A DNA stretch of 64,000 bases, taken from assembly GCA_016390365.1 (NCBI GenBank), contig GCA_016390365.1_3043.1. The stretch is one strand, 5' to 3'. The position numbers and the translations under genes were made by a program. The notes beneath the pieces were generated by a model. The model saw nothing but the letters and a program-made list of their open reading frames with translations, was not told where the DNA came from and searched no databases. Positions 1 through 64,000 of the stretch are shown here, one piece after another; position 1 is the first letter of the stretch, and every line of letters starts with the position of its first letter. Source of the stretch: a phage.

Positions 1-1
1 G

Positions 2-289
2 ATTCTTTATGCTAAAGTATCATCCATTGAAAATGGATATAAATATGATCAAGAAGCAGCTAAAGCCTTGATTGATGATTACGGCATTTTAACATGTTTT
101 GAAGTTGAAAAGGTTTACATTGACCGTTCATCTTCACAAGTTAAATTAGTGAAGGAAGACCGTAAATTTAATACAGTAAATTTTGATTTCTTTATTGAAA
201 CAGAAAAAGGTCTTCTTGAATATGATATTTTCAAGAATCCTTTGGGTCTTGAATGTATTAAATATACTTACATTAACGCAGCATGGTGA
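2..289 (+). CDS. 3' portion of a gene that starts upstream of the window; hypothetical protein
   Basis: Frame open from window edge to stop at 287-289; no in-frame ATG (track ORF begins at TTG 68). Confidence 0.4.
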   Translation: MLYAKVSSIENGYKYDQEAAKALIDDYGILTCFEVEKVYIDRSSSQVKLVKEDRKFNTVNFDFFIETEKGLLEYDIFKNPLGLECIKYTYINAAW

Positions 290-292
290 AAA

Positions 293-535
293 ATGAATAT
301 TTGTTTAGGTACTACAATTCCACAGGGTTACGTAATTGATGTCACTACCTGGGAAAATGATGGTGACAACTATAAAACTAAAACACTGTTTGGCGTAGAA
401 GAGCATGAAATCTTACAATTTCAATATCTTTTAAAGAAGTTTAAAAGTAGACATTCTAGTACTAAAGCTGAACGTTATTGTGGTAATGGCTTGTTCAGCG
501 AGCAATCGCTTTTTATTTATGGAATACTTGGTTGA
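293..535 (+). CDS. hypothetical protein, probable N-terminal part of a gene split by a frameshift
   Basis: ATG 293; stops 17 nt after a T5 run (510-514); downstream ORF continues in another frame. Confidence 0.4.
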   Translation: MNICLGTTIPQGYVIDVTTWENDGDNYKTKTLFGVEEHEILQFQYLLKKFKSRHSSTKAERYCGNGLFSEQSLFIYGILG

Positions 536-809
536 AGGACTGTTATCAGAACAACTTTATCCAGAATTCATTAAAAAGGTTTTTGATATAGAAGTTGACC
601 TTGGTAATAAATCCGAAGAAGACGAAGAACGCGTATTTGACTTATTCTTTGTGAATGGTAATAAAGTGCTTGAAGGACTTATTAATATTTTAGGTAATGC
701 TTCTGAGTATTATGATTATGATTTTTTGCGTGTAGTTGAGAGTGTTAAATACTCTTATATAGAAAAAGAAATTGTTTTGCCGACCGTTAAAATGTTTAAT
801 TTGCTTTAA
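519..809 (+). CDS. hypothetical acidic protein, probable C-terminal part of the same split gene
   Basis: ATG 519 has no Shine-Dalgarno and overlaps 293-535; removing one T at 510-514 fuses both ORFs. Confidence 0.35.
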   Translation: MEYLVEGLLSEQLYPEFIKKVFDIEVDLGNKSEEDEERVFDLFFVNGNKVLEGLINILGNASEYYDYDFLRVVESVKYSYIEKEIVLPTVKMFNLL

Positions 810-895
810 GAATTATTTGTTATTATTAACTCATACCGCACTGATTAATACCCTCTATCATCAAGGGTTCTTGTTAGAGAGCCTTTGTTAATAAT

Positions 896-968
896 TGGGA
901 ATTAGCCAAGTTGGTAAGGCATAGCACTTTGACTGCTAGATGCAAAGGTTCGAGTCCTTTATTCCCAG
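896..968 (+). tRNA. tRNA-Gln (anticodon TTG)
   Basis: Acceptor TGGGAAT/ATTCCCA, anticodon loop CTTTGAC, T-loop GGTTCGAGTCC; matches my recollection of T4 tRNA-Gln. Confidence 0.85.
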
Positions 969-969
969 C

Positions 970-1056
970 GCGAGAATGGTCAAATTGGTAAAGGCACAGC
1001 ACTTAAAATGCTGCGGAATGATTTCCTTGTGGGTTCGAGTCCCACTTCTCGCACCA
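970..1056 (+). tRNA. tRNA-Leu (anticodon TAA), long variable arm, encoded CCA
   Basis: Acceptor GCGAGAA/TTCTCGC, anticodon loop CTTAAAA, T-loop GGTTCGAGTCC, 3' ACCA. Confidence 0.85.
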
Positions 1057-1061
1057 AATTT

Positions 1062-1135
<74 letters not shown>

Positions 1136-1145
1136 ATTTAATTTA

Positions 1146-1219
1146 CTCCGTGTAGCTCAGTTTGGTAGAGCGTCTGCTTTGGGAGCAGAATGTCGTAGGT
1201 TCAAATCCTGCCGCGGAGA
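1146..1219 (+). tRNA. tRNA-Pro (anticodon TGG)
   Basis: Acceptor CTCCGTG/CGCGGAG, anticodon stem TCTGC/GCAGA with loop TTTGGGA, T-loop TTCAAAT. Confidence 0.85.
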
Positions 1220-1221
1220 CT

Positions 1222-1311
1222 GGAGGCGTGGCAGAGTGGTTTAATGCACCGGTCTTGAAAACCGGCAGTCGCTCCGGCGACTCATAGGTTCAAATCCTAT
1301 CGCCTCCGCCA
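1222..1311 (+). tRNA. tRNA-Ser (anticodon TGA), long variable arm, encoded CCA
   Basis: Acceptor GGAGGCG/CGCCTCC, anticodon stem CCGGT/ACCGG with loop CTTGAAA, T-loop GGTTCAAATCC. Confidence 0.85.
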
Positions 1312-1316
1312 GTTTT

Positions 1317-1328
1317 GCTGATTTAGCT
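1317..1328 (+). pseudogene. tRNA 5' remnant (acceptor strand plus start of D-arm only)
   Basis: GCTGATTTAGCT looks like a canonical tRNA 5' end (as I recall T4 tRNA-Thr) but no D-loop, anticodon or 3' half follows; next gene starts 30 nt later. Confidence 0.25.
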
Positions 1329-1358
1329 TGGTGTATTGAATAAGTAGAGAAATTTGTG

Positions 1359-1841
1359 ATGAAAGAAGATTATGCAAAATATATTTCTCAGCGGAATTCT
1401 GCTATACGTAGAAACATTGAATGGAATTTAACTTTTGATGAATGGCTGCATTGGTGGAAATCAACGGGAAAATATGATAAGCGTGGAAGAAAGGGTCATG
1501 AATACTGCATGTGCCGTTTCGGCGATAAAGGACCATATTCATTAAATAACATATATTGCGCAACTAATAATCAAAATACAAAAGATGCGAGACTAAATAA
1601 TAGATTTCCTCCAAAATCTAAAAATTTTAATTTTAATGGTCGAAAACACTCGGCACAGTCCTTAGAAAAAATTTCTAAAAATAATGCAAGTACCTTAAGC
1701 CAAGATGAGATAACTAGACGATTAAAAATATTAGAAAATTTTAATATGGATGAACGAGGTTTTATTAAAAATTATGCAAACGCTATAAATGTTAGCCATA
1801 CTCAAGCTAGAAAGTTTTTAAATAAATATTACATAAAATAA
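1359..1841 (+). CDS. hypothetical basic protein embedded in the tRNA cluster; weak resemblance to degenerate homing-endonuclease-like proteins
   Basis: ATG 1359 (track start is GTG 1356); 160 aa, Lys/Asn-rich; sits where a tRNA would be expected. Confidence 0.5.
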   Translation: MKEDYAKYISQRNSAIRRNIEWNLTFDEWLHWWKSTGKYDKRGRKGHEYCMCRFGDKGPYSLNNIYCATNNQNTKDARLNNRFPPKSKNFNFNGRKHSAQSLEKISKNNASTLSQDEITRRLKILENFNMDERGFIKNYANAINVSHTQARKFLNKYYIK

Positions 1842-1849
1842 GAAAATTT

Positions 1850-1924
1850 GGCCCTGTAGCTGGAAGGTTCAAGCAAGCGACTCATAATCGCCAGATGGTG
1901 GTTCAATTCCACCCAGGGCCACCA
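1850..1924 (+). tRNA. tRNA with CAT anticodon (Met or lysidine-Ile)
   Basis: Acceptor GGCCCTG/CAGGGCC, anticodon loop CTCATAA, T-loop GGTTCAATTCC, encoded CCA. Confidence 0.8.
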
Positions 1925-1930
1925 AATTAA

Positions 1931-2017
1931 GGGGAGTTATCCCGTAGAGGTAGCGGTGTGGACTGTAAATTCATTGTCATTGCGACTCGGGTGGTTCGAC
2001 TCCACCACTCCCCACCA
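1931..2017 (+). tRNA. tRNA-Tyr (anticodon GTA), long variable arm
   Basis: Acceptor GGGGAGT/ACTCCCC, anticodon loop CTGTAAA on a stem with two G-U pairs, T-stem GGTGG/CCACC; D-arm atypical. Confidence 0.6.
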
Positions 2018-2021
2018 ATTT

Positions 2022-2096
2022 GGATGTGTAGCTCAATGGCAGAGCGATCGCCTGTTAAGCGATTGGTTATAGGTTCGAATCCTATCACGTCCGCCA
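2022..2096 (+). tRNA. tRNA-Asn (anticodon GTT)
   Basis: Acceptor GGATGTG/CACGTCC, anticodon stem ATCGC/GCGAT with loop CTGTTAA, T-loop GGTTCGAATCC, encoded CCA. Confidence 0.8.
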
Positions 2097-2100
2097 AATC

Positions 2101-2176
2101 CGAGGCATAGCTCAGAAGGAAGAGCAAGGACCTTCTAAGTCCTGGGTCGTAGGTTCGATCCCTACTGCCTCGACCA
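2101..2176 (+). tRNA. tRNA-Arg (anticodon TCT)
   Basis: Acceptor CGAGGCA/TGCCTCG, anticodon stem AGGAC/GTCCT with loop CTTCTAA, T-loop GGTTCGATCCC, encoded CCA. Confidence 0.85.
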
Positions 2177-2490
2177 GACAAGAAGCCGGGTCGCTACCGG
2201 CAAGTCGTCGGACTGATGTTCCCTGAGTAAGGAATTGCGTTAATAATCTTTGCGTTTATTGATGCCCTCTTACATCACAGCAGAAACGGCGCACCGAATT
2301 ATCGATTCGAGGAAATATCTTTGCCGTAAGCCGAGTAGCGTTTTTGACGGAACGTTCGGATATGGTCGAGATATGGCTTTTTAAAAATATTGAGTAGCGT
2401 CAACTGCTTAATAACCGGGTTCGAATCCCGGCGTTTCGTACAAACACTTGCCTTAGCAGGTGGAACCCCGACAAGGTTGCCGCAAGGCTT
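2177..2490 (+). ncRNA. putative stable structured RNA region downstream of tRNA-Arg
   Basis: No credible ORF on the + strand; tRNA-like T-arm CCGGGTTCGAATCCCGG at about 2414-2430; ends at a strong terminator; position matches the small stable RNAs of T4 as I recall. Confidence 0.35.
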
Positions 2491-2518
2491 AGCCCCGACC
2501 GAAAGGTTGGGGCTTTTT
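2491..2518 (+). terminator. intrinsic terminator (10-bp stem, GAAA loop, T5)
   Basis: AGCCCCGACC-GAAA-GGTTGGGGCT then TTTTT. Confidence 0.7.
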
Positions 2519-2520
2519 AG

Positions 2521-2528
2521 TATAAATA
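2521..2528 (+). promoter_or_regulatory. late promoter TATAAATA
   Basis: Exact TATAAATA 37 nt upstream of ATG 2565. Confidence 0.5.
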
Positions 2529-2564
2529 AGTATATTAAAACCACGAATTAAAACAGGAAATAAG

Positions 2565-3041
2565 ATGAAATCATATGCTCAATTTTTAAATGAAGCGGTG
2601 TTAAATGAAGCATCTAGCACTGAAATTCAAGCTGTTGCAAAAGCTGCCATTGCCGCGGGTAAATATTCCTATAAAGATGCTTCCGATGAATCACGATTCC
2701 AATTTGCTCGTGATATGAAAGCCGAAGGATTTACAGGGAATGCAGTTAGTATGGCTTGGAAAAGTTTAGTTGCTACTGGAGCTGCTTTTGCAAAGGCTTC
2801 AGGTAAACCTGCTCCTAAGGCTGATCCTAAAGCAGCACAAGAAAAAAAAAATATTGCTAAAGGAATTATCTCTAGGTATGAAGCAATTCTTAAAGAACTT
2901 TTGATAATCAAAACTGAAGGCCAAAAGCTAGCTCGTGCTTATAGTTTCAAAGATAACCCACATGTTCACTCTCTTGAATATGTTGAAGACATCCAAAAAA
3001 TTATTAAAGACCGCATTTGGTCTGCTAAACAAATCAAATAA
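2565..3041 (+). CDS. internal-protein-like protein with capsid-targeting-like N-terminus
   Basis: N-terminus MKSYAQFLNEA resembles the T4 IP targeting sequence MKTYQEFIAEA; Ala/Lys-rich; late promoter upstream; AGGA RBS. Confidence 0.55.
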   Translation: MKSYAQFLNEAVLNEASSTEIQAVAKAAIAAGKYSYKDASDESRFQFARDMKAEGFTGNAVSMAWKSLVATGAAFAKASGKPAPKADPKAAQEKKNIAKGIISRYEAILKELLIIKTEGQKLARAYSFKDNPHVHSLEYVEDIQKIIKDRIWSAKQIK

Positions 3042-3048
3042 CATTCTT

Positions 3049-3076
3049 AGCCCCAGCCGAAAGGTTGGGGCTTTTT
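3049..3076 (+). terminator. intrinsic terminator, near-copy of 2491-2518
   Basis: AGCCCCAGCC-GAAA-GGTTGGGGCT then TTTTT. Confidence 0.7.
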
Positions 3077-3194
3077 GGTATCTAGGCCTTTCCGGGCCTC
3101 TCTGGGCATCATTTAGTTTATACCCTTTATAATATATTATCCTACCTTTTAATTGTCCCTCCTGACCCTAGAATTCCCTAAAACTTTTTAAAAA

Positions 3195-3264
3195 ATTTTT
3201 TCACAAAACTGTTTACATCCCTGTTCTTCCATGGTACTATACAACTATCAACTACTGATACAGA
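3195..3264 (+). promoter_or_regulatory. early promoter cassette (promoter-stem-loop type), copy 1
   Basis: -35 GTTTAC 3211-3216, 18 nt spacer, -10 TACTAT 3235-3240; 70 nt identical to 44641-44710. Confidence 0.6.
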
Positions 3265-3283
3265 AAACAATTTGGAGAATGAA

Positions 3284-3547
3284 ATGGATAATTACGGCGA
3301 ACTGTTCAACTTCTTTATGAAATGTGTTTCAGAAGATTTCGGTCGTACAGTGAATGATATTAAAGTTATCGGTCCTGATCATCCGATGTTTGAAACTTAC
3401 GCAGTAATGGGTAATGAAGACGGTCAGTGGTATACTGTAAAGGTTGTGATTAACATGTTCACGGCAGAAGGTTATGTTAAACTGTCTTCTAAAGTTTACC
3501 ATGATAACGACGAAATCGCAGAAGAATATTTCAATAATATGAAATAA
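3284..3547 (+). CDS. hypothetical protein
   Basis: ATG 3284 after GGAG RBS (track start is TTG 3272). Confidence 0.55.
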   Translation: MDNYGELFNFFMKCVSEDFGRTVNDIKVIGPDHPMFETYAVMGNEDGQWYTVKVVINMFTAEGYVKLSSKVYHDNDEIAEEYFNNMK

Positions 3548-3616
3548 TTGTGTACAAACACCAAGGACGGTGTTATTATAGACTTATCAAAAACAAATAC
3601 AGAAACGGAGAAATAA

Positions 3617-3793
3617 ATGACTACTTTAATTATTTGGTTCGACGAAAATGAAGAAACATACTGCGTGAACATTGGCGAAAGCCCAATGCCAGAATTTGAA
3701 TCTTCAGATAAAAACTCGGTTGTATCTTGGGCTGAAGGTTATAAAGCAGCAAAAGGCGATGTTGAAATAGTTTACAAACTATCCGGAGTATAA
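3617..3793 (+). CDS. hypothetical small acidic protein (58 aa)
   Basis: ATG 3617 with GGAG RBS 6 nt upstream; below the track size cutoff. Confidence 0.45.
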   Translation: MTTLIIWFDENEETYCVNIGESPMPEFESSDKNSVVSWAEGYKAAKGDVEIVYKLSGV

Positions 3794-3836
3794 TACTCTC
3801 GTGGATTTTAAATCTTAATTAACCTAAGGAAATACT

Positions 3837-4430
3837 ATGAACACACTGAAGAAAATTGTTGAGTTTATTCGCACTAAACTTGGTTCTGCTATGGCTAAAA
3901 ATCTATCTGTTGAAGAGCAGTATACCGCTGCGGCAGCAAAACTACTTGATAAGATTAAAGACCTAAAAACTGCTTCCGTTAAATCTATTAATGAAGAAAA
4001 ACGTATTCGTGAACTTATTGTCGAAAAGAATCGACAAGCCGAATCAAAAGAGCGCGAAATTCGCAAGCTTCTTTCCGAAGGTCAAGATGTAACAATGCAT
4101 GCTAAACTCGGTTTACTATATCGTCGAACAGCTGAGCAGTTGACTACTAAGGCTGACGGTTATGCTGAAATGCGAATTGAAATCGCCAAGAAAGTAGTTG
4201 AGTTAGATGATGCTCGTCAAGAACTTGCGGTTAAATTGGAATATATCCGTGAAACTCGTGCAGCAAATGCCCTTGGAATTAGTACTGCCGATGATGTAGT
4301 TGAAATTGCAGCACTGACTAAGGTTGATATTGAAGATACCCTTGCTCGAGTTGAAACCTTTAACGGTAATATTTCTGGGGTTGAAACTACCTCTGCCGAT
4401 GTTCAGGAATACATTAATTCTCTGAAATAA
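3837..4430 (+). CDS. hypothetical coiled-coil protein
   Basis: AGGA RBS; heptad-rich Lys/Glu/Ala sequence. Confidence 0.55.
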
Positions 4431-4471
4431 TGATAAGGGGCTTCGGCCCCTTATACTTGGAGTAAATAGGA

Positions 4472-5086
4472 ATGAAAATGAAAATGCAAAGTGATTTCAA
4501 TTCAATGTTTGAAGAGTTCCAAAGACAGGTTGATGTTCCAGACCAATTACTAAATGCTCTTAAACGCATGGCAGAAGGACGTAATTATTATTGGGGGTCT
4601 TCATATGAAACTGATGAAAGCCTTTCCGGAAGATTTTCTAGAGGTAAAAAGTCTTTAATACGTCCTGGAATACTCATTAACAGTATTGAATCAATTCATT
4701 CATTGACGTGTGATTTTGATGTTGAATTTACTGATTTCATTTCTCCTGAATGGACGGTTTGTTATTTAAACGACGATTATGATTATCTTGGCGTTTATAG
4801 TTTAAGTGATGCATGGTTTAAACGTAATTTACAAAAATCAAATTTATTTTATATTGATACTACGGTAAAATTTCAGGGAAAGAAATATTTCTTTACTCTT
4901 ATAGTTGACTCTGAAACAAAATATGAAAATAAGCGTATTCTTAGTAAAAAGAATATCTTAACTATTGTTGATGATCTTTTTGATAAATTCGTAGAAAATC
5001 CCAATTTTGAAAGCGATTTATTATTAGAAAAATTTGTTAAGGAATGTAGAGAATATGTCAAAGCCATCACTATACCTTCCAAGTAA
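4472..5086 (+). CDS. hypothetical protein
   Basis: ATG 4472 with GGAG RBS; C-terminus encoded by the junction element shared with the next three genes. Confidence 0.55.
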   Translation: MKMKMQSDFNSMFEEFQRQVDVPDQLLNALKRMAEGRNYYWGSSYETDESLSGRFSRGKKSLIRPGILINSIESIHSLTCDFDVEFTDFISPEWTVCYLNDDYDYLGVYSLSDAWFKRNLQKSNLFYIDTTVKFQGKKYFFTLIVDSETKYENKRILSKKNILTIVDDLFDKFVENPNFESDLLLEKFVKECREYVKAITIPSK

Positions 5087-5447
5087 ACCTGTGAAGTATG
5101 AACCAAAGCGTCAGCTAATTTCTACTGATGTATTAGTAGGTCCTGTGACAGCTGTATCATTTATAATCCTAATGATTATTGGAATAGTTATAGATGTTAC
5201 TACTGATATTGAATCAGACGCAGTATTTCTGTTAGTATTAATTCTTCCATTAGTAGTTCCATTTTTATTAGTACCTGTAAATTGGGTAGGATACTGGTAT
5301 CAAGGAAGACACTATCGTAAACGCGTACGCGAATGGAAAGCTCAGTGTAAAAAGATTAAAAAGGAACATCAGCTTAAACTTGCTGCGTATGAATTTAATG
5401 AAATTATGAAATTTGTTAAGGAATCACGATGCAAAAGCCAAAACTAA
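5055..5447 (+). CDS. small membrane protein, paralog 1 of 3
   Basis: ATG 5055 (track start is TTG 5034); hydrophobic helices; C-terminal FVKESRCK motif. Confidence 0.5.
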   Translation: MSKPSLYLPSKPVKYEPKRQLISTDVLVGPVTAVSFIILMIIGIVIDVTTDIESDAVFLLVLILPLVVPFLLVPVNWVGYWYQGRHYRKRVREWKAQCKKIKKEHQLKLAAYEFNEIMKFVKESRCKSQN

Positions 5448-5791
5448 ATAAAGTCAAATATTCGTTTCCAGAGGCACTATTAATTCTTGTCATATCAGCA
5501 TTTGCAGCTCTTGCAGGTAGTCTTATTGGATTAATGATTGACTGTCTTATTTTAAACATCGACGGCACAGTAAATATAACAGAAGTTTGGAGTGAGCTTT
5601 GTTATACTAAAATTATTTCATTGTTTTCATTCTTTGGTATCATTTTATATTTTCATTATGATAATTTTAAAATAAATTGGCAAAGAAAAAAGGATTACAA
5701 AATACAATTAAAAGAATATAATAACTACATGTCTTATATTGAAAAAGAATCAATGGAAGAGTTTGTGAGTGATTGCAGGAAAATTAAATGA
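5429..5791 (+). CDS. small membrane protein, paralog 2 of 3
   Basis: AGGA RBS; two hydrophobic helices; C-terminal FVSDCRKIK. Confidence 0.5.
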   Translation: MQKPKLNKVKYSFPEALLILVISAFAALAGSLIGLMIDCLILNIDGTVNITEVWSELCYTKIISLFSFFGIILYFHYDNFKINWQRKKDYKIQLKEYNNYMSYIEKESMEEFVSDCRKIK

Positions 5792-6276
5792 TTTTAAAAA
5801 CTCGCTGGTATGATTTAGATGATGGAGATGATGGCATTCCAGTTGATAGAGTTGATTGGAATGGCTGTTCCGAAGATATGAAAAATTTGTTGATTAGGGA
5901 GTTTAGAATGGGATATCAAGCAGTTAAGCCATCTACTGTAACAGACGATAAATTCGTTTGTATTCAAAACGGTCGTGCTAAGTTAACGAACGCTGAATGG
6001 TTTACGGATAAGAATATGCTTCTGTGGTATATCATTAGTCTTCCTGCGTCATCATTCGTATTTTACTTCTTTGGAAAAAATCCAATGGACAGAATAGGAG
6101 ATTGGGCTCTTTGTACTATATTTGTTAATATTTTTACTGCAGCAATATTATCCGGAATATGGTGTGTGTTCATTGAAATGCCATGGCGGTTACGCAGACA
6201 ACAAAAGATTTTTGATGAAAAGAAATATGCTCAAAATTTAAATAACTTTATCACTGAATGCAGGAAATTAAAATGA
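5788..6276 (+). CDS. small membrane protein, paralog 3 of 3
   Basis: ATG overlaps previous stop; hydrophobic helices; C-terminal FITECRKLK. Confidence 0.5.
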   Translation: MILKTRWYDLDDGDDGIPVDRVDWNGCSEDMKNLLIREFRMGYQAVKPSTVTDDKFVCIQNGRAKLTNAEWFTDKNMLLWYIISLPASSFVFYFFGKNPMDRIGDWALCTIFVNIFTAAILSGIWCVFIEMPWRLRRQQKIFDEKKYAQNLNNFITECRKLK

Positions 6277-6713
6277 AAACATTATCAGCTGGTATTATCT
6301 TTATGACAGAAGATAAAGATTTATTTATGGGTCGGGTTACTGGTTCTCGTAAGCCTGGAATGATGGCACATCGTTGGGATATTCCAAAGGGCCGCGTAGA
6401 AAATTCTGATTTAAGCGCACTAGATGCAGCACGAAGAGAATGCTTAGAAGAGACTGGTTTTAGCAATTATAATCCAGACCTTCTAGAAGACCTAGGTGTA
6501 TTTAAATATTCTAGTAATAAAGACTTACAGTTATTTTATTATACGATTCCAGTAGAGCATGAGATGTTCAGAAATTGCTATTGTGAGTCTTATTTTGAAA
6601 ATAAAGATGGCGTTATGATTCCAGAGATGGATGCTTTTGCTCTTATTCCTCGTACTCAGTGGCAATATGTGATGGGTCCTTCACTTTACCGAATAATGAA
6701 CAACCTCTTTTAA
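6258..6713 (+). CDS. nudE: Nudix hydrolase
   Basis: Nudix box GRVENSDLSALDAARRECLEETGF; alternative start ATG 6273 has the better RBS. Confidence 0.8.
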   Translation: MQEIKMKTLSAGIIFMTEDKDLFMGRVTGSRKPGMMAHRWDIPKGRVENSDLSALDAARRECLEETGFSNYNPDLLEDLGVFKYSSNKDLQLFYYTIPVEHEMFRNCYCESYFENKDGVMIPEMDAFALIPRTQWQYVMGPSLYRIMNNLF

Positions 6714-7244
<531 letters not shown>

Positions 7245-7248
7245 AGTT

Positions 7249-7278
7249 GTTTACTTTCTCCTAGAATTGTGATAGTAT
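7249..7278 (+). promoter_or_regulatory. early promoter
   Basis: -35 GTTTAC 7249-7254, 18 nt spacer, -10 TAGTAT. Confidence 0.5.
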
Positions 7279-7303
7279 ATTCACAGTTAATTGGAGGGAT
7301 AAA

Positions 7304-7720
7304 ATGACTCGTATTAATTTGACTTTAGTATCTGAACTTGCTGATCAACATTTAATCGCAGAATACCGTGAATTGCCACGTGTTTTTGGTATAGTTCGTA
7401 AACACGTGGCAAATGGTAAACGGGTTAAAGATTTTAAAATATCTTCCGAGTTTATTTTAGGTTCTGGTCATGTCACGTTCTTTTACGATAAGTTAGAATT
7501 TTTGCGAAAGCGTCAATCAGACATTATAACGGAATGCTTAAAACGTGGGTTTAGTATAAAAGATACTGAAGTTCCTGACATCAGCGATATTCCAGCAGAA
7601 TGGAAAAATGATTATAACCCATGCAAATCGGCTATTAAATTGAGTCAACAACGACTCGATGAAAAAATTTTAATGAAGCCACACTGGTATAAATACTACG
7701 GCAAAAATATTTACATTTAA
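7304..7720 (+). CDS. denV: endonuclease V, pyrimidine-dimer DNA glycosylase
   Basis: 138 aa; N-terminus [27 protein letters not shown] as in T4 endonuclease V. Confidence 0.9.
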
Positions 7721-7729
7721 AGGAAACAC

Positions 7730-8203
7730 ATGAAAACATATCAAGAATTTATCACTGAAGCAGCTATTAATTCTCAAATTATTGCTGAATCTTTTACTGA
7801 TCTTTTGAAATTTAAAAAAGGTCAAAAAATCACTGCTGTATTAGATGATGGTACAGAAGTTGAGATGGATGTACAGGGATATAATTATGCAGTAGATGGA
7901 AAACTGTATAATAAATCTCATGCTAAATTTGATTCATTTGACGATTTTGTTAATACAGTTGAAGATGAAAAAACTCGTAGATCCATTGCAACTGGCGACG
8001 CTAAGGTTCTTATGGCACACGGTCATGAACGTATCCGCGCCAAACAGAATAAAATGGGCGAAGATAATTTTGCATTAGTTGGTTATCAATCTGGTAAACA
8101 AACTTATGGTTATCAGCGTACTGCTACCATGTATAATAAAAATGGTAAAATCGCTTTCGTGAATAGCAAAGGCTCTATTCAGTACGTCAAATCATTCAAA
8201 TAA
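7730..8203 (+). CDS. internal protein (IPII/IPIII-like) with capsid-targeting sequence
   Basis: N-terminus MKTYQEFITEA matches the T4 IP targeting sequence; 157 aa. Confidence 0.7.
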   Translation: MKTYQEFITEAAINSQIIAESFTDLLKFKKGQKITAVLDDGTEVEMDVQGYNYAVDGKLYNKSHAKFDSFDDFVNTVEDEKTRRSIATGDAKVLMAHGHERIRAKQNKMGEDNFALVGYQSGKQTYGYQRTATMYNKNGKIAFVNSKGSIQYVKSFK

Positions 8204-8356
8204 GCAAATAAGAAATATGGGAACAACCTGGACCTCATGATTCTATGAGGGATTCCCGCCAACCTGTAATAAGGTCGAGCCCAAGTGCGGTAATGGGTAA
8301 ATACAGAAATGGACAATTCATGCGCCACGGAATGGCCCAAATTTAGAGAGAATAAA

Positions 8357-8896
8357 ATGAGAACATTTTTAACTGGCCCGTATCTATCCCTGATGAATGC
8401 TTTTACACACCATTCTGATGCTAGAGTAGAAGAAATTTGTAAAAACGAATATATCCCGCCATTTGAAGAATTACTTAAACAGTACTGTACACTTCGACTA
8501 GATGGTGGACGTCAATCTGGTAAATCAACTGCGGTAACTAATTTTGCCGCTAATTGGTTGTATGATGGCGGAACAGTTATTGTTCTTTCTAATACTTCAG
8601 CTTACGCTAAAATTTCTGCAGGCCACATTAAAAAAGAATTTTCTCGTTATTCTAGTAATGATATTCGATTCCGCTTATTTACTGATTCTGTCCGTAGTTT
8701 TATCGGTAATAAAGGAAGCAAGTTCAGAGGTTTATCTCTTTCGCGAATTTTGTATATAATCGATGAGCCTGTTAAATCTCCTGATATGGATAAAATTTAC
8801 GATATTCATATTGAAACTGTGCAACACTGCTGTAATAGTAAATGTTGCATTGGTGGTATTACTCGTCCGCAGTTTTTCGTAATCGGAATGCAATGA
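8357..8896 (+). CDS. hypothetical P-loop NTPase
   Basis: Walker A GGRQSGKST and Walker B-like ILYIIDEP; ATG 8357 (track ORF begins at 8309). Confidence 0.5.
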   Translation: MRTFLTGPYLSLMNAFTHHSDARVEEICKNEYIPPFEELLKQYCTLRLDGGRQSGKSTAVTNFAANWLYDGGTVIVLSNTSAYAKISAGHIKKEFSRYSSNDIRFRLFTDSVRSFIGNKGSKFRGLSLSRILYIIDEPVKSPDMDKIYDIHIETVQHCCNSKCCIGGITRPQFFVIGMQ

Positions 8897-9222
8897 TGAC
8901 AGACACACAGCTTTTCGAATATCTTTATTTTTCGCCAAAAACTATTAAAAATAAATTGGTGAATCATTTTGAAATTTTGGCAAATAACAACGTCTTGAGC
9001 GAATTTTATCCTAAGCAATACAAATTACAAAAAGGTGTATTCAAAGGATGCAGAGTTTTGTGTACTGCTCCTAATGCAAGATTAATGAATAAAATTCCAT
9101 ATTTTACCATGGAATTTATTGATGGACCTTTTAAAGGACTAATCACCCAAAGTTTAATGGCATATGATTCTGAGCCATTTTTAATTAAAGAACAATCTTG
9201 GATAAATTTATTTTCTAATTGA
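8893..9222 (+). CDS. hypothetical protein
   Basis: ATG 8893 overlaps upstream stop. Confidence 0.5.
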   Translation: MMTDTQLFEYLYFSPKTIKNKLVNHFEILANNNVLSEFYPKQYKLQKGVFKGCRVLCTAPNARLMNKIPYFTMEFIDGPFKGLITQSLMAYDSEPFLIKEQSWINLFSN

Positions 9223-9228
9223 GGTTAT

Positions 9229-9591
9229 ATGAAAGCATATCAAATTCTTGAAGGCACACATAAAGGTACTATTTATTTTGAAGATGGTATTCAAGCACGA
9301 ATTATTGTTTCTAAAACCTTTAAAGAGGACTCTTTTGTAGACCCAGAAATTTTCTACGGTTTGCATGCCCGTGAAATTGAAATTGAGCCACAGCCTACAG
9401 TTAAAATTGAAGGTGGTCAACACCTGAACGTTAACGTTCTGCGTCGTGAAACTTTGGAAGATGCAGTTAAGCATCCGGAAAAATATCCGCAGCTGACCAT
9501 CCGTGTATCAGGTTATGCAGTTCGTTTTAACTCTCTGACTCCGGAACAGCAGCGCGACGTTATCGCTCGTACCTTTACTGAGAGTCTGTAA
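9229..9591 (+). CDS. autonomous glycyl-radical cofactor (GrcA/YfiD-like)
   Basis: C-terminal 60 aa match E. coli GrcA, including glycyl-radical motif RVSGYAVRF; that half uses host-like codons (CTG, CGT, CCG). Confidence 0.85.
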
Positions 9592-9812
9592 TGGCAAAGA
9601 TAATTATTGAAGGTTCTAAAGATGTGCTAAATGCTTTCGCAGAATGGTTTAGTAATTCAGGCGAACAGCAATTTAATGAAGCGTGGAATATGGGTGATAT
9701 TAGTGGAATTTATCCTACGACAGAAATTTCTGTTCAGGGATATGGCATTCATGAACCTATTCGTTTAGTTGAATATGATTTGGGAACGGGCGAGGAAGTC
9801 AAATATGATTGA
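9591..9812 (+). CDS. hypothetical protein
   Basis: ATG overlaps previous stop (TAATG). Confidence 0.5.
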   Translation: MAKIIIEGSKDVLNAFAEWFSNSGEQQFNEAWNMGDISGIYPTTEISVQGYGIHEPIRLVEYDLGTGEEVKYD

Positions 9813-10071
9813 AGATATTAAAGGTTATAAGCCTCACACTGAAGAGAAAATCGATAAAGTGAATGCTATCAAAGACGCTGAAGTTCGTTTAGGACTTATC
9901 TTTGACGCTTTATATGATGAATTCTGGGAAGCACTAGATAATTGTGAAGACTACGAATTCGCAAAGAATTATGCTGAAAGCCTAGATCAGTTAACTATTG
10001 CTAAAACGAAACTCAAAGAAGCTAGTATGTGGGCTTGTCGTGCTGTGTTCCAACCAGAGGAAAAATATTAA
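9802..10071 (+). CDS. hypothetical protein
   Basis: ATG 9802 after GAGGAAG RBS (track start 9769). Confidence 0.5.
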
Positions 10072-10349
10072 TGGCTCAATTAAGCGCAGGGTTTGGTTAT
10101 GAGTATTATACTGCCCCTCGTCGTGTATCTATTGCTTCTAAGAAAATTCAAAGTCTTGATGATTTCCAGGAAGTAGTCCGTAAAGCTTTCCAGGACTATG
10201 CACGTTATCTTAAAGAAGATTCACAGGACTGTCTCGAAGAAGATGAAATTGCTTACTATGAGCAGCGTCTTGAACAGCTTAAAAACTTACATGAGGTTCG
10301 TGCAGAAGTTTCAAAGTCTATGAATAAATTGATTAGATTTAAAGAATAA
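10071..10349 (+). CDS. hypothetical protein
   Basis: ATG 10071 overlaps previous stop (track start 10029). Confidence 0.5.
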
Positions 10350-10351
10350 CT

Positions 10352-10381
10352 GTTTACTTTTCCTCTTGACTGTGGTATAAT
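10352..10381 (+). promoter_or_regulatory. early promoter
   Basis: -35 GTTTAC 10352-10357, 18 nt spacer, extended -10 TGTGGTATAAT. Confidence 0.6.
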
Positions 10382-10408
10382 TTTTCTATCAGTTAAGAGG
10401 AGAATAAC

Positions 10409-10870
10409 ATGACTATCAATACAGAAGTTTTTATCCGTCGAAATAAGCTTCGTCGTCACTTTGAGTCGGAGTTTCGTCAAATTAACAATGAGATTCGTGA
10501 GGCATCAAAAGCAGCAGGAGTCTCATCGTTTCATCTAAAATATTCTCAGCATCTTCTTGATCGTGCAATTCAACGGGAGATTGATGAGACATATGTTTTT
10601 GAATTATTCCATAAAATAAAAGACCATGTTTTAGAAGTTAATGAATTCCTGAGTATGCCTCCGCGTCCTGACATTGACGAGGATTTTATTGATGGGGTTG
10701 AATATCGTCCTGGACGTTTAGAAATCACAGATGGAAATCTTTGGCTTGGATTTACAGTTTGTAAGCCTAATGAGAAGTTCAAAAACCCGTCACTTCAATG
10801 CAGGATGGCAATTATCAACAGTCGTCGTTTACCAGGAAAGGCTTCTAAAGCAGTAATTAAAACTCAATGA
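10409..10870 (+). CDS. regB: RegB-like endoribonuclease
   Basis: 153 aa; sequence and own early promoter match my recollection of T4 RegB. Confidence 0.7.
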   Translation: MTINTEVFIRRNKLRRHFESEFRQINNEIREASKAAGVSSFHLKYSQHLLDRAIQREIDETYVFELFHKIKDHVLEVNEFLSMPPRPDIDEDFIDGVEYRPGRLEITDGNLWLGFTVCKPNEKFKNPSLQCRMAIINSRRLPGKASKAVIKTQ

Positions 10871-10877
10871 GGTAAAC

Positions 10878-11423
10878 ATGAGAAAAGCACTACTCGCTGG
10901 TCTATTGGCCATTTCAATGATGGCACATAGCTCCGAGCATACTTTCAGTAATGTCCAACTCGATAACATGCGTTACGCGTATCAATTCGGGGAACAATTT
11001 TCTAAGGATGGAAAATATAAAACACACAAAAATATCCACAAGAGCGGATTAGGTCATATAATGGCTGCCATTTTATGGCAAGAAAGCTCTGGCGGAGTTA
11101 ATTTAAAATCTAAACCAAAGCATCACGCCTACGGAATGTTCCAAAATTATTTGCCTACTATGCGAGCAAGAGTTAAGGAACTTGGTTATAATATGACCGA
11201 TGCTGAAATAAAAAGAATGTTGAATAAACGGTCCAATTCAGCTTCCTGGGCGTACATTGAACTTTCTTATTGGTTAAATATACATAAGGGCGATATAAGA
11301 AAAGCAATATCCTCTTATAATTCGGGATGGAATGTTAAAGCAGGTTCTAAATATGCTTCTGAAGTCCTAGAAAAGGCTAATTACCTTAAAAATAATAAAC
11401 TTTTGGAAATAGTAAATGACTAA
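10878..11423 (+). CDS. secreted lytic-transglycosylase-like protein
   Basis: Signal peptide MRKALLAGLLAISMMAHS; SLT-like motifs WQESSGG...GMFQ and SYNSGWN. Confidence 0.5.
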   Translation: MRKALLAGLLAISMMAHSSEHTFSNVQLDNMRYAYQFGEQFSKDGKYKTHKNIHKSGLGHIMAAILWQESSGGVNLKSKPKHHAYGMFQNYLPTMRARVKELGYNMTDAEIKRMLNKRSNSASWAYIELSYWLNIHKGDIRKAISSYNSGWNVKAGSKYASEVLEKANYLKNNKLLEIVND

Positions 11424-11757
11424 AATTTTGGTTTTATGTATAGGATTAATTTCATTTTCTGCGTTAGCAGATACATCATATACTGAAATTAGAGAGTATG
11501 TAAACCGTACTGCAGCGGATTATTGCGGGAAAAATAAAGCATGCCAAGCTGAATTTGCACAGAAATTAATATATGCATATAAAGACGGAGAAAGAGATAA
11601 ATCAAGCAGATACAAAAATGATACATTGTTAAAACGATATGCTAAAAAGTGGAATACCTTAGAATGTTCAGTTGCGGAGGAAAAAGATAAAGCCGCTTGT
11701 CATTCAATGGTTGACCGTTTGGTAGATTCTTATAATCGAGGATTGAGTACTAGATGA
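11416..11757 (+). CDS. secreted Cys-containing hypothetical protein
   Basis: Signal peptide MTKILVLCIGLISFSALA; four Cys. Confidence 0.5.
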   Translation: MTKILVLCIGLISFSALADTSYTEIREYVNRTAADYCGKNKACQAEFAQKLIYAYKDGERDKSSRYKNDTLLKRYAKKWNTLECSVAEEKDKAACHSMVDRLVDSYNRGLSTR

Positions 11758-12233
11758 TTGTAAAATATATCAAGGGCGATATTGTCGCCCTATTTCTTCA
11801 AGGTAATATTATTGCGCACGGGTGCAATTGTTTTCATACTATGGGTTCAGGTGTAGCGGGTCAATTAGCCAGAGCCTATCCCAAAATTTTAGAAATAGAT
11901 AAAACCACTACTGAGTACGGTTCTCGCGATAAATTAGGCGATATGTCTATTGTTTTTAAACATAAACCTAATGGTTTTGGCATATGTTATAACTTGTATA
12001 CGCAATACGAACCAGGTCCTAATCTTGATTATGGTGCTTTAGTAAACTGCATGATAGAATTAAATCTACAGGCAGAAACCCTTTTGTTTAAACCAGTAAT
12101 TTACATTCCACGCATAGGTTGTGGTATTGCTGGCGGCGATTGGGATAAGGTTTCTAAATTAATCGACATGTTTACTCCTGATATTGATTTAATAGTGGTG
12201 GATTATGAAAGTACATTACCCACATCCGTTTGA
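11754..12233 (+). CDS. macro-domain protein, TARG1/DarG-like, putative ADP-ribosyl hydrolase
   Basis: YIKGDIV...HGCNCFHTMGSGVAGQLA and RIGCGIAGGDWDKV match macro-domain nucleotide-binding loops. Confidence 0.6.
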   Translation: MIVKYIKGDIVALFLQGNIIAHGCNCFHTMGSGVAGQLARAYPKILEIDKTTTEYGSRDKLGDMSIVFKHKPNGFGICYNLYTQYEPGPNLDYGALVNCMIELNLQAETLLFKPVIYIPRIGCGIAGGDWDKVSKLIDMFTPDIDLIVVDYESTLPTSV

Positions 12234-12417
12234 TCCTAAAAACAAAGTGGAAATTATTCGTCAATGGGAACGCATTTGCCGTACTAAATGTCCAATTAAT
12301 AGTCCACATGATGTAGATAAAGACTACATTGGAACATTCGTTGAATATACCTTTATTGATAAGAAAGGTCGTAAACAACATGTAGAAGAATATTGCTTAA
12401 AGGTTACATGGTTATGA
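12205..12417 (+). CDS. hypothetical protein
   Basis: Track ORF; overlaps the macro gene by 29 nt. Confidence 0.4.
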   Translation: MKVHYPHPFDPKNKVEIIRQWERICRTKCPINSPHDVDKDYIGTFVEYTFIDKKGRKQHVEEYCLKVTWL

Positions 12418-12620
12418 GCCAAACTAGTATTCTTAAAAATGCCCACTGTGAAAAGTGTAAGTGGCCTGTTGTTTTTGCTTTATGTAATGATGAAATGGCT
12501 TGTGATTTCGATTATTGGTGCTATTGTTCTAATAAAGGATGCATCAATCATAAAGGTGAAGGATTTTATTCAGGATTTTATCCTTATCCTGATTTCGTTA
12601 AAGAAGGTAAACCGAAATGA
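12393..12620 (+). CDS. Cys-rich putative zinc-binding small protein
   Basis: CEKCKW...C...C...CYCSNKGC pattern; start may be ATG 12414. Confidence 0.45.
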   Translation: MLKGYMVMSQTSILKNAHCEKCKWPVVFALCNDEMACDFDYWCYCSNKGCINHKGEGFYSGFYPYPDFVKEGKPK

Positions 12621-12790
12621 ATAGTTTTGAGTTACAATATGAAGTGTTACGTGAGCTTGATAATTTAATTGAACTCGCTGTCAATAAAGGTTTTGCCATT
12701 GGAATCGGTCAAAAAGATACTGGTCATTTAACTATGGAAATATTTAAGCAAAAGCGAATTATTTTAAAACTCCTGGAAATTAATATATGA
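12617..12790 (+). CDS. hypothetical small protein (57 aa)
   Basis: ATG overlaps previous stop. Confidence 0.4.
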   Translation: MNSFELQYEVLRELDNLIELAVNKGFAIGIGQKDTGHLTMEIFKQKRIILKLLEINI

Positions 12791-12972
12791 GTCTGAGTAA
12801 AGAACAAAAAGATAAATTGTTTGAGCTTATCCATGAACTTCTAGATGAGCATACAGAAGCAAACACCTTTTATGATGAATACGGCCCGCTATCTCCCGAT
12901 CAGCAAGAAGAATTTGCTGATCGGTTTGATAAGAAAGAAAACGAATTAATAGCTTATGTGAATATGCTTTAA
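12787..12972 (+). CDS. hypothetical acidic small protein
   Basis: Track ORF; ATGA overlap. Confidence 0.5.
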   Translation: MSLSKEQKDKLFELIHELLDEHTEANTFYDEYGPLSPDQQEEFADRFDKKENELIAYVNML

Positions 12973-12981
12973 GAAGGTGAT

Positions 12982-13563
12982 ATGGCGAGTTTAATTTTTA
13001 CTTACGCAGCAATGAATGCTGGAAAATCTGCTTCTCTTTTGACTGCTGCACATAATTATAAAGAACGCGGAATGGGTGTATTAGTTCTTAAGCCTGCTAT
13101 TGATACTCGTGATTCTGTCTGTGAAGTCGTTTCTCGCATTGGAATTAAGCAGGAAGCGAATATTATTACGGATGATATGGATATTTTTGAGTTCTATAAA
13201 TGGGCTGAAGCACAAAAAGATATTCATTGTGTATTTGTAGATGAAGCTCAGTTTTTAAAAACTGAACAGGTGCATCAATTAAGTCGAATTGTTGATACAT
13301 ATAATGTTCCTGTTATGGCTTATGGGCTAAGGACTGATTTCGCTGGAAAATTATTTGAAGGTTCTAAAGAACTTTTGGCGATTGCAGATAAACTTATTGA
13401 ACTAAAGGCAGTTTGTCATTGTGGTAAAAAGGCTATTATGACAGCTCGATTAATGGAAGATGGAACACCGGTTAAAGAAGGTAATCAAATCTGTATTGGT
13501 GATGAAATTTATGTTTCTTTGTGTAGAAAACATTGGAATGAATTAACTAAAAAGCTCGGTTAG
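12982..13563 (+). CDS. tk: thymidine kinase
   Basis: 193 aa; P-loop AAMNAGKS and C-terminal CxCG...C zinc motif; matches T4 Tk. Confidence 0.9.
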   Translation: MASLIFTYAAMNAGKSASLLTAAHNYKERGMGVLVLKPAIDTRDSVCEVVSRIGIKQEANIITDDMDIFEFYKWAEAQKDIHCVFVDEAQFLKTEQVHQLSRIVDTYNVPVMAYGLRTDFAGKLFEGSKELLAIADKLIELKAVCHCGKKAIMTARLMEDGTPVKEGNQICIGDEIYVSLCRKHWNELTKKLG

Positions 13564-13572
13564 TGCAAAAGT

Positions 13573-13580
13573 TATAAATA
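13573..13580 (+). promoter_or_regulatory. late promoter TATAAATA
   Basis: Exact TATAAATA 26 nt upstream of ATG 13606. Confidence 0.4.
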
Positions 13581-13605
13581 GGTTTATCTAACTAAAGGGG
13601 TATAT

Positions 13606-13818
13606 ATGCTACAATTAACTGAAAAGCAACTTCGCAATCTTACTGTTCTTCAATTAGATGAAATTCGTAGGGAAGTTGGAAATATCATTTCAGCTTTGCG
13701 TCGGGAAGTATCACTCAACCAATCTCCGGCAGACTATACTAGATTGCGAAATTTTGAAAAATACCTTGATAAAGTTAAGGCCGTGCATCGGCATAAAGTA
13801 AATACAGGACAAAAATGA
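13606..13818 (+). CDS. hypothetical protein
   Basis: Track ORF with RBS. Confidence 0.5.
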
Positions 13819-13830
13819 TAGGAGGCCTTT

Positions 13831-14124
13831 ATGGCCTTAAAAGCAACGGCACTATTTGCCATGCTAGGATTAGCGTTTGCTTTATCTCCACCAATTGAAG
13901 CGAATGTCGATCCTCATTTTGATAAATTTATGGAATCTGGTATTAGACACGTTTATATGCTTTTTGAAAATAAAAGCGTAGAATCATCTGAACAGTTCTA
14001 TAGTTTTATGCGAACGACTTATAAAAATGACCCGTGCTCTTCCGATTTTGAATGTATAGAGCGAGGCGCGGAGATGGCACAATCATACGCTAGAATTATG
14101 AACATTAAATTGGAGACTGAATGA
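13831..14124 (+). CDS. rI: lysis-inhibition protein RI (antiholin)
   Basis: 97 aa; signal-anchor N-terminus; matches my recollection of T4 RI (MALKATALFAMLGL...). Confidence 0.7.
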   Translation: MALKATALFAMLGLAFALSPPIEANVDPHFDKFMESGIRHVYMLFENKSVESSEQFYSFMRTTYKNDPCSSDFECIERGAEMAQSYARIMNIKLETE

Positions 14125-14507
14125 AATTCAGCGACTTTTCACAAAGTGGAAAACCTTCAAAGGCAGATGAATACTTAGGTTTATTAATGGCTGCACAAGC
14201 TTATTTTCATTCTGCGCATTTTGAAACTAAAAGTTATGCTAGACACAAAGCATACGATTTTATTTTCTCTGAGTTGCCAGATTTGATTGATAAATTTGGT
14301 GAGCAATATTTGGGGTATTCTGGTAGAAAATACACGCCTTCTATTCCAGATGCCAGTAAACTTCCTACCGACACAATTAGAATGATTGATCACATACTAG
14401 ACCAATCTAACAGCATTTATAAAGAAATGCCTCCAGCCATTCAAAGCACGATAGATGATATTACTGGGATGTTTTACCAGAGCAAATATCTTCTTTCCCT
14501 CGAATAA
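14121..14507 (+). CDS. hypothetical protein
   Basis: Track ORF; ATGA overlap with rI. Confidence 0.55.
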
Positions 14508-14511
14508 CATT

Positions 14512-14535
14512 AGTCTCCTTCGGGAGACTTTTTTC
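14512..14535 (+). terminator. intrinsic terminator
   Basis: AGTCTCC-TTCG-GGAGACT then T6. Confidence 0.7.
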
Positions 14536-14544
14536 ATTTTACCA

Positions 14545-14574
14545 GTTTACTTTCAATTTGAGCTGTGATACTAT
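14545..14574 (+). promoter_or_regulatory. early promoter
   Basis: -35 GTTTAC 14545-14550, 18 nt spacer, -10 TACTAT. Confidence 0.55.
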
Positions 14575-14602
14575 ACAACCATCGGATAAAGAGGAGAACA
14601 TC

Positions 14603-14791
14603 ATGAAAATTGAAGCACTCAATCAAGAAGGAAATATCTACGTCATCATTAATGGTGATTTTTTCGTCGACATGGATGAAGTTACTAGTGAAGAACTTGT
14701 AGAACTTCTTAAGAAACGTTATGATATGTGTGATGAAGCTGCAACTCATATGGCGTGTGCAATATTCTCTCTTTCATATGTGGTGGAATAA
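14603..14791 (+). CDS. small acidic protein, member of a tandem family
   Basis: ATG 14603 after GAGGAG RBS; about 60 aa. Confidence 0.5.
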
Positions 14792-14994
14792 TGATTAGAA
14801 TTGAACAAGCAGATAAAATTAAAGAATTGGTAGCTTTAATTCGCAAAGCAGATGAGGAACTTAGTGACTTTGCTTGGTTTTCGGCAGGCATTGCAAATAA
14901 AGGTATTGAAAAATTTGAAGCTAAAGTTGATAATGCTGTAGAAGCTTTAGATATGTTTCTTGATGAAATTATCGATCATAATACGAGAGTTTAA
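14791..14994 (+). CDS. small acidic protein, member of a tandem family
   Basis: ATG 14791 overlaps previous stop. Confidence 0.5.
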   Translation: MIRIEQADKIKELVALIRKADEELSDFAWFSAGIANKGIEKFEAKVDNAVEALDMFLDEIIDHNTRV

Positions 14995-14996
14995 GT

Positions 14997-15191
14997 ATGC
15001 TAACACGTGAACAGTTTGAAAAAATTATTAAATTAGCACGTGATGTTGAAATAGATTCATATCAATTAGCAGTTGAGCATTGTGAAGGATACTCATACGA
15101 TGGTATAGAAGCAGCTAAAAAGGATTTGGATAAATCCAAAGCTAAGTTAGTTCAATATCTTGAAATGATTAGGTGGAATAATGAAAACTGA
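14997..15191 (+). CDS. small acidic protein, member of a tandem family
   Basis: Track ORF. Confidence 0.5.
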   Translation: MLTREQFEKIIKLARDVEIDSYQLAVEHCEGYSYDGIEAAKKDLDKSKAKLVQYLEMIRWNNEN

Positions 15192-15354
15192 AAAGCAGAT
15201 GTTTTTAATGAAGCTAATTGAAGAATATGCTAATGCAGTTTCTGACTATGAGTATTCTGCTCGAGAAAGAGGTACAGCTTTCGCAAAGGAAGAAATGAAA
15301 ATCATGGTTGATGCTCACACAAAGCTTCAGAATTTTATTGAAAACGTCATTTAA
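15181..15354 (+). CDS. small acidic protein, member of a tandem family (57 aa)
   Basis: ATG 15181 overlaps previous gene end. Confidence 0.45.
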   Translation: MKTEKQMFLMKLIEEYANAVSDYEYSARERGTAFAKEEMKIMVDAHTKLQNFIENVI

Positions 15355-15356
15355 TG

Positions 15357-15386
15357 GTTTACAAGTTGGCAAGGTTATGATATAGT
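15357..15386 (+). promoter_or_regulatory. early promoter
   Basis: -35 GTTTAC 15357-15362, 18 nt spacer, -10 TATAGT. Confidence 0.55.
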
Positions 15387-15414
15387 AATCTTGTCAACTG
15401 CCAAGGAGAAGAGA

Positions 15415-15522
15415 ATGAAAGTTTTGTTTGTTGTGTATGTGATGATTCAATATAATTATCCTTTGTTTACCTATAATCTGGTGAATAACATTATTGATAT
15501 GATTCAGAGGAGTATGTGATGA
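15415..15522 (+). CDS. 35-aa hydrophobic peptide
   Basis: ATG 15415 six nt after AGGAG; MKVLFVVYVMIQYNYPLF...; stop overlaps next ATG. Confidence 0.35.
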
Positions 15523-15704
15523 CAAGTGAGCAGGCTTTTAAATTAAGAGAATTAATTGAAACATATAGCAAAGCTGTTCATACAGCAACAGTTATTGATG
15601 AATCAGCTTTCTCCGGACATGCTAACAAGATTAAATACAAAACTCTTATGGAAGAAGCTAAAGTAAATCTTGATTCTTATATTGAAACTTTAATTGGTAA
15701 ATAA
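15516..15704 (+). CDS. small acidic protein, member of a tandem family
   Basis: Track ORF; GAGGAG RBS. Confidence 0.5.
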   Translation: MMTSEQAFKLRELIETYSKAVHTATVIDESAFSGHANKIKYKTLMEEAKVNLDSYIETLIGK

Positions 15705-15705
15705 T

Positions 15706-16248
15706 ATGAAAGCTGTAATTGAAACAACTGATTTGTTCGGTGACCTGGTTATCGAAAAACGTGGTAATGTATACGTTCTGACGCAGGAAGACGATAGTAT
15801 TACTATTCTTCCTATGGAACTGGCTGCGATTTTATCTTATGCTCCCTCAGGAGTTACCGGTGTAACTAATATTACAGACGACCTCCAAGTTCGTTTTTAT
15901 CGTGGCCTTTACGGCGGTAATATTGAAACTGAATTTATGTGTCTTTCTATCAGCAATTGGGCAACATTCGTTGTCAAGGTGAAAGAATTCTTAGAATCTG
16001 AAACAGTCGAAACACCCGAAAAGACTAAACTTCAATGGGCTAAAGATCGCGGTGCTAACATTATTAATCCAGTAGCTGCAAATTATACTACGACTTTGGA
16101 TGTCAAGACTTCTTATGAAGATGGTGATGTCTTAACTATTCGTCAAATTGATGATTTTCGATCGTATATTGTCACATTTACCAAAGACGAAGCTATTGCG
16201 CTAAAGACTTATCTCGATTCTGTCATTCCAACTATGATTTCAAAGTGA
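15706..16248 (+). CDS. hypothetical protein, paralog pair member A
   Basis: ATG 15706; C-terminus ...AIALKTYLDSVIPTMISK resembles next gene. Confidence 0.5.
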   Translation: MKAVIETTDLFGDLVIEKRGNVYVLTQEDDSITILPMELAAILSYAPSGVTGVTNITDDLQVRFYRGLYGGNIETEFMCLSISNWATFVVKVKEFLESETVETPEKTKLQWAKDRGANIINPVAANYTTTLDVKTSYEDGDVLTIRQIDDFRSYIVTFTKDEAIALKTYLDSVIPTMISK

Positions 16249-16254
16249 GGAAAT

Positions 16255-16776
16255 ATGTTTATTTCAAGTGGAAGTGGTTTAATTCGTGTTGAATTTAAAA
16301 ATGACATCTTCCTTATTCAAGGAGATGATATTATTAAAATGAGTTATGATGAAATTAAGAAAATTTGTAATGCTCTTGAAAGTCATGGAAAAGTGAACGC
16401 TGTTATTGATATTGGTGATTTATGGGTGACACTTTATGAAGTATCCGAAGGATTTAATATTGAAGATGAAAACAACATCTTAGCTATTGATAAAAGAAGC
16501 GATTTGTTTGATGTGTTAAAAGTTTATGAACAGTCAAACGGTGGAAGAAAAGCTGTATTGATTTATCAAAAACCACATTCATGTGGAACTGCTTCAATCA
16601 TTTCAGATATTGAAGATGAAACTGATACTTATATGTGTGTTTTAAAAGCTGGTGGTGACCGTCATCCGGATTTTATTTCTATTCGTCAAAACAATGGAGA
16701 AATTTCATTATCAAAATCAGAAGCTGAAGCTATGATTAAGTATTTAACAACTGTTACACCTTCAATGAAAGGATAA
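16255..16776 (+). CDS. hypothetical protein, paralog pair member B
   Basis: C-terminus ...AEAMIKYLTTVTPSMKG resembles previous gene. Confidence 0.5.
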   Translation: MFISSGSGLIRVEFKNDIFLIQGDDIIKMSYDEIKKICNALESHGKVNAVIDIGDLWVTLYEVSEGFNIEDENNILAIDKRSDLFDVLKVYEQSNGGRKAVLIYQKPHSCGTASIISDIEDETDTYMCVLKAGGDRHPDFISIRQNNGEISLSKSEAEAMIKYLTTVTPSMKG

Positions 16777-16778
16777 TT

Positions 16779-17241
16779 ATGATTATTAATGAAAACTCTT
16801 GGCACTATAAATTATTCAAACTGTTTAACGACGAATGGAAACGACCTAAGACACTGTGTGCATACTTTTGGTCTATTGTTATCCCTACATTTTTCGTTTC
16901 TTTTTTCGGATGTACTATACTCGCAGGTCTAACTATTATCTGTGCAGAAATCATACAGAAATGGCTTATTTTTTGGTAGTTTATGGACTCTTATTCCATC
17001 AGCATTTATACTTGCCATTTTGCTTATTTTACTTATTATTGGTTCATTTGTTATTCCTGCACAACTGCATGAAAAATATAAAGATTATAAATGGAAAAAG
17101 GATTATGCTTTACATGTAGAAAATATTGATAGGGCGTATAAAGGTTTACCTCCTATTCAACCCAAGAAATCTATTATCGTCGAATTTTTAAAAGCGCGTA
17201 AAGCTAAAGTATGTCCTGTTATTGAATATAAGGCTGAATGA
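16779..17241 (+). pseudogene. membrane-protein gene split by a 1-nt frameshift in a T6 run (16969-16974)
   Basis: ORF 16779-16979 ends 5 nt after the T-run; ORF 16942-17241 has only a GTG start, no RBS and no internal Met; one fewer T gives a 153-aa protein. Confidence 0.45.
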
Positions 17242-18251
17242 TGAAAACAGTAATGAAAAGCTATTTTGGTAGTCATCTTTATGGAACTTCTACCCCAGAA
17301 TCTGATGTAGATTTTAAAGAAATCTTTGTTCCTCCTGCTCGCGATATTCTTATCGGAAATGTCAAAGAGCACATGAGTAAAAACACTAACAACACATCAT
17401 CTAAAAACACTAAAGATGATATTGACCATGAACTATACAGTCTTAAGTATTTCTTTAAATTAGCGGCAGATGGTGAAACTGTAGCGTTGGATATGCTTCA
17501 CACTCCACCTGAACTAGTGGTTAAATCTGATTTGCCTGATGTGTGGAAGTTTATTCAAGACAACCGTTCTCGTTTTTATACGACTAACATGAAATCATAT
17601 TTAGGATATGTCCGCAAGCAAGCTTCTAAATACGGTGTCAAGGGTTCTCGTTTGGCTGCATTACGTGATGTATTGAAAGTAGTTAATCAAATCCCTGAGC
17701 AATGGGTTGATTACCAAGAAGATGGTTCTATTAAGCAGCGTCGTACTAAAGTTGAAGATATTAAGCATCGTCTTCCAGAAAACGAATTCTGTGAATGGGT
17801 GTTCCATAATCATGAGAAAACAGGCCCACAAACGTTCTACACTGTGTTGGGTCGTAAATATCAGACAACTCTTTCTCTTATTGAGCTTAAGCAGTCACTG
17901 AACAAATTAGATGCTGAATACGGTGAACGTGCTCGTAAGGCCGAAGCCAACGAAGGCATTGACTGGAAAGCTCTGAGCCATGCTTGTCGTGGTGGACTTC
18001 AACTATTGGAAATTTACAAAACTGGTGACTTGGTTTATCCACTCCAAGATGCTCCATTTATTCTCGACGTGAAGTTGGGTAAGCATCCATTTAAAACAGT
18101 TCAAGAGTTTTTGGAAGATGTGGTCGATCAAGTAGAAGCAGCATCTACTGAAGCTTCTAAGAACGGTATGCAGCAAAAAGTAGACATGGGTTTCTGGGAT
18201 GACTTCCTTGAGAAGGTTTATCTTGAAAACCACCGAAGTTATTATAAATGA
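17238..18251 (+). CDS. Pol-beta-superfamily nucleotidyltransferase-fold protein with helical C-terminal domain
   Basis: Motif YFGSHLYGTSTPESDVDF at residues 9-26 fits hG[GS]x9-13Dh[DE]; 337 aa. Confidence 0.55.
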   Translation: MMKTVMKSYFGSHLYGTSTPESDVDFKEIFVPPARDILIGNVKEHMSKNTNNTSSKNTKDDIDHELYSLKYFFKLAADGETVALDMLHTPPELVVKSDLPDVWKFIQDNRSRFYTTNMKSYLGYVRKQASKYGVKGSRLAALRDVLKVVNQIPEQWVDYQEDGSIKQRRTKVEDIKHRLPENEFCEWVFHNHEKTGPQTFYTVLGRKYQTTLSLIELKQSLNKLDAEYGERARKAEANEGIDWKALSHACRGGLQLLEIYKTGDLVYPLQDAPFILDVKLGKHPFKTVQEFLEDVVDQVEAASTEASKNGMQQKVDMGFWDDFLEKVYLENHRSYYK

Positions 18252-18252
18252 T

Positions 18253-18279
18253 AGGGAGCCTTCGGGCTCCCTTTTTTTT
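18253..18279 (+). terminator. intrinsic terminator
   Basis: GGGAGCC-TTCG-GGCTCCC then T8. Confidence 0.75.
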
Positions 18280-18288
18280 ATTTCAAAA

Positions 18289-18358
18289 ATTTTTTCACAA
18301 AATTGTTTACAAGCATAAAGCTTTATGGTACTATACAACTATCAACTGATACGGATTT
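18289..18358 (+). promoter_or_regulatory. early promoter cassette, copy 3 (diverged)
   Basis: -35 GTTTAC 18305-18310, 18 nt spacer, -10 TACTAT 18329-18334; shares flanks with copy 1. Confidence 0.6.
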
Positions 18359-18368
18359 GGAGAATAAA

Positions 18369-19337
18369 ATGAAAACTGTAACTATCAATAAGGGTATTTA
18401 CTTCGGTAAAGAAATCTCTGGAACTTTTGAGCTCTTAGGCGAATGGTTCCCAGATAATGCTCCAGTAGATGCACAAGGAGATGGTAAAGTTTTTGTTGAA
18501 ATTGACGGTAAACGTCGCGGTGTTTGGGTTTACAAATCAGACATTTCATATGATGGTGTAAAAGTTGAAGAAGTTAAAGAATCGTATGAAGATATGAAAA
18601 CCCGCATTAATAAAAGATTTAATGTTATGGGAATGATGACGAATGGTATTATTAACGGAAACATTCGTTCATTAATTATCTCTGGTGCGGCAGGCATTGG
18701 TAAAACGTATTCTTTAGATAAAGCTTTAAATAAAGCAAATGATATTGGATACATTGAATATAAAAGCATTAATGGTAAAATCTCTGGTATTGGTCTTTAT
18801 GAACAGCTTTGGAATAATCGTGAAGAGAATTCTGTCCTTTTGATTGATGATGTGGATGTTTTCTCTGATATGGACATTCTTAATCTTCTGAAAGCTGCTC
18901 TGGACACCGGAGAGACCCGTAAAGTCTGCTGGAGCACTGCGTCTTCTTACTTAGAAGAAAAAGGCATTGAGCGTGAGTTTGAATTTAAAGGAACGATTGT
19001 TTTTATCACAAACGTTGACATTGACCGCGAATTAGACCGTGGTACTAAACTTGCTCCACATTTACAAGCATTAGTGTCCCGCTCAGTTTATTTGGATTTG
19101 GGTGTTCACACTAATGAAGAAATTATGGTCAGGGTTGAAGATGTTATTCTTTCAACTGACATGATGCAAAAGCGCGGTCTTTCTGATGAAGAAACTTATA
19201 AAGCATTATCATGGATGAAAGTTAATGTTAATCGTTTACGCAATGTTTCACTGCGTACTGCTCTTTATCTTGCTGACTTTATTATGACCGACAAAAACGG
19301 TTGGGAAGAAATTGCTGAGGTTACTCTTCTGAAATAA
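18369..19337 (+). CDS. AAA+ ATPase-like protein
   Basis: ATG 18369 after GGAG; Walker A GAAGIGKT, Walker B VLLIDDVD, sensor-like FITN. Confidence 0.55.
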   Translation: MKTVTINKGIYFGKEISGTFELLGEWFPDNAPVDAQGDGKVFVEIDGKRRGVWVYKSDISYDGVKVEEVKESYEDMKTRINKRFNVMGMMTNGIINGNIRSLIISGAAGIGKTYSLDKALNKANDIGYIEYKSINGKISGIGLYEQLWNNREENSVLLIDDVDVFSDMDILNLLKAALDTGETRKVCWSTASSYLEEKGIEREFEFKGTIVFITNVDIDRELDRGTKLAPHLQALVSRSVYLDLGVHTNEEIMVRVEDVILSTDMMQKRGLSDEETYKALSWMKVNVNRLRNVSLRTALYLADFIMTDKNGWEEIAEVTLLK

Positions 19338-19435
19338 TTCATAAGAGGACTTCTATGACAAAAAGGCAGTTCAGAAATAGATTATATGGACTGCCATTAA
19401 AAAGATGACTAGAATTAAACTGGTGAATGGAGGTA

Positions 19436-19741
19436 ATGATGTTATACTCAAAGGCTCGTGAAATTTACGAAACTAAAATTAAAGAAGCAGTATTTAAGTT
19501 CGCAACGACAATGCGATGGACAAATGACTGGGAGTATTCAAAAAATCATAAGAAGCCCATGGTGACAAGAAAGGCTCATATGTTAGTGTTAATAGACCGT
19601 GAGCAGATTAAAGCCCGAGAAGCCCTCCAGAATCATAAAAAGGCTGCCTTTGAATGGTTTATGGATAACACTGCTCCTGAGACTAAGAAAGCGGTAAGCG
19701 CATGGTTCAGTGGAAAAAATTGTGAAAGAAGTTTCTTTTAG
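19436..19741 (+). CDS. hypothetical basic protein
   Basis: ATG 19436/19439 just after GGAGG (track start 19427). Confidence 0.45.
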   Translation: MMLYSKAREIYETKIKEAVFKFATTMRWTNDWEYSKNHKKPMVTRKAHMLVLIDREQIKAREALQNHKKAAFEWFMDNTAPETKKAVSAWFSGKNCERSFF

Positions 19742-19743
19742 TG

Positions 19744-19773
19744 GTTTACAAGACTGTTCCTCTGTGGTACTAT
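19744..19773 (+). promoter_or_regulatory. early promoter cassette, copy 5 (partial)
   Basis: -35 GTTTAC 19744-19749, 18 nt spacer, -10 TACTAT, followed by the cassette tail CAACTATCAACTAC. Confidence 0.55.
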
Positions 19774-19801
19774 ACAACTATCAACTACGGAGGAACACAA
19801 A

Positions 19802-20329
19802 ATGAACGCTAAAGATATTTTCAACCTGGTAAATTACAACGATGGTAAATTTAAATCTGAAGCACAAAGCAAGTTCTTTAATGACATCTCAATCGGAGGT
19901 GAAATCACGGTTGATGGAGGACAAATTTACAAATCTCGTTGGAATTGGATCGTTATTATCGATGAGATTGGTATTGTAGAAATTTACAAGAATACGAATA
20001 AAAATCGTACATTACACTGGTCTCGTGATACTAACGAACAGTACAAAAAGGATAAAGCATCTAAATTATCTCGTGTAACTCAAGAAGATATTGAGTTCAT
20101 CAAGAAAGATATTTTGATGTATGATAACTTAATTGCTGAAGAGCAAGCTGTTATTGATAAATTTGACGAGATTAAAGCTTCTCGTGAAATTCCTGATTTT
20201 ATGAAAGAATCAGTAAATGAACGATACACTCTCATTTCAGAGCGTATTGAAACTTACAAAAAGCAAAGAGCTGAACGCCAGAATACTCTTCGGAAGTTTG
20301 AAGAACGGTTAAAGACGGTACTCGCATAA
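19802..20329 (+). CDS. hypothetical protein
   Basis: GGAGG RBS; track ORF. Confidence 0.55.
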   Translation: MNAKDIFNLVNYNDGKFKSEAQSKFFNDISIGGEITVDGGQIYKSRWNWIVIIDEIGIVEIYKNTNKNRTLHWSRDTNEQYKKDKASKLSRVTQEDIEFIKKDILMYDNLIAEEQAVIDKFDEIKASREIPDFMKESVNERYTLISERIETYKKQRAERQNTLRKFEERLKTVLA

Positions 20330-20384
20330 CCGCTTTATACCAAGGATGGTATAATGGTTCTAAGCCCTTTTAATTGAGATTATT

Positions 20385-20792
20385 ATGAAACAGTTGATAA
20401 TTAAAAGATTGAATTTATTGATATGTTGTTTATGTATAGTAATTGCATATGGTTATTACGCAATTAATGATTATATGCATTATAAAGATTATGATGTTAC
20501 TGTAGTTAATACCTTTACAGGAACTCAAGGAAAGGGGTCTAGTTTATCGTTTATTGCCGTATATGAACTAAATGACGGTTATAGATTTAGCGAATATATT
20601 TCACCGGAGATGTATTCTTCAATAGAAAAAGGTGATAATATTACTGTAAGTTTACGTCCTTTCGACGTAAAACAGACATTGTTTGATAATATTGTTTGGT
20701 TCTTTGGAATGGTATTAGTTCAATCTGTGTGTGGTGCTTATATAGTCTGTTCCATCTTATTCTGTATATTTAGTAAAATTGAAATTGAGTGA
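20385..20792 (+). CDS. membrane protein (N- and C-terminal hydrophobic helices)
   Basis: Track ORF; hydrophobic segments LLICCLCIVIAYGYY and VWFFGMVLVQSVCGAYIVCSILFCIF. Confidence 0.5.
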   Translation: MKQLIIKRLNLLICCLCIVIAYGYYAINDYMHYKDYDVTVVNTFTGTQGKGSSLSFIAVYELNDGYRFSEYISPEMYSSIEKGDNITVSLRPFDVKQTLFDNIVWFFGMVLVQSVCGAYIVCSILFCIFSKIEIE

Positions 20793-20799
20793 GGAAAAT

Positions 20800-21687
20800 A
20801 TGTCAGTAGTAATTAATAATGTCAATGCAGTAATTAAATCTTTAGTTAATAAAAAATTGAATGAATGGACTGTACTTCGTCGTGGAGAGCCAGATAAATT
20901 TTTTCATAGATTTAACCCAACTTTGGATTTGAATGTTATTGACAGAGATGTTCATGCTGAAATATTAGATAAGTTTAAAGTTGATATTGGGTTTGGATTA
21001 GATAAACATTTACAACGAACAAACGGGTCTGGAATGGGTTTATCTAATCGCATCATGAAAGCCCTTAATAAAATTGGAGCGTTGTCTCGTATTAATGCGA
21101 GTGAAATCCTTCGCAATTATAATAAAGGATATGACCTTTATGGTCGACTAATGCCGAAATTATCATTCGATCAAATGATTGCGGATTTGTGGGAAAATCA
21201 ACGACGATTATTAGCATTAGGCGCTCGATTAGCTAAAGGTCTAGATAAACAAATGATTTTTAAGACCAATAATACAGAAGACCTTAAATGCTTTAAATTT
21301 AGTATTCGTGGCGATGATTATTATATCAGAGCTCACTCTACAGATTATGTTAATATGGGGCATCATCTCTGTTTAGCTTTTGAAGTTTTAAAAGAAGCCG
21401 GAACATTAGAATATTCATCTGGTGCAAAATGCCCTATTGGTTCAAGTTGTATTTTAATTTATCGCCCGGATGAATCCAGTTCAACTAAATTGCCTACAAA
21501 ACCTGTACCAGTTCGTAGTAATGAAAAACATTCTGAGCAAATTGATTATTTTAATAAGCAAATTGAAGAGCTGAATATTTCTATTCAACAATATGATGAT
21601 GAAATTTTCAGACTATCTGGACTGAGTAGTAAAGCTAAATCTGAGCGTGAAAAGTTAATTAAAATTATCGATTTACTTAAATCTTAA
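20800..21687 (+). CDS. paralog-array protein 1 (C-terminal coiled coil)
   Basis: ATG 20800 after GAGGAAA; internal RLLALGARLAKG motif. Confidence 0.5.
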   Translation: MSVVINNVNAVIKSLVNKKLNEWTVLRRGEPDKFFHRFNPTLDLNVIDRDVHAEILDKFKVDIGFGLDKHLQRTNGSGMGLSNRIMKALNKIGALSRINASEILRNYNKGYDLYGRLMPKLSFDQMIADLWENQRRLLALGARLAKGLDKQMIFKTNNTEDLKCFKFSIRGDDYYIRAHSTDYVNMGHHLCLAFEVLKEAGTLEYSSGAKCPIGSSCILIYRPDESSSTKLPTKPVPVRSNEKHSEQIDYFNKQIEELNISIQQYDDEIFRLSGLSSKAKSEREKLIKIIDLLKS

Positions 21688-21695
21688 GGAACACC

Positions 21696-22718
21696 ATGAA
21701 AACTCGTTCTCAAATTGAAGATATGGTTCGTAATGCCAGCTATACTCGTGATGCTATGACATTTTTGTGCGAAAATAATTTAGACCTTGGTAAAGTTAAT
21801 TGTTCCATTCACGCCTTTAAACATCTGAACAGCAGTGAATGGGTGCGTAATTTTAATGAAGCTGGGTATATTACTCAAATGACTGCTCGTGAACAGCTCA
21901 CCGATTTCTGTAAAACTATTGATTATAAAAATCCTCTATTTGTTCAAGGTGTTGGTCAGAGTAAGGTCGATTTATCATCTGGATTTTTTAATCCAAATCA
22001 TTATCGTCTTGAATGGAGATTTATTGCTCTATTCCGTAAACAATTAAAGCAAATTTTGTCGACGGCTAGTCGATTAAAAGGCTCTGATATTAACTTAAAG
22101 AATCTGAAATTTGATGGTTATACTCTTCAGATGGAAGTAAGACCGTTAAAAGAAAATAATAGAACTGCACGAATTAGCTTTAAGCCTAATACTAAAAATT
22201 CTCTTTCAATTTGTGAATGCCTTAAATCACAGTTGACAGAAGCATTTAAGTATATGGATGTAGTTGCCGTGGTTCAGTCTAAGATTTTACCTCATTTTGA
22301 GCGAAATTGGGAACATACAACAACGTATGAACTTGATATGATCGTTTCATTTAAATACGATTTTTTGAGAAAGGACGAAGTCCCGCAAGAGAAAAAGCAG
22401 GAAGTGCAAGATATCTTAAATTTATCCAATTACTCATCAAATGATCCTAAATTTTGGATGTATAGTTCAGGTAATAAAGATACATGGAAATTCAATAAAG
22501 TGAATTTTCTTCCTATTGAAAATCCGAGTCTTAAACCTGTTGAAAAATGGCACGCGGATGCGATTGAGAAGTCCCTTAAGGCAGTAGATGATGAACTCGT
22601 TAAAGCGACCAATGAAGTGTTAGAAGCTGAAAAGATGCTAGAAAAAGCACAAGAAAAAGTCAAAAATCTCACGAAGCAACGTTCTAAACTGAACAATGCA
22701 TTAAATGCACTGAACTAG
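21696..22718 (+). CDS. paralog-array protein 2 (C-terminal coiled coil)
   Basis: Internal FRKQLKQILSTASRLKG motif; C-terminal heptads. Confidence 0.55.
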   Translation: MKTRSQIEDMVRNASYTRDAMTFLCENNLDLGKVNCSIHAFKHLNSSEWVRNFNEAGYITQMTAREQLTDFCKTIDYKNPLFVQGVGQSKVDLSSGFFNPNHYRLEWRFIALFRKQLKQILSTASRLKGSDINLKNLKFDGYTLQMEVRPLKENNRTARISFKPNTKNSLSICECLKSQLTEAFKYMDVVAVVQSKILPHFERNWEHTTTYELDMIVSFKYDFLRKDEVPQEKKQEVQDILNLSNYSSNDPKFWMYSSGNKDTWKFNKVNFLPIENPSLKPVEKWHADAIEKSLKAVDDELVKATNEVLEAEKMLEKAQEKVKNLTKQRSKLNNALNALN

Positions 22719-22747
22719 TTTACTTTACCACAAGGATGTGGTATAAT
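22718..22747 (+). promoter_or_regulatory. early promoter
   Basis: -35 GTTTAC 22718-22723, 18 nt spacer, extended -10 TGTGGTATAAT. Confidence 0.55.
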
Positions 22748-22775
22748 GTTCTTACTTTCTACTGAGGAGATTATT

Positions 22776-23777
22776 ATGACTCGTAACGAATATATCAAAT
22801 CATTCAATAGCGTTATTGATGATAAAGCTATACCGATGTTTGGTCAAAATATCGTTCTTTCTATTATCAATCAATGGCTCAATAGTGTTGATGCAAGTAT
22901 TGTTTCTTCTACTAAATTTATTCATGAAATTCGTAAAATTTCTAGCCGTGTAGATAAAGATGTTATCAAGAAAACCTTTAAAGAGTCTCGTCTTCTTTCA
23001 TATTTGGTTAATCGGGATATTCTTGGTAATTTTGGGAAAGAAATTAAACGAACTAAAGATGTAGTAGGATATAATTGGTTCGGTGATGTTAATTCTTATC
23101 ATCTCAATAATAAAGAAGACCCTGAGAATATTTTTACTCGTCGTTGGATTAGTAATTTCAGACTTTTCAAGAAGCAAATTCTAAAATCAGCTTCTAAATT
23201 ATGTTATGGCGATTATCGTCAAATTCATCCTTTGGCTTCTGATATGATTATCATAAAAGAATATGAACTTGATAAAAATAAAGTAGCTATTTTTGTGAAT
23301 TATGGATTTTTTACACCAGAAACTAACCAAAAGAACATTAATAAATTTTTCTCAATTGCTAGCACTATAACTCGTCAATTAGAGACCGCATTACTTTGTA
23401 TGGAAACAGTAGAAAATATTCATACATATCCTTTTAAGAATATATGCGGTTGGGAAGGATATAAAATTGTAGTTAGTCTTCGTGAAGTGAAATGTACTTA
23501 TTCACCTACTAGTAAAGAAATTTACCAACAAAAATGTGATGAAATTGTGAATACTCCTAAAGAAGAAACTACCCTTGAGGAACTAATGGAATGTCTTGAT
23601 GATTCACCTGAACCGGTAGAAATTCGTCCAGAAGTTATTGCACTAGAAAAAGCTTATAAAGAAGTTCTAGAAATTTCTAATAAAGCGCAGAAAGAATATG
23701 AGCAGGCTAAAAGGATTTGGGAAGAATCTGTTAATCGCCTGGATCGTCTTGAACAAGCTTTACAGTTAATTAAGTAA
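22776..23777 (+). CDS. paralog-array protein 3 (C-terminal coiled coil)
   Basis: ATG 22776 after GAGGAG (track start 22746 lies inside the promoter -10); internal FKKQILKSASKL motif. Confidence 0.55.
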   Translation: MTRNEYIKSFNSVIDDKAIPMFGQNIVLSIINQWLNSVDASIVSSTKFIHEIRKISSRVDKDVIKKTFKESRLLSYLVNRDILGNFGKEIKRTKDVVGYNWFGDVNSYHLNNKEDPENIFTRRWISNFRLFKKQILKSASKLCYGDYRQIHPLASDMIIIKEYELDKNKVAIFVNYGFFTPETNQKNINKFFSIASTITRQLETALLCMETVENIHTYPFKNICGWEGYKIVVSLREVKCTYSPTSKEIYQQKCDEIVNTPKEETTLEELMECLDDSPEPVEIRPEVIALEKAYKEVLEISNKAQKEYEQAKRIWEESVNRLDRLEQALQLIK

Positions 23778-23829
23778 TTTAAAGCCAAGGATGGCTCGGA
23801 GTATAAATCATTAACCAAGTGAGAAGAAC

Positions 23830-24759
23830 ATGAAAACTCGTAAACATTATATTGATTATTTTGACAGTCTTATTACTAAACATCGTAATTATCAGATAGG
23901 GCACAGAGCAGTAATCAATAATATTCTTCGTGATTTCCTTCAATATGTTGGCCAGGAAAATCATATCTGTAAAGATACTCAAAACGCTTATTCTCATTCG
24001 TTAGGCAATTTGCTTGAATGGTTTAAACGTTCTCGTATGTTATCTTCTACTGTAGCTCGCGATAACATTAAAAACTTTATGAAGCCGAGCTTCATTAAAT
24101 CTGAGACATCTATAACCGATTTGGTTGAATTTACTATTGTTAACGATGTTAAAAAGACTCATTTGGCTGATTGGTTATCTACCATTCCCGAAACTAAATT
24201 TGCTGATAAATTCGCTTGTCAATTCAATGACCAAGTGAATATGCTTTTTAAGCATGCTCGTAAACTATTTACCGCGGGCGATGACCGTACAAATACAGTT
24301 CATGTTAAGGATTGGGTTATTGCTGATGAAGTAACACACAAGCCAGGTGGTTCATCAGTATTAATTAATATCCAGGTTCCTTATTATTACTCACGTAATC
24401 TCGGCACCATGACAGCTAGAGAAATTAATAAGCACAACAAAATTATTCGTTCGTTGTCTTATAAACTCTGCACGATGGTGGAGATGATGGACGTAGTGGA
24501 AATGTATGACGAAACCGAAGATAATGGTTCAATGCTGTACAGTTCACGCATTCTAATTAAACTGAAGAACCCTAATACATATAAGCAAGTTGTAAAAGAA
24601 CCTAAAGCAGAAAAGGCTGATAATCTGAGTGAAGAACGCGAATATCTCAATGCTCGTTTGATTGAAGTTGAAGCCCAAATTGCAGAACACACCAAATTGT
24701 TAAAAGCTCTTAATGCAAAAGCAAATGGTTTACGTAATGCTATTGAGGTATTGAAATGA
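23830..24759 (+). CDS. paralog-array protein 4 (C-terminal coiled coil)
   Basis: N-terminus MKTRK like protein 2 (MKTRS); C-terminal heptads. Confidence 0.55.
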   Translation: MKTRKHYIDYFDSLITKHRNYQIGHRAVINNILRDFLQYVGQENHICKDTQNAYSHSLGNLLEWFKRSRMLSSTVARDNIKNFMKPSFIKSETSITDLVEFTIVNDVKKTHLADWLSTIPETKFADKFACQFNDQVNMLFKHARKLFTAGDDRTNTVHVKDWVIADEVTHKPGGSSVLINIQVPYYYSRNLGTMTAREINKHNKIIRSLSYKLCTMVEMMDVVEMYDETEDNGSMLYSSRILIKLKNPNTYKQVVKEPKAEKADNLSEEREYLNARLIEVEAQIAEHTKLLKALNAKANGLRNAIEVLK

Positions 24760-25070
24760 AAAAGCGTCTATTAGAAGACATTGCAGCTTCAAGTAATTCC
24801 AGTTTAATTAAAATTATTATGGCCGGTGAAGAAGACGATTTGGAAATGCGTGGAAAGATTCATGGTTGTGATGATTATAGCAGCCCTATTAATTGGGATT
24901 CTGTAATGGTCATGGTTGAACGCCGCGAACGTGCTTCTAAAAACGTTCCTAATTGCCCTGAATGTGGAACTGAACAGGTGCAATTGGTCCATTGGCAGAC
25001 TAGTAATCTTCGTTATAAATGTCGCCATTGTAAACACCGATTTGACCGAGAAGAAAATGACAAAGCGTAA
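24756..25070 (+). CDS. zinc-ribbon protein
   Basis: CPECG...18 aa...CRHCKH pattern. Confidence 0.5.
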
Positions 25071-25299
25071 AGAATATATGGAGGCTGCTGAAAAGGCAGT
25101 CCGTGAATTAGCAATAGCTTATTATAATGAACACGGTAAATTTCCTGATAGATACAGCGTGCTTAAATCTGCTTTAACTCGTTCATATAAAAATATGCTA
25201 TCAGAAGTAAGTGATATTATATACAAACATAAAGAACAAACAGGCCAAAGTCTTGATTACGACGAGACTTTTAAACAAGTATTAGGAATTAAGGAATAA
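25057..25299 (+). CDS. hypothetical protein
   Basis: ATG 25057 (track ORF starts at 24916). Confidence 0.45.
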
Positions 25300-25300
25300 T

Positions 25301-25564
25301 ATGTTTAAAGTATATGGTTATGATAGCAACATCCACAAATGCGTGTATTGCGATAATGCAAAACGTCTTTTGACCGTGAAGAAACAGCCGTTTGAATTTA
25401 TCAACATTATGCCGGAAAAAGGTGTTTTTGATGATGAGAAAATCGCTGAGCTTCTGACTAAACTAGGTCGTGATACTCAAATCGGCTTAACAGTGCCTCA
25501 GGTATTTGCTCCTGATGGAAGTCATATTGGTGGATTTGACCAATTGCGGGAATACTTTAAATGA
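25301..25564 (+). CDS. nrdC: phage thioredoxin/glutaredoxin
   Basis: 87 aa; CVYC active site; matches T4 NrdC as I recall. Confidence 0.85.
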   Translation: MFKVYGYDSNIHKCVYCDNAKRLLTVKKQPFEFINIMPEKGVFDDEKIAELLTKLGRDTQIGLTVPQVFAPDGSHIGGFDQLREYFK

Positions 25565-25776
25565 TGCTCGAAGGAACTGATTATATCCATGATTACCGCG
25601 GAAGCGCGGTATATGTAGGTGATGAAGTTGCAGTTTACTATGGGTATGGAACTTTAATGACAGCCAAGGTTATTCAAATTAAAAATAACCGTGCTAAACT
25701 CGAAGTTTATTATTCTAATGGCGAAAAGTCTATTTCTAAGTGGAAATACGGCGATTGCATGGTCAAACTGGGGTAA
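25561..25776 (+). CDS. hypothetical protein
   Basis: Track ORF; ATGA overlap. Confidence 0.5.
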   Translation: MMLEGTDYIHDYRGSAVYVGDEVAVYYGYGTLMTAKVIQIKNNRAKLEVYYSNGEKSISKWKYGDCMVKLG

Positions 25777-25778
25777 AT

Positions 25779-25949
25779 ATGATTTACGATATTAGTGTAT
25801 CAAGAACTCCATCAATGGTTACTATTCCAGCTGAAGAACTAGATCGTCTTCAGAAAATTGAAGAGCTTCTTTGGGAAATTGAATCTGATTTGCCATCAGG
25901 ACTAGAATCCTGGATTGATTATGAAGAACTTAATAAGCTTCGGGGTTAA
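25779..25949 (+). CDS. hypothetical small protein; may extend to 26082 across a frameshift
   Basis: ATG 25779; a +1-frame acidic ORF follows a G4 run (25942-25945) with no good start of its own. Confidence 0.4.
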   Translation: MIYDISVSRTPSMVTIPAEELDRLQKIEELLWEIESDLPSGLESWIDYEELNKLRG

Positions 25950-26071
25950 ACCCTGGTGGGCGGCTAGATGGGAAACTGTAGAGCCAGAGCCGGAAGAACC
26001 GGTTTACACTGATGAAGAAACAGTATATAATGAACCAACGATAAATGACTTAATTGATATGGAGATGGGAC

Positions 26072-26557
26072 ATGATTACAGTAGATAAGTGGTTTAGAAT
26101 TAATCGTGTTGATACAGGGCTATGTAATTACTGGCCGGAACTTAGTGCAGGTACTGTCTTTAAAGTTCGTGAACTTACAAAAGAATGTGAAGATGATATA
26201 GAGCCTGATACTGGAATTATTGAAATTGAACTTTCCGACGGAAAGATTATTAACATCTATGATAAGCCAATTACGTATTGGTGCTTGTGGAATACTGAAT
26301 CCGTTGAAAATGGCGAAATTGAAGAAGTTGTAGAGAGAACTAGCCAAGATGTTCAGAAGCCTAAAGCCGCTTTTCAAGGTGAACGTATTTCATATGCATT
26401 AGCTAAAGTGGCATTGAAAAAAGATATTGATGATTATGAAGGTAACCTGATGCAAGCTGCGGCAGAATATATTGAATGGCTTGAAACACAAAATTCTTTT
26501 TCTGACCAAAAGATTCGGCAATATAAGCGATTGAATCAAATGTTTTACAATACTTGA
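26072..26557 (+). CDS. hypothetical protein, 161 aa; position and length fit T4 pin
   Basis: ATG 26072 after GGAG; placement just upstream of gene 49. Confidence 0.5.
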   Translation: MITVDKWFRINRVDTGLCNYWPELSAGTVFKVRELTKECEDDIEPDTGIIEIELSDGKIINIYDKPITYWCLWNTESVENGEIEEVVERTSQDVQKPKAAFQGERISYALAKVALKKDIDDYEGNLMQAAAEYIEWLETQNSFSDQKIRQYKRLNQMFYNT

Positions 26558-26593
26558 AAAAACTCAAAATTCTTTTTCTGACAAGGCATTTTA

Positions 26594-26770
26594 ATGAAAA
26601 CCGAATTGGTTTATACTGAAAAGTTAAATGGCGGTAAGGTTTGGAAACTTTTTATTAAAGGACATTCTACGGACCCTCATATGACCACTTGCGTAGGAAC
26701 CTATTCTCGTCCTACTAAAAAGATGATTCGACAGTATAAACGATTGCATCGAATGTTTTACAATACTTAA
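26594..26770 (+). CDS. small ORF created by local duplication (58 aa)
   Basis: C-terminal 15 aa and upstream 18 nt are near-copies of the end of 26072-26557. Confidence 0.4.
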   Translation: MKTELVYTEKLNGGKVWKLFIKGHSTDPHMTTCVGTYSRPTKKMIRQYKRLHRMFYNT

Positions 26771-26812
26771 AAATAATAAATACCCTTATCTATTTAAGGT
26801 AAGGGTTTTATT

Positions 26813-27286
26813 ATGTTATTGACTGGCAAATTATATAAAGAAGAAAAACAGAAATTTTATGATGCACAAAACGGTAAATGTTTAATTTGCCAACGAGAAC
26901 TAAATCCTGATGTTCAAGCTAATCATCTTGATCATGACCATGAATTAAATGGACCAAAAGCAGGAAAGGTACGTGGATTGCTTTGTAATCTCTGCAATGC
27001 TGCAGAAGGTCAAATGAAGCATAAATTTAATCGTTCTGGATTAAAGGGACAAGGTGTTGATTATCTTGAATGGTTAGAAAATTTACTTACTTATTTAAAA
27101 TCCGATTACACCCAAAATAATATTCACCCTAACTTTGTTGGAGATAAATCAAAGGAATTTTCTCGTTTAGGAAAAGAGGAAATGATGGCCGAGATGCTTC
27201 AAAGAGGATTTGAATATAATGAATCTGACACCAAAACACAGTTAATAGCTTCATTTAAGAAGCAGCTTAGAAAGAGTTTAAAATGA
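26813..27286 (+). CDS. 49: endonuclease VII (Holliday-junction resolvase)
   Basis: 157 aa; N-terminus MLLTGKLYKEEKQKFYDAQNGKCLICQREL... matches T4 gp49. Confidence 0.9.
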   Translation: MLLTGKLYKEEKQKFYDAQNGKCLICQRELNPDVQANHLDHDHELNGPKAGKVRGLLCNLCNAAEGQMKHKFNRSGLKGQGVDYLEWLENLLTYLKSDYTQNNIHPNFVGDKSKEFSRLGKEEMMAEMLQRGFEYNESDTKTQLIASFKKQLRKSLK

Positions 27287-29100
27287 CAATTGAAAAAGAA
27301 ATTGAAGGATTGATTCATAAAACTAATAAAGACCTTTTAAACGAGAATGCTAATAAAGATTCTCGTGTTTTTCCAACTCAACGGGACCTTATGGCTGGTA
27401 TTGTGTCTAAACACATTGCCAAAAATATGGTCCCGTCTTTTATTATGAAAGCGCATGAAAGCGGAATTATTCATTTCCATGATATTGATTATTCCCCTGC
27501 TCTCCCATTTACTAATTGCTGTTTAGTAGATTTAAAAGGAATGCTTGAAAACGGATTTAAGCTAGGTAATGCGCAGATTGAAACTCCTAAATCAATTGGC
27601 GTTGCTACTGCAATTATGGCGCAAATTACTGCGCAAGTTGCTTCCCATCAATACGGCGGAACGACTTTTGCGAATGTAGATAAAGTACTTTCTCCTTATG
27701 TTAAACGCACCTATGCAAAACATATTGAGGATGCAGAAAAATGGCAAATCGCTGATGCGTTGAATTATGCTCAATCTAAAACAGAAAAAGACGTATACGA
27801 TGCATTTCAAGCTTATGAATATGAAGTAAACACTCTCTTTAGTTCAAACGGACAAACGCCTTTTGTAACAATTACATTTGGTACGGGAACTGACTGGACT
27901 GAACGAATGATTCAGAAAGCAATTCTGAAAAATCGTATTAAAGGTCTTGGTCGTGATGGGATAACTCCTATTTTCCCTAAGCTTGTTATGTTTGTTGAAG
28001 AAGGTGTTAATCTTTATAAAGACGATCCGAACTATGATATTAAGCAGCTTGCTCTAGAGTGCGCAAGCAAAAGAATGTATCCTGATATTATTTCAGCTAA
28101 GAACAATAAAGCTATCACCGGTTCATCTATTCCTGTTTCTCCGATGGGTTGCCGTAGTTTCTTGAGCGTATGGAAAGATTCGACTGGTAATGAAATTCTT
28201 GATGGACGTAATAATCTTGGTGTTGTAACACTGAATCTTCCTCGTATCGCATTAGATTCTTATATTGGAACACAGTTCAATGAACAGAAATTTATCGAAT
28301 TGTTCAATGAGCGAATGGATTTATGTTTTGAAGCTTTGATGTGTAGAATTAGTTCATTAAAAGGAGTTAAAGCGACTGTTGCTCCTATTCTTTACCAAGA
28401 AGGTGCATTCGGGGTTCGTCTTAAACCTGATGACGACATAATTGAGTTATTTAAAAACGGTAGAAGTTCAGTGTCCCTAGGATACATTGGTATTCACGAA
28501 TTGAATATTCTTGTCGGTCGTGATATTGGACAGGAAATTTTAACTAAAATGAATGCTCGTCTTAAACAGTGGACTGAAAGAACCGGTTTTGCTTTTAGCT
28601 TGTATTCTACTCCCGCTGAAAACCTTTGTTATCGCTTCTGTAAACTTGATACTGAAAAATATGGAAGTGTAAAAGATGTTACTGATAAAGGCTGGTACAC
28701 TAATAGTTTCCATGTTTCAGTAGAAGAAAATATTACTCCGTTTGAAAAGATTTCTCGCGAAGCCCCATATCATTTCATTGCGACAGGTGGTCACATTTCT
28801 TATGTTGAACTTCCTGATATGAAAAATAACCTAAAAGGTCTTGAGGCTGTCTGGGATTATGCTGCACAACATTTAGATTATTTTGGTGTTAATATGCCAG
28901 TAGATAAATGTTTTACATGTGGAAGTACCCATGAAATGACTCCTACTGAAAACGGATTTGTTTGTTCTATTTGTGGAGAAACTGATCCTAAAAAGATGAA
29001 CACAATAAGAAGAACATGTGGTTATTTGGGAAATCCGAACGAACGCGGATTTAATCTCGGCAAAAATAAAGAAATCATGCATAGGGTTAAGCATCAATGA
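27283..29100 (+). CDS. nrdD: anaerobic ribonucleoside-triphosphate reductase
   Basis: 605 aa, uninterrupted; C-terminal glycyl-radical region and Cys cluster CFTCGSTHEM...CSICG. Confidence 0.9.
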   Translation: MTIEKEIEGLIHKTNKDLLNENANKDSRVFPTQRDLMAGIVSKHIAKNMVPSFIMKAHESGIIHFHDIDYSPALPFTNCCLVDLKGMLENGFKLGNAQIETPKSIGVATAIMAQITAQVASHQYGGTTFANVDKVLSPYVKRTYAKHIEDAEKWQIADALNYAQSKTEKDVYDAFQAYEYEVNTLFSSNGQTPFVTITFGTGTDWTERMIQKAILKNRIKGLGRDGITPIFPKLVMFVEEGVNLYKDDPNYDIKQLALECASKRMYPDIISAKNNKAITGSSIPVSPMGCRSFLSVWKDSTGNEILDGRNNLGVVTLNLPRIALDSYIGTQFNEQKFIELFNERMDLCFEALMCRISSLKGVKATVAPILYQEGAFGVRLKPDDDIIELFKNGRSSVSLGYIGIHELNILVGRDIGQEILTKMNARLKQWTERTGFAFSLYSTPAENLCYRFCKLDTEKYGSVKDVTDKGWYTNSFHVSVEENITPFEKISREAPYHFIATGGHISYVELPDMKNNLKGLEAVWDYAAQHLDYFGVNMPVDKCFTCGSTHEMTPTENGFVCSICGETDPKKMNTIRRTCGYLGNPNERGFNLGKNKEIMHRVKHQ

Positions 29101-29567
29101 ATTATGACAGAATATACCCGTGCTGCTTCGTGAATGGCCCTGGATGCAGGACCGTTCTTTTCGTTACAGGTTGTTTGCATAAATGCGAAGGGTGTTATAA
29201 TAAATCAACATGGAATGCTAGAAATGGTATTCCATTTACTGGTGAAACACTAGAACAATTAATTGAATGTTTGAATAATGATTATATAGAAGGATTAACT
29301 ATAACTGGAGGAGACCCTCTTTATCCTGATAACAGAGACGTGATTCATTGCATTGTTCAAACAGTAAAAAATCTTTATCCCAATAAAAGCATTTGGTTGT
29401 GGACAGGATATAAATTTGAAGATATTAAACAACTAGAAATGCTTAAATATGTTGATGTTATTATTGATGGGAAGTATGAGAAAAATCTTCCGACTAAAAA
29501 GCTGTGGCGAGGATCAGATAATCAGCGGCTTTGGTCAAATACCGATGGGGTGTGGAAACATGATTAA
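29097..29567 (+). CDS. nrdG: anaerobic RNR activating enzyme (radical SAM)
   Basis: 156 aa; Cys cluster near the N-terminus; ATGA overlap with nrdD. Confidence 0.85.
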   Translation: MNYDRIYPCCFVNGPGCRTVLFVTGCLHKCEGCYNKSTWNARNGIPFTGETLEQLIECLNNDYIEGLTITGGDPLYPDNRDVIHCIVQTVKNLYPNKSIWLWTGYKFEDIKQLEMLKYVDVIIDGKYEKNLPTKKLWRGSDNQRLWSNTDGVWKHD

Positions 29568-29682
29568 ATTGAATTATATTATGGATACTATAAATGATAT
29601 GATTTTTCATTTTGGTCCAGAATTTTATTCGCAATATAGTTTAGTGCTTATCAATGCTTGGTTAATTAATTAAGGGTAAAAT

Positions 29683-29898
29683 ATGTATAAATTTCGTAAA
29701 GGTTTAGCTGATTTTCTTACAACTGTAACATTCTTTCTGTTTATGGCAGTTGGAGCTATTTTCCTTATTCCTTTTATTGTTATATTTTTCGTGATCAGTT
29801 TAATTTCTCCAGAAAAGGGCTTATCTTCTAGCGAGTTCAATGAGCGTCTGGATAAAATTACTAACAAACTGAATGCTGTTCTTGATAAAAAGGCCTAA
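29683..29898 (+). CDS. small membrane protein
   Basis: Hydrophobic helix FFLFMAVGAIFLIPFIVIFFVISLI. Confidence 0.5.
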   Translation: MYKFRKGLADFLTTVTFFLFMAVGAIFLIPFIVIFFVISLISPEKGLSSSEFNERLDKITNKLNAVLDKKA

Positions 29899-29900
29899 TT

Positions 29901-30212
29901 ATGATTAGTTTTGAGCGATATGTGGTAGAGAGTTGGAAGGGTTTTGATATGTTCGGTAATGACTATTATTTCTATGAATGTAGTCTAAATCCTAGTTTTT
30001 GGGCTGGACGTGAACGAGATCTCGAAGAAATTAATGCTCGTGTCGAATTGTTAGGTGAACTGCCTACGGTTTATTTTACCTTTGATGCATCTGGATTTGT
30101 TATCCAGGTTTATTTTCCTGAAGAAAACTCTGGTGAGGATTCTGTTAATCCTCCTTATTGGGCTTACCAAGGAATTATTTCTCGTGGAACAAAACTCGAA
30201 CTTAAAGAATAA
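29901..30212 (+). CDS. hypothetical protein
   Basis: Track ORF. Confidence 0.5.
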   Translation: MISFERYVVESWKGFDMFGNDYYFYECSLNPSFWAGRERDLEEINARVELLGELPTVYFTFDASGFVIQVYFPEENSGEDSVNPPYWAYQGIISRGTKLELKE

Positions 30213-30213
30213 G

Positions 30214-30507
30214 ATTGAAGTCTATGGAATTCCAGATGAAGTAGGTCGTTGTCCTGGATGTCAATCAGTTACAAAACTTCTAAAGGAGCTCAATGCTCCT
30301 TTTACTTTCTATAAAGTTCTTACAAATAATGGTAAGATTGAGTATGATCGTCCACTGATTGTATCTCTTGCTAAACGCGCTGGATTCACATCTCTTAACA
30401 TTCGTTATCCAGTCATTTTCATCAATGATTCTAGACAAAAGAACATTAAACACTTCAAAGAAACTCTCATTTCACTTGGATATGATAGAGATATCATAGA
30501 AGACTAA
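30214..30507 (+). CDS. glutaredoxin-like (NrdH-like) protein lacking a canonical start
   Basis: IEVYGIPDEVGRCPGCQ thioredoxin-fold N-terminus begins right after the upstream TAA; the only in-frame ATGs lie far upstream in junk sequence. Confidence 0.45.
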   Translation: MEVYGIPDEVGRCPGCQSVTKLLKELNAPFTFYKVLTNNGKIEYDRPLIVSLAKRAGFTSLNIRYPVIFINDSRQKNIKHFKETLISLGYDRDIIED

Positions 30508-30605
30508 GGCGGGCCCTCTGGGCCTTTCTTTCTTACATTCTGTATATTACCATTCTAAGCTATCGTTCCCTTCTTGTCATTCCCTAAAATATTTTTCACA
30601 AAGTT

Positions 30606-30635
30606 GTTTACAACAAGTTCAAACCGTGGTATTAT
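30606..30635 (+). promoter_or_regulatory. early promoter cassette, copy 6 (diverged)
   Basis: -35 GTTTAC 30606-30611, 18 nt spacer, -10 TATTAT; upstream flank resembles copy 1. Confidence 0.5.
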
Positions 30636-30665
30636 TAACATATGAATTACCTTTGAGGAATTGAT

Positions 30666-30848
30666 ATGGTTGTGGTTGATAAAGAAATTAAAAAGGGACA
30701 ATATTATTTTATTAATGGTAATGTTGTTCGTGTTACTTACGTAAATGGTTATGATGTTTATTATCTTATACTTAAGTTACATAAACACATGATTTGTGAT
30801 CGTGCTGTATTTAGTTCAGTTGCTAAGGAAATTAAACTCCATGGGTAA
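30666..30848 (+). CDS. hypothetical protein
   Basis: GAGGAA RBS; track ORF. Confidence 0.5.
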   Translation: MVVVDKEIKKGQYYFINGNVVRVTYVNGYDVYYLILKLHKHMICDRAVFSSVAKEIKLHG

Positions 30849-31134
30849 AACGTATCGTCGTAAAGACTTGAAAGTTCGTGATTATGACTATTTCGGAAAG
30901 CGTAAAGCTCCTGATGGGGTAAGTCATAAAGATATGGTTGAAAACATTTTTCGTTCAGATAAATGGCGACGTATGCGAGGTGTTGATTCAGAGGTTAAGA
31001 ATGAATTGAATCGTCAACTGCGTGGTGAAGTAAGAAAGTTGAAAAAATCAGTTTACATTGACGATGATTTTGATTATAATACATCTCAACGAGTTGCTAA
31101 GCGCAAATCAAACGAGTGTTATCGTTACAGCTGA
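30841..31134 (+). CDS. highly basic hypothetical protein
   Basis: ATG 30841 (track start 30796); Arg/Lys-rich. Confidence 0.5.
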   Translation: MGKTYRRKDLKVRDYDYFGKRKAPDGVSHKDMVENIFRSDKWRRMRGVDSEVKNELNRQLRGEVRKLKKSVYIDDDFDYNTSQRVAKRKSNECYRYS

Positions 31135-31141
31135 GGAAAAT

Positions 31142-31273
31142 ATGAATATCAAACGAATGCTTTTTAAGCAGGGGTTATACACTTTAAATGTTACTCCAAA
31201 AGGCGATACAACTAAGTGGTCAGTAAATGACTGGATTAAATTCATTGATGAAAATGGTAATTGGGAAATTTAA
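31142..31273 (+). CDS. hypothetical small protein (43 aa)
   Basis: ATG 31142 after GAGGAAAA. Confidence 0.4.
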   Translation: MNIKRMLFKQGLYTLNVTPKGDTTKWSVNDWIKFIDENGNWEI

Positions 31274-31474
31274 ATGAATCCTGAATCTAAATTATCGCAG
31301 CGAATTGCTGAAGAACGCGCCAAATTTTTCCAGAACATGAAACACAATGGTATTGAGGATGAAGTTTTTCTAAATTGGTTCTGGAATAATAAGTATGCAG
31401 CATGCGAAGGAGCTTTGTCATTGTCAGTCGCAATGATGTATGAAGGCTGGAAGGGTGCCAAAAAGTTTAGCTAA
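31274..31474 (+). CDS. hypothetical protein
   Basis: Track ORF. Confidence 0.5.
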   Translation: MNPESKLSQRIAEERAKFFQNMKHNGIEDEVFLNWFWNNKYAACEGALSLSVAMMYEGWKGAKKFS

Positions 31475-31495
31475 GGGCTTCGGCCCCTTTTTTGG
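31473..31495 (+). terminator. intrinsic terminator
   Basis: GGGC-TTCG-GCCC hairpin then T6. Confidence 0.6.
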
Positions 31496-31528
31496 ATAAT
31501 AAAATTTTAACGTAATTGAGGATAATGT

Positions 31529-31855
31529 ATGACTATTCAAATTAAAAACGCCATTAATTCTTACGCATATGATAAAGTAGTTTCTTTGCTAGAAAAAGGC
31601 GATATTGTAACTCCTCAAATTTTGGATAAATGGGAAAAAGAGCTTCATCAGACGATGAAACAGAATGATCAGAAGATTGGACGCAATACTGTCCGTGAAT
31701 TGTTAGTTCAATATATCTTGTCAGAATTTGATGTTAAAGCTTTTGGCGTAGAATCTAAAGCTTATCAAAAACATGAAATTTCCGATAAAACTATTCGTCG
31801 CATGAAAAATCAACGCAAGAAAAAATTTGCAGACCTGAAAATTACTAAGGTATGA
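31529..31855 (+). CDS. hypothetical protein
   Basis: GAGGA RBS; track ORF. Confidence 0.55.
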   Translation: MTIQIKNAINSYAYDKVVSLLEKGDIVTPQILDKWEKELHQTMKQNDQKIGRNTVRELLVQYILSEFDVKAFGVESKAYQKHEISDKTIRRMKNQRKKKFADLKITKV

Positions 31856-32073
31856 ATATGAACGAAGCTCTTATTAACGATTTACGTCTTGCCGGATATG
31901 AAGTAAATACAAACGGCAATGGTTTAACTCAAATTGAAGGAAATGGATTCATCATTGAGTATGAATTTAGCCAATGGTGGTTATATGCCAATTACGGCGA
32001 ATTGATTGAATATGTTGACCAATTTGATTCACTAGATGCAGCTCTTGGAGCGGCTAAGTTGATGAATGTATGA
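31852..32073 (+). CDS. hypothetical protein
   Basis: Track ORF; ATGA overlap. Confidence 0.5.
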   Translation: MNMNEALINDLRLAGYEVNTNGNGLTQIEGNGFIIEYEFSQWWLYANYGELIEYVDQFDSLDAALGAAKLMNV

Positions 32074-32339
32074 AATTTATTAATATTTCTATTACTATTG
32101 AAAATTATGGCATTTTCTATGTTGACCAATACATGAAAATTTCATTTTTCCCAAATAAGACTGGTGTTGGATATTGGGAAAGTCATGTTTCTGAATTAAA
32201 TGAAAGTGAATATGTTAGCACACATGAAAAGTTTTTAGACTTTTTATATCATGCTGATTTAACTAGTCATTATATAGATATTCATGAATTTAAAAAGATG
32301 ATGGAGAAAGTGTTCCAAGCATACTGTTTACTTAGATAA
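32070..32339 (+). CDS. hypothetical protein
   Basis: Track ORF; ATGA overlap. Confidence 0.5.
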   Translation: MKFINISITIENYGIFYVDQYMKISFFPNKTGVGYWESHVSELNESEYVSTHEKFLDFLYHADLTSHYIDIHEFKKMMEKVFQAYCLLR

Positions 32340-32417
32340 CCGATATCCTCTGTGCTTTAAGATAGATCTTCAAATATTATGATATAATAGATCTATGAAT
32401 TGAGCTAAGAGGTGAAA

Positions 32418-32975
32418 ATGTCAGAAACTAAGCCTAAATATAATTACGTAAACAATAAAGAGCTTTTACAAGCTATTATTGATTGGAAAACAGAATTAGC
32501 AAATAATAAAGACCCAAATAAAGTAGTTCGTCAGAATGATACTATCGGATTAGCCATTATGCTTATTGCAGAAGGCTTATCTAAGCGTTTCAACTTTTCA
32601 GGATACACCCAGTCTTGGAAACAAGAAATGATTGCAGATGGTATAGAAGCTTCTATTAAGGGGCTTCACAATTTTGATGAAACGAAATATAAAAACCCAC
32701 ATGCATATATAACTCAAGCTTGTTTTAATGCATTCGTCCAACGTATTAAAAAAGAACGTAAGGAAGTTGCAAAGAAATATAGTTACTTCGTTCACAATGT
32801 CTATGACAGTCGTGACGACGATATGGTTGCGTTAGTAGATGAAACTTTTATTCAAGACATCTACGATAAAATGACGCATTACGAAGAATCAACCTATAGA
32901 ACACCGGGGGCTGAAAAGAAAAGTGTTGTAGACGATTCTCCTAGTTTGGATTTTTTATATGAGGCTAACGATTAA
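32418..32975 (+). CDS. 55: late-transcription sigma factor gp55
   Basis: 185 aa from ATG 32418; [32 protein letters not shown]... matches T4 gp55. Confidence 0.9.
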
Positions 32976-33177
32976 CCTCTCCGGATTCTTGGAAGAAATA
33001 CCTGAAGTTGAAGCTATTCCCTATTTACTTAAAATGTATCTCAGGGAAGTTTTAGCTCTTGACATTGATATTGATCCAGAAAATCCGTACGATACCGCTT
33101 TTAAATCTAATGGTGTAGAATTAAATTACAGGTATCATTTAACAGATGATGATTTTTATTTTATATTAGAGAAATAA
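32959..33177 (+). CDS. hypothetical protein
   Basis: Track ORF overlapping the end of gene 55. Confidence 0.45.
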
Positions 33178-33178
33178 T

Positions 33179-33496
33179 ATGACTGATAAACCCGAAATTA
33201 ATGATGAAGTGGAAAAGCTTATTTCTTCTATTGAAGAAAAGAACCGTCTTGAAGCAGAAAGAAAAGCAAATAAGTTATTGTCTAAAAACAAACGCGAACT
33301 GAATCGTCTTTATAAGCACGCTCAGATCGCAGCTGAAAATAATAATTTTGCTCAATACGAATATGCTATCAAGAAAAGTCGGGATATTCTAAAACAGCCA
33401 TATAACGATGAACTTATCAGTATTCTTTGGAAGACTACTAGATCGCAAATTGAGGATATGATTGATGCTTACACACGTAAAATTCAAGCGTCTTAA
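33179..33496 (+). CDS. hypothetical protein
   Basis: Track ORF. Confidence 0.5.
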   Translation: MTDKPEINDEVEKLISSIEEKNRLEAERKANKLLSKNKRELNRLYKHAQIAAENNNFAQYEYAIKKSRDILKQPYNDELISILWKTTRSQIEDMIDAYTRKIQAS

Positions 33497-33668
33497 AATT
33501 AATGCAGGATTTACTGAATCTTTGAATGGTCATCTTTGTGTGAAAATTTCTGAAAAAGAATACCATGATAGTTCAATTAAAGAAGTTAATCCTCCTATTG
33601 TAAGAGCAGACCCTAATATGAAAGTGTGGGTTGATTCTTATCAAGTTAAAAAATGGTGGCAGTTATGA
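33462..33668 (+). CDS. hypothetical protein
   Basis: Track ORF; 35-nt overlap with previous. Confidence 0.4.
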   Translation: MMLTHVKFKRLKINAGFTESLNGHLCVKISEKEYHDSSIKEVNPPIVRADPNMKVWVDSYQVKKWWQL

Positions 33669-33671
33669 AAG

Positions 33672-33845
33672 ATGAACATCCAGACTTCTGAAATAGATTA
33701 TAATAAAATTCGTTCCTCTAAAGAGGAAATGATGAGACGCTTTAAAGAGTCTCATGATAAAGCTAAAGCAGAAGGAACTATAACATATAAGCGCATAAAA
33801 TTTAAAAGTTCTAATGAGCCTCTGTATGGCGTATTATGTGGATAG
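33672..33845 (+). CDS. hypothetical small basic protein (57 aa)
   Basis: ATG 33672; ends at a UUCG hairpin (33842-33861). Confidence 0.35.
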   Translation: MNIQTSEIDYNKIRSSKEEMMRRFKESHDKAKAEGTITYKRIKFKSSNEPLYGVLCG

Positions 33846-33911
33846 GAGCTTCGGCTCCTATATTGCTTTATAAATTTTTGGTAAAATAAACCAAAACAAA
33901 GAGGATATTAA

Positions 33912-35114
33912 ATGAAAGTATGTATTTTTATGGCTCGAGGTCTTGAAGGTTGTGGTGTAACAAAATTCTCACTCGAGCAACGTGATTGGTTTATTAAAAA
34001 TGGTCATGAAGTGACTTTGGTTTATGCTAAAGATAAATCATTTACTCGTAATTGCGCGCATGATTATAAATCATTTTCAATTCCGGTTTTATTGGCAAAA
34101 GAATATGATAAAACACTTAAGCTGGTAAATGATTGTGATATTCTAATTATCAATTCAGTTCCTGCTACTTCGGTTGAAGAAGACACGATTAATAACTATA
34201 AAAAAATTATTGATAACATTAAACCTTCTGTTCGTGTTGTAGTTTATCAACATGACCATTCTTCTCTTTCTTTGCGTCGAAATTTGGGATTAGAAGAAAC
34301 TGTTCGTCGAGCTGATGTTATTTTTAGCCATTCTGATAATGGTGATTTTAATAAAGTTCTGATGAAAGAATGGTATCCTGAAACAGTTTCTCTGTTTGAT
34401 GATATTGAAGAAGCACCGACAGTATATAACTTTCAGCCTCCTATGGATATTGCGAAGGTTCGGTCAACCTACTGGAAAGATGTTTCTGAAATTAACATGA
34501 ATATCAACCGTTGGATTGGTCGTACGACCACATGGAAAGGTTTTTATCAGATGTTTGATTTTCATGAAAAACATCTTAAACCTGCAGGACTAAGTACTAT
34601 TATGGAAGGTCTGGAACGTTCTCCAGCGTTCATTCCTATTAAAGAAAAAGGAATTCCATACGAGTATTATCGTCTTCATCAAGTAGACCAAATTAAAATT
34701 GCTCCTAATTTGCCAACGCAAATTCTTGACCGTTATGTAAATAGCGAAATGCTTGAACGTATGAGTAAATCCGGTTTTGGTTATCAGTTGAGTAAGTTGG
34801 ATAAAAAATATCTACAACGTTCTTTAGAATATACTCATCTCGAGCTTGGTGCATGTGGAACAATTCCGGTATTTTGGAAATCTACTGGCGAAAATTTAAA
34901 ATTCCGTGTTGATAATACTCCTTTGACCTCGCATGATAGCGGTATCATTTGGTTTGATGAAAATGACATGGAATCAACATTTGAACGTATTAAAGAACTG
35001 TCATCTGACCGAACTCTTTATGACCGCGAACGCGAAAAAGCTTATGAATTTTTGTATCAGCATCAAGATTCAAGCTTCTGCTTTAAAGAACAGTTTGACA
35101 TTATTACAAAATAA
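33912..35114 (+). CDS. agt: DNA alpha-glucosyltransferase
   Basis: 400 aa; near-identical to T4 alpha-gt as I recall (FMARGLEGCGVTKFSLEQRDWFIKNGHEVTLVYAKDKSF...). Confidence 0.9.
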   Translation: MKVCIFMARGLEGCGVTKFSLEQRDWFIKNGHEVTLVYAKDKSFTRNCAHDYKSFSIPVLLAKEYDKTLKLVNDCDILIINSVPATSVEEDTINNYKKIIDNIKPSVRVVVYQHDHSSLSLRRNLGLEETVRRADVIFSHSDNGDFNKVLMKEWYPETVSLFDDIEEAPTVYNFQPPMDIAKVRSTYWKDVSEINMNINRWIGRTTTWKGFYQMFDFHEKHLKPAGLSTIMEGLERSPAFIPIKEKGIPYEYYRLHQVDQIKIAPNLPTQILDRYVNSEMLERMSKSGFGYQLSKLDKKYLQRSLEYTHLELGACGTIPVFWKSTGENLKFRVDNTPLTSHDSGIIWFDENDMESTFERIKELSSDRTLYDREREKAYEFLYQHQDSSFCFKEQFDIITK

Positions 35115-35153
35115 AGGGCTTCGGCCCTTTAGCTTTATGCGGAGTTTGATATA

Positions 35154-35294
35154 ATGATATTTCTTGGATATGTGATACTTTTTCTCGCGTTTTATCTTTT
35201 CACTAGAGCGTGTTGGATTGGATTCTTTAGCACTCCAGATGGATTTATTTCAATAATTTTATTTTGCATTTCAATGACGGTTCTTGATATATGA
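35154..35294 (+). CDS. 46-aa hydrophobic peptide
   Basis: ATG 35154 after GGAG; MIFLGYVILFLAFYLF...; stop overlaps gene 47 start. Confidence 0.35.
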   Translation: MIFLGYVILFLAFYLFTRACWIGFFSTPDGFISIILFCISMTVLDI

Positions 35295-36310
35295 AAATTT
35301 TAAATTTAGGTGATTGGCATTTAGGCGTTAAAGCCGATGATGAGTGGGTTCAATCCATTCAGTTGGATGGAATTAAACAAGCAATAGAATATTCTAAGAA
35401 AAATGGAATTACTACATGGATTCAATACGGCGATATTTTTGATGTGCGAAAAGCAATCACGCATAAAACTATGGAGTTCGCTCGTGAAATAGTTCAAATG
35501 CTTGATGATGCTGGTATTACCCTACATACTGTTGTAGGAAACCATGATATGCACTTTAAAAATACTTTAACTCCAAATGCCTCTACTGAGCTTTTGGCTA
35601 AATATCCTAATGTTAAAGTATATGATAAGCCTACTACAGTAGATTTTGACGGATGTTTAATTGATTTAATTCCTTGGATGTGTGAAGAAAATACTGGTGA
35701 AATTCTTGAACACATCAAAACTTCATCTGCTTCTTTTTGCGTTGGTCACTGGGAACTGAACGGATTTTATTTTTATAAAGGAATGAAATCTCACGGTCTT
35801 GAACCTGATTTCCTTAAGACTTATAAGGAAGTGTGGTCTGGTCACTTCCATACTATCTCTGAGGCTGCTAACGTCAGATATATTGGGACACCATGGACAC
35901 TAACTGCAGGTGACGAGAATGACCCTCGTGGGTTCTGGATGTTTGATACAGAAACAGAACGAATGGAATTTATTCCAAACAATACTACCTGGCATCGTAG
36001 AATTCATTATCCATTTAAAGGAAAAATTGACTATAAAGATTTTACAAATCTATCAGTACGTGTTATAGTAACTGAGGTAGACAAAAATCTGACGAAGTTC
36101 GAATCTGAACTAGAGAAAGTTGTGCATTCGTTACGAGTTGTGTCAAAGATTGATAACTCTGTCGAGTCAGATGACAGCGAAGAGGTTGAAGTTCAATCTC
36201 TTCAGACGTTGATGGAAGAATACATTAATGCAATTCCAGACATCACTGATTCTGACCGTGAAGCATTTATTCAATATGCAAATCAGTTATATGTAGAGGC
36301 AACACAATGA
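35291..36310 (+). CDS. 47: recombination nuclease subunit gp47 (Mre11-like)
   Basis: 339 aa; phosphoesterase motifs GDWH, GNHD. Confidence 0.9.
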   Translation: MKILNLGDWHLGVKADDEWVQSIQLDGIKQAIEYSKKNGITTWIQYGDIFDVRKAITHKTMEFAREIVQMLDDAGITLHTVVGNHDMHFKNTLTPNASTELLAKYPNVKVYDKPTTVDFDGCLIDLIPWMCEENTGEILEHIKTSSASFCVGHWELNGFYFYKGMKSHGLEPDFLKTYKEVWSGHFHTISEAANVRYIGTPWTLTAGDENDPRGFWMFDTETERMEFIPNNTTWHRRIHYPFKGKIDYKDFTNLSVRVIVTEVDKNLTKFESELEKVVHSLRVVSKIDNSVESDDSEEVEVQSLQTLMEEYINAIPDITDSDREAFIQYANQLYVEATQ

Positions 36311-36570
36311 CTTTTGATGAATTTAAAAATGTTATGATGAGTCAGCATTTTGAATGCGAAGTAAAAGATGATATTGGGCATAAAGAAATTATTGAATATT
36401 GGTTTGAACCGCTAGAGGTTGAAGATAATTGTATTAAAAAGGTTACGGTCTGCACTGACTGGGCTGTATCTTTTAACTTCAACATTTTAGATAATGACAC
36501 ACCTAAATCATTGCGAGATATGGCCGTATCTTGTATTAAGGATGCATACTGTGAAGTTTTCGACATTTGA
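36307..36570 (+). CDS. hypothetical protein
   Basis: Track ORF; ATGA overlap. Confidence 0.5.
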   Translation: MTFDEFKNVMMSQHFECEVKDDIGHKEIIEYWFEPLEVEDNCIKKVTVCTDWAVSFNFNILDNDTPKSLRDMAVSCIKDAYCEVFDI

Positions 36571-36757
36571 CATTAATGATGAATTCATAGCAAACATTGA
36601 TTATACCGAAGAAGATTCTAGATATGTTGGAATAATTTATATTACATCAAAAACAGCACAAGGCGTTGTTTGCATGGCTGAATTTGATGAATACTTTTTA
36701 GATTATAATGATATGATAGAATGGTCTAAAAGATACATTAAAAGGAATCTTTTGTGA
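36542..36757 (+). CDS. hypothetical protein
   Basis: ATG 36542 (track start 36494). Confidence 0.45.
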   Translation: MHTVKFSTFDINDEFIANIDYTEEDSRYVGIIYITSKTAQGVVCMAEFDEYFLDYNDMIEWSKRYIKRNLL

Positions 36758-38436
36758 AGAATTTTAAACTAAACCGAGTTAGGTATCAAAATATAATGTC
36801 AGTAGGTGGAAATCCTATTGACATTCAATTAGATAAGGTTCAAAAAACTCTTATTACTGGCCGAAATGGCGGTGGTAAGTCTACTATGTTAGAAGCCATC
36901 ACATTTGGGCTTTTTGGCAAGCCATTTCGTGATGTAAAGAAAGGTCAATTAATAAACAGCACAAATAAGAAAGAACTTTTAGTTGAATTGTGGATGGAAT
37001 ATGATGAGAAAAAGTACTATATCAAAAGAGGACAAAAACCAAACGTTTTCGAAATCACCGTTAACGGTACACGTCTTAATGAATCTGCCAGCAGTAAAGA
37101 TTTCCAAGCAGAATTTGAACAGCTTATCGGAATGTCATATGCCAGTTTCAAGCAGATTGTTGTTCTTGGTACAGCAGGGTATACCCCTTTCATGGGTTTG
37201 TCGACCCCTGCGCGAAGAAAGCTTGTGGAAGACCTGCTTGAGGTAGGAACATTAGCTGAAATGGATAAGCTTAATAAAGCACTAATACGTGAATTAAATT
37301 CACAAAACCAAGTGCTTGATGTTAAAAAAGATAGTATTATCCAACAAATTAAAATATATAATGATAACGTTGAACGCCAGAAAAAATTAACGGGTGACAA
37401 CCTTACTCGTCTTCAAAATATGTATGATGATTTGGCAAAAGAAGCTAGAACGCTAAAATCGGAAATAGAAGAAGCTAATGAAAGATTAGTTAATATTGTT
37501 TTAGATGAAGACCCGACTGATGCATTTAATAAAATCGGTCAAGAAGCATTTTTAATTAAATCAAAAATTGACTCGTATAATAAAGTCATTAATATGTATC
37601 ACGAAGGTGGATTATGTCCAACCTGTTTGTCACAATTAAGTTCCGGTGATAAAGTTGTTTCTAAAATTAAAGATAAAGTTTCTGAATGCACGCATTCGTT
37701 TGAACAGCTTTCAACACATCGTGATAATTTAAAAGTTCTTGTTGATGAATACCGAGATAATATTAAAACCCAGCAGTCGTTGGCAAATGATATTCGCAAT
37801 AAAAAGCAATCTCTAATCACGACGGTAGATAAAGCTAAAAAAGTTAAAGCAGCTATAGAAAAAGCATCTTCTGAGTTTATTGACCATGCTGATGAAATAG
37901 CATTGCTTCAAGAAGAACTTGATAAAATTGTTGAGACAAAAACTAATTTAGTAATGGAAAAATACCACCGAGGAATTTTGACTGATATGCTCAAAGATTC
38001 TGGTATTAAAGGTGCTATTATTAAAAAGTACATTCCATTATTTAATAAGCAGATTAACCATTATCTTAAAATAATGGAAGCGGATTATGTGTTTACATTA
38101 GATGAAGAATTTAATGAGACAATTAAATCTCGTGGTCGTGAAGATTTTAGTTATGCTTCATTTAGTGAAGGTGAAAAGGCAAGAATTGATATTGCTCTTT
38201 TATTTACTTGGCGTGATATTGCTTCTATTGTATCTGGTGTTAGTATTAGTACATTAATACTCGATGAAGTGTTTGATGGGTCATTTGACGCCGAAGGTAT
38301 TAAAGGTGTAGCTAATATTATAAATTCAATGAAAAACACTAATGTTTTTATAATTTCGCATAAAGACCATGACCCGCAAGAATATGGTCAGCATCTTCAA
38401 ATGAAGAAAGTTGGTCGATTTACTGTAATGGTTTAA
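36754..38436 (+). CDS. 46: recombination nuclease subunit gp46 (Rad50/SbcC-like)
   Basis: 560 aa; GTG start 36754 with AGGA RBS; Walker A GRNGGGKST, long coiled coil, CPTC zinc hook, Walker B LILDE. Confidence 0.9.
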   Translation: MKNFKLNRVRYQNIMSVGGNPIDIQLDKVQKTLITGRNGGGKSTMLEAITFGLFGKPFRDVKKGQLINSTNKKELLVELWMEYDEKKYYIKRGQKPNVFEITVNGTRLNESASSKDFQAEFEQLIGMSYASFKQIVVLGTAGYTPFMGLSTPARRKLVEDLLEVGTLAEMDKLNKALIRELNSQNQVLDVKKDSIIQQIKIYNDNVERQKKLTGDNLTRLQNMYDDLAKEARTLKSEIEEANERLVNIVLDEDPTDAFNKIGQEAFLIKSKIDSYNKVINMYHEGGLCPTCLSQLSSGDKVVSKIKDKVSECTHSFEQLSTHRDNLKVLVDEYRDNIKTQQSLANDIRNKKQSLITTVDKAKKVKAAIEKASSEFIDHADEIALLQEELDKIVETKTNLVMEKYHRGILTDMLKDSGIKGAIIKKYIPLFNKQINHYLKIMEADYVFTLDEEFNETIKSRGREDFSYASFSEGEKARIDIALLFTWRDIASIVSGVSISTLILDEVFDGSFDAEGIKGVANIINSMKNTNVFIISHKDHDPQEYGQHLQMKKVGRFTVMV

Positions 38437-38491
38437 TTTATAAGAGATTATGCTTTAATTTATTAGAGTATAATCTCTATGGAGGAAAAAC

Positions 38492-38680
38492 ATGGAATAT
38501 TCAACTGGACAGCATTTATTAACTTTTCCTGAAATAAAACGATATATTCTGAGAAATAATTTTTCTAATGAAGAGCATATAGTTACTGAATCTATGCTTA
38601 GGAATGCATTTAAAGCAGAATATACAAAAATAATGTCCAATAGAAATGAAGCTTGGACTGTTACTGATTATTATGACTAA
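38492..38680 (+). CDS. hypothetical protein
   Basis: GGAGG RBS; track ORF. Confidence 0.5.
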   Translation: MEYSTGQHLLTFPEIKRYILRNNFSNEEHIVTESMLRNAFKAEYTKIMSNRNEAWTVTDYYD

Positions 38681-38689
38681 AGGTGTATT

Positions 38690-39079
38690 ATGACTAAAAT
38701 TACTGTGAATTATACTGTTGATGTAAAAGATATTCAGCCAAAACACGTGCGTTCTGAATCAAATCCACAAAACCAAAATAAAATTCGTCGCGCATGGGTT
38801 TTGTCTCTTTCTGATAACGCAATGGAAGTTATTCAGAACAAAATTAAATCTGCACCTGCTCGTCATGCGTATTATGAAGCTATCGATCGTGAAGTAAGTA
38901 ATAAATGGATTGAACTAATGCGCAAACATACTACAGAATCCCTAAACGCCGGTGCTAAATTTATTATGACTTCATGCGGTGAACGTCTTGAAGATGATTA
39001 TTGCGGTAATGCAGATGAACGTCTAATTGTTGCTGCTCAAATTGTTGCGGAAACAATTGCGGCTGATTTTAATCGTTAA
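38690..39079 (+). CDS. rpbA: RNA-polymerase-binding protein RpbA-like (by position and length)
   Basis: 129 aa immediately upstream of gene 45, as in T4. Confidence 0.5.
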
Positions 39080-39134
39080 TTGCTTTATTAAATTAGTTAT
39101 AAAATTAAATCTCATTTGAATTGAAGGAAATTAC

Positions 39135-39821
39135 ATGAAACTGTCTAAAGATACTACTGCTCTGCTTAAAAATTTCGCTACTATTAACTCTGGCATTATG
39201 CTTAAATCTGGTCAATTTATTATGACTCGCGCAGTTAATGGTACAACTTATGCGGAAGCAAATATTTCCGACACCATTGATTTTGATGTAGCAATTTACG
39301 ATTTGAACGGTTTTCTCGGTATTCTGTCCCTAGTTAATGACGATGCAGAAATTTCCCAGTCAGAAGATGGAAATATTAAAATTGCTGATGCTCGTTCAAC
39401 AATTTTTTGGCCAGCAGCCGATCCGAGTACAGTAGTTGCTCCTAATAAACCAATTCCATTCCCGGTAGCATCTGTTGTTACTGAAATTAAAGCTGAAGAC
39501 CTTCAACAGCTGTTGCGTGTATCTCGTGGTCTGCAGATTGATACAATTGCTATCACAGTAAAAGAAGGTAAAATCGTAATTAACGGTTTTAATAAAGTAG
39601 AAGATTCTGCTCTTACCCGTGTTAAATATTCTTTGACTCTTGGTGATTATGATGGTGAAAATACATTTAATTTCATTATCAATATGGCAAATATGAAAAT
39701 GCAACCAGGAAATTATAAACTTCTGCTCTGGGCAAAAGGTAAACAAGGTGCTGCTAAATTTGAAGGTGAACACGCGAATTATGTAGTAGCTCTTGAAGCT
39801 GATTCTACCCACGATTTTTAA
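39135..39821 (+). CDS. 45: sliding clamp gp45
   Basis: 228 aa; MKLSKDTTALLKNFATINSGIMLKSGQF... matches T4 gp45. Confidence 0.9.
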   Translation: MKLSKDTTALLKNFATINSGIMLKSGQFIMTRAVNGTTYAEANISDTIDFDVAIYDLNGFLGILSLVNDDAEISQSEDGNIKIADARSTIFWPAADPSTVVAPNKPIPFPVASVVTEIKAEDLQQLLRVSRGLQIDTIAITVKEGKIVINGFNKVEDSALTRVKYSLTLGDYDGENTFNFIINMANMKMQPGNYKLLLWAKGKQGAAKFEGEHANYVVALEADSTHDF

Positions 39822-39870
39822 TAGAGGGCTTCGGCCCTTAAATTTACACTAAAACTTGAATGAGGAAATT

Positions 39871-40830
39871 ATGATTACCGTAAATGAAAAAGAACACATT
39901 CTTGAACAGAAATATCGTCCATCTACTATCGATGAATGTATTCTTCCTGCCTTTGATAAAGAAACCTTTAAATCTATTACAAGTAAAGGTAAGATTCCAC
40001 ATATTATTCTTCATTCTCCTTCTCCAGGAACAGGTAAAACAACTGTAGCAAAAGCATTGTGTCATGATGTAAATGCTGATATGATGTTTGTGAATGGTTC
40101 AGATTGTAAAATTGATTTCGTTCGTGGTCCTTTGACTAATTTTGCCAGCGCCGCTTCATTTGATGGTCGTCAAAAAGTAATCGTTATTGATGAATTTGAC
40201 CGTTCAGGTTTAGCAGAATCTCAGCGACATCTTCGTTCCTTTATGGAAGCTTATAGTTCAAACTGTAGTATTATTATTACTGCTAACAATATTGATGGTA
40301 TTATTAAACCACTTCAGTCACGCTGCCGAGTTATTACGTTCGGTCAACCGACCGATGAAGATAAAATTGAAATGATGAAGCAGATGATTCGTCGATTGAC
40401 TGAAATCTGTAAACATGAAGGTATTGCTATAGCTGATATGAAAGTTGTAGCAGCTTTGGTTAAAAAGAATTTTCCTGATTTTCGTAAAACTATTGGCGAG
40501 CTCGATAGTTATTCATCTAAAGGTGTTTTGGATGCTGGTATTTTATCACTGGTTACTAACGATCGTGGTGTTATTGATGATGTTCTTGAGTCTCTCAAAA
40601 ATAAAGATGTTAAACAACTCAGAGCTTTAGCACCAAAATATGCAGCCGATTATTCTTGGTTTGTTGGTAAACTTGCCGAAGAAATCTATTCACGTGTAAC
40701 TCCACAGAGCATTATTCGTATGTACGAAATTGTCGGCGAAAATAATCAGTATCATGGTATTGCAGCTAATACTGAATTGCATCTAGCTTATCTTTTCATT
40801 CAATTAGCATGCGAAATGCAGTGGAAGTGA
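39871..40830 (+). CDS. 44: clamp-loader large subunit gp44
   Basis: 319 aa from ATG 39871; Walker [14 protein letters not shown] motif. Confidence 0.9.
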
Positions 40831-40831
40831 T

Positions 40832-41395
40832 ATGAGCTTATTTGAAGATGATATTCAATTAAACAAGCATCAAGTTGCTTGGTATTCAAAAGATTGGACA
40901 GCTGTCCAATCCGCTGCTGATTCTTTTAAAGAAAAAGCTGAAAATGAATTTTTTGAAATAATTGGAGCTATTAATAATAAAACTAAATGCTCTATTGCTC
41001 AAAAAGATTATTCAAAATTCATGGTTGAAAATGCATTATCACAATTTCCAGAGTGCATGCCAGCTGTATATGCTATGAATTTAATCGGTTCTGGATTAAG
41101 TGATGAAGCTCATTTTAATTATCTAATGGCTGCAGTTCCTCGGGGTAAAAGATATGGTAAATGGGCAAAACTAGTTGAAGATTCCACCGAAGTATTGATT
41201 ATTAAGTTACTTGCTAAGCGGTATCAAGTTAATACAAATGATGCAATTAACTATAAATCAATTATTACTAAAAATGGAAAACTACCTTTAGTATTAAAAG
41301 AACTTAAAGGATTAGTCACGGATGATTTTTTGAAAGAAGTGACTAAGAACGTAAAAGAACAGAAACAGCTCAAAAAACTAGCATTGGAATGGTAA
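40832..41395 (+). CDS. 62: clamp-loader small subunit gp62
   Basis: 187 aa directly after gene 44. Confidence 0.85.
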
Positions 41396-41396
41396 A

Positions 41397-41765
41397 ATGA
41401 TTGAAATTACTCTTAAAAAACCTGAAGATTTTCTGAAAGTAAAAGAAACTTTGACTCGTATGGGAATTGCTAATAATAAAGATAAAGTTCTGTATCAGTC
41501 CTGTCATATTCTTCAGAAAAAAGGACTATACTATATCGTTCATTTTAAAGAAATGCTTCGTATGGATGGTCGCCAGGTTGAAATGACAGAAGAAGATGAA
41601 GTTCGTCGTGATTCGATTGCATGGCTGTTAGAAGATTGGGGACTGATTGAAATCGTTCCTGGTCAAAGAACTTTTATGAAAGATTTAACTAATAATTTCC
41701 GAGTTATTTCTTTTAAACAAAAACATGAATGGAAACTCGTTCCTAAATATACGATTGGTAATTAA
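41397..41765 (+). CDS. regA: translational repressor RegA
   Basis: 122 aa directly after gene 62, before gene 43. Confidence 0.85.
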   Translation: MIEITLKKPEDFLKVKETLTRMGIANNKDKVLYQSCHILQKKGLYYIVHFKEMLRMDGRQVEMTEEDEVRRDSIAWLLEDWGLIEIVPGQRTFMKDLTNNFRVISFKQKHEWKLVPKYTIGN

Positions 41766-41843
41766 GCAAGGGGCTTCGGCCCCTTAATTGGAGTATAATA
41801 TATCAAGAGCCTAATAACTCGGGCTATAAACTAAGGAATATCT

Positions 41844-44540
41844 ATGAAAGAATTTTATATCTCTATTGAAACAGTCGGAAATAACATTGTTGAACGTTAT
41901 ATTGATGAAAACGGAAAGGAACGTACTCGTGAAGTAGAATATCTTCCGACTATGTTTAGGCATTGTAAGGAAGAGTCAAAATACAAAGACATCTATGGTA
42001 AAAATTGTGCTCCTCAAAAATTTCCATCAATGAAAGATGCACGAGACTGGATGAAACGAATGGAAGACATTGGTCTCGAAGCTCTCGGTATGAACGATTT
42101 TAAACTCGCTTATATCAGTGATACATATGGTTCAGAAATTGTTTATGACCGAAAATTTGTTCGTGTAGCTAACTGTGACATTGAGGTTACTGGTGATAAA
42201 TTTCCTGACCCAATGAAAGCAGAATATGAAATTGATGCTATCACTCATTATGATTCAATTGACGATCGTTTTTACGTCTTTGATTTGTTGAATTCAATGT
42301 ACGGTTCAGTATCAAAATGGGATGCAAAGTTAGCTGCTAAGCTTGACTGTGAAGGTGGTGATGAAGTTCCTCAAGAAATTCTTGACCGAGTAATTTATAT
42401 GCCATTCGATAATGAGCGTGATATGCTCATGGAATATATCAATCTTTGGGAACAGAAACGACCTGCTATTTTTACCGGTTGGAATATTGAGGGATTTGAC
42501 GTTCCGTATATCATGAATCGCGTTAAAATGGTTCTCGGTGAACGCAGTATGAAACGTTTCTCTCCAATCGGTCGAGTAAAATCTAAACTAATTCAAAATA
42601 TGTACGGTAGCAAAGAAATTTATTCTATTGATGGCGTATCTATTCTTGATTATTTAGATTTGTACAAGAAATTCGCTTTTACTAATTTGCCGTCATTCTC
42701 TTTGGAATCAGTTGCTCAACATGAAACCAAAAAAGGTAAATTACCATACGACGGTCCTATTAATAAACTTCGTGAGACTAATCATCAACGATACATTAGT
42801 TATAACATCATTGACGTAGAATCAGTTCAAGCAATTGATAAAATTCGCGGGTTTATCGATCTAGTTTTAAGTATGTCTTATTACGCTAAAATGCCTTTTT
42901 CTGGTGTAATGAGTCCTATTAAAACCTGGGATGCTATTATTTTTAACTCATTGAAAGGTGAACATAAGGTTATTCCTCAACAAGGTTCGCACGTTAAACA
43001 GAGTTTTCCGGGTGCATTTGTGTTTGAACCTAAACCAATTGCTCGTCGATATATTATGAGTTTTGACTTGACGTCTCTATATCCTAGCATTATTCGTCAG
43101 GTTAACATTAGTCCTGAAACTATTCGTGGACAATTTAAAGTTCATCCAATTCATGAATATATCGCAGGAACAGCTCCTAAACCGAGTGATGAATATTCTT
43201 GTTCTCCGAATGGATGGATGTATGATAAGCATCAAGAAGGTATCATTCCAAAGGAAATCGCTAAAGTATTTTTCCAGCGTAAAGACTGGAAAAAGAAAAT
43301 GTTCGCTGAAGAAATGAATGCCGAAGCTATTAAAAAGATTATTATGAAAGGCGCAGGGTCTTGTTCAACTAAACCAGAAGTTGAACGATATGTTAAGTTC
43401 AGTGATGATTTCTTAAATGAACTATCGAATTATACTGAATCTGTTCTCAATAGTCTGATTGAGGAATGTGAAAAAGCAGCTACACTTGCTAATACAAATC
43501 AGCTGAACCGTAAAATTCTTATTAACAGTCTTTATGGTGCTCTTGGTAATATTCATTTCCGTTACTATGATTTGCGAAATGCTACTGCTATCACAATTTT
43601 CGGCCAAGTTGGTATTCAGTGGATTGCTCGTAAAATTAATGAATATCTGAATAAAGTATGCGGAACCAATGGCGAAGATTTCATCGCAGCAGGTGATACT
43701 GATTCGGTATATGTTTGTGTAGATAAAGTTATTGAAAAAGTTGGTCTTGACCGATTCAAAGAGCAGAACGATTTAGTTGAATTCATGAATCAGTTCGGTA
43801 AGAAAAAGATGGAACCTATGATTGATGTTGCATATCGTGAGTTATGTGATTATATGAATAACCGCGAGCATCTGATGCATATGGACCGTGAAGCTATTTC
43901 TTGCCCTCCACTTGGTTCAAAGGGCGTTGGTGGATTTTGGAAAGCGAAAAAGCGTTATGCTCTGAACGTTTATGATATGGAAGATAAGCGATTTGCTGAA
44001 CCGCATCTAAAAATCATGGGTATGGAAACTCAGCAGAGTTCAACGCCCAAAGCGGTCCAAGAAGCTCTCGAAGAAAGTATTCGTCGTATTCTTCAGGAAG
44101 GTGAAGAGTCTGTCCAAGAATATTACAAGAACTTCGAGAAAGAATATCGTCAACTCGACTATAAAGTTATTGCTGAAGTAAAAACTGCGAACGATATAGC
44201 GAAATATGATGATAAAGGTTGGCCAGGATTTAAATGTCCGTTCCATATTCGTGGTGTGCTAACTTATCGTCGAGCTGTTAGCGGTTTAGGTGTAGCTCCA
44301 ATTTTGGATGGAAATAAAGTAATGGTTCTTCCATTGCGTGAAGGAAATCCATTTGGTGACAAATGCATTGCTTGGCCGTCGGGTACAGAACTTCCAAAAG
44401 AAATTCGTTCTGACGTACTGTCTTGGATTGACTACTCAACTTTGTTCCAAAAATCGTTTGTTAAACCGCTTGCGGGCATGTGTGAATCGGCTGGTATGGA
44501 CTATGAAGAAAAAGCTTCGTTAGACTTCCTGTTTGGCTGA
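41844..44540 (+). CDS. 43: DNA polymerase gp43 (family B)
   Basis: 898 aa; exonuclease and polymerase motifs (DxE, YGDTDS-like AGDTDSVYV). Confidence 0.95.
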   Translation: MKEFYISIETVGNNIVERYIDENGKERTREVEYLPTMFRHCKEESKYKDIYGKNCAPQKFPSMKDARDWMKRMEDIGLEALGMNDFKLAYISDTYGSEIVYDRKFVRVANCDIEVTGDKFPDPMKAEYEIDAITHYDSIDDRFYVFDLLNSMYGSVSKWDAKLAAKLDCEGGDEVPQEILDRVIYMPFDNERDMLMEYINLWEQKRPAIFTGWNIEGFDVPYIMNRVKMVLGERSMKRFSPIGRVKSKLIQNMYGSKEIYSIDGVSILDYLDLYKKFAFTNLPSFSLESVAQHETKKGKLPYDGPINKLRETNHQRYISYNIIDVESVQAIDKIRGFIDLVLSMSYYAKMPFSGVMSPIKTWDAIIFNSLKGEHKVIPQQGSHVKQSFPGAFVFEPKPIARRYIMSFDLTSLYPSIIRQVNISPETIRGQFKVHPIHEYIAGTAPKPSDEYSCSPNGWMYDKHQEGIIPKEIAKVFFQRKDWKKKMFAEEMNAEAIKKIIMKGAGSCSTKPEVERYVKFSDDFLNELSNYTESVLNSLIEECEKAATLANTNQLNRKILINSLYGALGNIHFRYYDLRNATAITIFGQVGIQWIARKINEYLNKVCGTNGEDFIAAGDTDSVYVCVDKVIEKVGLDRFKEQNDLVEFMNQFGKKKMEPMIDVAYRELCDYMNNREHLMHMDREAISCPPLGSKGVGGFWKAKKRYALNVYDMEDKRFAEPHLKIMGMETQQSSTPKAVQEALEESIRRILQEGEESVQEYYKNFEKEYRQLDYKVIAEVKTANDIAKYDDKGWPGFKCPFHIRGVLTYRRAVSGLGVAPILDGNKVMVLPLREGNPFGDKCIAWPSGTELPKEIRSDVLSWIDYSTLFQKSFVKPLAGMCESAGMDYEEKASLDFLFG

Positions 44541-44552
44541 TAGAATAAATCT

Positions 44553-44575
44553 AGGGACCTCCGGGTCCCTTTTTC
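44553..44575 (+). terminator. intrinsic terminator
   Basis: AGGGACC-TCCG-GGTCCCT then T5. Confidence 0.7.
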
Positions 44576-44640
44576 ATACAAGTAATATAAATCTATACTT
44601 AGGAAAAATAGATGATTCTGGACCCTTTGGATTCATTAAA

Positions 44641-44710
44641 ATTTTTTCACAAAACTGTTTACATCCCTGTTCTTCCATGGTACTATACAACTATCAACTA
44701 CTGATACAGA
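44641..44710 (+). promoter_or_regulatory. early promoter cassette, copy 2
   Basis: 70 nt identical to 3195-3264; -35 GTTTAC 44657-44662, -10 TACTAT 44681-44686. Confidence 0.6.
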
Positions 44711-44723
44711 TTTGGAGAATAAA

Positions 44724-44960
44724 ATGAAAATTGTTATGGGATGCTTAGCAGTTTGTTTAGTTGCATTAGCAGCAGTTCCATTTGTTAGTGTTGAAAATGA
44801 TACTCAACCTGTGATTGAATCTAGCACTGTTATTCACACTAATGGTAAAATATCAGTTAAAATTGATGATAATCTTCATGCGAATACAAATGGATCTTTA
44901 GGTGTGCAAATGGGTAATACCTGCATAAGCACTACTGGAGTAATTACTACTTGCATTTGA
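44724..44960 (+). CDS. small secreted/membrane protein
   Basis: ATG 44724 (track start is TTG 44712); hydrophobic N-terminus MKIVMGCLAVCLVALAAVPF. Confidence 0.5.
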   Translation: MKIVMGCLAVCLVALAAVPFVSVENDTQPVIESSTVIHTNGKISVKIDDNLHANTNGSLGVQMGNTCISTTGVITTCI

Positions 44961-44970
44961 GGAAATTATT

Positions 44971-45351
44971 ATGAAAATCGCTATTTTGGTTATTGCATTA
45001 GGTCTTACTGGTTGTGTAGCTCAAGGACCGGTAGTAAATCAGTCTGATGTAGGAAAAATTGTAAACTGTTCAAGCAAGTTTTATAATCCTAATGTCAAGT
45101 GTTATAAAGAAGCTCCAAAACAGACAGTAGAACAAATGCAGGCGAATTTTGACGAAGCTATTCGTCCAGATGAATCTGCTCAAGCATATCGTAATTCTGA
45201 TGTAATTACACGCGAAGAAAAAATTGAAAACTACTGCGCCGAAATTTGGGCTAATTGGGCTAATAATTACCAATGGCGTACTGGTAAAAATGCTCCGATG
45301 GAGTATGTAGTGAATTCTTATAATTCATGTGTAAAAAATTTGACTAAGTGA
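44971..45351 (+). CDS. putative lipoprotein
   Basis: Lipobox-like N-terminus MKIAILVIALGLTGC. Confidence 0.55.
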   Translation: MKIAILVIALGLTGCVAQGPVVNQSDVGKIVNCSSKFYNPNVKCYKEAPKQTVEQMQANFDEAIRPDESAQAYRNSDVITREEKIENYCAEIWANWANNYQWRTGKNAPMEYVVNSYNSCVKNLTK

Positions 45352-45358
45352 GGAAAAC

Positions 45359-45610
45359 ATGGAAACTTTAGTAGCAGGTTCAATTTTTATGGTTTTAGTT
45401 TCAGGTGTGTTGGCTATTATTATATACATGCTTCCATGGTTCATCGCCTTGATGCGTGGGTCAAAATCAACAGTAGGAATCTTTTTCACGTCTTTACTGT
45501 TTAACTGGTCAATTATTGGTTGGTTTATTACATTTATTTGGTCAATTGCGGGTGAAACTAAAAAGTCTGCACAACCAAATCAGGTAATTATCATCAGAGA
45601 GAAGGAATGA
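45359..45610 (+). CDS. imm: superinfection immunity membrane protein
   Basis: 83 aa, two hydrophobic helices; located between genes 43 and 42 as in T4. Confidence 0.65.
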   Translation: METLVAGSIFMVLVSGVLAIIIYMLPWFIALMRGSKSTVGIFFTSLLFNWSIIGWFITFIWSIAGETKKSAQPNQVIIIREKE

Positions 45611-45756
45611 AAAGCAAAATTATAACAGTGTTGCTTTTAATCTTGATGATTATAATAAGTATATACTATAGTGTAACGGTTCCTCTTATGATTCCAACTA
45701 TTATTTTAGGTTGGAGCTTATTACTGTTACAAGTTAAATATGAATGTATCAATTGA
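45607..45756 (+). CDS. 49-aa membrane peptide
   Basis: ATGA overlap with imm; hydrophobic. Confidence 0.35.
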   Translation: MKSKIITVLLLILMIIISIYYSVTVPLMIPTIILGWSLLLLQVKYECIN

Positions 45757-45763
45757 GGTTTAA

Positions 45764-46504
45764 ATGATTAGTGACTCTATGACAGTTGAAGAAATCCGTC
45801 TTCATTTGGGGCTTGCATTAAAAGAAAAAGATTTCGTAGTTGATAAAACCGGTGTTAAAACTATTGAAATTATTGGCGCATCATTTGTAGCAGATGAACC
45901 GTTTATTTTTGGCGCTCTTAATGATGAATACATTCAGCGCGAACTTGAATGGTATAAATCTAAGAGCTTGTTTGTTAAAGATATTCCAGGTGAAACACCA
46001 AAGATTTGGCAGCAGGTAGCATCTTCTAAAGGCGAAATTAACTCGAATTATGGTTGGGCTATTTGGTCAGAAGATAACTATGCCCAGTATGATATGTGTT
46101 TAGCTGAACTTGGTCAAAATCCTGATTCTCGGCGTGGTATCATGATTTATACTCGTCCATCCATGCAATTTGACTACAATAAAGATGGTATGTCAGATTT
46201 CATGTGTACTAATACAGTACAGTACCTGATTCGTGATAAGAAAGTCAATGCAGTAGTAAGCATGCGCTCAAATGACGTGGTCTTCGGATTCCGTAATGAT
46301 TATGCATGGCAAAAATATGTATTAGATAAATTAGTATCTGATTTGAATGCAGGCGATTCAACTCGTCAGTATAAAGCAGGTTCTATTATATGGAATGTTG
46401 GAAGTCTTCATGTATATTCTCGTCATTTTTACTTGGTTGATCATTGGTGGAATACTGGCGAAACTCATATTGTGAAAAAAGATTATAACGGTGAGTGGAA
46501 ATGA
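45764..46504 (+). CDS. 42: dCMP hydroxymethylase
   Basis: 246 aa; thymidylate-synthase-like fold, matches T4 gp42. Confidence 0.9.
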   Translation: MISDSMTVEEIRLHLGLALKEKDFVVDKTGVKTIEIIGASFVADEPFIFGALNDEYIQRELEWYKSKSLFVKDIPGETPKIWQQVASSKGEINSNYGWAIWSEDNYAQYDMCLAELGQNPDSRRGIMIYTRPSMQFDYNKDGMSDFMCTNTVQYLIRDKKVNAVVSMRSNDVVFGFRNDYAWQKYVLDKLVSDLNAGDSTRQYKAGSIIWNVGSLHVYSRHFYLVDHWWNTGETHIVKKDYNGEWK

Positions 46505-47343
46505 TTCAATTCGTAATTCCAAGCTATCAACGTGTAGGGGCAGTTTCTGCCCTTGATATGTTTCCGACTGATTATGAACCTCATATCGTAGTACGTGAAC
46601 ATGAAGAAAAAGCTTATTATGATGCCTATGGGTCTAGAGCTAAAATTATAACTATTCCTGATGATGTAAACGGAATTGCCGGTACTCGTAAAGCAATTAC
46701 TGATATGTATGCAGGTCAACGAATCTGGATGATTGACGATGATACTACTATTCGTATGAGTTTAATGCGAAAAAGAGATGACCGTCGTTGTGTAGATAAA
46801 GTCAATCAATTGACTCGTGAACAGTTCTATGAATTGATTCAATATGTTGAGGATGCCATGGATTGCGGGTATTATCATGGCCATGCTCGTCTACCAATTT
46901 TTAAAATTACTTCATCTTGGGGTAATTATCGTGAAAATTCATATGGATTTACGAATACATGGTATGACCTCGGAAAACTTACGACAGAACAAATTGGGTA
47001 TGGAAAAATTGATTTATGCGAAGATATGTATGCATTTCTCAATTTAATTAATCAAGGTTATCCGCATTTGGCCTTGTTCAAATATCTGGTTGTATCTGGA
47101 AAAGCACAAGCTCCTGGCGGGTGTAGTTCAATTCGTAGTAATTCTAAACATAATAGAGCGCTTGAGCAAATCAATAGAGAGTTTCCAGAGCAAGCTCGTT
47201 GGAAAACTTCTAATATCGAAAAACGAAAATCGTTGGGTGAAGAAGACGAGCCATTAAAGGTTCTTCGCATGTGTGTTTCGCGCAAAGAAAAATCAGAAGC
47301 ATTTCATAAGTTTAATGCTATTCATCCGATAGCAGTTGATTAA
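46501..47343 (+). CDS. GT-A-type glycosyltransferase at the beta-gt locus (not T4 beta-gt)
   Basis: ATG 46501 overlaps gene 42 stop; DxD-type motif IWMIDDDTTI; 280 aa, unlike the 351-aa T4 beta-gt. Confidence 0.55.
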   Translation: MIQFVIPSYQRVGAVSALDMFPTDYEPHIVVREHEEKAYYDAYGSRAKIITIPDDVNGIAGTRKAITDMYAGQRIWMIDDDTTIRMSLMRKRDDRRCVDKVNQLTREQFYELIQYVEDAMDCGYYHGHARLPIFKITSSWGNYRENSYGFTNTWYDLGKLTTEQIGYGKIDLCEDMYAFLNLINQGYPHLALFKYLVVSGKAQAPGGCSSIRSNSKHNRALEQINREFPEQARWKTSNIEKRKSLGEEDEPLKVLRMCVSRKEKSEAFHKFNAIHPIAVD

Positions 47344-47420
47344 TGCCTAAATTTATTGTGTTATAATTACTCTATCTTTAACCAGTGAGGAAAATATAAT
47401 GATGCCTATGGAAAAAATGA

Positions 47421-48602
47421 ATGTCTATTGCAGATTTAAAATCCCGTTTGATTAAAGCTTCCACTTCTAAAATGACTGCTGAACTGACTACATCTAAATT
47501 CTTTAATGAAAAGGATGTAATTCGTACAAAAATTCCAATGCTTAATATTGCTATTTCTGGTGCGATTGATGGCGGCATGCAGTCTGGTTTAACTATTTTC
47601 GCAGGGCCTTCTAAACACTTTAAATCAAATATGTCTTTGACTATGGTTGCGGCGTATTTGAACAAATATCCTGACGCGGTTTGTCTATTCTATGATAGTG
47701 AATTTGGTATTACTCCAGCTTATTTGCGATCCATGGGAGTTGACCCGGAACGAGTAATTCATACGCCAATCCAGTCAGTTGAACAGCTGAAAATTGATAT
47801 GGTGAATCAGCTTGAAGCTATTGAGCGCGGTGAAAAAGTTATTGTATTCATCGACTCAATTGGTAATATGGCTTCTAAGAAAGAAACGGAAGATGCCTTG
47901 AATGAAAAATCTGTGGCAGATATGACTCGTGCTAAATCACTGAAGTCATTATTCCGTATTGTTACTCCTTACTTTAGCATTAAAAATATTCCATGTGTTG
48001 CGGTTAACCATACAATTGAAACAATTGAAATGTTTAGTAAAACCGTGATGACAGGTGGTACAGGCGTAATGTATTCGGCTGATACCGTATTCATTATCGG
48101 TAAGCGTCAGATTAAAGATGGTTCTGATCTTCAGGGGTATCAATTTGTTCTAAATGTAGAAAAATCTCGTACCGTTAAAGAAAAAAGTAAATTCTTTATT
48201 GATGTTAAATTTGACGGTGGTATCGATCCTTATTCTGGATTGTTAGATATGGCTCTAGAATTAGGATTTGTAGTAAAACCTAAAAATGGCTGGTATGCTC
48301 GTGAATTTCTTGACGAAGAAACCGGCGAGATGATTCGCGAAGAAAAATCTTGGCGTGCAAAAGATACTAACTGCACTACATTCTGGGGTCCTTTATTTAA
48401 GCATCAACCATTCCGAGATGCTATTAAACGTGCTTATCAGTTAGGTGCTATTGATAGTAATGAAATTGTTGAAGCTGAAGTCGATGAATTGATTAACTCA
48501 AAGGTTGAAAAATTTAAATCTCCAGAAAGTAAAAGTAAATCAGCTGCTGATTTAGAAACTGACCTCGAGCAGTTAAGTGATATGGAAGAATTTAATGAAT
48601 AA
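47421..48602 (+). CDS. uvsX: RecA-like recombinase UvsX
   Basis: 393 aa; near-identical to T4 UvsX through the C-terminus ...LETDLEQLSDMEEFNE. Confidence 0.95.
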   Translation: MSIADLKSRLIKASTSKMTAELTTSKFFNEKDVIRTKIPMLNIAISGAIDGGMQSGLTIFAGPSKHFKSNMSLTMVAAYLNKYPDAVCLFYDSEFGITPAYLRSMGVDPERVIHTPIQSVEQLKIDMVNQLEAIERGEKVIVFIDSIGNMASKKETEDALNEKSVADMTRAKSLKSLFRIVTPYFSIKNIPCVAVNHTIETIEMFSKTVMTGGTGVMYSADTVFIIGKRQIKDGSDLQGYQFVLNVEKSRTVKEKSKFFIDVKFDGGIDPYSGLLDMALELGFVVKPKNGWYAREFLDEETGEMIREEKSWRAKDTNCTTFWGPLFKHQPFRDAIKRAYQLGAIDSNEIVEAEVDELINSKVEKFKSPESKSKSAADLETDLEQLSDMEEFNE

Positions 48603-48939
48603 AGATGATTTAGATTTAGATCTAGAAATTATCGATGAATCCCCCTCTTCGGAGGGGGAAGAAGAAAGAAAAGAACGTCTTTTTAATGAATCTCTTAAGA
48701 TAATTAAATCCGCTATGGAAAATGTTATCCAGGAGATTGTCATTAAACTAGAAGATGGTTCTACACATATAGTGTATGTAACTAAACTGGATTGGGTTGA
48801 TGGAAAGGTTGTAATGGACTTTGCTGTTCTTGACCAAGAAAGAAAAGCTGAGTTAGCTCCTCATGTAGAAAAATGTATTACAATGCAACTACAAGATGCA
48901 TTTAATAAAAGGTCAAAGAAAAAGTTTAAATTCTTTTAA
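48595..48939 (+). CDS. gene 40-like protein (by position)
   Basis: ATG 48595 (track start is GTG 48577); lies between uvsX and 41. Confidence 0.5.
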   Translation: MNKDDLDLDLEIIDESPSSEGEEERKERLFNESLKIIKSAMENVIQEIVIKLEDGSTHIVYVTKLDWVDGKVVMDFAVLDQERKAELAPHVEKCITMQLQDAFNKRSKKKFKFF

Positions 48940-48948
48940 GGAGTAAGT

Positions 48949-50376
48949 GTGGTAGAAATTATTCTTTCTCATCTTATATTTGATCAAGCTTATTTTTCAA
49001 AAGTTTGGCCATATATGGATTCAGAATATTTTGAAAGTGGTCCAGCTAAAAATACATTCAAATTAATTAAATCTCATGTTAATGAGTACCATAGCGTTCC
49101 ATCTATTAATGCGTTAAATGTTGCATTAGAAAATAGTTCATTTACTGAAACAGAATATTCTGGTGTAAAAACACTTATTTCGAAACTAGCCGATTCTCCA
49201 GAAGACCATAGCTGGTTAGTAAAAGAAACAGAAAAATATGTTCAGCAAAGGGCGATGTTTAATGCTACGTCTAAAATAATTGAAATTCAAACTAATGCTG
49301 AGCTTCCTCCGGAAAAACGAAATAAGAAAATGCCAGATGTAGGTGCTATTCCTGACATCATGCGCCAAGCATTATCAATTTCATTTGATAGTTACGTTGG
49401 TCATGATTGGATGGATGACTACGAAGCACGTTGGCTATCTTATATGAATAAAGCTCGTAAGGTTCCATTTAGACTCAAAATTCTAAATAAAATTACTAAA
49501 GGTGGAGCTGAAACTGGAACACTGAACGTTTTAATGGCTGGTGTTAACGTCGGTAAGTCATTAGGTCTGTGTTCATTGGCAGCAGATTATTTGCAGCTCG
49601 GACATAATGTTCTTTACATTTCCATGGAAATGGCAGAAGAAGTCTGTGCTAAGCGTATTGATGCTAATATGCTTGATGTTTCTCTTGATGACATTGATGA
49701 CGGGCATATTTCTTACGCTGAGTATAAAGGAAAAATGGAAAAATGGCGCGAGAAATCTACTCTCGGTCGTTTAATAGTTAAACAGTATCCTACTGGTGGA
49801 GCAGATGCTAATACATTTCGATCGCTTTTAAACGAATTAAAGCTCAAGAAGAATTTTGTTCCAACAATCATTATTGTCGACTATCTGGGTATTTGTAAAT
49901 CTTGCCGCATTAGAGTTTACTCAGAAAATAGTTACACAACTGTTAAAGCCATTGCAGAGGAATTACGTGCTCTTGCTGTTGAAACCGAAACTGTTCTTTG
50001 GACTGCAGCACAGGTTGGTAAACAAGCTTGGGATTCTTCTGATGTTAACATGAGCGATATTGCAGAATCTGCCGGTCTTCCAGCAACAGCTGATTTTATG
50101 CTTGCGGTCATTGAAACCGAGGAGTTAGCAGCTGCTGAACAACAACTTATTAAGCAAATCAAATCACGATATGGTGATAAGAATAAATGGAATAAGTTTT
50201 TGATGGGTGTTCAAAAAGGAAATCAGAAATGGGTAGAAATTGAACAAGATTCTACTCCAACTGAAGTGATTGAGGTAGCAGGTTCACAACAGATACAAGC
50301 TGAACAGAATCGCTATCAAAGAAATGAATCGACTCGAGCTCAGTTAGATGCTTTGGCAAATGAATTAAAATTTTAG
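48949..50376 (+). CDS. 41: replicative DNA helicase gp41
   Basis: 475 aa; GTG start after AAGGAG; Walker A GVNVGKS; matches T4 gp41. Confidence 0.95.
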   Translation: MVEIILSHLIFDQAYFSKVWPYMDSEYFESGPAKNTFKLIKSHVNEYHSVPSINALNVALENSSFTETEYSGVKTLISKLADSPEDHSWLVKETEKYVQQRAMFNATSKIIEIQTNAELPPEKRNKKMPDVGAIPDIMRQALSISFDSYVGHDWMDDYEARWLSYMNKARKVPFRLKILNKITKGGAETGTLNVLMAGVNVGKSLGLCSLAADYLQLGHNVLYISMEMAEEVCAKRIDANMLDVSLDDIDDGHISYAEYKGKMEKWREKSTLGRLIVKQYPTGGADANTFRSLLNELKLKKNFVPTIIIVDYLGICKSCRIRVYSENSYTTVKAIAEELRALAVETETVLWTAAQVGKQAWDSSDVNMSDIAESAGLPATADFMLAVIETEELAAAEQQLIKQIKSRYGDKNKWNKFLMGVQKGNQKWVEIEQDSTPTEVIEVAGSQQIQAEQNRYQRNESTRAQLDALANELKF

Positions 50377-50405
50377 TTTACAAGCTGACAAGACTATGGT
50401 ATAGT
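50376..50405 (+). promoter_or_regulatory. early promoter with stem-loop around the -10
   Basis: -35 GTTTAC 50376-50381, 18 nt spacer, -10 TATAGT; inverted repeat CAAGACT/AGTCTTG flanks the -10. Confidence 0.55.
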
Positions 50406-50434
50406 AGTCTTGTTGGTTAAATGAGGAGATTGTT

Positions 50435-50617
50435 ATGGAATTGGTAAAGGTAGTTTTTATGGGGTGGTTTAAGAATGAAAGCATGTTTACTAAAGAAACC
50501 ACAATGATGAAAGATGACGTTCAATGGGCTACTACTCAATATGCTGAAGTTAATAAAGCATTAGTTAAAGCTTTCATTGATGACAAGAAAGTATGTGAAG
50601 TTGATTGCCGAGGATAA
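50435..50617 (+). CDS. dmd: Dmd, antitoxin against host RnlA/LsoA RNases
   Basis: 60 aa; MELVKVVFMGWFKNESMFTKE... matches T4 Dmd as I recall. Confidence 0.8.
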   Translation: MELVKVVFMGWFKNESMFTKETTMMKDDVQWATTQYAEVNKALVKAFIDDKKVCEVDCRG

Positions 50618-50618
50618 T

Positions 50619-50876
50619 ATGCATATTGTTTTATTTAAACCTACACCGTATAACATCAGGAAAAATACTCAATTCAAAGCACTTATTGCAGATACGTGGG
50701 AATTGGTGTTAGATATTCCACCAGAAGAAAGTCCTCCATCTGGTCGAGTGGAATTTATTAAGTTTGCTGTACGTCCTACGAAGCGACAGATTCGCCAATG
50801 CAAAAGATACTTTCGTAAAATCGTCAAGCTAGAGAAACAGTTTGTAACATGTGATTACGCAGAAGTTTTAAAATAA
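50619..50876 (+). CDS. 85-aa basic protein at the T4 61.4 position
   Basis: ATG 50619 after GAGGA (track start 50577); directly follows dmd. Confidence 0.5.
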   Translation: MHIVLFKPTPYNIRKNTQFKALIADTWELVLDIPPEESPPSGRVEFIKFAVRPTKRQIRQCKRYFRKIVKLEKQFVTCDYAEVLK

Positions 50877-50936
50877 CTATTTACTTTTGTTGGAAATTGA
50901 GATATTATATAAACATAAACTACCGAGGAGATTATC

Positions 50937-51230
50937 ATGAAAAAATTTATCTTTGCTGCAATTTTTGCTTTAGCTTCTTGCGCTGCTCAACCTGCCATGG
51001 CAGGCTATGATAAAGATTTGTGCGAATGGTCTATGACTGCGGATCAGACTGAGGTTGAAACTCAAATTGAAGCAGATATTATGAATATCGTTGAGCGCGA
51101 TCGCCCCGAAATGAAAGCTGAAGTGCAAAAACAGCTTAAGTCTGGTGGTGTAATGCAGTATAATTATGTTCTGTATTGCGATAAAAACTTTAATAATAAA
51201 AATATCGTAACCGAAATCACAGGCGAATAA
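50937..51230 (+). CDS. sp: Spackle, periplasmic superinfection-exclusion protein
   Basis: 97 aa; signal peptide MKKFIFAAIFALASCAAQPAMA; matches T4 Sp as I recall. Confidence 0.8.
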   Translation: MKKFIFAAIFALASCAAQPAMAGYDKDLCEWSMTADQTEVETQIEADIMNIVERDRPEMKAEVQKQLKSGGVMQYNYVLYCDKNFNNKNIVTEITGE

Positions 51231-51231
51231 T

Positions 51232-51864
51232 ATGATTTATTATATGCACAAAAATCCACCGTTTAAATACGGTAAATTTCCTGATGCACAATGTTATAAT
51301 ATAACGCCTGATGAAAATAACCGTGGATATCTTATTGGCACAATTTTTGTAATTGTTAAAGATAACGAAATCGTTGCCTGGGCAGATTTTAAAGGTACAA
51401 CATATGATGTTAATCCGGTGCCTTTCACATATTACAATTTAATGGATTTGGCATACGATTATAATTGGTTTAATCATGATACTTTGGCTCATATTGAAGG
51501 TGTAGGATTTGATATTTCATATTCGGAATACACTTTAAGCCCTATGAGTCGAGCCCATAAAGAACCTGAATATTTTTCATTTAGGAAACGTGTAAACTTT
51601 AAACGCAGCACAGAGTATGTCGGTGGAATTTTTGTTAAAGATAATCGAATTATTCGTATTAATTATCCTTTGAGCGTTAGTCAAAAAGATATTGATGTTG
51701 ATTTAGATTTCACTGAAAATAATATTAATAATATTGCTTCTGTGTATTTTGGTATCGATCACAAAATTGTAATATGTGGATATGAATTACCGTTTGAAGA
51801 ACAGCCTAAAGTAAAAGTTTCTATTGACGATCAAATTTTTAATGCTTTTATGAATAAAGGTTAA
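51232..51864 (+). CDS. hypothetical protein (T4 61.2 position)
   Basis: Track ORF; C-terminus SIDDQIFNAFMNKG. Confidence 0.55.
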   Translation: MIYYMHKNPPFKYGKFPDAQCYNITPDENNRGYLIGTIFVIVKDNEIVAWADFKGTTYDVNPVPFTYYNLMDLAYDYNWFNHDTLAHIEGVGFDISYSEYTLSPMSRAHKEPEYFSFRKRVNFKRSTEYVGGIFVKDNRIIRINYPLSVSQKDIDVDLDFTENNINNIASVYFGIDHKIVICGYELPFEEQPKVKVSIDDQIFNAFMNKG

Positions 51865-51865
51865 T

Positions 51866-52222
51866 ATGTATAGTTCTGAATTTTCATATTTAAAAATGGA
51901 AAAAATTTCATACGATTTTATAGATGAAAAGGTTTATTACAGTTTCCATGAACCGCGTTTTAATAGTGAGGTTGGGTTTATTGTAGTAAAAGACAATTTC
52001 ATTTTAAAGATATATTCGGCATTAAAGGATTTTCACTACGAAAATATTAACCTAAAATTTGATAAAGAAAACGTTCGTAATTGTGCAGTAACAATTACAG
52101 GAAATAAAGGTGCATGTGTTATGCTATCTGATGAAATTAATGATTTGCTAAATGATGCAGAAAATATTACTGCGCCATCTATTGATGACCAAATTTTTAA
52201 TGCTTTTATGAATAGAGGTTAA
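51866..52222 (+). CDS. hypothetical protein (T4 61.1 position)
   Basis: Track ORF; C-terminus SIDDQIFNAFMNRG. Confidence 0.55.
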   Translation: MYSSEFSYLKMEKISYDFIDEKVYYSFHEPRFNSEVGFIVVKDNFILKIYSALKDFHYENINLKFDKENVRNCAVTITGNKGACVMLSDEINDLLNDAENITAPSIDDQIFNAFMNRG

Positions 52223-52223
52223 T

Positions 52224-52388
52224 ATGAAAACATATAAAGAATTTATCAAAGAAGATATGGTTGCTGGAGATTCAGGTGGTAATCCTGAAAATATCTCTAC
52301 TGGAACAGCGTCAGGCGCTGTAGTAAATAAAGGCCCTGAACAGATTTCTAAAAAGAAAAAAGAGGAATCTAAAGAAAAAGAAGAGTAA
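52224..52388 (+). CDS. 54-aa peptide with capsid-targeting-like N-terminus
   Basis: ATG 52224; MKTYKEFIKEDMVAG... resembles the IP targeting sequence MKTYQEFIAE; Lys/Glu-rich tail. Confidence 0.45.
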   Translation: MKTYKEFIKEDMVAGDSGGNPENISTGTASGAVVNKGPEQISKKKKEESKEKEE

Positions 52389-52390
52389 AA

Positions 52391-53419
52391 ATGTCATCAA
52401 TACCTTGGATTGATAATGAGTTTGCGTATCGTGCATTAGCTCATTTACCTAAATTCACACAAGTAAATAATAGTTCAACTTTTAAATTACGGTTTAGATG
52501 CCCAGTGTGTGGAGATTCAAAAACCGACCAGAATAAAGCCCGTGGATGGTATTATGGTGATAATAATGAAGGAAATATTCATTGTTATAACTGTAACTAT
52601 CATGCACCAATCGGAATATATTTAAAGGAGTTTGAACCCGATTTATATCGTGAGTATATCTTTGAAATAAGAAAAGAAAAAGGTAAAAGTCGTCCAGTAG
52701 AAAAACCTAAAGAACTTCCTAAACAACCTGAGAAGAAAATAATTAAATCTCTTCCGTCATGTGTTAGATTAGATAAACTGGCGGAAGACCATCCAATTAT
52801 AAAATATGTAAAAGCTCGTTGTATTCCAAAGGATAAATGGAAATATCTTTGGTTTACAACTGAATGGCCTAAATTAGTTAATAGTATAGCTCCAGGAACA
52901 TATAAAAAGGAAACACCTGAGCCTCGTCTTGTTATTCCAATTTATAATGCTAACGGAAAAGCTGAGTCTTTTCAAGGACGTGCATTAAAGAAAGATGCTC
53001 CTCAAAAATATATCACCATCAAAGCTTATCCTGAGGCAACAAAAATCTATGGAGTCGAACGAGTCAAAGATGGTGATGTATATGTTCTAGAAGGACCTAT
53101 AGATTCGCTTTTTATTGAAAATGGTATAGCTATTACAGGTGGTCAATTAGACCTAGAAGTTGTTCCATTTAAAGATAGACGTGTGTGGGTTTTAGATAAT
53201 GAACCTCGTCATCCTGACACTATTAAGCGAATGACTAAATTAGTTGATGCAGGAGAAAGGGTTATGTTTTGGGATAAATCTCCCTGGAAATCAAAAGATG
53301 TTAATGATATGATTAGAAAGGAAGGTGCAACCACTGAACAAATTATGGAATATATGAAAAATAATATTGCTCAGGGGTTGATGGCTAAAATGCGGTTATC
53401 TAAATATGCTAAGATTTAA
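52391..53419 (+). CDS. 61: DNA primase gp61
   Basis: 342 aa; zinc ribbon CPVCGDS...CYNC and TOPRIM-like region. Confidence 0.9.
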   Translation: MSSIPWIDNEFAYRALAHLPKFTQVNNSSTFKLRFRCPVCGDSKTDQNKARGWYYGDNNEGNIHCYNCNYHAPIGIYLKEFEPDLYREYIFEIRKEKGKSRPVEKPKELPKQPEKKIIKSLPSCVRLDKLAEDHPIIKYVKARCIPKDKWKYLWFTTEWPKLVNSIAPGTYKKETPEPRLVIPIYNANGKAESFQGRALKKDAPQKYITIKAYPEATKIYGVERVKDGDVYVLEGPIDSLFIENGIAITGGQLDLEVVPFKDRRVWVLDNEPRHPDTIKRMTKLVDAGERVMFWDKSPWKSKDVNDMIRKEGATTEQIMEYMKNNIAQGLMAKMRLSKYAKI

Positions 53420-53541
53420 ATTAACCCAACTAAAGCGAATGCTAAATCTACGAATGTATCAAGAGTAACTACTGGAATATTAATACCATGTGCAATTGCA
53501 ACAGGTGATAAAATAAAGTTCCAGAGTAAAATTCCTACCAT
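53416..53541 (-). CDS. possible 41-aa hydrophobic peptide on the minus strand
   Basis: ATG at 53541-53539 (complement), stop at 53418-53416; MVGILLWNFILSPVAIAHGINIPVVTLDTFVDLAFALVGLI; no RBS. Confidence 0.2.
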   Translation of the reverse strand: MVGILLWNFILSPVAIAHGINIPVVTLDTFVDLAFALVGLI

Positions 53542-53626
53542 AGCAGAAATAGTAAAAGCTATACGCTTTTTATTACCTTTATGGCATTAACAAGTGCCAT
53601 TAATTTTTGTACCATGTGTCCTCCTT

Positions 53627-53652
53627 ATTGCTTTATATATTTATTGTATAAT
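53627..53652 (+). promoter_or_regulatory. middle (MotA-dependent) promoter
   Basis: MotA box ATTGCTTTA 53627-53635, 11 nt spacer, -10 TATAAT 53647-53652. Confidence 0.55.
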
Positions 53653-53686
53653 TAATCTACTAACCCATGAATTGAAAGGAAAAATA

Positions 53687-54205
53687 ATGGCATACTTTAA
53701 TGAATGTTCACAACTGATTGAAGGCGCTGATAAAGCTCAAAATGAATACTGGGATATTCTCGGTGATGAAAAAGACCCGTTGCAAGTTATGCTTGATATG
53801 CAGAAATCTCTGCAGGTTCGTTTAGCTAAAGATAAACCTGAATATAACCGTCATCCTGATGATTTGGCTACTGCGGGTGAAGTTGTTGATTGGCTGCGTA
53901 ATCAGAAAGATTATATTGATGATGAATTCCGCGAACTATTGACTTCTCTTGGTGGTATGAGCAATGGTGAAAAAGATGCATCTGCTGTATGGAAGCCTTG
54001 GAAAGCTCAACATGGTGAACGACGTGAAACTCTGATTACTGATTTGTCTCCACAAGACCAGTTGGAAATTAAATTCGAAATGATTGATATTCTTCATTTC
54101 GTTCTGAACATGTTCCAAGGCCTCGGTCTTACGGCTGAAGAAATCTTTAAACTTTATTATCTGAAAAATGCTGAAAACTTCGCTCGTCAAGACCGAGGTT
54201 ATTAA
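53687..54205 (+). CDS. 56: dCTP/dCDP pyrophosphatase gp56
   Basis: ATG 53687 after AGGA (track ORF begins upstream at 53594); MAYFNECSQLIEGADKAQNEYWDILGDEKDPLQVMLDMQ... matches T4 gp56. Confidence 0.85.
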   Translation: MAYFNECSQLIEGADKAQNEYWDILGDEKDPLQVMLDMQKSLQVRLAKDKPEYNRHPDDLATAGEVVDWLRNQKDYIDDEFRELLTSLGGMSNGEKDASAVWKPWKAQHGERRETLITDLSPQDQLEIKFEMIDILHFVLNMFQGLGLTAEEIFKLYYLKNAENFARQDRGY

Positions 54206-54405
54206 TGGCTCGTTTAAATAAACGCCAGCTTAAGAAAGCCCACAAGAAACGTATTGACCAGCTATTTAAAAATTATGACAAGGAGCTCACATACGAGCTC
54301 TTATCTAATCAGCTTCGTGTAGTTGATTGGGGTGTAGAAGAAGGTCTTGATGAAATTTTTGTCAGTAAAGAAGCCTTAAAATTAATTATAGAGCATTCAA
54401 AATGA
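54205..54405 (+). CDS. hypothetical basic protein
   Basis: Track ORF; TAATG overlap. Confidence 0.5.
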   Translation: MARLNKRQLKKAHKKRIDQLFKNYDKELTYELLSNQLRVVDWGVEEGLDEIFVSKEALKLIIEHSK

Positions 54406-54575
54406 AAATATCCAAAGAAGAATTTATTAGACGACAAAAAGCTTTAATTAATTTATACGAGTGGTATGCCTATCAACTTAAAGTAGATAGCTCTAATATA
54501 AATGCTGTAATGGCTTTATATAAACAAATTCAAGATGAACACGAATTCCTGGCACAAGTTTTCATTGAAGACTGA
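54402..54575 (+). CDS. hypothetical small protein (57 aa)
   Basis: ATGA overlap; below track cutoff. Confidence 0.4.
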   Translation: MKISKEEFIRRQKALINLYEWYAYQLKVDSSNINAVMALYKQIQDEHEFLAQVFIED

Positions 54576-54583
54576 TATAAATA
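54576..54583 (+). promoter_or_regulatory. late promoter TATAAATA
   Basis: Exact TATAAATA 32 nt upstream of the soc ATG. Confidence 0.55.
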
Positions 54584-54614
54584 CACCTGTAATTAAACAA
54601 TAAAGGAGTTTATT

Positions 54615-54851
54615 ATGGGTGGTTTCGTTAACATCAAGACCTTTACTCATCCAGCAGGTGAAGGCAAAGAAGTTAAAGGTATGGAAGTTTCTGTAGCATT
54701 TGATGTATATTCAAATGAACACCGTATTGCAGATTCTCATTATCAAATCTTTCCGTCAGAAAAAGCAGCTTATTCTGATGTAGTTTCCGATGCAACAACT
54801 TGGAAAACTAAGAATGCTGCAATGTTTACGCCTACAGAAATAGGTGGTTAA
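54615..54851 (+). CDS. soc: small outer capsid protein
   Basis: 78 aa; YVNIKTF...VSVAF...HYQIFPSEKAAYS resembles T4 Soc. Confidence 0.75.
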   Translation: MGGFVNIKTFTHPAGEGKEVKGMEVSVAFDVYSNEHRIADSHYQIFPSEKAAYSDVVSDATTWKTKNAAMFTPTEIGG

Positions 54852-54857
54852 TAATTC

Positions 54858-54883
54858 AAGGACTCCTTCGGGAGTCCTTTTTT
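54858..54883 (+). terminator. intrinsic terminator
   Basis: AAGGACTCC-TTCG-GGAGTCCTT then T-run. Confidence 0.75.
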
Positions 54884-54893
54884 CATTTTACCG

Positions 54894-54923
54894 GTTTACT
54901 TTCCAAAATGAGTATGGTATAAT
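54894..54923 (+). promoter_or_regulatory. early promoter
   Basis: -35 GTTTAC 54894-54899, 18 nt spacer, extended -10 TATGGTATAAT. Confidence 0.6.
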
Positions 54924-54949
54924 AGAATTATCTTATAGAGGAGAGCACT

Positions 54950-55156
54950 ATGTTAAATCGCTGGATTAAACCAAATGAAGATTTAGATATTATCATTTCA
55001 CGGCATGTAATGAAGAAATATGAACTACAGCCATGGTCTACAGAAGTTGTTGTGCATTCATTTATGATGTACGCAGATGGTTCTGTTGAATTTAATGCAG
55101 AGATTCGATATGATTATGGCGAGAAGCAAGTTGAATTCAAAAGAGGCTTTTTGTAA
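54950..55156 (+). CDS. hypothetical protein
   Basis: GAGGAG RBS; track ORF. Confidence 0.55.
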   Translation: MLNRWIKPNEDLDIIISRHVMKKYELQPWSTEVVVHSFMMYADGSVEFNAEIRYDYGEKQVEFKRGFL

Positions 55157-55494
55157 TGTTTATCTTTAATTGGTTTAAAAGTTTCTTTACGGATTTTTTC
55201 TCTACAACTCCCGGAGAAGGTGTAGTTCCTATTTCAAATGACTACCTTCCTTTAACTGTAGTTGAATATGTTTATATGGGAGATGGAACAGTAGAAGCGG
55301 TTACTATGACTTATGAAGAAGCCCAGGAATATTATAAAAATCCTTGGCGTTGGTCAACACCTACATCATCTAATACGCAGAATACACAGCCTAGTTCTGA
55401 TTCATATGACACTAATGTTCCTGTTCATGTATGGACGGGCGATTCATGTGGAAGTTCTTGTGATTCTAGTTGTTCATCTACATCTTGTGATTGA
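55156..55494 (+). CDS. hypothetical Ser/Cys-rich protein
   Basis: Track ORF; C-terminus [16 protein letters not shown]. Confidence 0.5.
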
Positions 55495-55502
55495 GGAAAA
55501 TT

Positions 55503-55988
55503 ATGGAAGCGATTTTGTTTGAAATGTATATTAGCAGTAATAGTATGTCGTTTGCTAAAGACGTTCCAATTACCGTAGCAGTAATGATTGATAAGGGTTA
55601 TTGTGACCCAATGTATCTCGTAGAAAATTTCGTTTCAATGCCAGTTCCAGAAGATGCTGAAATAAAACTTAAAAAGATTGGTATTATTGAAACTGTACCA
55701 AATATTCCATTTAGAGCAATTGAAGCATTTACTAAATCCGAATACATTAATGTTAGCGCAGAACAATATAATGATAAGCCTTTATCTTTTTATTCGTACG
55801 ATTCACTATATAGTTGGAAAATAGATAAAGGAAATAAATTTATAATTGCAAGTGAAGATGCGTTATCATACTTTATTTCTTCTGTATGGAATAGTTTACA
55901 TCCAAATTTGCTAAAAATTCATGAATTTGATGATGCTCCTACTGTTGTTTTAGGTAAAACAAATGAAAGCTCTGAAGAAGATGCTTGA
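55503..55988 (+). CDS. hypothetical protein, 161 aa (T4 mrh position)
   Basis: ATG 55503 after GAGGAAAA. Confidence 0.5.
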
Positions 55989-56166
55989 ATGGTTCAATAG
56001 ACCAAACTCAATGTATATTGATGATGGTTGGGTTGAACAAGCAAATAAAGAAATACAGAACGAGTCAGAAGAATGGATGAAATCAATGATTAGTGCTGAG
56101 AAAGAAAAGAAATTAGAACGCTCAGCGCTTAAATTGATGAGAGACATCTATGGTGATAAATCATGA
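55963..56166 (+). CDS. hypothetical protein, 67 aa (T4 srh position)
   Basis: Track ORF; alternative start ATG 55981. Confidence 0.45.
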
Positions 56167-56327
56167 CCAAAGATATGACGTTAGAAGAGGCAAAGGCTAA
56201 AGCAAATGAAGCAATGGATTTGCTTCTTAAAATTGGCAGTAAAATGATGGAAGAAAATGAGAAATATATCCAGGAAAATAAAATTCCTGACGGTCCATTA
56301 GTAGGCAAGAGGAAATCGCATGATTGA
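56163..56327 (+). CDS. hypothetical small protein (54 aa)
   Basis: ATG 56163 overlapping previous stop. Confidence 0.4.
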
Positions 56328-56804
56328 AGTAGCAAAACATTATTCAATAGAATTTATGTCTAAAGAAGGTAAATCAGTAAATACACTTGATAAAAAATGC
56401 TCATTAATTATTCCTTTAGCAGAAAATCCGGATCTTTTAATTAAAGATATAAAAGAAAGAAAATATCCAGAAAATGTTATTCTAATTATAAAGCATACTG
56501 AAGATATTTTACAGAATACTGATTCACCGTTTTCTTCTTCTGAAGCTTTAACTATTAAAGGCTATAAAAGAGCTCATGAATATGGGGTCTTTTTGCCCTG
56601 TTTGAAGACGATAAAGTTAAATTAGCACTTAATTTAGCAGGTCAACCTTCTAAAAGTAAAACATTCATTATTGAAGATATTAAAGATATAAATGCATTTG
56701 TTAAGATGGTCTGGGCTCATTTTGATGTTGGACTACGCTGGAGAATATCTGAAGAAGAAAGAAAGATTATTGAAGCTAATCGTTATTTTGGTTTTTATCG
56801 CTAG
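56320..56804 (+). pseudogene. gene split by a 1-nt frameshift at a T5 run (56590-56594)
   Basis: ORF 56320-56625 stops 30 nt after the T-run; protein-like reading continues in another frame to TAG 56802-56804 with no start; one extra T fuses them (about 161 aa). Confidence 0.4.
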
Positions 56805-56812
56805 GAATTAAT

Positions 56813-56995
56813 ATGGATTTATTTGAGATGTTAGAAGATAATCATTCTACGAATATCCAGAATGATTCTAGTGATTATAAGAAAGAGTACCGTATAGTAT
56901 TACAGAATTATGGAATTGAAGCCCCAGATGCTCTTCTAGAAGAACTAGCTTCATACCATCTTGACCCTCCGCCTTGGGCTCCCTGGGCAAAATAA
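56813..56995 (+). CDS. hypothetical protein
   Basis: Track ORF. Confidence 0.5.
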   Translation: MDLFEMLEDNHSTNIQNDSSDYKKEYRIVLQNYGIEAPDALLEELASYHLDPPPWAPWAK

Positions 56996-57006
56996 TTCAA
57001 AAAGTT

Positions 57007-57036
57007 GTTTACTTTCCTTTCTAACGATGATATGAT
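57007..57036 (+). promoter_or_regulatory. early promoter
   Basis: -35 GTTTAC 57007-57012, 18 nt spacer, -10 TATGAT. Confidence 0.5.
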
Positions 57037-57063
57037 AGCTTCTGAAAGTATACGGAGGCTATC

Positions 57064-57675
57064 ATGATTATTAATCTTGCAGATGTTGAACAGTTATCTA
57101 TAAAAGCTGAAAGCGTTGATTTTCAATATGATATGTATAAAAAAGTCTGTGAAAAATTTACTGACTTTGAGCAATCTGTTCTTTGGCAATGTATGGAAGC
57201 TAAAAAGAATGAAGCTCTTCATAGGCAGTTGAATAAAATCATTAAAAAGCATTTAACTAAATCACCTTATCAGCTATATCGTGGTATATCAAAATCAACA
57301 GAAGAACTTATTAAAGATTTACAAGTCGGAGAAGTGTTTTCAACGAACAGGGTAGATTCATTTACTACTAGTTTGCACATAGCATGTGGTTTTTCTTATG
57401 TGTATTTCACTGAAATAATATTTCGCTTAAAAACTAATAAAGCTTTTAATTATTCTGACCATATCAGCGATATTATACTTTCTTCTCCTAATACTGAGTT
57501 TAAGTACACGTATGAAGATACTGATGGATTAGATTCAGAGCGTACTGATAACTTAATGATGATTGTGCGTGAACAAGAATGGATGATTCCAATTGGAAAG
57601 TATAGAATAACTTCATTTCAAAAGAAAAATTACACGATTCATTTGGAACATTTAAAGTTTATGATATTGAGGTAG
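57064..57675 (+). CDS. modB: ADP-ribosyltransferase, ModB-like
   Basis: 203 aa; R-S-E triad candidates YRG, SFTTS, EQEWMIP; paralog of next gene. Confidence 0.6.
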   Translation: MIINLADVEQLSIKAESVDFQYDMYKKVCEKFTDFEQSVLWQCMEAKKNEALHRQLNKIIKKHLTKSPYQLYRGISKSTEELIKDLQVGEVFSTNRVDSFTTSLHIACGFSYVYFTEIIFRLKTNKAFNYSDHISDIILSSPNTEFKYTYEDTDGLDSERTDNLMMIVREQEWMIPIGKYRITSFQKKNYTIHLEHLKFMILR

Positions 57676-57679
57676 TTGA

Positions 57680-58282
57680 ATGAAATACTCAGTAATGCAA
57701 CTAAAAGATTTTAAAATAAAATCAATGGATGCATCGGTGCGTGCTTCTATTCGTGAAGAATTACTTTCTGAAGGATTTAATTTATCTGAAATTGAACTTT
57801 TAATTCATTGTATTACCAACAAACCAGATGACCATACTTGGTTAAATGAAATAATCAAATCTCGTTTGGAACCAAACGATAAACCTCTTTGGAGAGGTGT
57901 TCCAGCTGAGACTAAGCAAGTATTAAATCAAGGAATTGATATTATTACATTTGATAAAGTAGTATCAGCTTCATATGATAAAAATATAGCTCTGCATTTT
58001 GCTTCTGGTTTAGAGTATAACACACAAGTTATTTTTGAATTCAAAGCTCCTATGGTATTCAATTTCCAGGAGTATGCTATAAAAGCTCTACGCTGTAAAG
58101 AATACAATCCAAACTTTAAGTTTCCAGATAGCCATCGTTATCGTAATATGGAATTAGTTTCAGATGAACAAGAAGTAATGATACCAGCTGGAAGTGTATT
58201 TAGAATTGCAGATAGATATGAGTACAAAAAGTATTCAACATACACTATCTATACTCTTGATTTTGAAGGATTTAATCTATAA
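57680..58282 (+). CDS. modA: ADP-ribosyltransferase, ModA-like
   Basis: 200 aa; LWRGVP, VSASYD, EQEVMIP. Confidence 0.6.
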   Translation: MKYSVMQLKDFKIKSMDASVRASIREELLSEGFNLSEIELLIHCITNKPDDHTWLNEIIKSRLEPNDKPLWRGVPAETKQVLNQGIDIITFDKVVSASYDKNIALHFASGLEYNTQVIFEFKAPMVFNFQEYAIKALRCKEYNPNFKFPDSHRYRNMELVSDEQEVMIPAGSVFRIADRYEYKKYSTYTIYTLDFEGFNL

Positions 58283-58339
58283 TGGAAGGACTTAGATTCA
58301 TTATACCATGAAAGTTTTAAAGCATTTTTACATAAAGTT

Positions 58340-58369
58340 GTTTACAAGTTAAGGTAAAAATGTTATAGT
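58340..58369 (+). promoter_or_regulatory. early promoter
   Basis: -35 GTTTAC 58340-58345, 18 nt spacer, -10 TATAGT. Confidence 0.5.
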
Positions 58370-58405
58370 ATAAGTAGTTAACCGTCCGTAAGATGTGAGA
58401 AAAAT

Positions 58406-59152
58406 ATGAAGCTGTCTAATAATCAAATTCGTAAAATTAAACGTCGTTTAGAGCATACTCAGGCATCTGCTAAAAGACGTTCTAAAGATTTTAACTTAGA
58501 CTTCAATTACATTAAGAACATTTTAGACCAAAAAGTTTGTGCTTACTCGGGAGAACCTTTTGATAATCGTATTGAAGGAGAGAAATTATCATTAGAACGT
58601 TTTGATAATAACGTTGGATACATTAAAGGGAATGTTATTGCAGTAAAGAAAAAGTATAATACATTTCGTTCTGATTATACTTTAGAAGAGCTGATTGAAA
58701 AGCGTGATTTATTTGCTTTGCGAATTGGTCGTTCATCTGCGAAAAAAGTTCATAAACTAAATTTAGATGAAAAGAAATGGGCTAAAATCAAAAAGACTTA
58801 TAATCAAATTAAAGCTATACAGAAAAAACGTGAAAACCGAATTGAACACATTTCTCGGCTTTCTAAATCAAAACAAACCTCTGACGTTAAGCTAACGATT
58901 GTAGCACTCAAAGCTCGTATTGATGGTTCTCGTATAGCAGAAGGCGCTGAAGTTGTTAAATTGAACGTTCTTCTTAAAGGCTCTGATTGGAAAACTGTGA
59001 AAAAGTTGTCAGAAGCAGAAATGCAATATGATATGTGTGATAAAATTATTCAAGGTGTAGAGCGGTATCAAAACTTGTCTTTTATTGATAAACTTAAACT
59101 GAAAAGAGGATACCCGTTAAATTGTTCAATTTTTAAACTTATCCGAGGATAA
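58406..59152 (+). CDS. basic 248-aa protein at the T4 srd position
   Basis: Track ORF; Lys/Arg-rich. Confidence 0.5.
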   Translation: MKLSNNQIRKIKRRLEHTQASAKRRSKDFNLDFNYIKNILDQKVCAYSGEPFDNRIEGEKLSLERFDNNVGYIKGNVIAVKKKYNTFRSDYTLEELIEKRDLFALRIGRSSAKKVHKLNLDEKKWAKIKKTYNQIKAIQKKRENRIEHISRLSKSKQTSDVKLTIVALKARIDGSRIAEGAEVVKLNVLLKGSDWKTVKKLSEAEMQYDMCDKIIQGVERYQNLSFIDKLKLKRGYPLNCSIFKLIRG

Positions 59153-59153
59153 T

Positions 59154-59465
59154 ATGTTTTATGTATATGCGATAGTGTATAGAGATAAAGATGGATTTAC
59201 GGCGCCAGTTCCACTTGATGAACATCGTCCTGCTGTATTTTTTGAAAGGGAGATTGCTGATAAAGTATTTACCACTCTTAAAGAGCAGTATCGACTAGCT
59301 TTAGGTATGGGAATTCCGAGATTAGTTGAGACTCCACGCAAGTTTTGGTTTAATAAAATAGAAGTTAAACATGTTAAGCCTGATGTAGACACACAAAGAT
59401 TATATCGGCGAATTTTAGATACTGGGCGTATTGTTAGTATACCAATTGCAGGGAATTTACGATGA
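59154..59465 (+). CDS. hypothetical protein
   Basis: Track ORF. Confidence 0.5.
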   Translation: MFYVYAIVYRDKDGFTAPVPLDEHRPAVFFEREIADKVFTTLKEQYRLALGMGIPRLVETPRKFWFNKIEVKHVKPDVDTQRLYRRILDTGRIVSIPIAGNLR

Positions 59466-60781
59466 CATTTGATGATTTGACTGAAGGCCAGAAAAATGCC
59501 TTTAACATCGTTATGAGGGCTATTAAAGAAAAGAAACATCATGTAACTATTAATGGACCTGCTGGTACTGGTAAGACTACTCTTACTAAGTTCATCATTG
59601 AAGCTTTAATATCTACGGGTGAAACTGGTATCATTTTGGCAGCTCCTACACATGCAGCTAAAAAGATTCTTTCAAAACTGTCGGGGAAAGAAGCAAGTAC
59701 TATTCACAGTATTCTTAAAATTAACCCAGTTACGTATGAAGAAAACGTTCTTTTTGAACAGAAGGAAGTACCAGATTTAGCTAAATGCAGGGTATTAATC
59801 TGCGACGAAGTGTCAATGTATGATAGAAAGCTATTTAAAATTCTGCTTTCAACTATCCCGCCGTGGTGTACTATAATTGGAATAGGGGATAATAAGCAGA
59901 TTAGACCTGTTGATCCAGGAGAAAACACCGCTTATATCAGTCCGTTCTTTACACATAAAGATTTTTATCAGTGTGAACTCACTGAAGTTAAACGCAGTAA
60001 TGCTCCTATTATTGATGTAGCTACTGATGTTCGTAACGGTAAGTGGATTTATGATAAAGTTGTTGACGGGCATGGAGTACGTGGATTTACTGGTGATACC
60101 GCTTTACGCGATTTTATGGTAAATTATTTTTCAATCGTAAAATCATTAGATGATTTGTTTGAAAATCGCGTAATGGCATTTACGAATAAATCTGTTGACA
60201 AGTTAAATAGCATTATTCGTAAAAAGATTTTTGAAACTGATAAAGATTTTATTGTCGGTGAAATTATTGTAATGCAGGAACCATTAATTAAAACATATAA
60301 AATTGATGGAAAGCCTGTGTCAGAAATTATTTTTAATAATGGACAATTAGTTCGTATTATAGAAGCAGAGTATACATCGACGTTTGTTAAAGCTCGTGGT
60401 GTTCCTGGAGAATACTTAATTCGTCATTGGGATTTAACAGTAGAAACTTACGGCGATGATGAATATTATCGTGAAAAGATTAAAATAATTTCATCTGATG
60501 AAGAGCTGTATAAGTTTAACTTATTTTTAGGTAAAACGGCAGAAACATATAAAAATTGGAATAAAGGCGGAAAAGCTCCATGGAGTGATTTTTGGGATGC
60601 TAAATCACAGTTCAGTAAAGTGAAAGCACTTCCCGCATCAACATTCCACAAAGCTCAGGGCATGTCTGTAGACCGTGCTTTCATTTATACGCCTTGTATT
60701 CATTATGCAGACGCTGAACTAGCTCAGCAGCTTCTTTATGTTGGTGTTACTCGTGGTCGTTATGATGTGTTTTATGTGTGA
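59462..60781 (+). CDS. dda: Dda DNA helicase (SF1B)
   Basis: 439 aa; Walker A GPAGTGKTT, Walker B LICDEVSM; matches T4 Dda. Confidence 0.9.
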   Translation: MTFDDLTEGQKNAFNIVMRAIKEKKHHVTINGPAGTGKTTLTKFIIEALISTGETGIILAAPTHAAKKILSKLSGKEASTIHSILKINPVTYEENVLFEQKEVPDLAKCRVLICDEVSMYDRKLFKILLSTIPPWCTIIGIGDNKQIRPVDPGENTAYISPFFTHKDFYQCELTEVKRSNAPIIDVATDVRNGKWIYDKVVDGHGVRGFTGDTALRDFMVNYFSIVKSLDDLFENRVMAFTNKSVDKLNSIIRKKIFETDKDFIVGEIIVMQEPLIKTYKIDGKPVSEIIFNNGQLVRIIEAEYTSTFVKARGVPGEYLIRHWDLTVETYGDDEYYREKIKIISSDEELYKFNLFLGKTAETYKNWNKGGKAPWSDFWDAKSQFSKVKALPASTFHKAQGMSVDRAFIYTPCIHYADAELAQQLLYVGVTRGRYDVFYV

Positions 60782-60787
60782 GGATAT

Positions 60788-60979
60788 ATGATTAACATCA
60801 ATTCAAAATATTTAAATCGTCTAATAGATGGTATAAAGAAGCATACTGATAAGCAAGATAACCTCAGTGTTATGGTAACAGGAGCTGAGCTCCTTTATAA
60901 ACTTAATCTTATAAGTGATACTATACTAGCAATTAAACGAATTGAAAACAATCATATCATAGTAATACAGACACGGTAA
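60788..60979 (+). CDS. hypothetical protein
   Basis: Track ORF. Confidence 0.5.
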   Translation: MININSKYLNRLIDGIKKHTDKQDNLSVMVTGAELLYKLNLISDTILAIKRIENNHIIVIQTR

Positions 60980-61033
60980 TTACATTAGATGAAAGTGTCT
61001 GTAAGCTGCTGATTAAATTTGAGGAAGCTATTC

Positions 61034-61279
61034 GTGGAAATAACTAAAGACCAGTTTTATCTGCTTCAAGATAAAGTGAGCGAAATTTATGAAATAGCTT
61101 ATAGTAAAAATCGCAAAAACGTGAAAATTGAATCAGGCAAGTTAATGCTTCAATTGGAAGAAATTGAACGAGATTTGATTGCGTTAGAATTCTTTTGCGG
61201 TGAAGTGAAAACTGTTACAATCAATGATTATATTTTAGGCGAAATTAGCTATCTTTATAAGGCGATTATTAATGATTGA
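61034..61279 (+). CDS. hypothetical protein, paralog pair member
   Basis: GTG 61034 six nt after GAGGAAG (track start is TTG 61019); similar architecture to next gene. Confidence 0.45.
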   Translation: MEITKDQFYLLQDKVSEIYEIAYSKNRKNVKIESGKLMLQLEEIERDLIALEFFCGEVKTVTINDYILGEISYLYKAIIND

Positions 61280-61514
61280 ATTAAGTTGGTGTCAGTTTAA
61301 ATCTCTTATGACAAATGTTAAAGCTGTCATTGAGAAAAATTCTGGTCCTGAAAATATTACTATTCGCGAAAAAGCTTTAAAGATAATATACAGTCTTGAA
61401 GAGATGCAAAAAGATATTGAATCTATGGCAAAATTTATTGATGAGCCCATTAATAAAGTTTATATCCAAGATTATACTGTAGGTCAAATTCGCGATTTAG
61501 CGAGGAAAGTTTAA
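61272..61514 (+). CDS. hypothetical protein, paralog pair member
   Basis: Track ORF. Confidence 0.5.
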   Translation: MIELSWCQFKSLMTNVKAVIEKNSGPENITIREKALKIIYSLEEMQKDIESMAKFIDEPINKVYIQDYTVGQIRDLARKV

Positions 61515-62197
61515 TGTTTGATTTTATTATAGATTTTGAAACGATGGGAAGCGGTGAAAAAGCAGCTGTTATTGATTTGGCTGTAATTGCTTTTGACCCT
61601 AACCCGGAAGTTGTTGAAACATTCGATGAACTAGTTTCACGTGGCATTAAAATCAAATTTGATTTAAAAAGCCAAAAAGGACATCGTCTTTTTACTAAAA
61701 GCACTATCGAATGGTGGAAAAATCAGTCTCCTGAAGCTCGAAAAAATATTGCACCATCTGATGAAGATGTAAGCACTATCGATGGTATTGCAAAATTTAA
61801 TGATTACATCAATGCGCATAATATCGATCCTTGGAAATCTCAAGGCTGGTGCCGTGGAATGTCGTTTGATTTTCCAATTTTAGTCGATCTCATTCGTGAT
61901 ATTCAACGTCTTAATGGTGTTTCTGAGAATGAGCTTGACACATTTAAGTTAGAACCGTGTAAATTCTGGAATCAGCGTGATATTCGTACCAGAATTGAAG
62001 CACTTCTGCTTGTTCGTGATATGACCACATGTCCTCTTCCAAAGGGAACTTTAGATGGATTCGTTGCACATGATTCTATTCATGACTGTGCAAAAGACAT
62101 CCTGATGATGAAGTATGCTTTGCGCTATGCTATGGGTCTTGAAGACGCTCCATCAGAGGAAGAGTGCGATCCTCTATCTCTTCCAACAAAACGATAA
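61514..62197 (+). CDS. dexA: exonuclease A (DnaQ-like 3'-5' exonuclease)
   Basis: 227 aa; N-terminal DFET exonuclease motif; matches T4 DexA. Confidence 0.85.
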   Translation: MFDFIIDFETMGSGEKAAVIDLAVIAFDPNPEVVETFDELVSRGIKIKFDLKSQKGHRLFTKSTIEWWKNQSPEARKNIAPSDEDVSTIDGIAKFNDYINAHNIDPWKSQGWCRGMSFDFPILVDLIRDIQRLNGVSENELDTFKLEPCKFWNQRDIRTRIEALLLVRDMTTCPLPKGTLDGFVAHDSIHDCAKDILMMKYALRYAMGLEDAPSEEECDPLSLPTKR

Positions 62198-62203
62198 AAA
62201 GTT

Positions 62204-62233
62204 GTTTACTTCCTCGGTTAGTTGTGGTATTAT
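62204..62233 (+). promoter_or_regulatory. early promoter
   Basis: -35 GTTTAC 62204-62209, 18 nt spacer, -10 TATTAT. Confidence 0.55.
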
Positions 62234-62260
62234 AACACCATAGCTACTGAGGATAATAAA

Positions 62261-62614
62261 ATGAAAATTTATCGTGTTGAATCATCGTTTAGCGCATTAA
62301 ATGATGATAGTGGTATAATGAAAATTAGGAAAGAGTTATGCGTCCAATCGACTCCTTATCGTGGATTTGATTCTATGAAAACTCGAACTTGGTTAAAATT
62401 TTGTGGTATTAATTCATCATCATTTCATCATCATAGCGATAATTATGAAAGTCATGAAAGTATTCCTATTCCACACGATGATAAGTTATTAGTTGAAAAT
62501 GCTAATGATGCTATTAAAACTAAATGGAATAAAGATTATTTACGAATTGAAAATTATATTCCATTGTGGTTTATTGCATTATATCTTTTGCTTTCGCTAC
62601 TGAATATGATATGA
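62261..62614 (+). CDS. hypothetical protein with C-terminal hydrophobic helix
   Basis: ATG 62261 after GAGGA (track start 62222). Confidence 0.5.
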   Translation: MKIYRVESSFSALNDDSGIMKIRKELCVQSTPYRGFDSMKTRTWLKFCGINSSSFHHHSDNYESHESIPIPHDDKLLVENANDAIKTKWNKDYLRIENYIPLWFIALYLLLSLLNMI

Positions 62615-62772
62615 TGAGATGGTTCACCCGAGAAGAGCGTGAAGACTTAAAAGATCGTGGAATGTACACTGCGATTTATGAAGTGCCAGATGACCAAGTT
62701 ATCATTGGTGGGCATCAAGTAATGTTCCGTAAATCCCATGCTGAACTTGTAGATTTTATTGAAATGAGATAA
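62611..62772 (+). CDS. hypothetical small protein
   Basis: ATG 62611 overlapping previous stop (track start 62566). Confidence 0.4.
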   Translation: MMRWFTREEREDLKDRGMYTAIYEVPDDQVIIGGHQVMFRKSHAELVDFIEMR

Positions 62773-62774
62773 TT

Positions 62775-63317
62775 ATGAAATTTAATTATAATCCTGAATA
62801 CACACCGAATCCTGTAGATAAACCGTTTGATATGGATATAGCAAGCATGTACGGCACTCTTGTTAAACCATTAGAAATTAAGGAAACATTTATGACTGCT
62901 CGGACCATCGAAACTGGCAAAACCTACAAACTGGTTGAAACTGAAATTAAAACTACTGAACTAGATTTGGGTTATAAAGCATTGACTAGTGTTTTTGGTG
63001 AAGGCGAGTTTGTGGTTAAAAGTTTTTCAAAAAGTAATTGGCATGATAAGAATAAAGCTTATGTGATTCGAGCACATCGCTTAGATAATGATGAAGTAAT
63101 TAAAACTATAGTCTTTGAAGCAGAGCTTATCCTCTTCCAAGAAGTTGATCCTACTGACCTTTTGACTCGTGCAGTTGCTATCAAGACTCCATTCATTTGC
63201 GTCTGCGGTTGGGTAACAGACCAATGGATTGAAGATGGTGTTGAACTCCTGAACGTTGTTCATGCAGGTGATTTTAGCGTAGTACCTCGTAGTGCAGTGG
63301 TAGCTATTTTGAATTAA
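62775..63317 (+). CDS. hypothetical protein, paralog pair member
   Basis: C-terminal region ...WVTDQWIEDGVELLNVVHAGDFSVVP resembles next gene. Confidence 0.55.
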   Translation: MKFNYNPEYTPNPVDKPFDMDIASMYGTLVKPLEIKETFMTARTIETGKTYKLVETEIKTTELDLGYKALTSVFGEGEFVVKSFSKSNWHDKNKAYVIRAHRLDNDEVIKTIVFEAELILFQEVDPTDLLTRAVAIKTPFICVCGWVTDQWIEDGVELLNVVHAGDFSVVPRSAVVAILN

Positions 63318-63319
63318 TA

Positions 63320-63349
63320 GTTTACAAACTCTTGGGACCAGAGTATAAT
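63320..63349 (+). promoter_or_regulatory. early promoter with stem-loop around the -10
   Basis: -35 GTTTAC 63320-63325, 18 nt spacer, -10 TATAAT 63344-63349; GGACCA/TGGTCC inverted repeat. Confidence 0.6.
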
Positions 63350-63393
63350 GGTCCTGTGGAGTATAAAATCTTTTTAACAAGTGAGAGATAATT

Positions 63394-63885
63394 ATGAATA
63401 TTAATATCGGTGAAATTGCTCGTGTATCTGATAAATCCCGTTCTAAAGCAGCAGGAAAATTGGTCGAAGTTGTAAGCATTCAGCTTAAACACGGTGTTAA
63501 AGATGAAGATTCTGAAGTAAAAGTACGTATCATTGCTAAAGATGGAATGTCTAAGCCCCAGTTTGGTTATGTTCGATGGAAATTTCTTGAGCCTGCGTTT
63601 TTGAAAGCTGTTCCTGCTAAAGGAATTGAAACGATTGATACTTCGCATGTAGGTGTAGACTTTAAGTGGAAACTTGGTCAAGCTATCAAGTTCATTGCTC
63701 CTTATGAGTTTGAATTTACCGAAGGTGGACAACCACTTCCTCGGCGTACTCGCGCTATGTGTGCATACATTACTGATCAATGGGTAGAAGATGGCGTTAA
63801 GTTATACAACGCGGTATTTTTAGGAACATACAAAGTCATTCCTGAAAGTTGGATTAAACACTATAGCAAAGCTCGCTATGCATAA
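63394..63885 (+). CDS. hypothetical protein, paralog pair member (T4 motB position)
   Basis: 163 aa; ...YITDQWVEDGVKLYNAVFLGTYKVIP. Confidence 0.55.
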   Translation: MNINIGEIARVSDKSRSKAAGKLVEVVSIQLKHGVKDEDSEVKVRIIAKDGMSKPQFGYVRWKFLEPAFLKAVPAKGIETIDTSHVGVDFKWKLGQAIKFIAPYEFEFTEGGQPLPRRTRAMCAYITDQWVEDGVKLYNAVFLGTYKVIPESWIKHYSKARYA

Positions 63886-63890
63886 AGTTT

Positions 63891-63958
63891 AAAATTTTTT
63901 CATAAAACTATATACATCAGTAGTTGATTATGGTACTATATCAATATCAACTACTGAT
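63891..63958 (+). promoter_or_regulatory. early promoter cassette, copy 4, with intact 13-bp inverted repeat
   Basis: ATCAGTAGTTGAT 63916-63928 and ATCAACTACTGAT 63946-63958 flank -10 TACTAT 63934-63939; -35 degenerate. Confidence 0.5.
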
Positions 63959-63982
63959 ATAGAAAATAATTTGGAGAATAAA

Positions 63983-64000
63983 ATGGAAAATTTGCCAAAG
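63983..64000 (+). CDS. start of a gene truncated by the window end
   Basis: ATG 63983 after GGAG; MENLPK... Confidence 0.4.

What the first reader, a model, noticed from the sequence alone, without database searches (positions are those of the whole stretch)
11754..12233. TARG1/DarG-like macro-domain protein: candidate eraser of ADP-ribosylation
The 159-aa protein has the two nucleotide-binding loops of a macro domain (GDIV...GNIIAHGCNCFHTMGSGVAGQLA and RIGCGIAGGDWDKV), closest in pattern to the TARG1/DarG branch. In bacteria DarG reverses DarT ADP-ribosylation of DNA, and DarTG acts as an anti-phage system, so a phage-borne macro domain of this type is a plausible counter-defence. It could instead tune the phage's own ADP-ribosyltransferases encoded at 57064-58282.
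Basis: partly seen in the sequence, partly recalled or inferred. Interest (0 to 1): 0.6.

Follow-up and report, generated by a model that had tools for sequence, protein, structure and literature searches.

The report
Phage macrodomain that undoes DNA ADP-ribosylation
This gene is a diverged copy of phage T4's tk.4 (recently renamed adfM), a small macrodomain enzyme that lets T-even phages grow on bacteria armed with the DarTG2 defence, most likely by removing ADP-ribose from phage DNA, so the finding is correct but already known.

Summary
The ORF at 11754-12233 (+) is real: 159 aa, Pfam Macro above threshold, and a confident macrodomain model whose best structural matches are Bt_1257, DarG, Poa1p and TARG1.

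The window is a T4-like phage (Tequatrovirus). The gene sits exactly where T4 tk.4 sits, in the order regB, vs.1, vs, tk.4, tk.3 and, after two or three small ORFs, tk.

A 2025 preprint reports tk.4 as the only T4 gene needed on a DarTG2 host. A clean knockout sensitises T4, and the authors renamed the gene adfM.

Two refinements are new here:
- **Active site.** The catalytic Lys of DarG (K80) and TARG1 (K84) is replaced by a Gln that is invariant in 259 of 259 relatives. TARG1 Asp125 is Ala. This matches Streptomyces SCO6735, whose Gln85 is essential and which hydrolyses ADP-ribosyl-thymidine DNA. The phage clade lacks SCO6735's five-residue longer mobile loop.
- **Mosaic allele.** The protein is only 57% identical to T4 Tk.4, while flanking proteins are 93-100% identical. 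This is an old allele brought in by recombination.

Activity of this allele is inferred, not tested. Interest is low.

The parts
11754..12233 (+). tk.4/adfM orthologue: 159-aa single-domain macrodomain protein (stop codon included)
11817..11852 (+). Substrate-binding loop, residues H22-G33 (HGCNCFHTMGSG). It contains His22, Gly23 and Asn25, the equivalents of SCO6735 His24, Val25 and Asn27.
   Evidence: H22, G23, N25 and C26 are invariant in the 61-sequence alignment and near-invariant in 259 relatives. Equivalence to SCO6735 comes from the alignments. The SCO6735 N27S mutant is almost inactive.
12003..12005 (+). Codon CAA for Gln84, at the position of the catalytic Lys of DarG (K80) and TARG1 (K84) and of the essential Gln85 of SCO6735
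   Evidence: Alignments. Gln is present in 120/120 and 139/139 relatives. SCO6735 Q85A and Q85E are inactive. The codon was read from the sequence.
12108..12143 (+). Phosphate-binding loop, residues P119-W130 (PRIGCGIAGGDW). Gly122 and Gly124 are equivalent to SCO6735 Gly126 and Gly128. Ala126 sits at the TARG1 Asp125 position.
   Evidence: Invariant columns. SCO6735 G128E has reduced activity. T4's loop differs (PRIGAGIGKGNW), and the window allele is closer to the family consensus.
11870..12250 (+). Diverged mosaic segment: about 40-73% nucleotide identity to T4, inside flanks that are 97-100% identical. Approximate recombination boundaries lie inside tk.4 and at the start of tk.3.
   Evidence: Sliding identity and dS 1.32 against 0.01-0.44 in neighbouring genes. 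Per-gene protein identities.
10353..10381 (+). Sigma-70-like promoter match (TTTACT-17-TATAAT with TG) upstream of regB. It is a candidate start of the regB-vs-tk.4-tk-rI transcription unit.
   Evidence: Consensus scan only. The number of promoter-like sites in the region does not exceed shuffles, so this is weak.
14512..14529 (+). Terminator-like hairpin after rI.-1, the likely end of the same-strand gene run that contains tk.4
   Evidence: Scan. The equivalent site is annotated as a terminator in phage R5505.

Best explanation
The gene encodes the T-even phage counter-defence enzyme Tk.4/AdfM. It is a free-standing macrodomain made from the same-strand regB-vs-tk gene run, which lies in the region known from T4 as early/middle. 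When the host DarT2 toxin ADP-ribosylates thymidines in single-stranded phage DNA, the protein binds the ADP-ribose between its substrate-binding loop (H22-G33) and its phosphate-binding loop (P119-W130). It then hydrolyses the ribose-thymine bond, releasing ADP-ribose and restoring replicable DNA. It acts as an orphan antitoxin in place of DarG. Catalysis is of the SCO6735 type: Gln84, held by Asn25, positions the distal ribose and a water molecule does the chemistry. There is no catalytic lysine as in DarG or TARG1. What is shown: the macro fold, the active-site residues, orthology to tk.4, the genetic requirement of T4 tk.4 on a DarTG2 host (literature), and the activity of a Gln-type relative (literature). 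What is inferred: that this 57%-identical allele has the same activity, and that hydrolysis rather than toxin binding is the main mode.
For: The fold and class are established. The gene is the positional orthologue of T4 tk.4, with flanking proteins 93-100% identical. T4 tk.4 was the single significant hit on a DarTG2 host, and a clean knockout was sensitised. T2 and T4 lacking adfN, and T4 lacking both adfA and adfN, remain DarTG2-resistant, which implied a further factor. Gln84, Asn25, His22, Gly122 and Gly124 are invariant or nearly so in 259 relatives. They match SCO6735 residues whose mutation abolishes or reduces ADPr-thymidine hydrolysis, and SCO6735 rescues E. coli from DarT. SCO6735 activity on T-ADPr and U-ADPr was confirmed independently. 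The window allele's phosphate-binding loop (GCGIAGG) is closer to the family and SCO6735 consensus than T4's own. dN/dS of 0.29 indicates the diverged allele is under purifying selection.
Against: No biochemical data were found for any Tk.4-family protein; the preprint itself only infers hydrolysis. This allele is only 57% identical to the tested T4/T2 allele. The SCO6735 DNA-contact lysines are not conserved: K34 is Ser32, and K89 lies in a five-residue loop insertion that is absent here. The protein is acidic, with a predicted pI of 5.25, which is unusual for a DNA-binding surface. The T4 genetic evidence comes from a preprint and one DarTG2 system.
Confidence: 0.8

Rival explanations
1. The protein neutralises DarT2 mainly without catalysis, by binding the toxin or its DNA product (interaction-inhibition), as described for catalytically dead DarG and SCO6735 in vitro.
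For: The catalytically inactive mutant SCO6735 Q85A still inhibits DarT in vitro, more strongly than DarG K80A or TARG1 K84A. Other phage anti-DarT factors, AdfA and AdfB, came from escape mutants, and AdfB is described in its paper's title as an antitoxin mimic. No hydrolysis has been shown for Tk.4.
Against: The whole set of ligand-binding and catalytic positions is invariant across 259 relatives, as expected for an enzyme. The protein lacks the C-terminal DarT-binding domain of DarG; the NCBIfam DarG model covers only positions 2-142 of 338.
Confidence: 0.1
2. It reverses or tunes ADP-ribosylation (or RNAylation) laid down by the phage's own transferases ModA and ModB (57064-58282) or Alt.
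For: ModB (57064-57675) and ModA (57680-58282) are present in the same window. A writer plus an eraser in one genome is a natural pairing.
Against: The T4 transferases modify arginine, for example RNA polymerase alpha Arg265 and MazF Arg84. From established knowledge, arginine-linked ADP-ribose is removed by ARH/DraG-type enzymes, not by this macrodomain class. ModA/ModB homologues occur in 933 phage records, almost all from phages of enterobacteria, whereas the macrodomain occurs in 2,854 records that include Pseudomonas, Vibrio, Acinetobacter, Aeromonas and Bacillus phages. Insertions in tk.4 were depleted specifically in the presence of DarTG2, so the gene is dispensable on the control host.
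Confidence: 0.04
3. It is a metabolic ADP-ribose-1''-phosphate phosphatase or O-acetyl-ADP-ribose deacetylase. This is the legacy 'phosphatase / A1pp' annotation.
Against: The label derives only from a domain match. Poa1p has Ser, not Gln, at the key position, and carries a 21-residue insertion that is absent here. The NCBIfam O-acetyl-ADP-ribose deacetylase model scores 16.5 bits against a cut-off of 291. The only phenotype known for the orthologue is DarTG2 sensitivity.
Confidence: 0.03
4. Its main or additional target is ADP-ribosylated RNA (for example uridine-linked) made by another host defence transferase.
For: SCO6735, DarG and TARG1 also remove ADP-ribose from uracil in RNA, and SCO6735 and TARG1 do so more efficiently than DarG. 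RNA-targeting defence transferases exist, for example CmdTAC (listing).
Against: No such uridine-modifying defence system is known in the E. coli host. CmdTAC gives robust defence against T-even phages even though they carry tk.4 (abstract). Nothing here tests this.
Confidence: 0.08

Closest known systems
T4 Tk.4 = AdfM (anti-DarT factor Macrodomain), bioRxiv 10.1101/2025.11.20.689424
   Same: Same genomic slot between vs and tk.3, same size and same single macro domain. It has the same invariant H-G-C-N-C, N-x-Y-T-Q and P-R-I-G-x-G motifs.
   Different: Only 57% identical. The first 47 residues are 85% identical and the rest 21-69% by segment. The phosphate-binding loop is GCGIAGGD here against GAGIGKGN in T4. 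This allele has four extra C-terminal residues and a 29-nt overlap with tk.3. The DarTG2 phenotype was tested only for the T4 allele, which T2 shares exactly.
Streptomyces coelicolor SCO6735 and Bacteroides Bt_1257 (Gln-type ALC1-like macrodomains; PDB 5E3B, 2FG1/2AFC)
   Different: The phage clade lacks the five-residue longer 'mobile loop' with Lys89/Lys93-94 that defines that subclass: 8 residues against 13-14. It has Ser/Ala instead of Lys34. It carries its own invariant residues Cys26, Asp49 and Tyr82. Identity is about 26-28%.
DarG / DarG2 antitoxin macrodomain (PDB 5M3I, 5M31/5M3E)
   Different: Catalytic Lys80 is Gln here. There is no C-terminal DarT-binding domain and no adjacent darT. 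The NCBIfam DarG equivalog model scores 27.8 bits against a cut-off of 250.
Human TARG1 / OARD1 (PDB 4J5R/4J5S)
   Same: Best Foldseek hit (E 4.5e-10, TM 0.72-0.82). The PRIGCG phosphate-binding loop is the same. TARG1 also removes ADPr from thymidine.
   Different: Neither residue of the Lys84/Asp125 catalytic dyad is present: Gln84 and Ala126.
PhiKZ gp104, also named AdfM (Cell Rep 2026, PMC13309987)
   Same: A phage-encoded stand-alone macrodomain that counters DarTG2. It was shown to remove ADP-ribose from TNTC DNA.
   Different: The PhiKZ protein is DarG2-like with putative active-site residues Asn23 and Lys78 (Lys-type), and it is imported into the phage nucleus. The T-even protein is Gln-type. 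Two different macrodomain branches now carry one name.
AdfN (T4 gp30.3), NADAR-type orphan antitoxin
   Same: Same logic: a phage carries a free-standing copy of the antitoxin-type hydrolase to erase DarT marks from its DNA.
   Different: It has an unrelated fold (NADAR), acts on ADPr-guanosine made by DarT1, and does not protect against DarTG2.

Membership tests
Macro domain (Pfam PF01661) | Profile match above the curated gathering score | tested here: met
   33.1 bits against a cut-off of 22, E 6.2e-8, covering profile positions 2-117 of 118.
Macro domain (Pfam PF01661) | Three-layer alpha/beta/alpha macro fold | tested here: met
ALC1-like (TARG1/DarG) macrodomain class | Closest structural and sequence neighbours are members of the class | tested here: met
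T4 Tk.4 / AdfM | Orthologous genomic position (regB, vs.1, vs, tk.4, tk.3, then small ORFs and tk) | tested here: met
   Gene order is identical. Flanking proteins are 93-100% identical to T4.
T4 Tk.4 / AdfM | Required for growth on a DarTG2-expressing host | not testable with these tools
   Shown only for the T4 allele in the preprint. T2 carries the identical T4 allele, so no phenotype exists for the window-type allele.
SCO6735/Bt_1257 Gln-type subclass | Gln in place of the catalytic Lys, held by a conserved Asn | tested here: met
   Gln84 and Asn25 align with SCO6735 Gln85 and Asn27. Both are present in every one of the 259 relatives that covers the position: Gln in 259/259, Asn in 257 plus 2 gaps.
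SCO6735/Bt_1257 Gln-type subclass | Mobile loop five residues longer than in DarG/TARG1, carrying Lys89 and Lys93/94 | tested here: not met
   The loop between Gln84 and Tyr93 is 8 residues, as in DarG and TARG1, against 13-14 in SCO6735 and Bt_1257.
DarG antitoxin (NCBIfam NF048014 equivalog) | Score above the equivalog cut-off, i.e. macrodomain plus C-terminal DarT-binding domain | tested here: not met
   27.8 bits against a cut-off of 250. Only model positions 2-142 of 338 are matched.
DarG antitoxin (NCBIfam NF048014 equivalog) | Catalytic Lys80 | tested here: not met
   It aligns to Gln84.
DarG antitoxin (NCBIfam NF048014 equivalog) | Encoded next to a darT toxin gene | tested here: not met
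   The neighbours are vs and tk.3. The one bacterial relative examined (Pelagimonas) has no darT nearby either.
TARG1 | Lys84/Asp125 catalytic dyad | tested here: not met
   Gln84 and Ala126 occupy these positions.
Poa1p-type ADP-ribose-1''-phosphate phosphatase | Sequence features of Poa1p around the active site | tested here: inconclusive
   It shares the H-x-C-N-C motif, but Poa1p has Ser at the Gln84 position and a 21-residue insertion. Enzyme activity cannot be tested here.

The most novel reading that the evidence does not exclude
The window-type and T4-type tk.4 alleles may be functionally distinct counter-defence variants. They are 57% identical and were swapped by recombination inside otherwise near-identical genomes. 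They differ in the phosphate-binding loop and in most of the C-terminal two-thirds of the protein. They could have different spectra, for example against different DarT2 homologues or against ADP-ribosylated RNA. In that case tk.4, like the also-diverged adfA in this window, would be an exchangeable specificity cassette in the arms race with DarT toxins. The Gln-type, short-loop phage clade would then be a third mechanistic branch beside DarG/TARG1 and SCO6735.
Probability: 0.15. Interest if true: 0.45.

Novelty: already known. Interest (0 to 1): 0.2.

Why it matters
DarTG systems stop phages by ADP-ribosylating their DNA, and T-even phages carry layered erasers against them: AdfA, AdfN and now Tk.4/AdfM. 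This window confirms that picture rather than extending it. Two points are useful to add. First, the T-even enzyme is a Gln-type macrodomain like SCO6735, not a Lys-type one like DarG or PhiKZ AdfM. Mutants designed on the DarG model (a Lys mutant) would therefore be wrong, and Gln84 and Asn25 are the residues to mutate. Second, natural T-even phages carry at least two deeply diverged alleles at this locus, which gives a ready-made test of allele-specific counter-defence.

Tried and rejected
- **DarG or TARG1 membership.** Rejected. The catalytic Lys (and the TARG1 Asp) is absent, the DarG equivalog score is far below its cut-off, and there is no DarT-binding domain.
- **Full membership of the SCO6735/Bt_1257 subclass.** Rejected, because the defining long mobile loop is missing.
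- **Legacy 'phosphatase' function.** Judged unlikely.
- **Tuning of ModA/ModB.** Judged unlikely from the linkage chemistry and the wider distribution of the macrodomain.
- **Positive selection as the cause of the 57% identity.** Rejected. dS is saturated (1.32) and dN/dS is 0.29, so this is an old allele imported by recombination, not fast recent change.
- **Origin from a DarT-linked antitoxin.** The one chromosomal bacterial relative examined has no darT nearby. This is too little to decide.
- **Hairpin at 11773-11791.** The terminator scan flagged it, but it lies in the coding sequence for the conserved KGDIVAL motif and is identical in T4, so there is no covariation to judge it. It was not pursued.
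- **Phenotype for the window-type allele from T2.** T2 carries the exact T4 allele, so this gave nothing.
- **LeRoux et al. 2022 (PMC9250638).** The paper could not be read.

Full report
**Observation.** The ORF at 11754-12233 on the + strand is real and encodes 159 aa. Its ATG overlaps the stop of the upstream gene as ATGA. The protein passes the Pfam Macro gathering score (33.1 bits against 22, E 6.2e-8) and matches PHROG 335 at E 1.4e-71. An AlphaFold2 model built on a 61-sequence alignment is confident, with mean pLDDT 94.5 and pTM 0.89.

**Identity of the gene.**
- The window is a T4-like phage. The DNA of this gene matches 567 phage records, almost all Tequatrovirus.
- The local gene order is regB, vs.1 (SLT), vs, this ORF, tk.3 (DUF7202), three small ORFs, tk, rI.1, rI, rI.-1. 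T4 has the same order, with two small ORFs (tk.2, tk.1) before tk, and the gene in this slot is tk.4, annotated 'phosphatase; contains A1pp phosphatase motif'.
- The A1pp/macro assignment for tk.4 orthologues dates back at least to 2006.

**What is already known.** A preprint (HIDEN-SEQ, 10.1101/2025.11.20.689424) screened a T4 transposon library on E. coli expressing DarTG2.
- It found tk.4 as the single significant hit.
- A clean knockout made T4 sensitive to DarTG2.
- The authors renamed the gene adfM, for anti-DarT factor Macrodomain.
- They infer, but do not show, enzymatic removal of ADP-ribose from DNA.

This fits earlier work in which T2 and T4 lacking adfN, and T4 lacking adfA and adfN, stayed resistant to DarTG2.

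**Refinement 1: the active site is not of the DarG/TARG1 type.**
- The catalytic Lys of DarG (K80) and TARG1 (K84) aligns with Gln84 in three independent alignments: MAFFT, a HMMER profile against PDB sequences, and hmmalign. TARG1 Asp125 aligns with Ala126. The reference sequences I supplied were checked against PDB entries.
- Gln84 is present in 120 of 120 close homologues and in 139 of 139 further 50%-cluster representatives. The positions H22, G23, N25, C26, D49, N80, Y82, G122 and G124 are invariant or nearly so.
- Among solved relatives, only SCO6735 and Bt_1257 have this Gln. Poa1p has Ser.
- For SCO6735, Gln85Ala and Gln85Glu abolish activity, Asn27Ser nearly does, and Gly128Glu reduces it. 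The enzyme removes ADP-ribose from DarT-modified thymidine but not from guanosine. It rescues E. coli from DarT. A water-mediated mechanism was proposed. Later work confirmed its T-ADPr activity and added U-ADPr (RNA) activity.
- The window protein conserves the equivalents of His24, Asn27, Gln85, Gly126 and Gly128.
- It does not have SCO6735's five-residue longer mobile loop with Lys89/Lys93-94, which that paper treats as the hallmark of the subclass. Its loop is 8 residues, as in DarG and TARG1. Lys34 is Ser.
- The phage clade is therefore a Gln-type, short-loop branch with its own invariant Cys26, Asp49 and Tyr82.
- It fails the NCBIfam DarG equivalog (27.8 bits against 250) and has no DarT-binding domain.
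- A chimallivirus protein also named AdfM (PhiKZ gp104) is DarG2-like with putative active-site residues Asn23 and Lys78, and it was shown to de-ADP-ribosylate TNTC DNA. One name now covers two branches.

**Refinement 2: a mosaic allele.**
- Against T4, the neighbouring proteins are 99.3% (RegB), 100% (Vs.1), 97.4% (Vs), 92.9% (Tk.3), 99.0% (Tk) and 100% (rI.1) identical. This protein is 57.4% identical.
- Nucleotide identity is about 1.0 through vs.1 and vs. It is still 82-92% in the first ~130 nt of tk.4, falls mostly to 0.4-0.6 from about 11870 to 12250, and returns to 0.97-1.0 inside tk.3.
- dS is 1.32, against 0.01-0.44 in neighbouring genes. dN/dS is 0.29, against 0.04-0.07 where it could be computed. 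This is an old, still-constrained allele brought in by recombination, not recent rapid change.
- Across phage records, protein identity is bimodal: 319 records at >= 90%, and then a T4-type group near 57%.
- T2 carries exactly the T4 allele, so no published phenotype covers the window-type allele.
- The window allele's phosphate-binding loop (GCGIAGG) is closer to the family and SCO6735 consensus than T4's (GAGIGKG). This argues that it is functional.

**Distribution.** Homologues occur in 2,854 of 50,697 phage records, across phages of Escherichia, Klebsiella, Salmonella, Pseudomonas, Vibrio, Acinetobacter, Aeromonas and Bacillus. The profile finds 1,157 50%-identity clusters at E <= 1e-30 and 9,156 at <= 1e-10. 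One bacterial relative is a stand-alone chromosomal gene with no darT nearby. Another relative lies on a 110-kb phage contig near an Acb5 gene.

**Mechanism proposed.** The protein is expressed from the same-strand run that begins near regB and ends at the terminator after rI.-1 (weak evidence). It binds ADP-ribose attached to thymidine in single-stranded phage DNA and hydrolyses the linkage with Gln84 and Asn25 positioning the ribose. This replaces the host antitoxin DarG during infection. My confidence is about 0.8. The untested steps are the activity of this allele and the choice between hydrolysis and toxin binding. Catalytically dead SCO6735 can still inhibit DarT in vitro, so non-enzymatic inhibition is the main rival.

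**Other rivals.**
- **Tuning the phage's own ModA/ModB.** These genes are confirmed at 57064-58282. The idea is unlikely because those enzymes modify arginine. They also occur in only 933 records, almost all from phages of enterobacteria, against 2,854 records for the macrodomain.
- **The legacy phosphatase or deacetylase reading.** It rests only on a domain label.

**Verdict.** The function is already known for the T4 orthologue. The active-site type and the mosaic allele are modest additions.

Noticed in passing
window 51232-51864 and 51866-52222: The homologue of T4 gp61.2 (AdfA, another anti-DarT factor) is only 72.9% identical to T4, while its neighbours sp, 61.4 and dmd are 94-98% identical. 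A second, shorter 61.2-like ORF follows in tandem (35% identity to T4 gp61.2 over 103 aa) and ends with the same C-terminal motif, SIDDQIFNAFMN(K/R)G. Both anti-DarT loci in this window are therefore unusually diverged.
   Followed up: partly
window 57064-57675, around 57610-57680: ModB is 92% identical to T4 over 189 aa. The last 22 residues of T4 ModB are encoded perfectly in a different frame (57615-57680), next to an A-rich run. This ModB therefore has a frameshifted C-terminus, or the sequence has a homopolymer error. The EQEW motif lies upstream and is intact.
   Followed up: partly
window 12414-12972: The stretch between tk.3 and tk differs from T4. It holds a Phage_zn_bind ORF (12414-12620) and two small ORFs (12617-12790, 12787-12972). 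Only the last ORF is related to T4 Tk.2, at 54%. T2 also carries extra ORFs here. This is a second mosaic patch directly downstream of the diverged tk.4.
   Followed up: partly
window 12205-12233: tk.4 overlaps the start of tk.3 by 29 nt, against 4 nt in T4. The reason is that this allele has four extra C-terminal codons. The junction coincides with the downstream recombination boundary.
   Followed up: partly
window 11773-11791: An 8-bp GC-rich hairpin (AGGGCGATATTGTCGCCCT) with a T-rich tail lies inside the 5' coding region of tk.4 and was flagged as terminator-like. It encodes the conserved KGDIVAL motif and is identical in T4, so it may be incidental.
   Followed up: partly
window 11416-11757 (vs): The gene immediately upstream, vs (valyl-tRNA synthetase modifier), is reported in the same preprint as the most strongly depleted T4 gene in minimal glucose medium. 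It overlaps tk.4 by ATGA, which suggests translational coupling.
   Followed up: no
L005 1541-1888 and 6001-6447 (110-kb phage contig): A 43%-identical relative of the macrodomain lies about 4 kb downstream of an Acb5 (anti-CBASS) gene and near a PolyA_pol-type nucleotidyltransferase. This hints at clustering of counter-defence genes.
   Followed up: no
phage records MW398869.1 (15646-16074) and ON922990.1 (92310-92474): In two Vibrio phages the macrodomain match lies next to a ribose-phosphate pyrophosphokinase gene. This may link ADP-ribose removal to nucleotide or NAD salvage.
   Followed up: no
literature (PMC13309987 and 10.1101/2025.11.20.689424): The name AdfM has been given independently to two different macrodomain branches: PhiKZ gp104 (Lys-type, DarG2-like) and T4 Tk.4 (Gln-type, SCO6735-like).
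   Followed up: yes

Follow-up and report, generated by a model that had tools for sequence, protein, structure and literature searches.

Gene content of the locus

The window analysed here is a 64-kb stretch of phage DNA. Between gene 42 and uvsX, it carries ba-gt (ggt; 46501..47343, + strand), which encodes a 280-aa beta-glucosyl-HMC-alpha-glucosyltransferase of the TAGT family with a predicted GT-A fold. Read from the sequence, the ORF begins at ATG 46501 and ends with the stop codon at 47341-47343, and its ATG overlaps the stop codon of gene 42 in an ATGA. The upstream gene 42 (45764..46504, +; PF00303) encodes dCMP hydroxymethylase, the source of the hmC precursor, and is so annotated in T2, T4, and T6. 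The downstream gene is the uvsX recombinase (47421..48602, +; PF21134/PF00154). A preliminary description had placed a 280-aa ORF at 46501-47343 between these two genes, and both the ORF and the Pfam matches of its neighbors bear this out. The mechanical ORF list opens ba-gt two codons earlier, at GTG 46495 (282 aa); this start was dropped because the annotated relatives (T2, Solly, QOTSP, NR1, RB14, and Bas36) all use ATG 46501.

The acceptor pathway is encoded in the same window. Besides gene 42, the DNA alpha-glucosyltransferase gene alpha-gt, whose product makes the alpha-glucosyl-hmC acceptor, was found at 33912..35114 (+). As previously described, it is intact: the 400-aa ORF covers positions 1-354 of the 355 in the PF11440 profile (E = 4e-237). 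When the whole 64-kb window was searched by tblastn with T4 beta-gt and segA, only chance matches were obtained (E > 1). The window thus combines gene 42 and alpha-gt with ba-gt and has no T4-type beta-gt. In T4, the segA homing endonuclease gene adjoins beta-gt, whereas none lies between ba-gt and uvsX in the window. The locus comparison showed the gene 42, ba-gt, uvsX layout in T2, T6, QOTSP, and NR1 as well.

A promoter and terminator scan of positions 45500-47600 returned 14 sites against 10.4 +/- 3.5 in shuffled sequence, which is not above expectation. The single terminator-like hairpin, at 46535-46555 inside the ba-gt coding sequence, was given no meaning (1 against 1.3 by chance).

Two observations concern the neighboring annotation. 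Gene 42 is often named 'thymidylate synthase' in public records. Between imm and gene 42, we noted a very hydrophobic 49-aa ORF (MKSKIITVLLLILMIIISIYY...; 45607-45756, +), whose ATG overlaps the imm stop codon. T4 and T2 have an almost identical nucleotide sequence there, and the ORF is annotated in QOTSP and NR1 but not in the T4 RefSeq, T2, and T6 records examined.

Protein comparison with the T2, T6, and T4 enzymes

The products of the ba-gt genes of T2 and T6 correspond to UniProt Q06717 and Q06718, as cited in PMC6024577. The preliminary description had proposed, from synteny, that the window gene encodes the T2/T6-type enzyme that adds the second glucose. The T2/T6 genes were reportedly first cloned by Winkler and Rueger in 1993. 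We compared the window protein directly with the T2 and T6 enzymes. The comparison gave 277 of 280 identical residues with T2 ggt (99%), 275 of 280 with the T6 protein of AP018814 (98%), and 257 of 261 with the annotated T6 protein of MH550421 (98%). The protein also matched phrog_842, 'beta-glucosyl-HMC-alpha-glucosyltransferase' (6e-89). The assignment by synteny is thereby confirmed through direct protein comparison with T2 and T6. The shared features extend to the length of 280 aa, the slot between gene 42 and uvsX, the ATGA overlap with gene 42, and the co-occurring alpha-gt. We therefore read the window gene, with a probability of about 0.94, as the orthologue of T2/T6 ba-gt, the enzyme that adds a second glucose onto alpha-glucosyl-hmC to give gentiobiosyl-hmC.

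The only Pfam match of the protein was PF20691, the TET-associated glycosyltransferase family (TAGT), a sister group of GT2 with a GT-A fold; the score of 38.8 bits exceeds the gathering cut-off of 27.5 bits. The match is full length, with residues 3-207 aligned to profile positions 2-205 of 205. The window protein further resembles this family in its GT-A model and its invariant DDD. It differs from it in two respects: its partner at the nucleotide level is a thymidylate-synthase-type hydroxymethylase (gene 42), not a TET/JBP dioxygenase, and its acceptor would be a sugar already on the DNA. The TAGT family is broad, and it includes homologues of undefined function that occur with beta-gt or without any alpha- or beta-gt (PMC13216743); the Pfam match taken alone is modest (E = 1.3e-9). 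Both points leave some room for a TAGT transferase of other specificity, which would use another sugar or another linkage, or act directly on hmC, and would make no gentiobiose. However, the identity of 98-99% to the T2/T6 enzymes, together with a single-residue difference from enzymes whose phages have been measured to contain gentiobiosyl-hmC (PMC13390438), makes this extremely unlikely.

In T4, beta-gt (PF09198) takes the place that ba-gt has here, downstream of gene 42. T4 beta-gt and ba-gt both use UDP-glucose as donor, and both form a new bond of beta stereochemistry. They differ in fold, GT-B for T4 beta-gt and GT-A for the window protein, and in acceptor, which is bare hmC for the T4 enzyme and alpha-glucosyl-hmC for ba-gt. 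No sequence similarity between the two was detected by BLASTP (best E = 2.3), in agreement with the earlier remark that the window protein did not resemble T4 beta-gt.

During the comparison, we noted that both public T6 records carry a lesion in ba-gt, and a different one in each, though T6 is the textbook high-gentiobiose phage. In MH550421 (locus 3950-3980, minus strand; window equivalent 46525-46530), codon 10 is an in-frame TAG, whereas the window has CAA (Gln) there. Because of this amber codon, its coding sequence is annotated from Met20, and the annotated protein loses the conserved strand at its N terminus, and with it the invariant I6-P7-S8-Y9 and R11. Among 414 matching phage records, the amber-bearing stretch of 71 nt was 100% identical only in MH550421, so the mutation looks stock-specific. 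AP018814/NC_054907 (locus 1147-1155; window 46735-46743) has lost 3 nt, in frame, from GAC-GAT-GAT, which reduces DDD to DD and the protein to 279 aa.

Fold, conserved residues, and sequence variants

The family alignment comprised 10 sequences, the window protein and nine homologues from the databases, down to 32% identity. D79-D80-D81 (46735..46743, +), a DxD-type nucleotide-sugar/metal-binding motif, was invariant. It lies within IWMIDDDTTI, a motif reported earlier from the sequence and located here at residues 75-84. In the 'CEDMY' segment, D175 of E174-D175 (47020..47025, +) was invariant and E174 nearly so. The other invariant residues were the N-terminal I6-P7-S8-Y9, R11, and G206-G207.

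A PDB sequence search returned no solved relative of the ba-gt family (best E = 1.5, spurious), and the evidence for the fold therefore rests on a predicted model. The model is a single Rossmann-like nucleotide-sugar domain that matches GT2-type GT-A structures. The DDD motif follows the strand at residues 74-77, as expected for a DxD motif after beta-4. The earlier guess of a GT-A enzyme with a DxD motif agrees with both the model and the alignment. Segments 126-151 and 194-211 were modeled with low confidence (pLDDT < 50), so the details of the active site are not secure. By analogy with GT-A enzymes in general, we infer that DDD would bind metal and UDP. E174-D175 could plausibly correspond to the 'ED' motif of GT2 enzymes and is, as such, a candidate for the catalytic base.

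The 12-kb neighborhood of ba-gt is about 98% identical to JK38, QOTSP, JK1, Solly, and NR1, with 97.6-97.9% for the Durham phages Solly, QOTSP, and NR1. Over 1 kb, the locus is 99.8% identical to vB_EcoM_G29, G4500, UTI-E2, and the BASEL phages Paracelsus (Bas36) and WilhelmHis, and 99.5% identical to RB14. At the protein level, S88L is the sole difference from Solly, RB14, and Bas36; QOTSP and NR1 differ at residue 88 and also at residue 24 (D24N in QOTSP and NR1). Three residues separate the window protein from T2, namely R11 (T2 H), L88 (T2 S), and P251 (T2 S), and four or five separate it from T6. The exact protein was found on two public contigs only, one from NCBI and one from Logan; the NCBI copy, on a 165,981-bp contig, is MBJ0221249.1, 'hypothetical protein [Escherichia coli]'. 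The window appears to belong to a complete Tequatrovirus genome that was submitted as part of an E. coli assembly rather than as a phage record.

Codon 88 (46762..46764, +) is TTA (Leu) in the window and TCA (Ser) in T2, T6, Solly, QOTSP, NR1, BGP, RB14, and Bas36. As all eight compared relatives carry Ser, L88 reflects a single-base change private to this isolate. It sits seven residues past the DDD motif. With Leu in none of these relatives and the exact protein confined to two contigs, one might suppose that S88L has weakened or inactivated the enzyme in this isolate, which would leave its DNA mostly mono-alpha-glucosyl-hmC, with a T2-like or lower gentiobiose content. Laboratory stocks do gain ba-gt lesions, as the amber codon 10 of T6 MH550421 and the DDD to DD deletion of T6 AP018814 illustrate. 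We regard this loss of function as improbable, however, since column 88 is variable (S, Y, or E) in homologues of 48-77% identity, although Leu occurs in none of those compared, and since the reading frame is intact and every invariant residue is kept. A broader form of the idea seems a similarly long shot: S88L might alter activity or acceptor handling, so that mono- and di-glucosylated hmC would occur in unusual proportions and the phage would respond differently to Brig1/GmrSD-type defenses, and ba-gt variation in general (R11H in T2, S88L here, and the T6-stock lesions) might tune gentiobiosylation across the T-even phages.

The T2 protein has His at position 11 (window 46531-46533) in all three T2 records examined. 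R11 was invariant in the 10-sequence alignment and is also present in T6, Solly, QOTSP, NR1, BGP, RB14, and Bas36. R11H is a candidate that could contribute to the low gentiobiosylation of T2 (5%) relative to T6 (72%).

Distribution of ba-gt and expected DNA modification

By tblastn, ba-gt matches were found in 689 of 50,697 phage records, 685 of them nearly full length. The matching records comprised 473 with at least 90% identity, from T-even phages of Escherichia, Shigella, Yersinia, and Salmonella, and about 200 further ones at 60-80% identity, from Klebsiella, Enterobacter, and Citrobacter relatives. Most 'RB' phages have been tabulated as carrying alpha-gt and ba-gt (PMC6024577). In the vast majority of genomes surveyed in PMC13216743, alpha-GT or beta-GT is paired with TAGT, and alpha-GT with beta-GT occurs in only 6 of 753 genomes, those of T4 and its close kin. 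The combination of alpha-gt and ba-gt is the common Tequatrovirus state, and this wide distribution, together with the six alpha-GT/beta-GT genomes (PMC13216743), makes T4, and not the present genome, the exception at the locus. The preliminary description was right that a non-T4 enzyme occupies the beta-gt slot, but its presentation as a different occupant does not hold in the sense of anything unusual.

The gene and its product have been described before, as have the fold class, the genomic position, and the distribution. The public names for ba-gt are nevertheless inconsistent and include 'hypothetical protein', 'glucosyl transferase', 'beta-glucosyltransferase' (also 'putative'), 'alpha-glucosyl-transferase', and 'glycosyltransferase like family 2'; a clean assignment is therefore useful housekeeping. 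With respect to reported phage 'contingency loci', the available portion of one account names agt and makes no mention of ba-gt (bioRxiv 10.1101/2025.10.21.683753).

The DNA of T2 and T6 contains beta-1,6-glucosyl-alpha-glucosyl (gentiobiosyl) hmC, formed by ba-gt after alpha-gt, at a level of 5% in T2 and 72% in T6 (PMC6024577; PMC13216743). PMC13216743 credits this chemistry to Lehman and Pratt 1960, Kornberg et al. 1961, and Kuno and Lehman 1962. The DNA of Solly, QOTSP, and NR1, analysed by HPLC-MS, was about one third 5-hmdC and two thirds alpha-5-gentiobiosyl-methyl-dC; alpha-glucosyl-hmC was present in trace amounts, and beta-glucosyl-hmC was absent (PMC13390438). For T6, the proof is genetic: without ba-gt, the phage reportedly has alpha-glucosyl-hmC only, and its sensitivity to the Brig1 glycosylase is increased both in vivo and in vitro (PMC11078745).

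In the present phage, gene 42 would supply hmdCMP and thereby hmC in the replicated DNA, and alpha-gt would glucosylate most of the hmC in alpha linkage. From UDP-glucose, ba-gt would then add a second glucose by a beta-1,6 bond to the alpha-glucose and so form gentiobiosyl-hmC. Going from an alpha-linked donor to a beta-linked product, the reaction would invert the configuration, in keeping with a GT2-like fold that has DxD (D79-D81) and ED (E174-D175) motifs. The disaccharide may shield the DNA from defenses that recognize mono-alpha-glucosyl-hmC, for example the Brig1 glycosylase.

Because R11 is present as in the high-gentiobiose phages, and because the protein differs from that of Solly at one variable position, we expect from the sequence a T6-like level of about two thirds gentiobiosyl-hmC rather than the T2-like 5%, with the private L88 as a caveat; this level is a prediction. 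The gene content has predictive value: a T-even phage with alpha-gt and ba-gt and without beta-gt should carry mostly gentiobiosyl-hmC. This state determines how sensitive a phage is to type IV restriction that depends on glucose and to defenses based on DNA glycosylases, which is relevant to the choice of therapeutic phages.

Follow-up and report, generated by a model that had tools for sequence, protein, structure and literature searches.

[quoted passage not shown]

A 54-codon open reading frame lies just upstream of the primase gene in a T4-like phage, and its product begins with a sequence close to the capsid-targeting sequence (CTS) of T4 internal proteins (IPs). The question raised by this locus is what such a peptide is, and whether its role lies in the phage head, in counter-defence or in replication. 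The window analysed here, a 64-kb stretch of DNA (64,000 nucleotides), is as a whole a Tequatrovirus (T4-like) genome segment, and across bases 51800-52800 it shares 98-99% identity with many T4-like phages of Escherichia and Shigella. In these near-identical phages, the gene order runs helicase 41, dmd, 61.4, spackle, 61.2, an extra hypothetical ORF, gp61.1 and primase 61, and the small ORF is annotated 'gp61.1 hypothetical protein'.

Identity and surroundings of the reading frame

The locus contains the following features.

51232-51864, plus strand: gene 61.2, AdfA (anti-DarT factor A), Pfam PF23813 E=3e-139; upstream, in the same early cluster
51866-52222, plus strand: 118-aa paralog of the C-terminal half of AdfA, PF23813 E=1.2e-7, phrog_4122; directly 5' of 61.1
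52215-52218, plus strand: Shine-Dalgarno site GAGG, 5 nt 5' of the 61.1 ATG, read from the sequence
52220-52222, plus strand: TAA stop of the preceding ORF; the 61.1 ATG begins one base later
52224-52388, plus strand: coding sequence of the T4 gene 61.1 ortholog, assigned by translation, identity to T4 gp61.1 and phrog_1823
52224-52253, plus strand: CTS-like leader, residues 1-10, MKTYKEFIKE, closing with the I-K-E protease motif
52254-52337, plus strand: N-fist homolog, residues 11-38, DMVAGDSGGNPENISTGTASGAVVNKGP, corresponding to gp23 residues 66-93; assigned by profile search, hhalign and shuffle control
52338-52385, plus strand: Lys-rich charged tail, residues 39-54, EQISKKKKEESKEKEE, assigned from family alignments
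52391-53419, plus strand: gene 61, DNA primase, 342 aa, annotated gp61 in near-identical phages

The reading frame translates to MKTYKEFIKEDMVAGDSGGNPENISTGTASGAVVNKGPEQISKKKKEESKEKEE followed by a stop codon (54 aa plus stop). Judged by sequence and synteny, it is the ortholog of T4 gene 61.1 (NP_049649, UniProt P39228), a 54-aa gene at T4 18966-19130 that occupies the same place between 61.2 and 61. The two products are identical at 50 of 54 residues (93%); position 4 is Tyr here and Phe in T4, and there are three further substitutions. Profile matches cover residues 1-54 in phrog_1823 (full length, E=7.3e-32) and residues 8-53 in phrog_2086 (E=8e-16), while Pfam returns no match for the short form, the long forms or the distant relatives described below. 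An antisense ORF at 52311-52436 is of low complexity and without support. The first-pass annotation had described a 54-aa peptide with a CTS-like N-terminus just upstream of the primase gene, and this description holds: the ORF has its own GAGG site, its leader matches the CTS at 8/10 positions, and its stop codon lies 2 nt from the gene 61 ATG in this phage. Its further suggestion of an "extra" small internal protein does not fit, as 61.1 is a fixed and strongly conserved gene of T4-like phages and has no late promoter.

The neighbouring genes differ slightly from those of T4. The 118-aa ORF directly follows full-length adfA, and both products terminate in IDDQIFNAFMN[KR]G; the T4 map shows no such extra AdfA-like ORF.

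The literature searched holds no function or hypothesis for gp61.1, which appears there in gene lists, with an expression class and as non-essential. Likewise, no paper in that literature deals with its CTS-like leader or with homology to gp23. The homology of 61.1 to the gp23 maturation site and N-fist is thus new here; the gene was known before only as a hypothetical protein, and the relationship was reflected only in wrong automatic names.

A CTS-like leader fused to a gp23-related core

Specificity of the leader match was assessed by scanning all Met-started ORFs of at least 24 residues, from any in-frame Met and on both strands, for N-termini with at least 5/10 identity to MKTYQEFIAE. Only three N-termini in the window pass, which argues that the resemblance is specific: those at 7730-8203 (9/10), 52224-52388 (8/10) and 2565-3041 (5/10). 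The scan therefore recovers, alongside 61.1, the two larger proteins with a similar N-terminus that had been pointed out earlier. Each of these two genes has an exact TATAAATA late promoter about 35-45 nt upstream.

2521-2528 and 2565-3041, plus strand: late promoter TATAAATA and IP-like gene beginning MKSYAQFLNE, phrog_2280
7688-7695 and 7730-8203, plus strand: late promoter TATAAATA and internal-protein gene beginning MKTYQEFITE, phrog_3155 'internal virion protein', E=6e-102

The product of 2565-3041, on the plus strand, has 158 aa and a diverged CTS-like leader, MKSYAQFLNE|A, and phrog_2280 carries the label 'unknown function'. From its leader and promoter, it is plausibly an internal protein that has so far gone unrecognised.

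Mutagenesis of the IPIII leader showed that residues 4 and 7 mainly serve capsid targeting, while residues 8 and 10 serve processing, and the prohead protease gp21 cleaves after L/I-x-E (PMC9026906). In the 61.1 leader, Y4, F7, I8 and E10 are all the same as in the IPIII CTS. The leader departs from the T4 CTS only at K5 and K9, each of which occurs in genuine IP leaders of phage JS10 (MKTYKEFITE and MKTYQEFIKE), placing it within the natural IP variation MKTY[QNK]EFI[ATK]E. At the DNA level, 27/30 nt are identical between this leader and that of the IP gene at 7730, counted on the printed codons (a script gave 28/33 over 33 nt). The leader also has a predicted prohead protease site: I8-K9-E10 ends it and fits the gp21 motif, with a predicted cut after Glu10, between 52253 and 52254. 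A short N-terminal leader ending in L/I-x-E is also found in gp22, gp67 (pip), gp68 and gp24, where gp21 removes it (PMC9026906); for 61.1 this removal is predicted. Unlike 61.1, those four proteins are products of late genes in the head cluster.

The protease motif is conserved far more widely than the strict leader. Among 114 distinct homolog junctions, Glu stands just before the core in 114/114, and in 112 of them a hydrophobic residue occupies P3, two positions before the Glu, giving hydrophobic-x-Glu. The Glu lies 0-1 residue before the MVAGD core in 111/112 junctions and 3 residues before it in the remaining one. Outside the T4 group, the rest of the leader has diverged from the strict CTS. 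In JS10, for example, 61.1 begins MKSFKEVMNE, whereas four IPs of the same phage hold the strict CTS.

The core of the protein points to a second relationship. Several 61.1 records carry 'major capsid (domain) protein' labels, which prompted a comparison with gp23. A local (Smith-Waterman) alignment places residues 2-38 on T4 gp23 57-93 with a score of 75, against 28.8+-4.5 for shuffled sequences and a maximum of 55 among 2000 shuffles. A profile built from 17 diverse family members was then compared with 177,635 PDB sequences, where it found the T4 gp23 precursor 6uzc at E=6e-10 (residues 62-103) and mature gp23* chains at E=2.4e-9. No other protein matched, the next entry being unrelated at E=0.77. 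Aligned by hhalign with gp23 N-termini from five genera, 61.1 residues 2-49 correspond to gp23 57-104 with 98.3% probability and E=1.4e-14, and the similarity is seen again in four other genera, each compared with its own gp23. By these profile and alignment comparisons, residues 2-49 of 61.1 are a paralog of gp23 residues 57-104. A compositional artefact of the Gly-rich sequence was considered as the cause and rejected, given that the shuffles never reach the real score and only gp23 matched among the PDB sequences.

The register of the two sequences is exact. FIKE|DMVAGD lies over FLTE|AEIGGD with Glu10 on Glu65, the same number of residues separates the cleavage Glu from the invariant Gly-Asp in each, and the motif GD-G-N--NI--G--SGAV---GP is common to both. 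In gp23, gp21 takes off the 65 N-terminal residues at FLTE|AEIGGD (PMC9546572), and the N-fist, which makes up about the first 25 residues of mature gp23*, comprises residues 66-91 (PMC7136217). The N-fist is an unusual feature of T4-type capsid proteins. In the prohead, it is disordered, internal and probably in touch with the scaffolding core; expansion brings it to the outer surface, where it contacts four subunits and forms part of the Soc site (PMC9958956, PMC9546572). Head-length mutations, A66D among them, fall in this N-terminal region of gp23 (PMC9958956, PMC9546572). The homology thus covers the Glu65|Ala66 site and the N-fist, and past the GP the two proteins part ways: a Lys-rich tail follows in 61.1, with a conserved KK(R/K)K patch and a variable remainder in family alignments, whereas gp23 continues with its N-arm and Gol region. 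When the 61.1 core was compared with the gp23 N-fist of the same phage in five phages, no clean diagonal signal emerged, in a test of low power as the gp23 N-fist is almost invariant.

The gp23 segment that precedes the cleavage site, QAFGSFLTE (residues 57-65), itself fits the CTS, with an aromatic residue at position 4, Phe at 7, Ile/Leu at 8 and Glu at 10. The four mapped CTS positions align with gp23 F59, F62, L63 and E65, so the same pattern runs through IP leaders, gp61.1 and the part of gp23 just ahead of the cut. This suggests a core-binding or processing motif common to IPs, gp61.1 and gp23. The alignment further suggests that the IP leader and the gp23 segment have a recognition pattern in common, aromatic-x-x-Phe-Ile/Leu-x-Glu, which bears on the long-standing question of protein recruitment to the scaffolding core of T4.

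Despite the automatic labels, 61.1 is not a major capsid protein. It has 54 aa against 521 aa in gp23, its match is confined to gp23 57-104, the HK97-fold body (A, P and I domains) is missing, and Pfam Gp23 gives no match. In T4 and JS10, about 85 kb separate its gene, part of an early cluster, from gene 23. The 'major capsid (domain-containing) protein' name, which appears on short and long forms alike (for example NC_055713.1, PQ657811.1, OR359401.1, OL763420.1 and MN895438.1, and in UniRef names), is a misannotation that stems from the N-fist homology. The analysis corrects this recurring error for the 54-aa ORF in public records.

Family, selection and expression

Of the small genes of T4-like phages that lack an assigned function, 61.1 ranks with the more widely conserved. 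A tblastn search finds homologs in about 1,409 phage records, from phages of Escherichia, Klebsiella, Aeromonas, Acinetobacter, Vibrio and other hosts, and the core is conserved across the phages of these five named genera. Of 42 IMG/VR loci, 38 have the primase as the first long ORF after the 61.1 homolog; three of the other four have no long ORF within 200 nt, and one has an inserted 176-aa ORF. The gap to gene 61 measures 15-62 nt in most other genera sampled and 4 nt in a few loci. In KVP40-type phages, 61.1 sits between helicase and primase, and one distant homolog is located in an early nucleotide-metabolism region, with a gp61-type primase 1.5 kb downstream of it.

Two architectures occur. 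Short forms have 51-64 aa with varied leaders, including MKTYKEFIKE, MKSFKEVMNE, MKTYKEFVKLNE and MTLLEKYKQSLSE. Long forms of about 153-162 aa (phrog_2086), carried by KVP40, S16/Melville, Acinetobacter and Karam-type phages, consist of a conserved N-domain of about 105 aa followed by the same C-terminal module as here (hydrophobic-x-E, MVAGD core, basic tail), in the same place upstream of the primase; the KVP40-type 159-aa protein has already been named gp61.1 (PMC3468402). The short form in this phage lacks the helical N-domain, and no copy of it was found when sought in the window, so the T4 group retains the C-terminal module only. An AlphaFold2 model of one long form has a helical N-domain at pLDDT of about 75-85 and a disordered core at pLDDT<50. 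Foldseek searches with the N-domain model return nothing in the PDB and only uncharacterised phage proteins in BFVD.

The N-domain defines a large phage family of its own. An exhaustive profile search yields 1,875 cluster representatives, many of which have only the N-domain in common and carry unrelated C-termini; relatives with this domain sit in early regions. The family spans phrog_2086 and phrog_18642, is without a Pfam entry and is uncharacterised (proteins P0115-P0263, for example P0244, P0249 and P0172; locus L047 8001-8909), and none of the profile libraries searched gives it a function name. The middle region of P0244 matches two further PHROGs that lack a functional name and has a DGHHQW motif that may be ParB-like. 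Other family members carry long basic tails.

Substitution patterns show that the peptide itself is maintained. Short forms show a pN of about 0.2 and nearly saturated synonymous sites. Wherever dN/dS could be computed, it falls at about 0.1-0.2 for most pairs, with a range of 0.08-0.42, and several residues do not vary between genera. By these comparative measures, 61.1 is a coding gene under purifying selection. It is very improbable, then, that the peptide is a functionless remnant, or that 61.1 serves as an upstream ORF for translational coupling to gene 61, as its nearly abutting stop codon in this phage and its non-essentiality might suggest, for the selection signal largely refutes this and the tight coupling is not conserved, the gap being wider in most other genera sampled.

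Expression of 61.1 differs from that of the two IP-like genes in the window. There is no exact TATAAATA between 13580 and 54576, one-mismatch sites near 61.1 are as frequent as chance predicts, and neither sigma-70-like sites nor terminators show enrichment there. The best sigma-70-like match in the 41-61 cluster, TTTACA-17-TATAGT with an extended TG, lies at 50377-50405 on the plus strand directly 5' of dmd (50435), and no terminator-like site is found from this promoter to the end of gene 61. Together, these two observations suggest a single early transcript from dmd through 61, as predicted from the sequence. In T4, 61.1 RNA belongs to the early class, and a time-course proteome gave gp61.1 no protein class (NA); ipII and ipIII RNAs are likewise early, but their proteins are late (PMC9697503 suppl. 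4). Elsewhere in the window, two exact copies of TATAAATA at 6716-6723 and 6729-6736 on the plus strand lie 13 nt apart, about 1 kb 5' of the IP gene at 7730.

Two screens show that gene 61.1 of T4 is dispensable in laboratory hosts: its CRISPRi-ART knock-down scored 'Not Fit' (PMC11879866 suppl. 15), and transposon insertions were recovered at 13/13 scored sites (HIDEN-SEQ preprint suppl. 7). Genes 22, 67 and 68, in contrast, are essential (HIDEN-SEQ preprint suppl. 7). Since 61.1 is non-essential, any role in assembly would be accessory.

Possible roles of gp61.1

The best explanation, with a probability of about 0.35, is that gp61.1 may be targeted to the prohead and cut there by gp21, which would set free a peptide resembling the N-fist. 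The protein has three modules: a 10-residue CTS-type leader, a 28-residue Gly-rich N-fist homolog and a Lys-rich tail. Its entry into the assembling prohead would use the same contacts by which the scaffolding core retains IP leaders and the N-terminal segment of gp23. Cleavage by gp21 after Glu10 would then leave a peptide of 44 residues with a gp23*-like N-terminus. The most likely partner of this freed peptide would be a conserved phage component, for instance the protease, the scaffold, the Soc site or the lattice positions where N-fists dock, rather than a variable host restriction enzyme.

Several features favour this capsid context. Chief among them is the protease motif, which is conserved in exact register with that of gp23 and would be of no use to a protein that only imitates the mature N-fist. 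Purifying selection and family-wide conservation fit a conserved phage partner, and the predicted disorder of the core is expected of a segment that becomes ordered only on binding. Other features count against a prohead substrate. The gene has no late promoter and an early RNA class, and it belongs with replication and counter-defence genes instead of the head genes. In addition, its leader drifts in other genera, and long forms put a 105-aa domain in its place.

Published virion records contribute little on either side. The available part of the T4 virion mass spectrometry text (PMC5694885) does not name gp61.1 among the processed head proteins, and the accessible portions of the literature searched contain no virion proteomic evidence on it either way. 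No density assigned to a gp61.1-like peptide is reported in the quoted passages on published capsid maps. One cryo-EM paper describes a helical density under gp24* that might stem from a digested core protein; nothing ties this density to gp61.1, whose core is not predicted to be helical. Gene 61.1 is now directly testable for packaging, for cleavage at Glu10 and for the binding partner of the freed N-fist peptide: predicted cleavage would yield the semi-tryptic peptide DMVAGDSGGNPENISTGTASGAVVNK, and uncut protein would yield EDMVAGD...K.

A possible but doubtful alternative is that gp61.1 acts in the cytoplasm as an early, unpackaged mimic. A soluble copy of the gp23 N-terminus could occupy a host or phage factor that senses nascent gp23, such as an immune sensor or a chaperone, or it could buffer the protease or the scaffold. 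The early RNA class and the missing late promoter agree with this, as do the adjoining counter-defence genes dmd, sp and adfA, the dispensability in laboratory hosts and the conservation expected of anything that mimics a nearly invariant capsid segment. In addition, gp23 is known to trigger defence systems such as CmdTAC (PMC11618068). However, a mimic of the mature N-fist would have no obvious need for the in-register protease motif, and gp21 is thought to be active only inside proheads. The literature searched also links 61.1 to no defence system.

A more speculative idea, and a somewhat less probable one, takes gp61.1 as a detached mimic of the capsid protein N-terminus that would be made before gp23 and act in trans. 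It might serve as a decoy for immune sensors or chaperones of nascent gp23. Alternatively, once trimmed, it might supply a trans N-fist at lattice sites without one, such as those around the portal or vertices, or tune expansion and Soc binding. In both cases, an arm of the capsid protein would have been copied and put to use by a virus as an independent gene product.

Genuine internal proteins are lineage-specific and hypervariable, and each has its own late promoter. Their genes evolve in an arms race and are poorly conserved, and their products act as inhibitors of particular GmrSD enzymes (PMC9026906, PMC12373910); Ip1, Ip2 and Ip3 are each injected and inhibit GmrSD (PMC12373910). It is unlikely, though worth weighing, that gp61.1 is a true member of this group, packaged through its CTS, trimmed by gp21 and injected with the DNA to inhibit a host defence such as restriction, as the first-pass annotation had proposed. 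Its leader resembles those of T-even IPI, IPII and IPIII in the form MKTY-x-EFI-x-E, with every mapped targeting and processing determinant present and with near identity to an IP leader in the same genome even at the DNA level, and like theirs its gene is small and non-essential. Unlike the IPs, 61.1 is conserved family-wide, lies outside the hyperplastic IP loci and lacks a late promoter, the opposite of an IP on variability, distribution and promoter (3/3). Its body, a copy of a capsid segment that is predicted to be disordered, is not a folded basic protein or a folded inhibitor, and the strict CTS is lost outside the T4 group. Injection to counter host defence is therefore less likely than action as a prohead substrate.

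Improbable, too, is a replication-linked accessory role as a partner of primase or helicase, with the gp23 similarity incidental to function. The position directly upstream of gene 61 in 38/42 loci, the place between helicase and primase in KVP40-type phages, the nearby gp61-type primase even in the distant contig and the early transcription class all point in this direction. Against it, 61.1 shows no similarity to replication proteins in the searches made, its only significant similarity being to gp23, cleavage site included, and the generally rigid synteny of the T4-like core need not imply function.

A separate observation concerns another head gene in two of the phages compared. Both JS10 (locus L051 4285-6851) and Melville (locus L052 7773-10336) carry gene 24, which encodes the vertex protein, in two tandem copies.
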